Source: an uncultured bacterium (lineage in GTDB: Bacteria > Bdellovibrionota_B > Oligoflexia > Oligoflexales > RGVZ01). From it: a stretch of 26,508 bases of DNA. The notes below the pieces were generated by a model. It was not told the DNA's origin, made no database searches, and saw only the letters and a list, made by a program, of their open reading frames with translations. The translations under genes were made by a program, and so were the position numbers. Below, in pieces: positions 1 to 26,508 of the stretch. Numbering within the stretch: the stretch's first letter is position 1; every line of letters begins with the position of its first letter. The DNA is taken from contig CAWUNT010000001.1 in the NCBI GenBank assembly GCA_963923405.1, forward strand, positions 1 to 26,508. Reading direction: 5' to 3'.

Positions 1-1
1 C

Positions 2-1519
2 ATGTGTTCGTTCATCGCGATTCCGGCTTTCGCCGCCGGCAAATCGACTGGAGCGCTTTCGCCCAAGATCAGTCCGGCCCTGGCCCGTCAAATGAAAGCC
101 CTGACGGCGGGAGAATCGGTCGACGGGGAGCGCAACATCCCGGCCCTGGTCTACATGATGGAACAAGCCAACCTGGACAAGGCCTACGAACTGGAAAACA
201 AGTCAGAGCGTGGATTGTACGTTTACCGGGCGCTGGTCGCGACTGCCCGCAAGTCCCAACGCAGCCTCATCGCGTGGCTCAAGGCGCATAAACTGGAATA
301 CAAGTCCTACCACCTGGGCAACGCGATTGCCGTGATGAACGCCACCCCGGACGTCATCAGCGAGATCGCTGCCCGCCCTGATGTGCAGCGCGTCGTGGCA
401 GACCCGAAAATCCGCGCGAAAGTCCCGCAACCCCAGTTACTGGAAACCATTGAGCCGACTCCAGACGGAACCGGCGAAAACGTCGTCAAGATCGGAGCGG
501 AACGGGTCTGGAACGAGATCGGAAACAAAGGCGCCGGTATCGTGGTCGGCGGTCAGGATACGGGTATCCAGTGGGATCATCCGGCCCTGAAAAACCAGTA
601 CCGCGGATGGAACGGTGGCAAGGCTGACCATACCTACTCATGGCACGATTCAATCTCGAAACCGCTGGCCCCGGAAAAGCAAAACCGCTGCGGCTACAAC
701 ATCAGCATTCCATGTGACGACAACGGACACGGCACGCATACAATCGGAACGGTGGTCGGTGACGATGGCGCAGCCAACAAAATTGGCGTGGCACCGGGCG
801 CGAAGTGGATCGGATGCCGCAACATGGACGAAGGCCTTGGTGCCCCGCACACGTACCTTGAGTGCTTCGAGTTCTTCCTCGCACCCTACCCGCAAGGCGG
901 CAACGCCGCGACCGATGGCAAGCCCGAGATGGCACCGCACGTCATCAACAACTCATGGGGTTGTGACCACAACGAAGGCTGTGACGGCAGCGAGTTCCTT
1001 GGTGTGCTGAAATCACTCGAGGCAGCCGGCATCATGGTCGTGGCATCGGCCGGTAACAGCGGCCCGGGTTGTGGCACCATCGAATCGGCCCCGGCGCATC
1101 ACACCGACGAAACCCTGTCGGTCGGCGCGATCGATCATCGCACCGACGGAATCGCGTCGTTCTCGAGCCGCGGCCCGTCGTTGTTTGATAACGGCGTCGG
1201 TCCCGACGTGACGGCTCCCGGCGTCAATGTCAGGTCATGCGTCCCGGGCAACAGCTACGCCGGATCAGGATGGAGCGGAACGTCGATGGCCGGACCACAC
1301 GTCGTCGGCCAGGTCGCGCTCATGTGGAGCGCCGCGCCTGGACTGTCCGGCAAGGTGCGTGAAACCGTTGACCTGATCCGCGGCACCGCCGTGGCCAAGT
1401 CCTCGACTCAGACGTGCGGCAACGTCGCTGGCAATGCCGTACCGAACAATGTGTTCGGCTACGGGATCATCAACGCTTACGAATCCGTCAAAGCCGCAAA
1501 AGCCAAGTTCGGCGAGTAA
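2..1519 (+). CDS. Subtilisin-like S8 serine peptidase (bacillopeptidase F-like), probably 5'-truncated at window edge
   Basis: Catalytic motifs GQDTGI (Asp), NGHGTHTIGT (His), ASAGNSG (oxyanion Asn), GTSMAGPHV (Ser); N-terminal propeptide-like region. The first residues look like the end of a signal peptide, so the true start may lie upstream. Confidence 0.93.
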   Translation: MCSFIAIPAFAAGKSTGALSPKISPALARQMKALTAGESVDGERNIPALVYMMEQANLDKAYELENKSERGLYVYRALVATARKSQRSLIAWLKAHKLEYKSYHLGNAIAVMNATPDVISEIAARPDVQRVVADPKIRAKVPQPQLLETIEPTPDGTGENVVKIGAERVWNEIGNKGAGIVVGGQDTGIQWDHPALKNQYRGWNGGKADHTYSWHDSISKPLAPEKQNRCGYNISIPCDDNGHGTHTIGTVVGDDGAANKIGVAPGAKWIGCRNMDEGLGAPHTYLECFEFFLAPYPQGGNAATDGKPEMAPHVINNSWGCDHNEGCDGSEFLGVLKSLEAAGIMVVASAGNSGPGCGTIESAPAHHTDETLSVGAIDHRTDGIASFSSRGPSLFDNGVGPDVTAPGVNVRSCVPGNSYAGSGWSGTSMAGPHVVGQVALMWSAAPGLSGKVRETVDLIRGTAVAKSSTQTCGNVAGNAVPNNVFGYGIINAYESVKAAKAKFGE

Positions 1520-1529
1520 AAGCCTGTTT

Positions 1530-2348
1530 ATGGAGTCCTGGTTCTGTGACGTCCATACTCACCTGACCCACGAACGATTTCGCGATGACCAGCAAGAGGT
1601 CATCGCGAGAGCGATCGATGCCGGGCTCGGTGCGATCGTCAGTAACGGCCTCAATCCTGCCAGCAACCGCGAAATCTTGCGTCTTGCGAGCACGATTCCC
1701 CAGGTGAAACCCGCGCTCGGCATCTATCCCACAGACGCCGTCAATGACATGCTGCCAGAGGATTATCCTTACCGCGTGGATCGGTTCGACACGCGATCTG
1801 AGATCGAGTTCATCCGCTCATGCGCGGCGAAAAAACAGATCATTGCCGTCGGGGAATGCGGACTGGATGGTTATCTGGTCGGCGAGGACACATTCGCGGC
1901 GCAAGAAAAAGTATTCGAAGCCCTCATCGGGCTGGCGATCGACCATGACCTGCCCGTCATTGTGCATAGTCGCAAACGTGAGGTCCGCTGCGCCGAGATC
2001 CTGTCCTCTCTCGGAGCGAAAAAAGTCGATTTTCACTGTTTTGGAGGCAAGACCAAACACGCTCAGAAGTGGGCTGAAGATCACGGCTGGTATTTCTCGA
2101 TTCCAGCGAATGCCCGCGTTTCGGAGAGTTTCCGCAAGATGTTGTCGTCCCTCCCGCCCGACCGGATCCTGACGGAGACAGACGCGCCATACATGGGTCC
2201 CGTGCGGGGCGAGAGGAATGAGCCCGCCAACGTCGCTGGTACGGTGGCGTTTCTCGCCGAACTTCGCGGTTGGCAACCTGAGGACGCAAAAAAAACAGTC
2301 TGGGGCAATTACCTCAGACTGTTCGGCGAATTCGATTCCCGGAACTGA
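1530..2348 (+). CDS. tatD: TatD family metal-dependent DNase/hydrolase
   Basis: DVHTHL, AVGECGLD, VIVHSR, DFHCF, ILTETDAPY motifs; ATG at 1530, 10 nt after the S8 stop (track ORF from 1434 over-extends). Confidence 0.93.
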   Translation: MESWFCDVHTHLTHERFRDDQQEVIARAIDAGLGAIVSNGLNPASNREILRLASTIPQVKPALGIYPTDAVNDMLPEDYPYRVDRFDTRSEIEFIRSCAAKKQIIAVGECGLDGYLVGEDTFAAQEKVFEALIGLAIDHDLPVIVHSRKREVRCAEILSSLGAKKVDFHCFGGKTKHAQKWAEDHGWYFSIPANARVSESFRKMLSSLPPDRILTETDAPYMGPVRGERNEPANVAGTVAFLAELRGWQPEDAKKTVWGNYLRLFGEFDSRN

Positions 2349-2359
2349 TACGCGACGCT

Positions 2360-3043
2360 TCAGAACGCCGCGCAACCTTCCCTGTTCACACGCAACTCGT
2401 AGTCGTCAAACAAGTACTTCAAACGCTCGCCTGACCGAACCTCAACCGTTGCCTCGGCATAAAGCGTCGCGCAGTACTGGGTCTCATTGGCAGCGAGCAG
2501 TTCCTGCTGGCTGACCTCGGCGCCGGCGGAAGCAGGCAGGATGCGGTAACGGATGAGCTTCTGGACGCGCACGTTGTAAGCGCCTTCCGGCAAACGGTGC
2601 AGCATGAAACCACCCGTCGCCAGAGCGTCAGCCGAGCGCGCTGCCTCGCCCTTGATGTAGATCTGGAATCCCTTGTGGAACGCGCGATTGTCGATGCGCG
2701 TCAGCAACTCGATCTTTCCGCCAGAGGCGATTTGATCCACCTGCTCTTTCGGAGCGGCGTCACTCAAAACTTCCTCGAATTGAAGCGAGAGATCGTTGGC
2801 GTCAAAGAATGCCTTGCCATTCACCGTCACTTCAGGAGCCGCGGGGATCGCCGCCTCAATGCAGCCGCTGAATGAATCGAACTTGCAATTCAGTCCGCTG
2901 TTGCGGTTCGCTACCGTTCCGTCAGCCCAGTTTTCCTGGGTGCGCCCTGTCACGCCAGTATCAACGAAGCAACCTTGAAAGAAAGCCATCGAAGCGACAG
3001 CAGCCAGCAACTTCTTAGCGCTACTCAAGCGGCTCAGTAACAT
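2360..3043 (-). CDS. Hypothetical lipoprotein
   Basis: 227-aa ORF; basic N-terminus, hydrophobic stretch and lipobox-like FQG|C at residue 25; no family recognised. Confidence 0.7.
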   Translation of the reverse strand: MLLSRLSSAKKLLAAVASMAFFQGCFVDTGVTGRTQENWADGTVANRNSGLNCKFDSFSGCIEAAIPAAPEVTVNGKAFFDANDLSLQFEEVLSDAAPKEQVDQIASGGKIELLTRIDNRAFHKGFQIYIKGEAARSADALATGGFMLHRLPEGAYNVRVQKLIRYRILPASAGAEVSQQELLAANETQYCATLYAEATVEVRSGERLKYLFDDYELRVNREGCAAF

Positions 3044-3106
3044 AAAGCCTCCGTGCTTATTTTCTAATCATCAATCTTTCGCCATTCCTCCGCTCTGGTC
3101 AATGAG

Positions 3107-3139
3107 AAAAGCAAAACCCCGGCCAGTCGCCCGGCCGGG
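3107..3139 (-). terminator. Intrinsic terminator downstream of the beta-barrel gene
   Basis: Minus strand CCCGGCCGG-GCGA-CUGGCCGGG (9-bp stem with one G-U, GNRA loop) followed by GUUUUGCUUUU, about 65 nt after the stop at 3204. Confidence 0.75.
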
Positions 3140-3203
3140 TCTGAATGATTGACGCTTGTTTGCTACTCGCTTGTCCCTGTCAAACGATCAGGGCGCGCCG
3201 ACT

Positions 3204-3893
3204 TTACAGCCAGATCGAGAAACCAGTCCCGATCGTGGTTGTCTCGTTGCGGATCGAGTCAAAACTCGTGCTGCCGCTGCCCTTCATCAAGTGCTCCGAA
3301 ATCGTCTTCACGGTGCCGAACACGGAGACCTGGCTGTTCAGGAAGTAATTCATGCCGATCGAGTAATACATGCCGCTGCCGTAGTAGTCGGCACGCTCGA
3401 GGCGTTGCACGAGATCCATGCGGGAAGCCAGGATTCCGCCGCCAAGTTCGAGATTCGCGAGAGGCGCCATGAACACGAAGCGCGCGCCGGCGTTGAGTCG
3501 TGAACCACTCAGGGTCTGGAGTCCGTCATCATTGCGCCGCAGCGACACGAAAGTATGGCCGCCTGTGAATTGTATGAACTTCATCACTTCGAGACCAAAA
3601 TTGGTCCCGATACCGAAACCGCGCCACGAGTCACTGGATGGGCCAAGATTCCCGAGGCCCGAGACCGCGTCAGCGCTCTTTCCGGAAGAACTCACGCCGG
3701 AGAACTTGCCGAATTCGCCGTCGAGCGTCTGGGACACGAACATGTGACTGACGTTCCCGGAACGCATCGTGTTGACGAAGTTGTGGTTACCCGTCGCGAC
3801 GGCCTGCGCGAATGCCTGATGGCTGGTTGCCAGCCCCAGAAACGCTGCCACGACAACCCCTGATGCCTTGACTGTGAATTTACAGAACCCCAT
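3204..3893 (-). CDS. Putative outer-membrane beta-barrel protein
   Basis: ATG 3893 preceded by GGGGAGG; Sec signal (AFA|QA); alternating Gly/aromatic beta-strands; C-terminal strand IGTGFSIWL. Confidence 0.7.
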   Translation of the reverse strand: MGFCKFTVKASGVVVAAFLGLATSHQAFAQAVATGNHNFVNTMRSGNVSHMFVSQTLDGEFGKFSGVSSSGKSADAVSGLGNLGPSSDSWRGFGIGTNFGLEVMKFIQFTGGHTFVSLRRNDDGLQTLSGSRLNAGARFVFMAPLANLELGGGILASRMDLVQRLERADYYGSGMYYSIGMNYFLNSQVSVFGTVKTISEHLMKGSGSTSFDSIRNETTTIGTGFSIWL

Positions 3894-3955
3894 TGCGGCC
3901 TCCCCGACCTCTACCAGCGCTTTAACCATCAGCGATCTGATTTTGGGTGAGGTAC

Positions 3956-3972
3956 TTCAAGGCCCGTGCCAG
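3956..3972 (-). promoter_or_regulatory. Variant sigma54-like -24/-12 promoter of the beta-barrel gene
   Basis: Minus strand CTGGCACGGGCCTTGAA: perfect -24 TGGCACG, correct spacing, TTGA instead of TTGC; predicted TSS about 50 nt before ATG 3893. Confidence 0.45.
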
Positions 3973-4092
3973 ACGCAGGCGTGGGAGGGTCAGGGGTCTG
4001 CCATAATTTTTTCTTATTGATTACAGTGGATTACAGACTGCCTTCCGGCAGGTTCGAAGCAGGGATCACCCGACAGGCATCAGGGGACCTGC

Positions 4093-4743
4093 CTAGCGAA
4101 CAGGTGCAGTGTTAACAGGTTTGACAGCCTCGCCCCGTTCCAGGCGTGATACCCGGCCCGGGAACGGCGCCGCGGGGGCTCCGCCGCCATTGATCCGGAT
4201 GTCGGCTGCCAGCTCGCCATTGCGCCCCGTGAAACGGGACCCACCCTTGCCGAGGAAGGCAAAAAGGCCAGGCTCGACACGCGAAAGGCTCCCCTGCACG
4301 TCCAGATCTCCGACATGCTCCTCGAGGTCATGATCCTCGCCAAAAGTACGGCTCAGGCTCAACCTCAAGCGAAGTTCCCCGGCCTCGGTTTTTCCGCCGG
4401 GAATCGTCTCCACATGCCAGTCGCCAAAATAAAAATGGTTCGGACGATCGATGCGCGCCCTCAGGTTGAACTCCTGGGCACGGCGCGGAATGGTGACTTC
4501 ACGCGACCCGCGCCCCGCGGCGCCGGTTGTGGCGGCCGGCACACGCTCGAACCCCCGGATGACCAGGGGAATCCGCACGCGGGGCGCGTCCGCGTCCGCG
4601 TCCAGCTCCAAATCGGACGTATGGCTGGTCGATGCCTCTTTCGCGAACATGCTCCAGTCGTCTGGCTGGAATGGCGCCGCCATCGCGCTGGAGACCGTCA
4701 TCAAGGCAGCCGTCACGAGAAAAAGTTTTTTGCCGACGCGCAT
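4093..4743 (-). CDS. Hypothetical secreted protein
   Basis: 216-aa ORF with Sec-type signal (MRVGKKLFLVTAALMTVSSAMA|AP), GAGG upstream; no family recognised. Confidence 0.65.
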   Translation of the reverse strand: MRVGKKLFLVTAALMTVSSAMAAPFQPDDWSMFAKEASTSHTSDLELDADADAPRVRIPLVIRGFERVPAATTGAAGRGSREVTIPRRAQEFNLRARIDRPNHFYFGDWHVETIPGGKTEAGELRLRLSLSRTFGEDHDLEEHVGDLDVQGSLSRVEPGLFAFLGKGGSRFTGRNGELAADIRINGGGAPAAPFPGRVSRLERGEAVKPVNTAPVR

Positions 4744-4811
4744 CGGTTGGTTGCCTCATGACTTGGGGATTGGATAATCTCTCCCTTCATTATAGACCGA
4801 CAAGGCAGCAA

Positions 4812-6368
4812 ATGGGCAATGTCATGCACCGCATCAGGACCCGCGCCAACCGCGCGAAGGCAGCGCGCAGCGCGAATCCGGACCCATGCGGATATGTTGT
4901 CAATTGGTCCATCGGCGGCTTGATTCTGGCGAACTTCCTGTTTCTCGGACAGAAAATCCCGGTTCCTTCGTTGATTGCCAAACCCCGCACGGAAGCCCAC
5001 CTTGAGCGCACCGCGAAGGCACTCGAAGCATGGCGTGCCGTCAACGGAACCTACCCGGCAACACTCGGCGAAATGATGGCGTCACCAGAAGTGCGCGAGG
5101 TCAATCCTGATTTTCATGACGCGTCAGGTAATCGCCTTGAATACATCCGGACCGGTTTCGATCGTTTCATCCTGCGCAGTTTTGGCAGTGACTCGGTCCC
5201 GGCCACCAGTAACTCAAGCAACGACGATATCATCCTGGAGAGCGCGAGTTCCCGGTACGCCGGAGGAATGGTCCTTAACAAAAGAGACCACCCGGAAGAC
5301 CACAAAGGTGACTCCCGCGAGTCACCGGTCGCGGATGCCAGTTCTTTCGAGTTTTTCACGTGGCCACCGGCTGCGGCGGAAGGCCTGTGGTCGCCTGACG
5401 GACACTGGCTGGCGCGTGTTGCCTCAAATCCGGTGACGGCCGAAAGACGCATCGTCGTGATCAGCGAGGACCATCAACGCGTCCTCGTGTCACCACACGA
5501 TCGCGTCGAGGAATTCCTCTGGGAGTCGGGTGTCAGCGAACCATCATTGATCTTCACGGCGACCGGCAGCGAACTATACGATGACGGCATTTACCGTTGG
5601 CGCCTCACTGCGTCAGAGCCAGGCGACTCCTCGAAAATGGAAAATCTGATCGAGGATAAAACGCCAGAAGGCCTGCCGGGCCGACTGAACGCCGGCGGCT
5701 CTGCCGCAACGACACCTCAAAAAAAGCGCTGGGTGCTGGCGCTCCTCCAATCCACGGGTACAACCAACGCCCTTGCGGTTCCTGAGGCCGAACTGATCGC
5801 CAGCTCGGGACAAAGAAAATTCCTGGACGCGACCAATGTCCTGGTCTGTCCGCCGGATGGACCCAGGTGCGTGACCAACGCCCGCCTGCACGGCAAACAG
5901 GCCCGTTTCCGCCTTGCGCTGGACCAGTCACACCGCATGCGGGGGACGGTCACCCCGGGTCAAAGGACCTGGAACCGCTTGCCCACCCGCGGCAAGGGTA
6001 CCGAACTGCTTCAATCCTGGAGAACCGGGGAACGGGAAAGCGCCACCAGCGCGATGCAGCCTTACGTCCTGTTTTTCAGCGTCCTGCTTCACGACCAGGT
6101 CCGCGCGACGCCTTCGACCAACATGGGACCGGGGACGCTGAAAAAATTGCAAATCTCGACGGAAGAGGCCGTCGCGGCTCTACTTAAAAGCCAGGAGACA
6201 CCTCGCTACCTGCAAGCCCTGCTTGTCGGCGGGGATCGTCCTTCGTTGAGAAACATGGGTACCAGTGATCCGCGACCGGTTTTTGAGATTACCGACGCGC
6301 GATTAAAGGAGGGTGGAGCCGATGACAGAAAAGAAAAAGCGGCAGCCGGCAAAAAAACTCGCGGCTGA
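4812..6368 (+). CDS. GspG/pseudopilin-like N-terminal domain fused to a beta-propeller-like region
   Basis: N-terminal hydrophobic helix, then ALEAWRAVNGTYP...DASGNRLEY...LRSFGSD...NDDI resembling the T2SS protein G domain; later WSPDGHWLA (TolB/WD40-like). Start 4812 or 4824; the track start at 4632 overlaps the opposite gene. Confidence 0.65.
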   Translation: MGNVMHRIRTRANRAKAARSANPDPCGYVVNWSIGGLILANFLFLGQKIPVPSLIAKPRTEAHLERTAKALEAWRAVNGTYPATLGEMMASPEVREVNPDFHDASGNRLEYIRTGFDRFILRSFGSDSVPATSNSSNDDIILESASSRYAGGMVLNKRDHPEDHKGDSRESPVADASSFEFFTWPPAAAEGLWSPDGHWLARVASNPVTAERRIVVISEDHQRVLVSPHDRVEEFLWESGVSEPSLIFTATGSELYDDGIYRWRLTASEPGDSSKMENLIEDKTPEGLPGRLNAGGSAATTPQKKRWVLALLQSTGTTNALAVPEAELIASSGQRKFLDATNVLVCPPDGPRCVTNARLHGKQARFRLALDQSHRMRGTVTPGQRTWNRLPTRGKGTELLQSWRTGERESATSAMQPYVLFFSVLLHDQVRATPSTNMGPGTLKKLQISTEEAVAALLKSQETPRYLQALLVGGDRPSLRNMGTSDPRPVFEITDARLKEGGADDRKEKAAAGKKTRG

Positions 6369-7512
6369 CCCTTCCATTTACGGAGTCGTTCTCGCGGGTG
6401 GCAGCGGCACCAGATTTTGGCCGAAGTCGCGCCTCAAGTCGCCAAAGCAACTGTGCGTCCTCGGCAACGAAACAGCGCCAATGCTTGAGATCACGCTGGA
6501 TCGTTTCGCGCCTCTGGTGGCGCCATCGCGCAGGATGATCATCACTCACAAGGAACAACTGTCCGCGACGCGCAAGATCGCCGGAAAAAAATGCCCTCTG
6601 CTGATTGCCGAGCCTCAGGCACGCAACACGGCACCTGCCCTTGCTCTGGCTGCGCTGGCGATCGAGAAATCGTGGCGTCCGGGTATCCATGGCAATGACC
6701 GCGAAACTGACGGTCGTGATGCCGGTCCGGTCATGGTCTCGATGCATGCGGATCACGTCATCACCAACCTTGAGAACTTCAATGAGGTGATCCGGCGCGC
6801 GGTCGCGATCGCGCGAACTGGTCGCCTGACCTTGCTGGGGGTCATCCCTGCCTGGCCAGAGACCGGGTATGGTTACATTGAGAGAGGGCACGCCCTGCAC
6901 CTGCGGCCGTTCGACAACAACGTCTACGGGTACGAAGTCGCGGGGTTTCGCGAGAAACCCGATTTCAAAACGGCCTCGCGTTACGTTGAAAGCGGCGCGT
7001 TCCTCTGGAACTCAGGATTGTTTGTCTTCCCGGTACGGACGCTGCTGCGCGAACTCGACCAGAGCCTGCCGGGTGACATGAAAAAACTGCGCGCTTGCCT
7101 GCGCAAAAATGTGAAGCCCGGGGAAAATCCTTTTGACCAGGCAAAACTGGCGCGCGTCTATCCACGACTCGAAAAAATTTCAATCGATGAAGCCGTCCTG
7201 GAGAAGAGCCGCGAAATCGCCGTCGTGGACGCCGACTTTGGCTGGCAAGACATCGGCAGCTGGGATGCCCTCGGGAAAGCATTCCCACCCACAGACTCCG
7301 CGGGAAACCTGGTGAATGGAGACGCGGTCCTGGTCGACACGGAAAACACGACCATCGATTCGGACGGACCACTCGTCGCGGCGATCGGCCTGAAGAACAT
7401 GGTGGTGGTACACCACAAAGGGGCGATTCTGGTGTGTCCCAAGGATCGCGCCCAGGATGTCAAATATGTGGTTGAGGCCCTGAAAGCCGGCAAACGGACG
7501 GATTTGCTCTAG
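6322..7512 (+). CDS. manC: Mannose-1-phosphate guanylyltransferase (no C-terminal isomerase/cupin domain)
   Basis: VVLAGGSGTRFWPKSR..PKQ, EPQARNTAPA, MHADH, PETGYGYI, FREKP, WNSGLF, SIDEAVLEKS, WQDIGSW; AAGGAGG upstream of ATG 6322. Confidence 0.92.
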   Translation: MTEKKKRQPAKKLAADPSIYGVVLAGGSGTRFWPKSRLKSPKQLCVLGNETAPMLEITLDRFAPLVAPSRRMIITHKEQLSATRKIAGKKCPLLIAEPQARNTAPALALAALAIEKSWRPGIHGNDRETDGRDAGPVMVSMHADHVITNLENFNEVIRRAVAIARTGRLTLLGVIPAWPETGYGYIERGHALHLRPFDNNVYGYEVAGFREKPDFKTASRYVESGAFLWNSGLFVFPVRTLLRELDQSLPGDMKKLRACLRKNVKPGENPFDQAKLARVYPRLEKISIDEAVLEKSREIAVVDADFGWQDIGSWDALGKAFPPTDSAGNLVNGDAVLVDTENTTIDSDGPLVAAIGLKNMVVVHHKGAILVCPKDRAQDVKYVVEALKAGKRTDLL

Positions 7513-7513
7513 G

Positions 7514-8665
7514 TTAGAGCCGGTAACCGTATGCGTTGCCGAGTCCAGTCAGGAAGTAAATCCCGTCTTGCATGAACAGGGGTTGGGCGGTCACGCTGTA
7601 ACCTGTGGAATCATTCCACTGCGTAGCGCCCGACTGGATGTCCATCGATGTCACGCGTCCGTTGGATGAGGTCGCCACGACCCTGGTCTCCGCCGCCGTC
7701 AAAGTCGTCGGGGGCGCGCCAGTGACTGTACGCCACAATTGACGACCCTGATTATTCTGGTCGAGGGCGATGACGTCCCCATTCACGCAACCGATGAACA
7801 TGCGTCCATTGCGCACAGTGGACGTCGCGATGGCCGGGTACTTCTCCTGCCACACCGTCCGCGTATCAGATGTCTGGATGTCGACTGCCGCGACAACGCC
7901 GTCATAGCGAGTCAGGTACAGGATTCCATCACGCACCTGCATCTCACCGACCACATCACGGAACCTCGCGTCACTGACGACAGGATTGGCGCGCCAAGAT
8001 TGCTTGCCGTTCTGCAGCCCCGCCGCAACGACTTCGCCCGAGGCGAGCCCGGCGATCACCATGTCGCCTGATACGACTGGCGCGGCACCGCCCTGTACGG
8101 TGAGACCATCGGGGAAGCCCGCGTCGAACAGCCAGAGGCTCTTCCCGGTCTGGTAATCGATCCCGTACAGAACCTGGGCCGAGGTCTGGATCAGCAGCAC
8201 ATTCCCGGCAAGTACCGGTTTGCGATCGGTGAACGAATCCAGGGAACCTTCCCAGGCGCGTTTCCCGGTGGTGACATCAACTTTGAAAATCTTGCCGTTT
8301 CTGGTTCCGAAAACGACAAACCCGCCGAGGTTGACCATCGGACTCGTGACTTCACTGCCGGCATCGAACCACCAGTTCACTTTGCCAGAATTGAATTCCC
8401 GCGAACCGACCCAGCCCTCACCGGACGAACTGAAGTCACCGATGACGGACTCGCCGTGAACGGCCAAACCAGAACGGTTGTCCCGGCCGAGTGGTTTCTC
8501 GTGGTTGATCGAAGGCAGAAACGTGATCGTCCGCAAACGGAAGGGACGGGTCGCCGGGTCCGCGCTGTCGGCATCGGCCCTGGCGATCGGCGCGGCACAC
8601 AAAGCCGCCATTGCCATCACAAAAAACAAACGCATGATTTTTCCCGCCACACTTGGTCGAATCAA
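7514..8665 (-). CDS. bamB: PQQ-type beta-propeller, BamB-like outer-membrane assembly factor
   Basis: Repeated PQQ-like blades (VDVTTGKRAWE, IDYQTGKSLW, LQNGKQSW, LDQNNQGRQLW, DIQSGATQW); directly downstream of a YfgM-like gene as in the conserved yfgM-bamB pair. Start is TTG 8665 or ATG 8635. Confidence 0.75.
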   Translation of the reverse strand: MIRPSVAGKIMRLFFVMAMAALCAAPIARADADSADPATRPFRLRTITFLPSINHEKPLGRDNRSGLAVHGESVIGDFSSSGEGWVGSREFNSGKVNWWFDAGSEVTSPMVNLGGFVVFGTRNGKIFKVDVTTGKRAWEGSLDSFTDRKPVLAGNVLLIQTSAQVLYGIDYQTGKSLWLFDAGFPDGLTVQGGAAPVVSGDMVIAGLASGEVVAAGLQNGKQSWRANPVVSDARFRDVVGEMQVRDGILYLTRYDGVVAAVDIQTSDTRTVWQEKYPAIATSTVRNGRMFIGCVNGDVIALDQNNQGRQLWRTVTGAPPTTLTAAETRVVATSSNGRVTSMDIQSGATQWNDSTGYSVTAQPLFMQDGIYFLTGLGNAYGYRL

Positions 8666-9432
8666 TTCGTCGCGATCGCCGTGAGGGATGTCAGCATGGC
8701 GCGAGCCTTGCCAGCCTCCTCGGAGGAGGAATGCTTCTCGATGATCGCGTTGAGTGTGTTCCTGGCTTCTTCCTTGTCCTCTTTCTTGGCGGAGGCCGTC
8801 GCGCGCGAGATTTCAACGCGAGCTTTGTTCAGAAGAACCCGGGATTTCAAATCGTCACTGACCGTCTCGATCAGGATCTTTGCCTGGGCAATGGCATCAT
8901 CGTAACGCTTGAGGTCCTCGAGGATCGCCATGGCAAGAAGCCTCGCCGTGGTCTGGTGAAACGGAGACGCGATCGATTTCGCGATCACAGGCTCAACGAG
9001 TTTCAATGCCGAGTCCAGGTCGGCTTGCGACGGTTCATCCTTGTCGAGCGTGATGTTGGCCGCGCGCAGTCCGGCCAGCCAGCCCTCTTCGGAACCGGGG
9101 TTCTTTTTCGCGTATTCCGTGTAGTCCGCCAGTGAAGCGGAGTGGTCCGGTTTGACCTTTCCGGATGCCTTGGCAGCCGCGTCGGCTTTCTTGAACGCGG
9201 ACTCGGTTTCCGCGCTGTACTTGTCCTCGATCCGCGCGAGTTCCTTGAGGCGTCCGTCCTTCAACTTGCCCGAGACTGCCTGCCAGATGAAACCGCCCGC
9301 CGCAACGATGGCAACGGGCAACAACATCAGCCCGATCTGCCGCTTGTTCGCGAGAAACCAGTTCATGACTCCAAACAAACGGACCTGGAACGCGTCCGGC
9401 CCCTTCAGTTCTGATTTTTTCAGTTCCGACAT
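8662..9432 (-). CDS. yfgM: YfgM-like single-TM TPR protein (ancillary SecYEG subunit)
   Basis: ELKGPDAFQ...NWFLANKRQI, one TM helix, TPR-like helices; GGAG 6 nt before ATG 9432; adjacent to bamB-like gene. Confidence 0.72.
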   Translation of the reverse strand: MSELKKSELKGPDAFQVRLFGVMNWFLANKRQIGLMLLPVAIVAAGGFIWQAVSGKLKDGRLKELARIEDKYSAETESAFKKADAAAKASGKVKPDHSASLADYTEYAKKNPGSEEGWLAGLRAANITLDKDEPSQADLDSALKLVEPVIAKSIASPFHQTTARLLAMAILEDLKRYDDAIAQAKILIETVSDDLKSRVLLNKARVEISRATASAKKEDKEEARNTLNAIIEKHSSSEEAGKARAMLTSLTAIATN

Positions 9433-9547
9433 TTTCAACTCCAGATTGCCGGCCAGATCGGCCGTGAGTCCCCCATCTTAGAAGCTGTGGTAGAATATTT
9501 CCAAGCCAAATTTGGACCTTGTGACCAACCAGGCCCCGGAGACCGCC

Positions 9548-10945
9548 ATGTCAACGAAACTGGGTCAACTCCTCGTCACCGAAGGGTTGCTATCCGAACA
9601 GGACCGCAAGACCATCCACGAAGCCTCCGGCAGTGCCGCCGGCGCTTTCGCCAAAGGCATCCTCGCGCTTGGACTGCTCGACGAGGACGAACTCGCCGCA
9701 TTCATCGCGGACCGCACCCACTACCGTATCGCCGCGAAGGACATCTTCTCCGAGGTTGACGACCGGGCCCTGGGCGCGATCGACACGCCCCTCTTGCGCC
9801 AGTTGGAAGTCCTGCCCCTGCGCCTCGATGCGAACGTTCTCGTCGTCGCCATGATCGACCCGCTCGACCGTTCAACGATCCATCAAGTGGAATTTTTCAC
9901 GGGCTGCAAAGTACGCCCGCTGATCGCGACCTTGCGACAAGTTCGCAGTGGCCTGTCCCGGCTCATCCCGGGATACAAGCCGGTGCCGTCCGCCTTTGAA
10001 GTATTCATGGAAACCCACATGGGCGGTCTGAAATCCAGCCTGTCGAAAACCGGCAAGGCCCGTGAACTCGTCGCCCGGTTCCAGGGCGGTCCATCGACCC
10101 CGCAGCCTGCCCCCCAGCCAGTATCGCCGGCCGCGAGTCCTGTCGCCCCCGCGCGACCGGCAGTCGATGTTGATCCAGCGCTGGACCTCGCGGCCGCCGC
10201 GGCCCCGGACAGCCCCGGTCCCGAAATCGATGTGGCCGCCGGGATGGACGCGGCCACGCCGGTACAGGAAGAGACGGCACCGCCGGCACAGGAAGACACT
10301 CCAGCGATCCTGCAACCGCAATTTGCCGCCCCGCCAGCCGTTGCCTCTGATGAGGCCGGCGCCAACAAGGCCTTGCTGGCCCTGAACAAGAGAATTCTCG
10401 AAATCTCCGTGGAGAAGGACACGGCCGCGGCGTTGAAGGTTCTGGTGGAAGGACTTTTTACCGCAGGAATTGAATCCGGCGCGATCACCATCCATGCGCC
10501 CGCTGAAGGCGACAAGCCCGCGCGGGACAGTGGCGCCATATGGTCCGGCAAGGAATCGCTCGCCAACGTCGCGACAGGCGAGTTGACCGGAGACACGACC
10601 GGCCAACTGATCGCGGCCATTATCGGTTACGCGCCTGAATCGATGGAGTCAGACGGCTGGCTTCAGATTCCTGGCGAAGACGCGGCCGGGGTCAAGGCGG
10701 CCCTCGACATGATCACTTCCAGGGTCGATTCGTCGGATTCCGGAATGACGCGCGCCGCCATCGAGTCTTCCATCGCTGGATCGGAAAGCGTCCTGATGGC
10801 CCGCGCCCTGAAAATGAAAGGACAATCCCGCGATCTTGTAACCCTTCTCGTCTGGCCAAACGGCAGCGCCGGTCACGACGCGTTGCGGGCAGCAGTGTCG
10901 AACGCGCTGCGCGCCTATGCCCAGATTGTCGATCAGGGTTCCTGA
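9548..10945 (+). CDS. Stand-alone MshEN (GspE N-terminal) domain protein with Pro/Ala linker and GAF-like C-terminus
   Basis: KLGQLLVTEGLL motif and LPLRLDANVLVVAMIDPLD (GspE-N); no Walker A/B; GGAG before ATG 9548. Confidence 0.8.
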   Translation: MSTKLGQLLVTEGLLSEQDRKTIHEASGSAAGAFAKGILALGLLDEDELAAFIADRTHYRIAAKDIFSEVDDRALGAIDTPLLRQLEVLPLRLDANVLVVAMIDPLDRSTIHQVEFFTGCKVRPLIATLRQVRSGLSRLIPGYKPVPSAFEVFMETHMGGLKSSLSKTGKARELVARFQGGPSTPQPAPQPVSPAASPVAPARPAVDVDPALDLAAAAAPDSPGPEIDVAAGMDAATPVQEETAPPAQEDTPAILQPQFAAPPAVASDEAGANKALLALNKRILEISVEKDTAAALKVLVEGLFTAGIESGAITIHAPAEGDKPARDSGAIWSGKESLANVATGELTGDTTGQLIAAIIGYAPESMESDGWLQIPGEDAAGVKAALDMITSRVDSSDSGMTRAAIESSIAGSESVLMARALKMKGQSRDLVTLLVWPNGSAGHDALRAAVSNALRAYAQIVDQGS

Positions 10946-10977
10946 TCTCTGCCGGGGTGAAACTGGCTGTGTGGGAA

Positions 10978-11102
10978 AAGAGCTGGCCGACTGGATTGGG
11001 GGATCAACGGGAGCTTTCAACGGGGTATCAACAAAACGCAGCTTCAGCAGGATCACCCGGGTTTTGAATCCAGGTGAAGGTGGTCAGCCGACCAGCTCTT
11101 GC
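10978..11102 (-). ncRNA. Candidate sigma54-dependent small RNA (about 125 nt)
   Basis: ORF-free intergenic region; 16-bp terminal helix (11100-11085 with 10993-10978) fully paired only on the minus strand via 2 G-U; starts at the predicted TSS of the promoter at 11113-11129. Confidence 0.6.
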
Positions 11103-11112
11103 GGGATCCTTG

Positions 11113-11129
11113 AGCAGTGAACGTGCCAG
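11113..11129 (-). promoter_or_regulatory. sigma54 -24/-12 promoter
   Basis: Minus strand CTGGCACGTTCACTGCT (GG-N10-GC, perfect TGGCACG). Confidence 0.7.
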
Positions 11130-11219
11130 ACGCGAATCCAGCCAAAAACCTCATAAATACGGTAACTTGAATGATGCCCAACGTGCCCGCGCCACACCTT
11201 TCTTGCCTCTCGTGCGAAC

Positions 11220-12479
11220 ATGCGACCAAACATTGAACAGAAAGACGCGTCCGGGCGCCGACTTGTCGGCCTCCTTGCCTTCGTCCAGTTCGTCAACATC
11301 CTCGACTTCATGATGGTGATGCCTCTTGGCCCTGATTTCAGCGCCGAACTCGGAATCCCCACATCAAAACTGGGAATCGTCGGCGGCAGTTACACGGCCG
11401 CGGCAGCCATCAGCGGGCTGGTATCGGCATTCATCCTGGACCAGTTTCCGCGCAAAAAAGCCCTCATGACCGTGGTGACAGGCCTCTCCGTTGCCACGTT
11501 CGCCGGGGCATTCTCGACTGGCCTTGATTCCCTGCTGGCCGCGCGCGTCCTGGCGGGCTGTTTTGGCGGACCCGCGTCGGCCCTGGCCCTGGCGATTGTC
11601 GCGGACGCCATTCCTGTTTCCCGGCGTGGCCGCGCCCTGGGTGTCGTCATGGGGGCCTTTTCAATCGCCTCGATCGCGGGCGTACCAGTGGGCCTGGAAC
11701 TGGCCCGCGCCGGAGGTTGGCGCGCTCCGTTCATCGGAGTCGGCGCCCTGGCCCTGATCGCGGTCCTCGGCACCTGGCTTTTCATGCAGGAACCCGCGAT
11801 TCCACAGCGGGCGCCAGGACTCCCGGGGGCCCCTCGACTGACGGTCAGGAAGTTGCTGGCGCAGTTTCGCAAACGCGATCACTTGATTTCCCTGGCGCTG
11901 GCGGGGACTGTCATGTTCTCCGGGTTCATTGTCATCCCGAATATCGCCGCTTTCGTACAAAAAAACCTTGGCTACCCGCGCGAGAAACTCGGCTTCATGT
12001 ACATGGCCGGAGGCTTGGCGAGCCTCGTGTCGATGCAGATCGCGGGGCGCCTCACGGACCGCGTCGGCGCGCTTGCGACGTCCGCCTTTGGAACGGCTGT
12101 GCTGCTCACCGCCCTGATCTTCGGTTTCGCGCACCATGAACCGGCCTTCACCCCCGCTGTCATCGCGGGCCTGTTCATGACCGGGACATCGATTCGCGCG
12201 ATCTCGTTCAACACGCTGACCAGTCGCGTGCCACAACCCAACGAGCGCGGCGCCTTCATGTCCGTGCAGTCAACCATGCAGCACGTCGCCTCGGCCAGCG
12301 GCGCGTTCGTCTCTTCGCATTTGCTGACTTCAGATACCGATGGCAAACTTCTCGGAATCGAGACGGTGGCTGGAATCTCGGTCGTCATCTCACTTTGCGT
12401 ACCCGTGTTGATCCAGATCCTGGAAAAACAAATCGCGAAGCGCGAAAAAACAAAGCTCGACGAGGCTATACGAAGTTGA
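11220..12479 (+). CDS. MFS transporter (drug:H+ antiporter-like)
   Basis: About 12 TM helices; motif-A-like regions (LDQFPRKKAL; GRLTDRVG); GCFGGPASALALAIVAD..PVSRRGRALG. Confidence 0.88.
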   Translation: MRPNIEQKDASGRRLVGLLAFVQFVNILDFMMVMPLGPDFSAELGIPTSKLGIVGGSYTAAAAISGLVSAFILDQFPRKKALMTVVTGLSVATFAGAFSTGLDSLLAARVLAGCFGGPASALALAIVADAIPVSRRGRALGVVMGAFSIASIAGVPVGLELARAGGWRAPFIGVGALALIAVLGTWLFMQEPAIPQRAPGLPGAPRLTVRKLLAQFRKRDHLISLALAGTVMFSGFIVIPNIAAFVQKNLGYPREKLGFMYMAGGLASLVSMQIAGRLTDRVGALATSAFGTAVLLTALIFGFAHHEPAFTPAVIAGLFMTGTSIRAISFNTLTSRVPQPNERGAFMSVQSTMQHVASASGAFVSSHLLTSDTDGKLLGIETVAGISVVISLCVPVLIQILEKQIAKREKTKLDEAIRS

Positions 12480-13777
12480 CTGACGCGCGCCCTCACCCAG
12501 ACCAATCCCCGTCACGCGGCAAACCCGGACTGACCTTCTGGATCATCGTTGCTCTTGCCGCGGGAGTTGTTGCCGGATTGATCGCCGGTCCTCCGGCGGC
12601 CGTGTTGGGCGACCTGGGCAAACCCGTCATCAGCATGGTCAAGACCGTCGCGACCCCGCTGGTTTTTTTCGCGATCATTGACGCCGTCATCACCACGCAT
12701 GTCCGGGGCAGGAGTTTTCTGCGCCTCGCCGCGCTCACCACTTTCAATGGCTGCCTCGCGCTGGCGATTGGCCTGTCGCTGCACGCCCTTCTCGCGCCCG
12801 GTGACGCCCTGAAGGTCCTGACCGCGTCCAGTGCCAGCGCCCCGGTCGAGAATCTGGCCAGCGCGCCGACAGCCCCCGTGATGTCGATTGACCTGCAGAA
12901 GGTCCTCGATGGCATCGTCCCGAGGAGCATCGTCGATCCGTTCCTGAACTCCAACGTCGCGGCGATCGTCATCCTGGCGCTCCTCGCCGGATTCGGCCTG
13001 CGCGCGCACGCCGCGACCTCCGGTGAAGCCCGCGCGGCAGTGGACCGGTTGGCCGCCATCAATCACACAATGCTCAAAGGCACCGAAAACTGCATCAAGT
13101 GGGTTATCTGGCTGGTTCCATTCGCGGTGTTCGGGGTCTCGGCCAAGTCCGCCGGCGAACACGGACTGCGCGCCTTCACGGGGCTTGGTTATTACGTGGT
13201 CGTCGTCATGGCGGGATTCGCGATTCAAGTCGGGGTCGTCTATTCCGCGTGGCTCAAATTCTATTGCCGCCGCTCCCTCGCGGAATTCTGGCGCCTCGGA
13301 AAAAAGCCGTTTCTTTATGCCTTCGGATGCAATTCCAGCCTCGCCACGTTACCCCTGACCCTGACCACTTTGGACGACCTGAAGGTTTCGCGGCAATCCT
13401 CAACCCTCGCGGCCTGCGTCGGGACCAACCTCAACAATGATGGTATAATTTTATACGAAGTGGTCACCGCGCTGGCCGTGGCGTCTGCCAGCGGTATCGA
13501 TCTGGACATCATCCACCAGATCACCTTGGCGGGATTGTGCCTCGTCGCCGCCATGGGCGTGGCCGGGGTACCGGAAGCTGGCTTTGTCTCTCTATCCCTG
13601 GTCCTGACGACCTTGAATCTGCCGACCGCCAGCCTGCCCCTTCTACTCAGTGTGGACTGGTTGCTGGCGCGCGCCCGGTCATCTGTCAATACGGCCAGTG
13701 ACATGGTCTGCTCCGCCGTTCTGGACCGGATGGACCAATCGGAAATCGAGCCAGCGAAACTCAGGGTAAGTCACTGA
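12476..13777 (+). CDS. Dicarboxylate/amino acid:cation symporter (DAACS, GltP/DctA family)
   Basis: HP1 AFGCNSSLATLP, TM7 GTNLNNDG, HP2 AMGVAGVPEAG, TM8 VDWLLARARSSVNTASD; probable TTG start overlapping the MFS stop (TTGA). Confidence 0.88.
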   Translation: MTDARPHPDQSPSRGKPGLTFWIIVALAAGVVAGLIAGPPAAVLGDLGKPVISMVKTVATPLVFFAIIDAVITTHVRGRSFLRLAALTTFNGCLALAIGLSLHALLAPGDALKVLTASSASAPVENLASAPTAPVMSIDLQKVLDGIVPRSIVDPFLNSNVAAIVILALLAGFGLRAHAATSGEARAAVDRLAAINHTMLKGTENCIKWVIWLVPFAVFGVSAKSAGEHGLRAFTGLGYYVVVVMAGFAIQVGVVYSAWLKFYCRRSLAEFWRLGKKPFLYAFGCNSSLATLPLTLTTLDDLKVSRQSSTLAACVGTNLNNDGIILYEVVTALAVASASGIDLDIIHQITLAGLCLVAAMGVAGVPEAGFVSLSLVLTTLNLPTASLPLLLSVDWLLARARSSVNTASDMVCSAVLDRMDQSEIEPAKLRVSH

Positions 13778-13905
13778 TCGTATAGTGGTTTCCCGCCATA
13801 ACAATCGTCACAAAGTTATGTCACATTAGAACTGTACCCAGGTCATATTTCTGACCGGGGCGTTTCATAAAAAATTGACTTTCAACAGTGAGACGACTGA
13901 CTGCC

Positions 13906-14532
13906 ATGAGTGACGCAAAAGTCTATCTAGTTGACGATGACGAATCATTCTGTTCCGTCGTTGCGAGCCTGCTCAAGTCGGTTAGAATCCAGTCGGAAAC
14001 GTACTGCTCCCCGAAAGATTTTCTGAAGGCATTTGAAGGCAAAAGTGAACACATTCACAACGCCTGCGTGATCCTCGACATGCGCCTCCCGGAAATCAGC
14101 GGACTCGACGTTCTCGAGAAAATCACGGCGGATCCATTGTGTCCCCCGGTCATCATGCTGACCGCGCACGCCGATGTCCCGTCAGCCGTTCGCGCCATGA
14201 AATCCGGCGCGTTCGACTTTATCGAAAAACCTTTCTCCGGCCAGGCGCTCGTTGACCTGGTCCAGAAAGCCATCGACGCCGACCGCGCCAAGCGCGGAAA
14301 GATGCGGCAGACGCACACCCTCATGGCGCGACTCGCCAGCCTTTCAAAACGCGAACGCGAGGTCCTGGACCTGGTGGTCGCAGGCAAGGCCAGCAAGCAA
14401 ATTGCCGAGGAACTCGGCATCAGCATCCACACGGTGGACAATCACCGCGCGCACATCATGTCGAAGATGAAAACCGACTCACTTGCGGACCTGGTCCGCG
14501 CGGCTGTTTCAGCCAAAACCAAGGGGCCCTGA
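13906..14532 (+). CDS. FixJ/StyR-type response regulator (REC + LuxR HTH), no adjacent kinase
   Basis: VYLVDDD, CVILDMRLP, LTAHADVPSAVRAMKSGAFDFIEKPF, LSKREREVLDLVVAGKASKQIAEELGISIHTVDNHRAHIMSKM. Confidence 0.92.
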   Translation: MSDAKVYLVDDDESFCSVVASLLKSVRIQSETYCSPKDFLKAFEGKSEHIHNACVILDMRLPEISGLDVLEKITADPLCPPVIMLTAHADVPSAVRAMKSGAFDFIEKPFSGQALVDLVQKAIDADRAKRGKMRQTHTLMARLASLSKREREVLDLVVAGKASKQIAEELGISIHTVDNHRAHIMSKMKTDSLADLVRAAVSAKTKGP

Positions 14533-14550
14533 ACGGGCCCCATTTTTTTT
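14521..14550 (+). terminator. Intrinsic terminator, probably bidirectional
   Basis: GGGGCCC-TGAAC-GGGCCCC followed by A and T8; loop contains the regulator stop codon; the minus strand continues UUGGUUUU; lies between convergent genes. Confidence 0.85.
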
Positions 14551-14557
14551 GTCCGGC

Positions 14558-17500
14558 TCAATACTCGACGTCCGAGGATTTTCCAGGCATCAGGCTGTAA
14601 AAACACGGGACCACGAGCAACGTCAGGAATGTCGAAACCAGAACGCCACCAATCACCGCGACGGCCATGGGTGCCCTGGTCTCCGCGCCAGGGCCAAAAG
14701 TCAGCGCCGCCGGTACCGCCGCCACGATCGTTGAGAACGACGTCATCAGGATCGGGCGCAACCGCGTCGGACAGGCCTCGATCAGCGCCTCGCGCACGTC
14801 AAGCCCGGACTCACGGCGCTGGTTGGTGAAGTCGACGAGAAGGATCGAGTTCTTCTTGACGATACCCATCAGCAAGATGATGCCGATCGCGCTGTAGACA
14901 TTGACGCTCTGGTCCGCGATCAGCAACGCCACAAGGGCACCTGTGATCGAGAAGGGCAAAGCCAGCAACACAGTCACGGGATGGATGAAACTATTGAACT
15001 GCGCGCCCAGCACCATGTAAGCGACCGCGATGCCGAGCAACAGCGCAAAGATCAAACCACTGAAGGCTTCCTTGAACGATTCCGAGCTGCCACCTGGTAC
15101 CAGGCGGTAACCATCAGGCAAGATTGCTGAGATGTCGGTTTTCAATCGCGCGATCGCGTCCGCCTGGGAAACTTTGGGCGCGAGGTTCGCGTAGACGGAC
15201 ACGGCGCGCTCCCGGTCCTGACGACTGATGGCGGTCAATCCCTTCTCGACCGTGATTTTCGCGACTTCGCCCAGCGGAATGAGCTCGCCGCGATTGTTGC
15301 GCAACATCACCCTCTTGAGATCGTCAGGCTTGGCGCGTTCGGAGCCCTCGAGCCGGACGCGAACATCATACCGGTGCCCGCCGCCACTGAAAGCGCCCGC
15401 CACGGTCCCGCCGAACAGCGCGCCAACCGTCTCACCGATATCCGACACGCTGACGCCACGGGCGGCGGCCTTCTCGCGATCCGGTACAATGTGAACCTCG
15501 TCGACGAGACCACGGAAGTCGCTGTCAATGTCCACGACGAGCCCCGATTGTTCCATGGCCTTCTTGACCTTTTCCACCACCTCCATCAGTCCCTTCCAGT
15601 CCGGACCGCGCAGGTTGAACTCGACCGGATAGCCTCGCCTGCCGCCAAAACCACTGAGAGACAGGTCTTGCACAAATGCCTTCACGCCTTTGACCTCGGC
15701 CAGGTCCTTGCGCAGTATGGTCGCGTAATCCTGTTGCGTCCGGTGCCTTTTCAGCTCCGGATCAACTGTCCGTTCGTTCAGCGGTTTCAAGGTGACAAAA
15801 AGGATCGCGGAATTCACGTCACCACCACCAAAGCCTCCGACCGAACCGAAATAGCGCGCCACATCGGGATTCGTCGCCAGACGACTCTCGATCTCCGCCA
15901 TCTTGCGATCCGTGTAATCCAGCGACGATCCTTCCGGCGCCTTCAACCGGATCAGCAAGGATCCCTGATCCTGAGGCGGAACAAATTCCTTGCGGAGAGG
16001 CTTGAACAGGAAAAGGCTGGCACCGAAAAGCGCAAGCGAGATGCCCAGGGTCAGCCAACGACGATCCAGGATCCACGGCAGGATCCGTTTGTACCACGCG
16101 GCCATGCCATGGAACGACGCCTCCACGAGCTGACCCGTCCTTGTCGCGCGCGGGCCGACGTAGAGGAATTGCGAACAGCGCATCGGCGCCAGCGTCAGGG
16201 CCTCAAGCAGCGACAGCAGCACCGCGACGGAAATCGTCACGCCGAACTGAAAGAAATATCTGCCGATAAGGCCCTTCATGAAAGCAACCGGCAAGAAGAT
16301 CGCGACGACGGCGATCGTGGCTGCCAGAGCGGCAAAGCCGATTTCCCGGGAGCCATCGACCGCGGCCTTGACCTTGCCTTTTTTCATCTCCCGGTGCCGG
16401 ACAATGTTCTCAAGAACCATGATCGCGTCATCAACAACAATCCCGATTGCCAGGGAAAGCCCAAGCAACGTGAAGATATTCAGCGTAAATCCCAACGCTT
16501 TGAGCACCATGAAACTGCCGATGACAGAAGTCGGGATGGCCAGGATCACGTTGACTGTCGCCGACCATGAACCGAGGAACAACCAGCAGACAAACGCGGT
16601 CAGGAGGGCTGACAGGACGAGGGTCAGGTTCAACTCGTCGATGCTCTCCTCGATGAATTTCGTGGAGTCGAAATTGACGCCGATATCCATCCCTTGAGGC
16701 AGGGACTTCTGGATTTCCTGCAAACGTTTCTTGACCGCGATTCCGACACCTACCGCGTTCGATCCCCGCTGTTTCTTGATCCCGAGTCCAACGGCGGCGG
16801 CTCCCATCGCGCGACTGCGCCGCCGCGCGTCGGCAAGGCCGTCCTCGACACTGGCGAGATCCCGGAGGCGGATATTGCTGAAGACCGGTCCGCCACCACG
16901 ACGCGAAATGGGCAGCGACGCGAGTTCCTCAGCCGATGTTGCCTCGCCCAGGGTCCGGATCGAAATCTCGCGATCGGGATTTTCAATCCGGCCAGCTGGC
17001 AATTCAATGTGCTCTGACCGGATCGCGTTCACGACATCAGATACCGTCATCGCGTACCTGGACAACTTGTCGTTGGACACACTGACCCGCATCGCGGGAT
17101 CGATCAGGCCTCCGAGCATGACATCGGCGACGCCCGGTACGGTCAGGAATTTGGCGCGCAACTGGTCGCGTACGAAAGCCATGAGTTCCCGGCGCGGCAT
17201 CGTCTTGGATGACACCGCCAGCCACAGGATCGGCTGGTCTTCCGGATTGGATTTGGAGACGCTTGGAACCTCGGTATCCCGTGGCAGGCGACGCTGGATC
17301 TGCGCCAGTTTCGTCTGGATTTCCTGCACCGCGATGTCCAGGTCCTTGTTCAAGTCGAACTCAAGGGTCACGCTGGCGGATCCTGGGCGCATGGAACTCG
17401 AGATCCCGGTGATGCCCTCAACCGAGATGACCGCGTTCTCGATGGGATCAACGACGTCAGCCTCCATCACTTCAGGCGACGCGCCTTCCAGTGAGGTAGA

Positions 17501-17641
17501 AATGGAGACCATCGGAAAGTCGACGTCCGGCAATTGACTGATGCCCATCCCGCGGAAAGAAATCGTCCCGAAAAGGATAAGGCTGATCATGAGCATCCAC
17601 GCGAATACCGGACGGCGGATGGAGATTTCTGAAATATTCAC
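14558..17641 (-). CDS. RND efflux transporter permease (AcrB/AcrD/AcrF family)
   Basis: 1027 aa; SIRRPVFA, LPDVDFP, GIVVDDAIMVLENI, GIVKKNSILLVD, RLRPILMTS (proton-relay D, D, K, R, T intact); GTG start overlapping the TolC stop (GTGA), SD GGGAGGGG. Confidence 0.95.
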   Translation of the reverse strand: MNISEISIRRPVFAWMLMISLILFGTISFRGMGISQLPDVDFPMVSISTSLEGASPEVMEADVVDPIENAVISVEGITGISSSMRPGSASVTLEFDLNKDLDIAVQEIQTKLAQIQRRLPRDTEVPSVSKSNPEDQPILWLAVSSKTMPRRELMAFVRDQLRAKFLTVPGVADVMLGGLIDPAMRVSVSNDKLSRYAMTVSDVVNAIRSEHIELPAGRIENPDREISIRTLGEATSAEELASLPISRRGGGPVFSNIRLRDLASVEDGLADARRRSRAMGAAAVGLGIKKQRGSNAVGVGIAVKKRLQEIQKSLPQGMDIGVNFDSTKFIEESIDELNLTLVLSALLTAFVCWLFLGSWSATVNVILAIPTSVIGSFMVLKALGFTLNIFTLLGLSLAIGIVVDDAIMVLENIVRHREMKKGKVKAAVDGSREIGFAALAATIAVVAIFLPVAFMKGLIGRYFFQFGVTISVAVLLSLLEALTLAPMRCSQFLYVGPRATRTGQLVEASFHGMAAWYKRILPWILDRRWLTLGISLALFGASLFLFKPLRKEFVPPQDQGSLLIRLKAPEGSSLDYTDRKMAEIESRLATNPDVARYFGSVGGFGGGDVNSAILFVTLKPLNERTVDPELKRHRTQQDYATILRKDLAEVKGVKAFVQDLSLSGFGGRRGYPVEFNLRGPDWKGLMEVVEKVKKAMEQSGLVVDIDSDFRGLVDEVHIVPDREKAAARGVSVSDIGETVGALFGGTVAGAFSGGGHRYDVRVRLEGSERAKPDDLKRVMLRNNRGELIPLGEVAKITVEKGLTAISRQDRERAVSVYANLAPKVSQADAIARLKTDISAILPDGYRLVPGGSSESFKEAFSGLIFALLLGIAVAYMVLGAQFNSFIHPVTVLLALPFSITGALVALLIADQSVNVYSAIGIILLMGIVKKNSILLVDFTNQRRESGLDVREALIEACPTRLRPILMTSFSTIVAAVPAALTFGPGAETRAPMAVAVIGGVLVSTFLTLLVVPCFYSLMPGKSSDVEY

Positions 17642-18933
17642 GAGTCCCCTCCCGTCTCACCCATGGCCAGCAACAGAGTCCGCCATGTTTGCGCCAATTG
17701 CACGCGCGCCTTGACAGCCGCGCGACGCGCGTCAATGGAAGAATTCAGCGCCTGCAACGTTTCCAGACTGGTTGCCAGGCCCATGCGTTCATCTTGCGCG
17801 ACCCGGCGGTACCAGGCGTCAGACTTGCTGGCCGAATCCTCGAGCAACCCACTCTGTTTGCGACTTGCCTGGTACTTCTCCCAAAGGTCCCGGGCCTCAT
17901 CGATCGCGACGCGTTCCGCCAACTGCGCGCGCATGGATTGTTGCGATTCCCGCGCCTTTGCCTCGCGCACTGCCGCGCTGACACCGCCTCCGGAGAAGAG
18001 CGGCAACGACGCGTTGAGCGTCACGTCCCAGTCTCCGCTCGAAAACCGGGTGTCCGGCCGTTTCAGGTAGTAATTACCGGAAAGGTCCAGACTGGGCAGG
18101 TGCCCTGCCCGGGCAACCTTGACGCCCTCGCCTGCCATGTTGAGGGCGATGCGTTCCGCGATCAGGTCAGGGCGGGCGAGAACCTTTACCTTGATGTCGT
18201 CCCAGTTCGCGAAGGGAAGATCTCCAAGCGTCACATCGCAGACAGAAGCGGCATTGATCCCGGTGGCCGACACGAGGGCGCGCAAGGAAGACTCCAGTTG
18301 GATCCTGGCGCCGTCCAACTGCGCGCGTGCGCTTGAAACCTGGGCCTCAGCCCCAAGTCCATCCGTCGCCCGTGAACGTCCGATGGCGATGCGACTTTTT
18401 ATTTCGCCAAGGCGACGTTCCGACAACTTGCTCAGTTCCGAGAGGGACGCGACTTCTGCCTGAGCGGCGAGCACGCTGAAATACGAGGCCGTGATTTCCC
18501 GCCCCGTCTTGATCCGCGTTCCCGCGACTTTCGCAGTACCTGCGTCAACCTGGGCCCGGGCACTGCGCAGCAACGCGTATTCGCGTCCTCCCTTGAACAG
18601 CGGCTGCGTCAAGACAATCCTGGATCCTGTCAGGGTCTCCGACGGAGTCGACGCATCCTGCCGGGTGGCCGATCCTGAAAGGACAACGGAGGGAAGAACC
18701 CCTGCCCTGGCCTGATCCAACTGGGCGCCAGCCTCATCCACAGCCGCGTTGGCGATCTGAACGCTCTCTGAAACGCGGATTGCCGCGCGCGTGGCCGAGG
18801 GAAGGTCCAGACAACTGTCAGCCCCAAGGGCCACCTGTGATCCAAGGACCATCGCGCCCGTGAAGCCGCCAAACTGGCGGGCCACCAGATTTACGCCATT
18901 CAATATCCGGGAAGGCAAAATACGGGCTTCCAT
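17638..18933 (-). CDS. TolC family outer-membrane efflux protein
   Basis: Twin OEP repeats (QARAGVLPSVVLS...LTQPLFKGG; VARAGHLPSLDLS...ASLPLFSGG); start approximate (ATG 18933 or slightly downstream); the track start at 19179 overlaps the opposite gene. Confidence 0.88.
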   Translation of the reverse strand: MEARILPSRILNGVNLVARQFGGFTGAMVLGSQVALGADSCLDLPSATRAAIRVSESVQIANAAVDEAGAQLDQARAGVLPSVVLSGSATRQDASTPSETLTGSRIVLTQPLFKGGREYALLRSARAQVDAGTAKVAGTRIKTGREITASYFSVLAAQAEVASLSELSKLSERRLGEIKSRIAIGRSRATDGLGAEAQVSSARAQLDGARIQLESSLRALVSATGINAASVCDVTLGDLPFANWDDIKVKVLARPDLIAERIALNMAGEGVKVARAGHLPSLDLSGNYYLKRPDTRFSSGDWDVTLNASLPLFSGGGVSAAVREAKARESQQSMRAQLAERVAIDEARDLWEKYQASRKQSGLLEDSASKSDAWYRRVAQDERMGLATSLETLQALNSSIDARRAAVKARVQLAQTWRTLLLAMGETGGDS

Positions 18934-19013
18934 GATCCCCCGTCCGGCACGAGAAAAAGATGCCGCCATCATAACACTCCTCGATGTCTTGGCGGTATCC
19001 TCGGGCGACGAAT

Positions 19014-19030
19014 CAGGCACACCAATTGCT
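19014..19030 (+). promoter_or_regulatory. sigma54 -24/-12 promoter of the YqjE-like operon
   Basis: CAGGCACACCAATTGCT (GG-N10-GC, TTGCT); predicted TSS about 49 nt before ATG 19090. Confidence 0.72.
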
Positions 19031-19089
19031 TTCTTCCACCATTCAACCGGACCGGGCCTGTTCCGGCCAAGAACTGGAGGCAAAGAGCG

Positions 19090-19425
19090 ATGGATCATCA
19101 AGGCGGTACGCCATCGAGGCAGATCATGCGTGAGATGGGCGATGACATTACTCTCTTGCTTCGCCTGTCGGTGAGCCACGCGGCCGCACGGGCAAAACAG
19201 ATCATCGACGAGGAACGGCGTATGATGCAGGCCGTCGTCACGAGGGCGATTTTGTCACTGCCGGTCCTGATCATGGCAACCCTTTTCGCGGGAGCAGCCA
19301 TTATCGAATGGCTGGCCGGCATGTTCCCGCTGCCTCTGGCAACCGTGTACGGTCTGGCCGCCGCGACTTTTGCGTTGCTCGCCGTCGTGATTCTCCTGTG
19401 GCCACGGAGGCAGCGAGCCCGATGA
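19090..19425 (+). CDS. Two-TM YqjE/phage-holin-family-like membrane protein
   Basis: 111 aa, GGAGG SD, amphipathic N-terminal helix, two TMs, basic tail (WPRRQRAR); family call by resemblance only. Confidence 0.62.
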   Translation: MDHQGGTPSRQIMREMGDDITLLLRLSVSHAAARAKQIIDEERRMMQAVVTRAILSLPVLIMATLFAGAAIIEWLAGMFPLPLATVYGLAAATFALLAVVILLWPRRQRAR

Positions 19426-19877
19426 GCGTAACTGACGACACCGACCGGTCGGATAATGAAACGTCAAGGGTGGTGGAACTGCGCCGGGCGGCCATGGCCA
19501 GGCGTCGCTTGCGCGAGAACATGGAGCGCATCGCTTCTGGCGATATCGGACGCGGCGTGGGAATTTCCATCGTCGCCACGTCTGTGGCAACGTCCGCGGC
19601 GCGCAAGTCCCGGCAGGTGGTGCGGGAAGCCCCCCTGATCGCCATCGGCACCGCCATCGCGGCAGGCTTTCTAATGGGATCGCGACGCCGCCGCGGCGCC
19701 AACCCGCCCGTGCCCAAAGGGTGGGCACCCCACCCCGCGCCCACAGCCGGGGCTGCGCACCAGACGGGATTTGCCGGGGCGCACCCGATTTGGACGGGAC
19801 TTGCCAGCCTCGGGATCCAGATGGTCCTGGATGCGCTCGCGAGCAGACGGTTTGACACCATGGAGCACGGTGGTTAG
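19422..19877 (+). CDS. YqjK/DUF3618-like protein with ElaB/DUF883-type TM motif
   Basis: ATGA overlap with the upstream stop; ARRRLRENMERIA helix, then VVREAPLIAIGTAIAAGFLMGSRRRR; 151 aa. Confidence 0.6.
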   Translation: MSVTDDTDRSDNETSRVVELRRAAMARRRLRENMERIASGDIGRGVGISIVATSVATSAARKSRQVVREAPLIAIGTAIAAGFLMGSRRRRGANPPVPKGWAPHPAPTAGAAHQTGFAGAHPIWTGLASLGIQMVLDALASRRFDTMEHGG

Positions 19878-19899
19878 ATTCAAGCCTCACAATTGAGGT

Positions 19900-20673
19900 T
19901 TGCCAACGGTGCAATCGACGCTGATCATCGTCCCGACTTACAATGAGTGCGATAACATCTCATTGCTCATGAACGGGATCATGGCCCAGGCGCCAACCTG
20001 TTCCGTCCTTTTTATCGACGACAACTCCACTGACGGCACCCGCGACGAAATCCAGCGCTTCATTGACGCGCGGCCAGACAAGGTTTTCCTGGAAAAACGC
20101 GCGGGAAAACTGGGACTTGGCACAGCCTACATCCATGGATTCAAATGGGCATTGCAACGGGACTATGACCGGATCATCCAGATGGATGCCGACTTGTCAC
20201 ATGATCCGAAATACCTGCCGGGAATGATCCGGCAACTGGAATCAAAGCCGCTGGTCATCGGCAGCCGTTACGTGACTGGCGGAGGGACCAGGAACTGGTC
20301 AGCCATCCGCAAACTGATCAGCAGGTTCGGCAGCATTTACGCGCGCCTCATCCTGGGACTTCCAGTCAACGATTTTACTGGCGGCTTCAACGGCTGGCAG
20401 GCAGCGACCTTGCGATCGCTGCCCCTGGATGATGTCAAGAGCAATGGATACGTGTTTCAAATCGAGATGAAGGCCCGGGCGATCCGGAGCGGTTCGACCT
20501 TTGTCGAGATCCCGATTGTTTTTGTAGACCGCCAGGTCGGCCAGTCAAAGATGTCATCGGGAATCGTTTACGAGGCCATGTGGCGCGTGCTGACCCTGCG
20601 TCAAACGCTCGCCACAAGCAAGTCCCGGCGACTCAACGACCAACACGCCGGGCGACCAGCAAACCAAGGATGA
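19900..20673 (+). CDS. Polyprenol monophosphomannose synthase-like GT2 (Ppm1/DPM1-like)
   Basis: IIVPTYNE, IDDNSTDGT, GLGTAY, QMDADLSHDP, VIGSRYV.GGG, DFTGGF, SNGYVFQIE, EIPIVFVDR..G.SKMS; start TTG 19900 or GTG 19909. Confidence 0.88.
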   Translation: MPTVQSTLIIVPTYNECDNISLLMNGIMAQAPTCSVLFIDDNSTDGTRDEIQRFIDARPDKVFLEKRAGKLGLGTAYIHGFKWALQRDYDRIIQMDADLSHDPKYLPGMIRQLESKPLVIGSRYVTGGGTRNWSAIRKLISRFGSIYARLILGLPVNDFTGGFNGWQAATLRSLPLDDVKSNGYVFQIEMKARAIRSGSTFVEIPIVFVDRQVGQSKMSSGIVYEAMWRVLTLRQTLATSKSRRLNDQHAGRPANQG

Positions 20674-20812
20674 AACCCGCGGCGATGGAAGCCAGCGGCC
20701 TTTCGCGAACGACCTTGCGCAGTTTTTCCGCGCCCGACTCGATCGCCTCGTTGACGTCCACTTCCTGTAGCCACACTTTTGCTTTTTGAATTTCTGTTGC
20801 TGTCGCGTTCAT
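20633..20812 (-). CDS. 59-aa ElaB/YqjD/DUF883-like tail-anchored small protein (absent from the ORF track)
   Basis: Translated by hand: MNATATEIQKAKVWLQEVDVNEAIESGAEKLRKVVRERPLASIAAGFILGLLVARRVGR*; ATGA overlap with the upstream stop; C-terminal VRERP-TM-RR signature. Confidence 0.8.
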   Translation of the reverse strand: MNATATEIQKAKVWLQEVDVNEAIESGAEKLRKVVRERPLASIAAGFILGLLVARRVGR

Positions 20813-21054
20813 GCTGCGCTGTACCCCCGTTCTTTTGCGTCTTTCTCAAGCAATCCCAGCACGTGACGTTTCACTTCCTGAATCTGCTTTGAATCTTCCT
20901 CGATCAGGCGGTTCAACAATTCCGTGCAACATTTCGACTTCTCGGACTTCGCGTCGTTCAAGTAGCGCTTGTAAGCGTAGACGCCTTCTGACTTGCACTT
21001 GAGGATGTTGATCCAGTCATACATCAGGTCGTTCACTTCGGTTGGCGTGGCCAT
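20809..21054 (-). CDS. Small two-helix ferritin-like stress protein (81 aa)
   Basis: AAGGAGG SD before ATG 21054; DLMYDWINIL...EGVYAYKRYLNDAK...C.ELLNRLIEED pattern resembling half of a ferritin-like bundle. ORF is confident; family call is tentative. Confidence 0.72.
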   Translation of the reverse strand: MATPTEVNDLMYDWINILKCKSEGVYAYKRYLNDAKSEKSKCCTELLNRLIEEDSKQIQEVKRHVLGLLEKDAKERGYSAA

Positions 21055-21111
21055 GGTGTCCTCCTTTGGAAACTCGTCCCGCGAAACATCCAACGGGACA
21101 TGGCCCATCAA

Positions 21112-21128
21112 AGCAATCGCCGTGCCTG
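21112..21128 (-). promoter_or_regulatory. sigma54 -24/-12 promoter of the ferritin-like/DUF883 operon
   Basis: Minus strand CAGGCACGGCGATTGCT; in the 88-nt gap; predicted TSS about 47 nt before ATG 21054. Confidence 0.78.
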
Positions 21129-21142
21129 CGCGCCGGATTCGC

Positions 21143-22606
21143 TTACGCTCCCATTTCTTCCTTGAGGCATTCGCGGGTCATTCCATATTTCACCATGAGG
21201 CGATAGATGTCGGCGCGGTAGCGCCCGCAAATTCGCGCGGCCTCCGAGATGTTCCCGCGCGACAACTTCAGGAGTTCACGCAAGTACAACTTCTCGAAGT
21301 TCTCCTTGGCCTCGGAAAGAGGCATTGCCAGGTAATCCACCATCGCGGCGGCTGCCCCGGCAAGGGCAGGATCCGGGGAATCGACGCTGATCATCCCGGC
21401 GTCCTCGATCATGTGGTCGATCCGCAGCTTGCCGTCGCGCGCCAGCACGACACCACGCTCAACAGCGTTTTGCAGTTCACGAATGTTGCCCGGCCAGGGA
21501 CGGGACACGAGACGTGCCATGATCTCCCGCGACGGCGCTTCGACATTCTTGCCAAACCGCGCATTGAACATCGCCAGAAAATGGTTCACCAGCAATGGTA
21601 TGTCTGAGGTCCGTTCCCGCAGGGGTGGCAAGTGGATCTTTAGAACCGACAACCGGTAGTACAGGTCCTCACGGAAACGGCCCTTCCGGACTTCTTCCTC
21701 GAGGCTGCGATTGGTTGCCGCAACCACCCTCGTATTGACCTTGATCGACTGGTTGGACCCGACCGGAGTCACGCGGCTCTCCTGAAGGACGCGCAGCAAT
21801 TTAACCTGAAGCTGCAGCGGCATCTCCCCGATTTCATCGAGGAACAGGGTCCCATCCGAACACGTCTCGAAGAATCCCTTGTGGTCCGTCTTCGCGTCCG
21901 TGAAAGCTCCCCGTTTGTGCCCGAACAATTCGGACTCGAGAAGAGCCTCTGGAATCGCGCCACAGTTGATGGCCTCGAATCTCTTGCCGGCACGCGCGCT
22001 GGTCGAGTGCAGGGCCTTCGCCACCACCTCCTTGCCAGTGCCGCTCTCACCAGTGATGAGGACACGAGAGTCCACGTCACGGAGGATGTCAATGTAGTCC
22101 ATGACCCGCTGCAGGGCCGCGCTCTCACCCACCAACCCGAAATCAGCGGCTCGCAAACTGGAATGCGGAACCAGGCCTCCCGGCGCAACGTCAACCGGAC
22201 CGGAAATTCCAGCAGTACCGGCAATGCCGCCCTTGAACCCGAGCCGGGCCTTCAAACCCTCGACCAGAGCCGACGGGTCGCCCGTCTTGACAAGGAACGA
22301 TGTCGCGCCGCGCTCCATCGCGTCCACGGCGACTTCGATGCTGCCTTTTGCCGTCATCACGAACACGCGGGTTGTTGGCGACTCACGCAAAATCAAAGGC
22401 AGCGCCTCAAGCCCGTCCTCGTCACCAAGGCGCACGTCCAGCAACACCGCGTCATAACGGGAACGCCGCAACAACTCCGCAGCCTCTGCCAGGCATTCCG
22501 CGGAGTCACACTCGAAACCAGCGGCGCGAAATCGCGCCCCAAGAAGCTCGAGCAGGCACGGATCGTCATCAACCATGAGAATTCGCAAGTCACACCCCCG
22601 AATCAA
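21143..22606 (-). CDS. sigma54-dependent response regulator (REC-AAA+-Fis HTH, NtrC family)
   Basis: ILMVDDD, VLLDVRL, Walker A GESGTGKE, ESELFGHKRGAFTDA, Walker B LFLDEIGEM, FREDLYYRL, WPGNIRELQN, HTH GNISEAARICGRYRADIYRL; TTG start overlapping the hpt stop. Confidence 0.95.
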   Translation of the reverse strand: MIRGCDLRILMVDDDPCLLELLGARFRAAGFECDSAECLAEAAELLRRSRYDAVLLDVRLGDEDGLEALPLILRESPTTRVFVMTAKGSIEVAVDAMERGATSFLVKTGDPSALVEGLKARLGFKGGIAGTAGISGPVDVAPGGLVPHSSLRAADFGLVGESAALQRVMDYIDILRDVDSRVLITGESGTGKEVVAKALHSTSARAGKRFEAINCGAIPEALLESELFGHKRGAFTDAKTDHKGFFETCSDGTLFLDEIGEMPLQLQVKLLRVLQESRVTPVGSNQSIKVNTRVVAATNRSLEEEVRKGRFREDLYYRLSVLKIHLPPLRERTSDIPLLVNHFLAMFNARFGKNVEAPSREIMARLVSRPWPGNIRELQNAVERGVVLARDGKLRIDHMIEDAGMISVDSPDPALAGAAAAMVDYLAMPLSEAKENFEKLYLRELLKLSRGNISEAARICGRYRADIYRLMVKYGMTRECLKEEMGA

Positions 22607-22977
22607 AGACTTCCAATCGCGAGTCGAATCGCGGCGGCGAGCGTCGCCAACTCGTCCACATCACCCAAACTGCCGGCGAGATCCCGGCCGGATGATGCCT
22701 GAATCTCCACCCGTCCTGCGACGTCCGCCACGGACGGGTAACCGTAACTCCCGGCGGCGCCGCGAATCATGTGAGCGATCTTGCACGCCTCAACCGCGTC
22801 ACCCGAGACCACGGCGGTGCGTAATCCAGCGACGCGCTTTAGCAATGTCGCGGCGAACTGCGGCAACAACTGTCTCACAATCGGGTCATCCATGTATGCC
22901 GACCACAACGGACCACGAGCGATCCCGCGCGACGAAACTGCTGATGCAGAATTTCCCGATGTAAACTTCTTGGCCAC
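22603..22977 (-). CDS. Stand-alone Hpt (histidine phosphotransfer) protein
   Basis: 124 aa, helical; IAHMIRGAAGSYG phospho-His motif; GTG start. Confidence 0.88.
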   Translation of the reverse strand: MAKKFTSGNSASAVSSRGIARGPLWSAYMDDPIVRQLLPQFAATLLKRVAGLRTAVVSGDAVEACKIAHMIRGAAGSYGYPSVADVAGRVEIQASSGRDLAGSLGDVDELATLAAAIRLAIGSL

Positions 22978-23031
22978 AAATCCCCCGGTTGTCCTTGCGG
23001 CTGTCCTGCTTGTCGTTTCCAGGTGGAGTAA

Positions 23032-23047
23032 AGCAACGACAGTGCCA
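23032..23047 (-). promoter_or_regulatory. sigma54 -24/-12 promoter of the hpt-activator operon
   Basis: Minus strand TGGCACTGTCGTTGCT, exact TGGCAC-N5-TTGC; predicted TSS about 44 nt before GTG 22977. Confidence 0.82.
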
Positions 23048-23121
23048 CGTCATCTCGCAGCGAGGATTCCCACACCTCACTTCAAACTGCAAGCAAGCCG
23101 GACTGCGTTTTTGCTGATTAT

Positions 23122-23162
23122 TTCTGAACGAAAGCCGGGTTCGTTAAGTAATCCTGAACGAA
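23122..23162. repeat. Three CT(G/T)AACGAA half-sites; candidate upstream activator sequence
   Basis: CTGAACGAA at 23124-23132 and 23154-23162 (direct, 30-bp period); inverted copy TTCGTTAAG at 23140-23148, giving AACGAA-N7-TTCGTT. Confidence 0.55.
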
Positions 23163-23201
23163 CCTGCAGTTTCATGTCGATTTCATCACCGGTTTCCGGG
23201 A

Positions 23202-23218
23202 CTGGCACAAACTGTGCT
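23202..23218 (+). promoter_or_regulatory. sigma54 -24/-12 promoter, divergent from hpt, no clear downstream CDS
   Basis: CTGGCACAAACTGTGCT (GG-N10-GC; -12 GTGC rather than TTGC). Confidence 0.55.
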
Positions 23219-23279
23219 TCACCCAACTCGCGTGTTGGAAACAAAATTCCTGATGGATACCCGCCATGCCGTCAGGGAG

Positions 23280-23380
23280 AAGCCGCTCACGGATTCCCTC
23301 ACCTCAATTGACTCTCCGGTCCCGGACAGACTGCCGATCCTACCCAAAGATTTATCGTCCAAGGAATCCTCAAGCGGCTC
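23280..23380 (-). ncRNA. Candidate structured RNA element downstream of the CBS gene
   Basis: About 20-position closing helix (23380-23361 with 23299-23280): 1 mismatch and 4 G-U on the minus strand, which are A-C mismatches on plus; six GGA triplets. Confidence 0.4.
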
Positions 23381-23401
23381 ACACGCGGCACCGCTCTCAA
23401 C

Positions 23402-23842
23402 TCAGGCTGAGCGCAGCGCGTCCAGGTCGATGCCGCTGCCGTTACCCATGCCAACCGCGTCGGGATGACTCGCGATGATGCGGAGAAGGTCCGTGCTCGT
23501 CACAATCCCGAGGATTCTCCTGTCAATAACCACAGGGATGCACGAAATCTGAAGCCTGATCATCGCCGCAGCGATATCCTTCAGGGAGCTCGTCGGAAAA
23601 CAAGTGACCACATTCCTGGACATGATGCTGCTGACTGGACGATCCGGCACGTCAATGCGCCCCTCGCGCAGAGTCGAGGCCAACAGGATATCGCCATCGG
23701 AGACGATCCCGGCCAATTTCCCGGACTCCACAACCGGAATATGGCGGATGCCGAACTCACGCATGTATTTGCGAGCCTCGGCAATGCTGGTTGCCGGATT
23801 GACGAACACGACCTCTTTTTTCATGGCCTGAAATGCGCGCAT
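23402..23842 (-). CDS. CBS-pair domain protein
   Basis: Two CBS repeats (IRHIPVVESGKLAGIVSDGDI; ISCIPVVIDRRILGIVTSTDL); GGGAGGGG 6 nt before ATG 23842; the track start at 23896 falls inside the promoter. Confidence 0.92.
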   Translation of the reverse strand: MRAFQAMKKEVVFVNPATSIAEARKYMREFGIRHIPVVESGKLAGIVSDGDILLASTLREGRIDVPDRPVSSIMSRNVVTCFPTSSLKDIAAAMIRLQISCIPVVIDRRILGIVTSTDLLRIIASHPDAVGMGNGSGIDLDALRSA

Positions 23843-23884
23843 CAGAGACCCCTCCCGGTTTCGTGGTTTTGACGCAACACTCTG

Positions 23885-23900
23885 AGCAACGCTCATGCCA
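23885..23900 (-). promoter_or_regulatory. sigma54 -24/-12 promoter of the CBS gene
   Basis: Minus strand TGGCATGAGCGTTGCT; predicted TSS about 32 nt before ATG 23842. Confidence 0.8.
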
Positions 23901-24012
23901 TATGGCTAAAAACTACCACTCGCATGCCTGATTTCCGGTGTTGCGCGCCGGATCCCACTGTGGCAGATGGCGCCCTGTCGCGACTTCGATCGCGAATCAT
24001 CAGGAAAAGCCG

Positions 24013-25596
24013 TTGAAATCGAAACAACATGAAAACCTGAAACAGGACATTGCCGCGATTGCGGCGAACCTGTCTGACAGTATCTTCTTTGTCTGGGACA
24101 TCGATCTGGACGAAGTTCAGGTCATCGCCGGCAGTTATGAGTCATTCGGGATTTCAGCGCCATCGATGACTTATTCACCGTCCTGGTGGATGAGCCGGAT
24201 CCATCCCCAAGACCGCCCGACGGTCATGCGACTCGTTTCATCGGTCGAGCCCGGCCAATCCAAAGTATCTTGTGAGTACCGGGTCCAGCGCGACGATGGC
24301 TCCTGGGCTGACGTCCTTGACCGGGCGCGCGTTGTCTGGCGCGAGGGGCGCGTGAGCCAGTTTGTTGGCGTGACGACGGACGTCTCGGTTCTCGCGTCAA
24401 CAAAACGCGAGCTCATCGAGGCGCGCAAGACCGCCGAGACCGCCTCCGCCACCAAATCACGATTTCTCGCCAACATGTCCCACGAGTTGCGCACGCCACT
24501 GAACGCCGTGACCGCGTCCATCGCGCTCCTGCGCAACAACAACATCAGCAAGTCGGAATCCCGCAAACTGCTCAGCGTGATCCAGCGCAATACGAATCAC
24601 GTGCTGCATCTTGTCGATGACATCCTTGACCTCGCCAAAGTTGAAGCCGGAATGCTGCGCATTGATCCCAAAAAGATACACCTCAAGAGTTTCCTGACCG
24701 AACTGACTGAGGTTTTTCAAATCCAGGCCAACGCGAAGGAATTGCATTTTTCGGTCGACATCACTGACGGAGTGCCGGAAGCGATTGAGACTGATCCCGC
24801 GCGCCTCAGGCAGATCCTGATCAACTTGACGGGTAACGCCCTCAAGTTCACGGATGCCGGGTTTGTGCGCCTTTCCGTTGGCGCCAAAAATGGACAACTT
24901 GAATTCCGGATCCGCGACAGTGGTCCCGGCATCGAAGGCACCATGGCGGCGAAGCTTTTCAACCCCTTCGTGCAACTCGATGAATCCCTCTCGCGCAAAC
25001 ATGGTGGGACAGGCCTTGGCCTGAACCTGTCAATGAAACTGGCGTCGACCCTCGGCGGCGAATTGACGCTCGAGTGTTCAACCCCTGGTCAGGGATCTAC
25101 TTTCCTGCTTGAGCTGCCGATGCTGGCTGCGTCACTGAATGACGTCGAGGAACTTCCAAATACGGTCAGTGACCAAAGGCATGAGCCGGGCAACACGCGC
25201 CTCTCCGGCAAGACCATCCTTCTCGTCGATGACGCGGTCGACAACCGGATGCTGTTCGAGAAACTTCTGGAACTGCGCGGCGCGCATGTCTTGCTGGCCG
25301 GGAACGGACTCCAGTGCGTTGAAGTCGTCGAGGCCAGCCGTGTTGACGGAACACTTCCCGACATCGTGCTCATGGACATCGAAATGCCCATCATGGACGG
25401 GCCGACCGCGCTGCGGCGACTCCGTGAAAACGGATTCAAGGGACCCGTCATCGCGATGACCGCGCACGCGATGAATGAGCACCGGGAAGAATACATCCGA
25501 CTGGGATTTGATGGATACGTGAGCAAACCAGTCGACCAGCAGGCGCTGGTCCGACTGATTTGCAAGCTCGTGGGGTCAGGCGGCCCCCTCCTTTGA
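24013..25596 (+). CDS. Cytoplasmic PAS hybrid histidine kinase (PAS-HisKA-HATPase-REC)
   Basis: PAS (SRIHPQDR...EYRVQRDDGSW...FVGVTTDV), H-box FLANMSHELRTPL, N-box NLTGNALKFT, DSGPGI, GGTGLGL, REC LLVDD/VLMDIEMP/SKP; no TM. Start TTG 24013 (AGGA SD) or GTG 23938. Confidence 0.94.
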   Translation: MKSKQHENLKQDIAAIAANLSDSIFFVWDIDLDEVQVIAGSYESFGISAPSMTYSPSWWMSRIHPQDRPTVMRLVSSVEPGQSKVSCEYRVQRDDGSWADVLDRARVVWREGRVSQFVGVTTDVSVLASTKRELIEARKTAETASATKSRFLANMSHELRTPLNAVTASIALLRNNNISKSESRKLLSVIQRNTNHVLHLVDDILDLAKVEAGMLRIDPKKIHLKSFLTELTEVFQIQANAKELHFSVDITDGVPEAIETDPARLRQILINLTGNALKFTDAGFVRLSVGAKNGQLEFRIRDSGPGIEGTMAAKLFNPFVQLDESLSRKHGGTGLGLNLSMKLASTLGGELTLECSTPGQGSTFLLELPMLAASLNDVEELPNTVSDQRHEPGNTRLSGKTILLVDDAVDNRMLFEKLLELRGAHVLLAGNGLQCVEVVEASRVDGTLPDIVLMDIEMPIMDGPTALRRLRENGFKGPVIAMTAHAMNEHREEYIRLGFDGYVSKPVDQQALVRLICKLVGSGGPLL

Positions 25597-25932
25597 TTCT
25601 TCGGATTCCTTTTCATGAGTCTTTGAATGGGCGCCCTCATGCCCTTTTTGCGCGGCTGCCTTGCGGCGCGCTGCCAGGCCGCGGCGGGCCTCGCCGCCCT
25701 TGCGTCCGATCAACGCCATGTGCGCCGTGTCGCGACTGACGATCTCGCCACCTTTGCGACCGGCCTTGCGGGCCTCTTCCGGTGTGAACTTGTGGGCCGT
25801 TCCCTTGACGTGCGCGGCACGACCGCCCTTGCGCGCGATGGCGCGCTGCGTTTCCGGGTCCATGGACGCGAATCCACGCAGGGACTTTGATTTGGTCGCC
25901 GGCTTGTCTTTCTCAGGGTGCTCTTTTTCCAT
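25576..25932 (-). CDS. KGG-repeat general stress protein (YciG/Con-10/GsiB-like)
   Basis: RGFASMDPETQRAIARKGG, AHKFTPEEARKAGRKGG, IGRKGG; AGGAG SD 7 nt before the ATG. Confidence 0.92.
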   Translation of the reverse strand: MEKEHPEKDKPATKSKSLRGFASMDPETQRAIARKGGRAAHVKGTAHKFTPEEARKAGRKGGEIVSRDTAHMALIGRKGGEARRGLAARRKAAAQKGHEGAHSKTHEKESEESKEGAA

Positions 25933-25986
25933 GCTTGTTCTCCTGACGTTGATGAAAGTCGCGAACTGCGCTTTTCATCACCGGAG

Positions 25987-26003
25987 AGCAAAACATGTGC
26001 CCG
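25987..26003 (-). promoter_or_regulatory. sigma54 -24/-12 promoter of the KGG gene
   Basis: Minus strand CGGGCACATGTTTTGCT (GG-N10-GC, TTGCT); predicted TSS about 44 nt before ATG 25932. Confidence 0.72.
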
Positions 26004-26007
26004 CGAT

Positions 26008-26508
26008 TCAGCGGGGCTTTTTCCCGGACTTGTTGCCGGCGTTCAGGAACGCCGCCGCAAGCGCGCTGCCGGAACTTCCCCTGGCCGCGATCGAGATCGT
26101 CGATGGAACAACCTCATCAGGATCAACGGCCTTTGCCGCGGCGCCGCCAGAGGTAACGGGCTGGACTTCGTCCTTCAACGAAACGCCGATCCTCTTCTTG
26201 ATCCGGTCAACGGCCGTCACCCGGACTTGCACTTGCTGACCAGGCTGAACGACCTCAGCCGGCCGGTTGATCCGGCGCTTGGAGGACATCTCCGAAATGT
26301 GCAGAAGGGCCTCGATACCGGGCGCGATCTCGACGAAGGCGCCGAACTCGGCAAGGCGCGTCACGGTTCCCGCAACCATGCGCTGAGGCGCGATGGATTC
26401 AGGCAAGTTGTCCCATGGATCCGCGTCGGCCTGCTTGATGCTGGCGGAAATCCTCGGTTTTCCCTGGAAAGACTCAAATTTCAGGATCTTGACGGTAACC
26501 GTCTCGCC
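26008..26508 (-). CDS. S1 RNA-binding repeat protein (ribosomal protein S1 or paralog), 3' part only
   Basis: Frame open to the window edge: GETVTVKILKF...KPRISASIKQ..DPW, then the S1 repeat GTVTRLAEFGAFVEIAPGIEALLHISEM...RIGVSLK. Confidence 0.88.
   Translation of the reverse strand, partial: GETVTVKILKFESFQGKPRISASIKQADADPWDNLPESIAPQRMVAGTVTRLAEFGAFVEIAPGIEALLHISEMSSKRRINRPAEVVQPGQQVQVRVTAVDRIKKRIGVSLKDEVQPVTSGGAAAKAVDPDEVVPSTISIAARGSSGSALAAAFLNAGNKSGKKPR

Follow-up and report, generated by a model that had tools for sequence, protein, structure and literature searches.

In the stretch of DNA analysed here (the window, 26,508 nucleotides), the minus strand of one intergenic spacer very probably encodes a structured non-coding RNA driven by sigma-54 (Table 1). 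This RNA is the first-seen member of a family that is not catalogued in Rfam 15 and that extends over seven or more families of the order to which the window belongs (probably Oligoflexales, phylum Bdellovibrionota). The original prediction had proposed a new sigma-54-transcribed structured RNA on the minus strand whose promoter and fold agree in strand and start point, and this proposal is upheld by covariation of the paired positions, strand-specific G-U pairs, sigma-54 boxes upstream of 32 of 32 inspected copies, and the lack of both an Rfam match and a conserved open reading frame.

The window is contig C1 of a 2.6-Mb metagenome-assembled genome (MAG) that is 77% complete. This genome carries rpoN on contig C193 (221 bits), whose product shares about 62% identity with proteins assigned by name to Oligoflexales, Oligoflexus, and Pseudobacteriovorax, and its strong matches to Sigma54_activat comprise at least six true activators. 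The spacer that holds the element is 274 bp long and lies between two plus-strand genes, coding for an MshEN-domain protein and an MFS transporter. The element is single-copy in the genome and belongs to no repeat family, by which an origin as a repeat or mobile element was rejected.

Table 1. Coordinates of the predicted RNA, its promoter, and the genes beside it or beside its distant relatives
Feature	Position	Strand	Remarks
Sigma-54 (-24/-12) box CTGGCACGTTCACTGCT	11113-11129	-	GG at 11126-11127 and GC at 11114-11115, i.e., GG-N10-GC
Predicted RNA, ~130 nt	10973-11102	-	5' end from promoter geometry; 3' end from the U-run after the closing helix
P1 5' arm AAGAGCUGGUCGGCUG	11085-11100	-	16 bp with the 3' arm
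Unpaired ACCACCU	11078-11084	-	With the start of P2 reads ACCACCUUCACC; candidate seed resembling an anti-Shine-Dalgarno sequence
P2 hairpin UCACCUGG ... CCGGGUGA	11053-11077	-	100% paired in 11 homologs
C/U-rich, G-poor domain	10994-11052	-	Little conserved structure; three GUUGA units
P1 3' arm CAGUCGGCCAGCUCUU	10978-10993	-	Partner of the 5' arm
Short U-run and C-rich tail UUCCC	10973-10977	-	Possible 3' end after P1
MshEN-domain protein gene, 477 aa	9512-10945	+	Upstream side of the spacer
MFS transporter gene	11220-12479	+	Downstream side of the spacer
mrp/apbC-type genes in distant relatives	L304:154-1365, L306:1744-2943, L312:1815-2927, L318:1-1362, L307:1805-2641		

Promoter, fold, and strand of the RNA

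The minus-strand box from which a transcription start near 11102 had been foreseen is present with the GG-N10-GC spacing. Its core TGGCACGTTCACTGCT (11113-11128) has the GG at -24 and the GC at -12 within a TGGCAC-N5-TTGCW-like pattern, and the geometry of the box places the predicted +1 near 11102. The strict pattern TGGCAYN5YTGCW occurs three times in the window against 0.09 expected occurrences, and its genome-wide count of 14 is no higher than in shuffled sequence, so that the box by itself proves nothing. Comparative data carry more weight: the GG, the GC, and the GG-N10-GC spacing are invariant in 11 genus-level homologs, and a TGGCAY-N6-YGC motif lies 25-72 nt upstream of P1 in all 32 inspected copies retrieved with the promoter-free models R2 and R3 described below, against a background of 0.0018 per 90-nt window elsewhere in the same loci. 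These boxes at promoter-free matches are the strongest evidence for the predicted sigma-54 dependence of the RNA. Activator sites of sigma-54 promoters lie about 80-150 bp upstream, and none was identified for the RNA. The DNA in question overlaps coding sequence (of the MFS gene in the window and of mrp elsewhere), and conservation upstream of the promoter is therefore uninformative as to an enhancer.

The long helix of the original prediction was likewise recovered, with all 16 pairs of P1 forming on the minus strand, two of them as G-U, and the same two positions being A-C mismatches on the plus strand. Folding of both strands yielded -48.6 kcal/mol and z = -1.54 for the minus strand, in a structure that keeps the long helix and the inner hairpin, and z = 0.0 for the plus strand, which thus folds no better than shuffled sequences. 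Since the single-sequence signal is weak even on the minus strand, the case beyond chance relies on conservation and covariation and not on folding energy. An alternative inner helix (CUGGAUU/AAUCCAG), suggested earlier as a switch, does exist in the window, but just 3 of 11 homologs keep it intact and the others show no compensation for its loss; the P2 hairpin is supported in its place.

The spacer is present in five of the six other genomes of the window's genus, where conservation of the block 10974-11129 far exceeds that of the 90 nt beside the MFS start. Conservation falls sharply outside this block, and covariance-model matches span the range of the RNA in all homologs. Five more homologs were taken from contigs encoding close MFS relatives, and a structure-blind MAFFT alignment of 11 sequences, confined to close relatives, was examined for base pairing. 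In this alignment, 99% of the pair cells form and eight pairs are changed on both sides, six of them in P1, while partners slid by one to three columns pair in 28-46% of the cells. Wherever a wobble cell occurs, it is G-U on the minus strand and hence A-C on the plus strand, and the minus strand has not a single A-C cell; on these grounds, the RNA was assigned to the minus strand.

This asymmetry bears directly on whether the conserved block might instead be a plus-strand 5' leader, riboswitch, or other regulatory element of the MFS gene, which it directly precedes throughout the genus. Read on the plus strand, the helix contains A-C mismatches in every varying homolog, the fold is at the level of shuffled sequence, and conservation within the spacer is lowest in the 90 nt nearest the MFS start. 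Moreover, the element is absent upstream of close MFS homologs (60-67% identity) in other gene contexts where the available upstream DNA sufficed (locus L282, with too little of it, is uninformative as to absence), and distant members of the family adjoin unrelated genes such as mrp/apbC. A leader could account for an unstranded RNA-library contig that begins at 10973 and stops about 20 nt short of the position equivalent to the MFS start, yet given these observations it is hardly credible.

Nor is it anything but extremely unlikely that no functional RNA is made at all, the block being conserved as DNA (through protein-binding sites) or the inverted repeat being a relic of a mobile element. 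Such a reading could draw on the modest z-score of the single sequence and on transcription being as yet a prediction. It is opposed by the strand-specific G-U asymmetry, by the promoter at a fixed distance, by the single copy without a repeat family, and by compensatory changes that keep the pairing despite sequence drift over seven families.

With regard to coding capacity, no open reading frame is common in frame, start, or stop among 22 members, and indels of 1-2 nt separate close homologs within the RNA; together, these two findings indicate that it is not coding, in agreement with the earlier view that no open reading frame led by a Shine-Dalgarno sequence follows the promoter. A GTG inside the RNA opens a 135-aa frame (10649-11056, minus strand) that continues, antisense, across the 3' end of the MshEN-domain gene. 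Pfam gave no match for this frame, and indels of 1-2 nt interrupt it in relatives; it was rejected as a gene and is probably spurious.

Known RNA classes were also considered. Searches of Rfam gave no match in the window at the gathering score, none in 10900-11250 at E ≤ 10, and nothing on the RNA in 12 distant loci at E ≤ 0.1; Qrr, GlmY, and GlmZ are among the families without a match. A canonical 6S RNA (RF00013) is encoded at another locus of the same genome (G000 contig C42, 58.8 bits) as well as in four relatives, and the element itself has no 6S match. A bacterial Y RNA was rejected because no Ro/TROVE gene was found in the five genomes checked, and the sequence of P1 drifts freely with compensation. 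A CsrA sponge of the CsrB/RsmY type was rejected because the single GGA of the window RNA is not conserved; the single-stranded domain is G-poor.

Within the RNA, the unpaired segment that follows the 5' arm of P1 is identical in 10 of 11 genus-level homologs, with one change in L292. The sequence ACCACCUUC is nearly invariant in the genus, where this C-rich stretch is the best-conserved unpaired segment, and across the family the segment has the consensus YCAC(C/A)UU. The role of a seed, which the original prediction had considered for the C-rich stretch, is plausible in view of this conservation in the genus and of the core kept family-wide. The P2 loop bears a 22-nt insertion in L279. For the C/U-rich domain, just a weak 3-bp helix is predicted. 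The three GUUGA units noted earlier as suggestive of repeated binding sites are present in the window (TCAAC on the plus strand at 11004, 11017, and 11028), but their conservation is partial, and the unit found family-wide is closer to YUGCUG plus CCGUUGA; the motifs of this domain across the family are UGYUGCUG, CCGUUGA, and GCUCC, of which UGYUGCUG forms, together with YCAC(C/A)UU, the conserved single-stranded stretches. The UUCCC tail after P1 does not amount to a canonical terminator, and in the window's genus none was called farther along the minus strand. Several distant family members have a hairpin-plus-U terminator directly after P1, as would be expected of a discrete small transcript.

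Distribution across the order

An initial covariance model, which included the promoter, gave weak full-length matches in two other families of the order. Inspection by eye revealed that the canonical sigma-54 box in these two families lies about 20 nt farther upstream than the model had placed it, the order in their loci being the box, then an extra 5' hairpin, then the long helix. The models R2 and R3 were built from the RNA body without promoter columns, with R3 being trained on the matches of R2. R2 matched 22 of 95 genomes of the order, and R3 matched 38 of 131 genomes of the class, all 38 of them in the window's order and distributed over the families f1, f6, f7, f10, f11, f13 (12 of 12 genomes), and f15 (13 of 22). 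R3 had no match in 36 genomes of the class's other three families; because the search filters were strict, misses of either model are not absences. A 17-mer search of public genome and metagenome contigs returned, among the matches listed, almost exclusively chance hits and one true hit, in the known genome G005.

The family alignment of 33 rows is 94.5% paired, with 22 of 23 pairs changed on both sides, including 16 of 16 in P1 and six of seven in P2, against 22-46% pairing in slid controls; the covariation counts of alignments A5 and A6 lean towards structure, since these alignments were fitted to the model. Collection of homologs and analysis of their covariation, first among the 11 genus-level sequences and family-wide in these 33 rows, thus bear out the predicted fold.

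Some members depart from the form seen in the window. Most copies outside the window's genus g1 (L304, L306-L315, L320-L329) carry, between P1 and the predicted start, an additional hairpin of about 20 nt, and in most of these members 41-49 nt separate box and helix, compared with 25-26 nt in the window's lineage. The additional 5' hairpin was apparently lost in the window's genus. Genome G066, from another family of the order, has two tandem copies about 400 nt apart (L294:1069-1235 and L294:1476-1645), each with its own TGGCACATCAAGTGCA box, and their 5' hairpin stems differ by compensatory changes (GGCAGC/GCUGCC versus UAGCAGC/GCUGCUA). The copy in G061 (L316:660-818) contains a long (CUG/UUG)n run in its C/U-rich domain and shows no upstream box by the strict pattern; it may be degenerate or expanded.

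Elsewhere in the order, the RNA has varying neighbours and is frequently located just downstream of an mrp/apbC-type ATPase gene. In f15, f11, and G067, it is found about 70-170 nt downstream of, and co-directional with, a gene for an mrp/apbC-type P-loop ATPase (Pfam ParA/NUBPL, ~310 bits; Table 1). This position may be the ancestral location of the RNA gene.

Expression and mode of action

Among the RNA runs, the element was found in one only, an aquaculture metatranscriptome, which contained 46% of the sampled words of the RNA region against 5% of those of the surrounding 1.2-kb stretch. Its single contig, which derives from the L276 strain, is 228 nt long at a depth of 2.4 and unstranded. 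One end falls at 10972/10973, the predicted 3' end of the RNA, and the other about 97 nt past the predicted start, beyond the promoter. Relative to the window, this strain has one listed change in the RNA body against seven in the 8 nt between the -12 box and P1 (11104-11111). The contig is compatible with the predicted RNA without confirming its start and could be DNA carry-over or a longer transcript, which leaves the expression evidence ambiguous.

The explanation that fits best, and that we regard as reasonably probable, is a sigma-54-driven non-coding RNA of about 130 nt that acts in trans by base pairing, without Hfq; the base-pairing mechanism as such is held with about even confidence. 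A search of 22 genomes of the window's family (G000-G021, 14 of them at least 90% complete) found Hfq (PF17209) in none and CsrA in 21. Briefly, RNA polymerase with sigma-54 would transcribe 10973-11102 of the minus strand from the box at 11113-11129. Sigma-54 transcription calls for an enhancer-binding activator, and the RNA would therefore be made only once its cognate activator had been switched on. The 16-bp closing helix may clamp and protect the 5' and 3' ends while displaying the conserved single strands, the predicted order from 5' to 3' being the P1 arm, the unpaired ACCACCU, the P2 hairpin, and a C/U-rich domain of about 60 nt with short conserved motifs. One displayed strand, the 16S 3'-end-like ACCACCUUC, could pair with GGAGGUG-type ribosome-binding sites, and the other would be the G-poor domain with its UGYUGCUG, CCGUUGA, and GCUCC motifs. 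Both C/U-rich strands might pair with G/A-rich translation-initiation regions of mRNAs and so change their translation or stability. Occlusion of ribosome-binding sites is plausible, because several sigma-54-dependent genes in the window's genome have G-rich ones.

Scanning the genome for targets did not single out an mRNA. The complementarity of the unpaired segments to 2,909 crude gene starts of the 77%-complete MAG was no more than that of shuffled controls, and full-length duplex energies were uninformative for targets. The best match of the target scan, 18 bp with four G-U pairs, concerns a gene start on contig C52, with shuffled seeds reaching its score 0.5 times per run on average. The gene (C52:2190-2864, minus strand) has its complement to RNA positions 59-76 about 28 nt upstream of the crude start, within the shuffled range.

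This background level of mRNA complementarity would also suit an RNA that is real and sigma-54-driven but serves as a protein sponge or decoy, its repeated single-stranded units titrating an RNA-binding protein in the manner of CrcZ, RsmY, and CsrB. Short repeated motifs (GUUGA three times in the window; YUGCUG, CCGUUGA, and GCUCC family-wide) do lie in an unstructured domain held open by a helix, the (CUG/UUG)n run of G061 is expanded in this domain, and CsrA occurs in 21 of the 22 family genomes. The motifs are not GGA, however, and the only GGA, located in the P2 loop, has disappeared from G005, L292, and L279, which makes CsrA improbable as a partner; none of the 22 family genomes yielded an Hfq, and no candidate binding protein is known for these units, whose copy number is low (two to five) and whose spacing is irregular. 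A sponge role, though less likely than base pairing, is a real alternative.

A bolder proposal, and a decidedly unlikely one, is that the family constitutes a central post-transcriptional output of the order's large sigma-54/activator network, in a lineage where no Hfq was detected, through a clamp-held C/U-rich platform that either mimics the 3' end of 16S rRNA or titrates a YUGCUG/GUUGA-binding protein. If this were true, the mode of action would be one not yet described, and a 16S mimic would compete globally for strong Shine-Dalgarno sites.

Action in cis has also to be weighed, in which sigma-54-dependent antisense transcription or read-through would collide with the convergent MshEN-domain gene or form a duplex with its 3' end. 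Throughout the window's genus, the RNA is without exception convergent with this gene and no strong terminator follows P1; in the lineages of G001, G003, and G006, the gene has its stop codon inside the 3' arm of P1. The corresponding loci (L011, L013, and L012, respectively) lack about 45 nt relative to the window in the region corresponding to 10946-10985, and the MshEN-domain gene there ends with a TAG in the arm, so that gene and RNA overlap by about 10 nt. Convergence on a gene of about 500 aa recurs in several other families; these convergent genes, however, are not detectably related to the MshEN-domain gene (BLASTP found no significant homology among convergent genes across families), and in family f13 the downstream genes are co-directional. 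In the window itself, the predicted RNA ends 28 nt beyond the stop codon, and transcriptional interference alone needs neither conserved sequence nor covarying structure in the RNA body. Regulation in cis is accordingly very unlikely, and a trans-acting, base-pairing RNA remains the preferred reading.

The original prediction had further regarded the RNA as a possible output of the relay in the stress cluster; this phosphorelay is encoded 10 kb away. The genome has at least six activators, among them the one at 21143-22606, no motif is common to the DNA upstream of the RNA promoter and of the cluster's promoters, and of the 9-21 activator genes in each of five other genomes, none is a neighbour of the RNA gene. 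The lack of a common motif and of an activator near the RNA, together with the varying gene context, leaves the link to the relay unsupported. The unit CTKAACGAA is absent upstream of the RNA promoter except for one copy with a single mismatch in the MFS gene. This copy, CTGGACGAA (11280-11288, minus strand), differs at one position from the CT(G/T)AACGAA unit that precedes the hpt-activator operon; it sits within the MFS coding region, some 155 bp from the RNA promoter on its upstream side, and does not exceed chance expectation. Further good sigma-54 boxes occur in the stress/phosphorelay cluster at 23203 (plus strand), 23047 (minus strand), and 23900 (minus strand), the first of them with no obvious gene downstream.

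Relation to known sigma-54-dependent RNAs

Small RNAs dependent on sigma-54 are no new principle, being known from Vibrio, enterobacteria, Pseudomonas, and Campylobacter, and also from Myxococcus. The comparison with Qrr and GlmY made at the outset holds as a functional likeness; there is no homology to either, and Hfq was not found in the lineage. Qrr RNAs of Vibrio, which are sigma-54/LuxO-dependent, need Hfq, and qrr1 adjoins luxO. They share with the present RNA an own sigma-54 promoter and a conserved unpaired seed beside hairpins, and the tandem copies of G066, with a promoter each, are another likeness. In contrast to Qrr, the RNA described here has no Rfam match, its lineage has no detected Hfq, no activator adjoins it in five genomes, and its end-to-end clamp is a different architecture.

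The gene glmY is a neighbour of glrK-glrR, and its product serves to decoy the adaptor RapZ. In several species of Enterobacteriaceae, GlmY and GlmZ are sigma-54/GlrR-dependent (PMC3045617). As with the present family, these are sRNA genes with sigma-54 promoters kept across a whole taxon, whereas no homology exists and no glrK-glrR-type neighbourhood was seen beside the RNA.

Pxr is a three-stem-loop RNA under sigma-54/NtrC-like control that adjoins its regulator genes. It is a lineage-restricted non-coding RNA of the Myxococcales which controls development (PMC8538405). Both are lineage-specific small RNAs confined to one order, Pxr belonging to a related, activator-rich group with a predatory or social way of life; unlike Pxr, to which it has no detectable similarity, the RNA of the window has a closing helix that encloses a hairpin and an open domain, with no adjacent regulator.

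Campylobacter jejuni lacks Hfq, which was likewise not detected in the genomes surveyed here. Its RpoN-dependent sRNA CJnc230/FlmE represses the translation of targets by base pairing and arises by processing of the 3' end of flgE mRNA, itself RpoN-dependent (PMC11187230). FlmE is comparable as an RpoN-linked sRNA of an Hfq-less bacterium, but the RNA of the window differs in having a sigma-54 box directly upstream with no coding gene in between. CrcZ of Pseudomonas is a sigma-54/CbrB-dependent protein sponge whose A-rich motifs bind Hfq/Crc. It resembles the present RNA in being sigma-54-driven and in repeating short motifs in single-stranded stretches; the units here are C/U-rich, and the genomes searched yielded no Hfq.

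A search of the literature brought up no paper dealing with regulatory RNA in Oligoflexia, and the family offers a defined entry point into post-transcriptional control in this group. Its promoter would make a clean reporter for one of the group's many enhancer-binding activators, and the alignments could seed a new entry for a family missing from Rfam 15. The order includes the cultured genera Oligoflexus and Pseudobacteriovorax, which makes direct testing possible if a cultured member carries the RNA. The genomes matched so far include large and well-assembled ones, one of them closed.

Follow-up and report, generated by a model that had tools for sequence, protein, structure and literature searches.

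Gene content of the cluster

We analysed a window of 26,508 nucleotides from an uncultured freshwater Oligoflexales bacterium with a 2.6-Mb genome. Between 19.0 and 26.0 kb, the window holds small genes of stress-related and unfamiliar families, the three parts of a phosphorelay, and six boxes resembling sigma-54 promoters (Table 1).

Table 1. Coordinates of genes, promoter boxes and repeats in the window
Feature	Position	Strand	Evidence and remarks
P1, AGGCAC-N5-TTGCT	19014..19030	+	match 19016+ AGGCACaccaaTTGCT; serves 111-aa/151-aa (/GT2) unit
111-aa two-TM membrane protein	19090..19425	+	weak YqjE/holin-X likeness; PF07332 16.4 bits, cut-off 28.4
151-aa protein	19422..19877	+	DUF883_C-like tail anchor; PF19029 17.9 bits, below cut-off
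Family-2 glycosyltransferase (GT2)	19900..20673	+	PF00535 87.7 bits
59-aa mini DUF883/YqjD-like tail-anchored protein	20633..20812	-	PF19029 20.7 bits; coupled to p81
p81, conserved 81-aa two-helix protein	20809..21054	-	helical hairpin, predicted structure pLDDT 87
P2	21112..21128	-	match 21126- AGGCACggcgaTTGCT; serves p81 + mini-DUF883 gene
Sigma-54 activator, REC-AAA+-HTH (Fis-type)	21143..22606	-	PF00158 235 bits, PF00072 83 bits
Stand-alone Hpt protein	22603..22977	-	PF01627 32.8 bits; overlaps activator gene start
P3	23032..23047	-	match 23046- TGGCACtgtcgTTGCT; serves hpt-activator operon
Three CT(G/T)AACGAA half-sites, candidate enhancer	23122..23162		86-116 nt upstream of P3
P6, orphan sigma-54-like box, -12 = GTGCT	23202..23218	+	match 23204+ TGGCACaaactGTGCT
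Stand-alone CBS-pair protein, 146 aa	23402..23842	-	PF00571 110.8 bits
P4	23885..23900	-	match 23899- TGGCATgagcgTTGCT; serves CBS gene
Hybrid kinase, soluble PAS_3-HisKA-HATPase-REC	23938..25596	+	domain profiles; lacks its own sigma-54 box
KGG-repeat (YciG/GsiB-type) protein, 118 aa	25576..25932	-	PF10685 50 bits, cut-off 20.4; two repeats
P5	25987..26003	-	match 26001- GGGCACatgttTTGCT; serves KGG gene

Domain profiles allow a firm assignment of the KGG, CBS and GT2 genes, in agreement with an earlier note on this sequence. The names YqjE and YqjK, which that note had given to the first two products, fared less well. The 111-aa protein remained below the threshold of the YqjE profile and hhalign found no match to E. 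coli YqjE (probability 0.7%), while weak PF07332 matches were seen in four of five of its orthologs. For the 151-aa protein, identity with YqjK was rejected because neither the PF13997 HMM nor BLASTP against E. coli YqjK gave a match. As controls, the E. coli proteins scored 75.8 (YqjE) and 87.6 bits (YqjK) with these profiles. The 151-aa and 59-aa proteins are weak candidates for the DUF883 family, as each matched only the C-terminal PF19029 part (17.9 and 20.7 bits, respectively, against a cut-off of 27), and the PF05957 N-domain was unmatched. When aligned to the C-terminus of E. coli YqjD, the 59-aa protein gave an hhalign probability of 85% (E 5.8e-6).

The product p81 had been described as ferritin-like, an identity that is unproven. 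Its conserved pair is (E/D)xxxH and not the ferritin-like ExxH, and it is predicted to form a two-helix hairpin, as opposed to the four-helix bundle of the ferritin-like superfamily. Profile searches of Pfam and NCBIfam returned no match, and Foldseek returned nothing below an E value of 0.5; its non-significant matches included EncFtn and YciE.

Sigma-54-type promoters

The window contains six matches to the pattern GGCAY-N5-KTGCT, compared with 0.28 in shuffled sequence, and none of 100 shuffles reached six. All six matches fall within 7 kb (19.0-26.0 kb), each at the position reported earlier. GGCAY-N5-TTGCT fits P1 to P5, and P6 carries GTGCT at -12. GG and GC lie exactly 10 nt apart, as in the sigma-54 pattern TGGCAC-N5-TTGCW. 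The loose pattern GG-N10-GC is uninformative by itself (97 matches against 82 expected). The strict pattern has 28 sites in the genome, so that about 0.075 would be expected per 7 kb. Genome-wide, 16 strict boxes lay in promoter context, whereas 30 composition-matched permuted patterns averaged 1.9 such sites and none exceeded 6.

P1 to P5 are correctly oriented and lie in non-coding DNA, with 43-60 nt between the -12 GC and the start codon, a longer interval than the 30-50 nt first reported. We looked for a sigma-70-like promoter upstream of the five units and saw none. A search for RNA runs containing this DNA yielded no usable transcriptome. Within the first unit, TTGACA-17-TAGATT at 19852-19880 precedes GT2, which may have a sigma-70-like promoter of its own there.

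Conservation of the boxes and of the locus

We found P1 to P5 kept in place at the orthologous genes of four congeners (G004, G001, G006 and G005) wherever their contigs reach. GGCA and TTGC are invariant in these species, amid N5 spacers and flanks that differ; G004, G001 and G006 share the P3 sequence TGGCACTGTCGTTGCT. Being conserved, correctly placed and free of a sigma-70-like alternative, the boxes uphold the proposal that five units have sigma-54-type promoters, and we conclude from their sequences that P1 to P5 are real promoters of this type. The same proposal had included a sixth promoter. A box is indeed present at P6, but of the congeners only G004, the nearest relative, retains it, and no credible gene follows it: the downstream ORF is Arg/Ser/Pro-rich and is truncated in G004. 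The function of P6 is doubtful.

The five units stay linked to the hpt-activator operon through four species and a change of gene order in G005. The activator, p81 and KGG genes are present together in five members of the genus and absent together from G002 and G003. This joint absence may reflect loss of a region, because a neighbouring efflux gene is also missing there. A similar island occurs in a sister genus (G007), where six boxes in 4.3 kb surround genes for an Hpt protein, KGG and DUF2383 proteins and two activators, and KGG adjoins the Hpt protein and an activator. Among p81 homologs with 35-45% identity, GGCAY-N5-TTGCW precedes the ATG by 45-55 nt at three of four loci in another family of the order, and also in the planctomycete Tautonia.

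Conserved sigma-54 boxes also occur outside the cluster. One precedes an Hsp20 gene elsewhere in the genome and persists in G002, which lacks the cluster activator; therefore, other activators serve stress genes. Just outside the window, a seventh conserved box precedes a gene for UDP-GlcNAc 2-epimerase, and many other boxes in the genome have genes for secreted proteins or lipoproteins downstream.

A phosphorelay encoded within the cluster

The kinase-Hpt-activator relay recognized in the earlier note is encoded amid the cluster, with all three parts present and their phosphorylation sites intact. Reading the kinase sequence identified an H-box (HELRTP) and a receiver motif (LMDIEMP), and the G001 and G005 clusters retain a kinase of the same architecture. 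The Hpt protein carries its phospho-histidine in HMIRGAAGSYG. The activator has the phosphorylation site Asp57, Walker A and B motifs and an HTH (GNISEAARICGRYRADIYRL), the last with no reported match to Pfam HTH_8. Its loop reads GAFTDA as opposed to the canonical GAFTGA that contacts sigma-54, and F and T are retained. All orthologs of the activator have GAFTDA, as do 12 of roughly 78 activators in other phyla. Orthology to LuxO was considered and rejected (NF041946, 325 bits; cut-off 800). In another family, G035 has an activator-Hpt-kinase operon.

The earlier note had named the lack of rpoN as a finding that would overturn its proposal. The genome has an intact rpoN with all three domains (AID, CBD and DBD), and encodes six sigma-54 activators, the cluster activator and five others. 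An inventory of G000, G001, G002 and G006 identified RpoD, FliA and RpoH as the only members of the sigma-70 family; RpoS is absent from the lineage and ECF sigma factors are largely absent. With RpoD, RpoH, FliA and RpoN as the only sigma factors of the genus, sigma-54 and its activators are the available route to conditional expression of protectant-type genes.

One regulon or several

We consider it reasonably likely that the locus is a conserved sigma-54-dependent gene cluster in which the relay activates the hpt-activator operon and, most likely, the four neighbouring units. The soluble PAS hybrid kinase would autophosphorylate and relay the phosphate, by way of its receiver domain, to the stand-alone Hpt protein, from which Asp57 of the REC-AAA+-HTH enhancer-binding protein would receive it. 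The phosphorylated activator would then convert closed sigma-54 complexes to open ones at P3, the promoter of its own operon, giving positive feedback, and most likely would act in the same way at the promoters of the four small-gene units, namely the membrane protein with the DUF883-like protein (and GT2), p81 with the mini-DUF883 protein, the CBS pair, and KGG. We infer that the activator serves all five promoters, that stress or starvation is the inducing signal, and where transcription starts.

Three explanations compete with this model. It is hardly conceivable that the motif matches reflect chance or a non-promoter bias in sequence. The genome-wide count of strict sites (28) is near the expectation from base composition, but the boxes are clustered (six in 7 kb), face genes and lie just upstream of start codons, and their conservation across four species and at distant p81 homologs refutes this explanation in practice. 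A more substantial alternative, which we nevertheless judge rather unlikely, accepts the sigma-54 promoters but not a single regulon: the relay would run only the hpt-activator operon, perhaps together with one neighbour, and the other units would obey different ones of the six activators in the genome, each with its own signal. The enhancer question bears directly on this. No motif common to the five promoters rose above background in dyad enumeration, in Gibbs sampling or in a search with the half-site CTKAACGAA. The CT(G/T)AACGAA repeats were found only between P3 and P6, with one copy remaining in G001, and showed no enrichment at other promoters. Thus, the relay is encoded within the cluster as the earlier note had it, but a common enhancer tying the activator to P1, P2, P4 and P5 was not found, and the argument for one activator driving all promoters is one from gene neighbourhood. 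The presence of six activators in the genome, the Hsp20 box retained in G002, and the two activators of the G007 island likewise favour separate control. Against it, the five units have remained linked with the hpt-activator operon despite the reordering in G005, KGG in G007 is again a direct neighbour of genes for an Hpt protein and an activator, and degenerate 8-bp half-sites can escape sequence searches, as for Nla28 (PMC9765219).

The third explanation, which we regard as quite improbable, is that the cluster serves envelope remodelling or dormancy (resting cells), with the KGG and DUF883 genes in an accessory role, and is not a general stress response. Francke et al. (2011) argued that sigma-54 governs the cell exterior (PMC3162934), and the GT2 gene in the first unit, three membrane-anchored products, the box before the UDP-GlcNAc 2-epimerase gene and the many boxes before genes for secreted proteins or lipoproteins fit that view. 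KGG, the CBS pair and p81, however, are soluble and of cytoplasmic type, and Hsp20 is likewise downstream of a sigma-54 box. The envelope or dormancy and stress interpretations are not mutually exclusive.

Comparison with known systems

The earlier note's statement that such wiring had not been described was too strong. In Myxococcus xanthus, the sigma-54 activator Nla28 has been published as acting in the early response to starvation and in general stress (PMC9765219), and in Desulfovibrio vulgaris, DVU3305 has been classed under the general stress response (PMC4641369). Our literature search found no paper that assigns KGG or DUF883 genes to sigma-54 control. Of the published systems, the closest is Nla28, a response-regulator-type activator that is encoded with its kinase (Nla28S), activates its own operon, and has three 8-bp half-sites upstream of its own promoter (PMC9765219). 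Nla28S/Nla28 is a two-component pair with a membrane-bound kinase and no Hpt step, whereas the kinase here is soluble and an Hpt protein intervenes. Its targets are scattered regulatory and metabolic genes with mostly intragenic promoters, in contrast to a compact KGG, DUF883 and CBS cluster, and its half-site is CT(C/G)CG(C/G)AG in place of CT(G/T)AACGAA.

In LuxN/LuxQ-LuxU-LuxO of Vibrio and ShkA-ShpA-TacA of Caulobacter, a hybrid kinase signals through a stand-alone Hpt protein to a REC-AAA+-HTH sigma-54 activator. The cluster has this three-step architecture, and the divergent orphan box P6 beside the hpt-activator operon recalls qrr1 beside luxOU, although P6 is not conserved past the nearest relative. 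LuxO and TacA act on Qrr sRNAs or stalk genes, whereas the putative targets here are protein-coding, stress-type genes. PspF/psp and RtcR/rtcBA are cases in which a dedicated sigma-54 activator turns on a few adjacent stress-protection genes. They and DVU3305 (PMC4641369) resemble the cluster in having a dedicated activator with few stress-protection genes beside its own gene, but differ in cargo families, in input (a phosphorelay here) and in having one promoter or operon each compared with five or more.

In the kinds of cargo, the cluster resembles the RpoS regulon of E. coli (yciG, yqjD, elaB), the SigB regulon of Bacillus (gsiB) and the EcfG/PhyR general stress response of Alphaproteobacteria, with which it has in common KGG-repeat, DUF883-type tail-anchored and CBS-pair proteins, and Hsp20 elsewhere in the genome. 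Those responses use another class of sigma factor, whereas sigma-54 requires an ATP-driven activator and has tight off-states. The cluster also differs in its small, clustered gene set and in having no anti-sigma or proteolysis logic.

Implications

General stress responses are textbook cases of control by the sigma-70 family, through RpoS, SigB or EcfG. Given five conserved sigma-54 promoters in 7 kb before the stress-type genes and the Hpt-activator operon, this lineage, poor in sigma factors, probably relies on sigma-54 for genes that in model bacteria fall under RpoS or SigB. We propose more tentatively, as a possibility, that sigma-54 is the general-stress sigma factor of sigma-factor-poor Oligoflexales, with a feedback relay replacing RpoS, SigB or EcfG for KGG, DUF883, CBS and p81-type protectants, and that the same rewiring has arisen in or spread to other phyla, as the planctomycete p81 homolog might indicate, which would make it an unrecognised, widespread design.

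If this is true, protectant genes behind enhancer-dependent sigma-54 promoters would constitute a stress response built on a different logic, in which the off-state is tight, ATP drives activation, and a phosphorelay with feedback supplies the input. For practical use, the locus offers a compact natural set of sigma-54 promoters with one candidate activator, testable in a heterologous host. The tie of p81, a family without a Pfam or NCBIfam match, to sigma-54 control in two phyla is a lead to what it does. The model would account, too, for how stress is withstood in lineages that have hardly any alternative sigma factors.

Sigma-54 boxes are concentrated in one 7-kb cluster

The earlier note had described six sigma-54 promoter boxes in the window, and we found all six where it had placed them. 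Boxes P1 to P5 precede, in turn, genes for a 111-aa, a 151-aa and a GT2 protein; for an 81-aa (p81) and a 59-aa DUF883-like protein; the hpt-activator unit; a CBS gene; and a KGG gene. P6 is an orphan box. The pattern GGCAY-N5-KTGCT has six matches in the 26.5 kb, every one between 19016 and 26001, and shuffled windows contained 0.28 matches on average, with none of 100 shuffles reaching six. Looser scans of the window were uninformative, both for GG-N10-GC (97 matches against 82 expected) and for the consensus with three mismatches (228 against 244).

We then considered the source genome, G000, a 2.6-Mb assembly of 519 contigs (77% complete, 58% G+C; the window is contig C1) whose nearest relatives are freshwater MAGs. 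The same pattern occurs 28 times, which is about the expectation from base composition, so the count by itself proves nothing. At this genome-wide density the 7-kb cluster should hold approximately 0.075 sites rather than six. A genome-wide PWM count, a check that the earlier note had named, exceeded Markov controls in the top tail only. Signal and chance were separated only by an analysis of promoter context, taken to mean that the DNA is intergenic-like and that a ribosome-binding site and an ORF follow 15-110 nt downstream. In G000, 16 of 36 GGCAY-N5-KTGCW sites lie in such a context, compared with a mean of 1.9 and a maximum of 6 for 30 permuted patterns of the same composition. Boxes P1 to P5 do stand upstream of genes, as had been claimed, although the start codons lie 43-60 nt from the GC, slightly farther than the proposed 30-50 nt. 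No sigma-70-like promoter was found upstream of the five units. Judging from the sequence, we conclude that the cluster promoters are almost certainly functional.

Several other elements of the window are listed in the table. The sigma-70-like sequence before GT2 suggests that GT2 may be transcribed independently of P1.

Features located in the window, in the source genome G000 and in compared loci (L; C, contig; G007, genome of a sister genus)
Feature	Location	Strand	Remark
Sigma-70-like TTGACA-17-TAGATT	window 19852-19880	+	10/12 matches; immediately 5' of GT2 start
Terminator-like hairpin of S1-domain gene (CCCGCTGAATCGCGGG)	window 26000-26015		overlaps P5 -24 element
Sigma-54-like box TGGCACgttcaCTGCT	window 11114-11128	-	PWM 12.3 bits; outside cluster; flagged separately as a candidate sRNA promoter
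P6	window 23204	+	-12 is GTGCT
Conserved stretch, P6 to CBS gene 3' end	window 23266-23400		93% over 44 codons of a non-credible ORF
Box before UDP-GlcNAc 2-epimerase gene	G000 C161:382-396; L114:4185; L115:15496; L117:3998	+ (C161)	seventh conserved box; -12 is GTGCT in 4/4 copies
Hsp20 sigma-54 box TGGCA(C/A)NATTATTGCT (TGGCA(C/A)-N5-TTGCT)	G000 C25:8430-8444; L141-L144	+	~30 nt upstream of ATG
Box before 529-aa protein (ORF C165:1046-2632)	G000 C165:975-989	+	20.1 bits
G007 island	L176 (G007:C206:64000-74000), 3428-7604		six TGGCA-type boxes within 4.3 kb

The boxes are conserved among congeneric genomes

Of six congeneric genomes, four had an activator ortholog: G004 (93% identity), G001 (80%), G006 (79%) and G005 (75%). 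Box conservation had also been named as a check, and in these four genomes the same five units carry boxes wherever the contig reaches. In alignments, GGCA and TTGC form islands of identity, and the N5 spacers and flanks vary (ACCAA, ATGAT and ACCAT in P1; GGCGA, ACCGC, GCCGA and GGAGT in P2). In G005 the kinase and CBS genes have exchanged places, yet each unit retained its box.

P6 is retained in G004 alone, where the intergenic DNA is too similar to that of G000 for retention to be informative. We rejected P6 as the promoter of a 70-aa gene, since the candidate ORF has an Arg/Ser/Pro-rich composition and G004 carries a truncated copy. We regard a promoter role for P6 as unproven. G000 and G004 show unusually high conservation in the adjoining stretch up to the CBS gene, and the spacer between P6 and the CBS gene is wholly absent from G001. 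This stretch may be a lineage-specific RNA element. An Rfam search of the whole window gave no match.

The cluster encodes the parts of a proposed phosphorelay

The rpoN gene is intact in G000, with AID, CBD and DBD domains. The cluster also has genes for all parts of the proposed kinase-Hpt-activator relay: a soluble PAS_3-HisKA-HATPase-REC kinase with its phospho-sites (H-box HELRTP, receiver LMDIEMP), an Hpt protein with the motif HMIRGAAGSYG, and a REC-AAA+ activator with Asp57, Walker A and B motifs and a Fis-type HTH. The sigma-54-contact loop of this activator reads GAFTDA, not GAFTGA, and does not vary among all orthologs in the order; the other activators of G000 have the canonical loop. 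GAFTDA occurred in 12 of approximately 78 NtrC-like activators (about one in six) fetched from Myxococcota, Geobacter, Planctomycetota and Acidobacteriota. The kinase is retained in the cluster of G001 and G005, and another family has an activator-Hpt-kinase-kinase operon, both of which support the relay as a functional unit. There is no sigma-54 box at the kinase gene. The architecture equals that of LuxQ/N-LuxU-LuxO and ShkA-ShpA-TacA; the activator is not a LuxO ortholog.

The cargo is partly of general-stress type

The stress-type cargo proposed in the earlier note held up unevenly. The KGG protein is clear, at 50 bits where the cut-off is 20.4; the CBS pair and GT2 are also firm, scoring 111 and 88 bits. 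Two DUF883_C-type tail anchors are weak, their scores of 20.7 and 17.9 bits lying below the cut-off of 27, and the 59-aa protein aligned to the tail of E. coli YqjD with 85% probability. The 111-aa membrane protein fell below threshold for PF07332, to which E. coli YqjE belongs, and the YqjK identity was unsupported. For p81, a confident two-helix hairpin was predicted and a fold search gave no significant match and was non-diagnostic, leaving the predicted ferritin-like character unproven.

Sigma-54 boxes recur beyond the window

The seventh conserved box lies directly past the S1-domain gene at which the window ends. p81 belongs to a rare family; its homologs (35-45% identity) come from a different family of the order and from the planctomycete Tautonia, and four of the five homolog loci outside the genus have GGCAY-N5-TTGCW 45-55 nt upstream of the ATG. 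The boxes of the G007 island precede genes for a DUF2383 four-helix-bundle protein (49 bits), Hpt, a REC and AAA+ activator, KGG, a 93-aa protein and an outer-membrane protein. The island activator is split into REC and AAA+ parts, and a second, PocR-type activator adjoins the island. At KGG genes of other genera a strict PWM found no box. A relaxed pattern picked up a conserved GGYATAAAAMTTGMA box at the KGG genes in five additional genomes; with TTGAA at -12 in two of them, these boxes carry less weight as evidence. Searching public genomes with the activator alone returned generic NtrC-like matches of at most 44% identity, none at loci with the cargo genes.

The sigma-factor set of G000 and its congeners is minimal, with RpoD, FliA, an RpoH-type factor and RpoN only. 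G000, G001, G002 and G006 each have three sigma-70-family genes, and G005 has one more. We found no RpoS in G000 and the congeners surveyed and almost no ECF factors, with none in G000, G001, G002 and G006. The Hsp20 box is kept in four congeners (G001, G002, G005 and G006). Its retention in G002, which is without the cluster activator, indicates that two or more activators of this genus put sigma-54 to use at stress genes.

Elsewhere in G000, the 529-aa protein behind a further box matches PF01289, the thiol-activated (cholesterol-dependent) cytolysin domain, at 158 bits and is apparently a homolog of pore-forming toxins in a member of the Oligoflexales.

Does one activator serve all promoters?

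That the local activator drives all cluster promoters is the weakest link of our reading, and in the leading alternative the cluster is divided among several activators. The sole enhancer candidate consists of three CT(G/T)AACGAA half-sites 86-116 nt upstream of P3, with one copy only kept in G001. No search for a shared enhancer rose above background, whether for palindromic dyads, for TGAACGAA with one mismatch, for CTKAACGAA with two mismatches (6.0 per kb, background 4.0 per kb) or with a Gibbs sampler on 15 upstream regions (information contents of 8.2 and 9.8, compared with 6.8-8.9 in shuffles). No motif common to P1, P2, P4 and P5 emerged from dyad enumeration, mismatch searches or the Gibbs sampler. 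This negative search is weak evidence because activator sites can be degenerate, variably spaced 8-bp half-sites, as for Nla28 (PMC9765219).

Support for a single activator comes from gene neighbourhood, the linkage being conserved across species. Activator-KGG adjacency was found again in G007, and the activator, p81 and KGG are jointly absent from G002 and G003 (both 90% complete), with the caveat that the adjoining OEP efflux gene is missing there too; the whole region seems variable within the genus. No RNA run contained the locus as RNA, and one metatranscriptome yielded only scraps of unrelated conserved domains.

Relation to known systems

The earlier note knew of no description of this wiring. 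Published relatives do exist: Myxococcus Nla28 is described as a sigma-54 activator of a starvation and general stress response that is autoregulated and has tandem 8-bp sites (PMC9765219), and Desulfovibrio DVU3305 is listed under "general stress response" (PMC4641369). We found no paper tying sigma-54 to KGG or DUF883 genes. Taken together, as the best explanation of the cluster we favor, with some reserve, a set of stress-type genes wired to sigma-54 and containing a phosphorelay that probably activates itself. The finding would be worth more if it turns out that sigma-54 generally replaces RpoS-type control.
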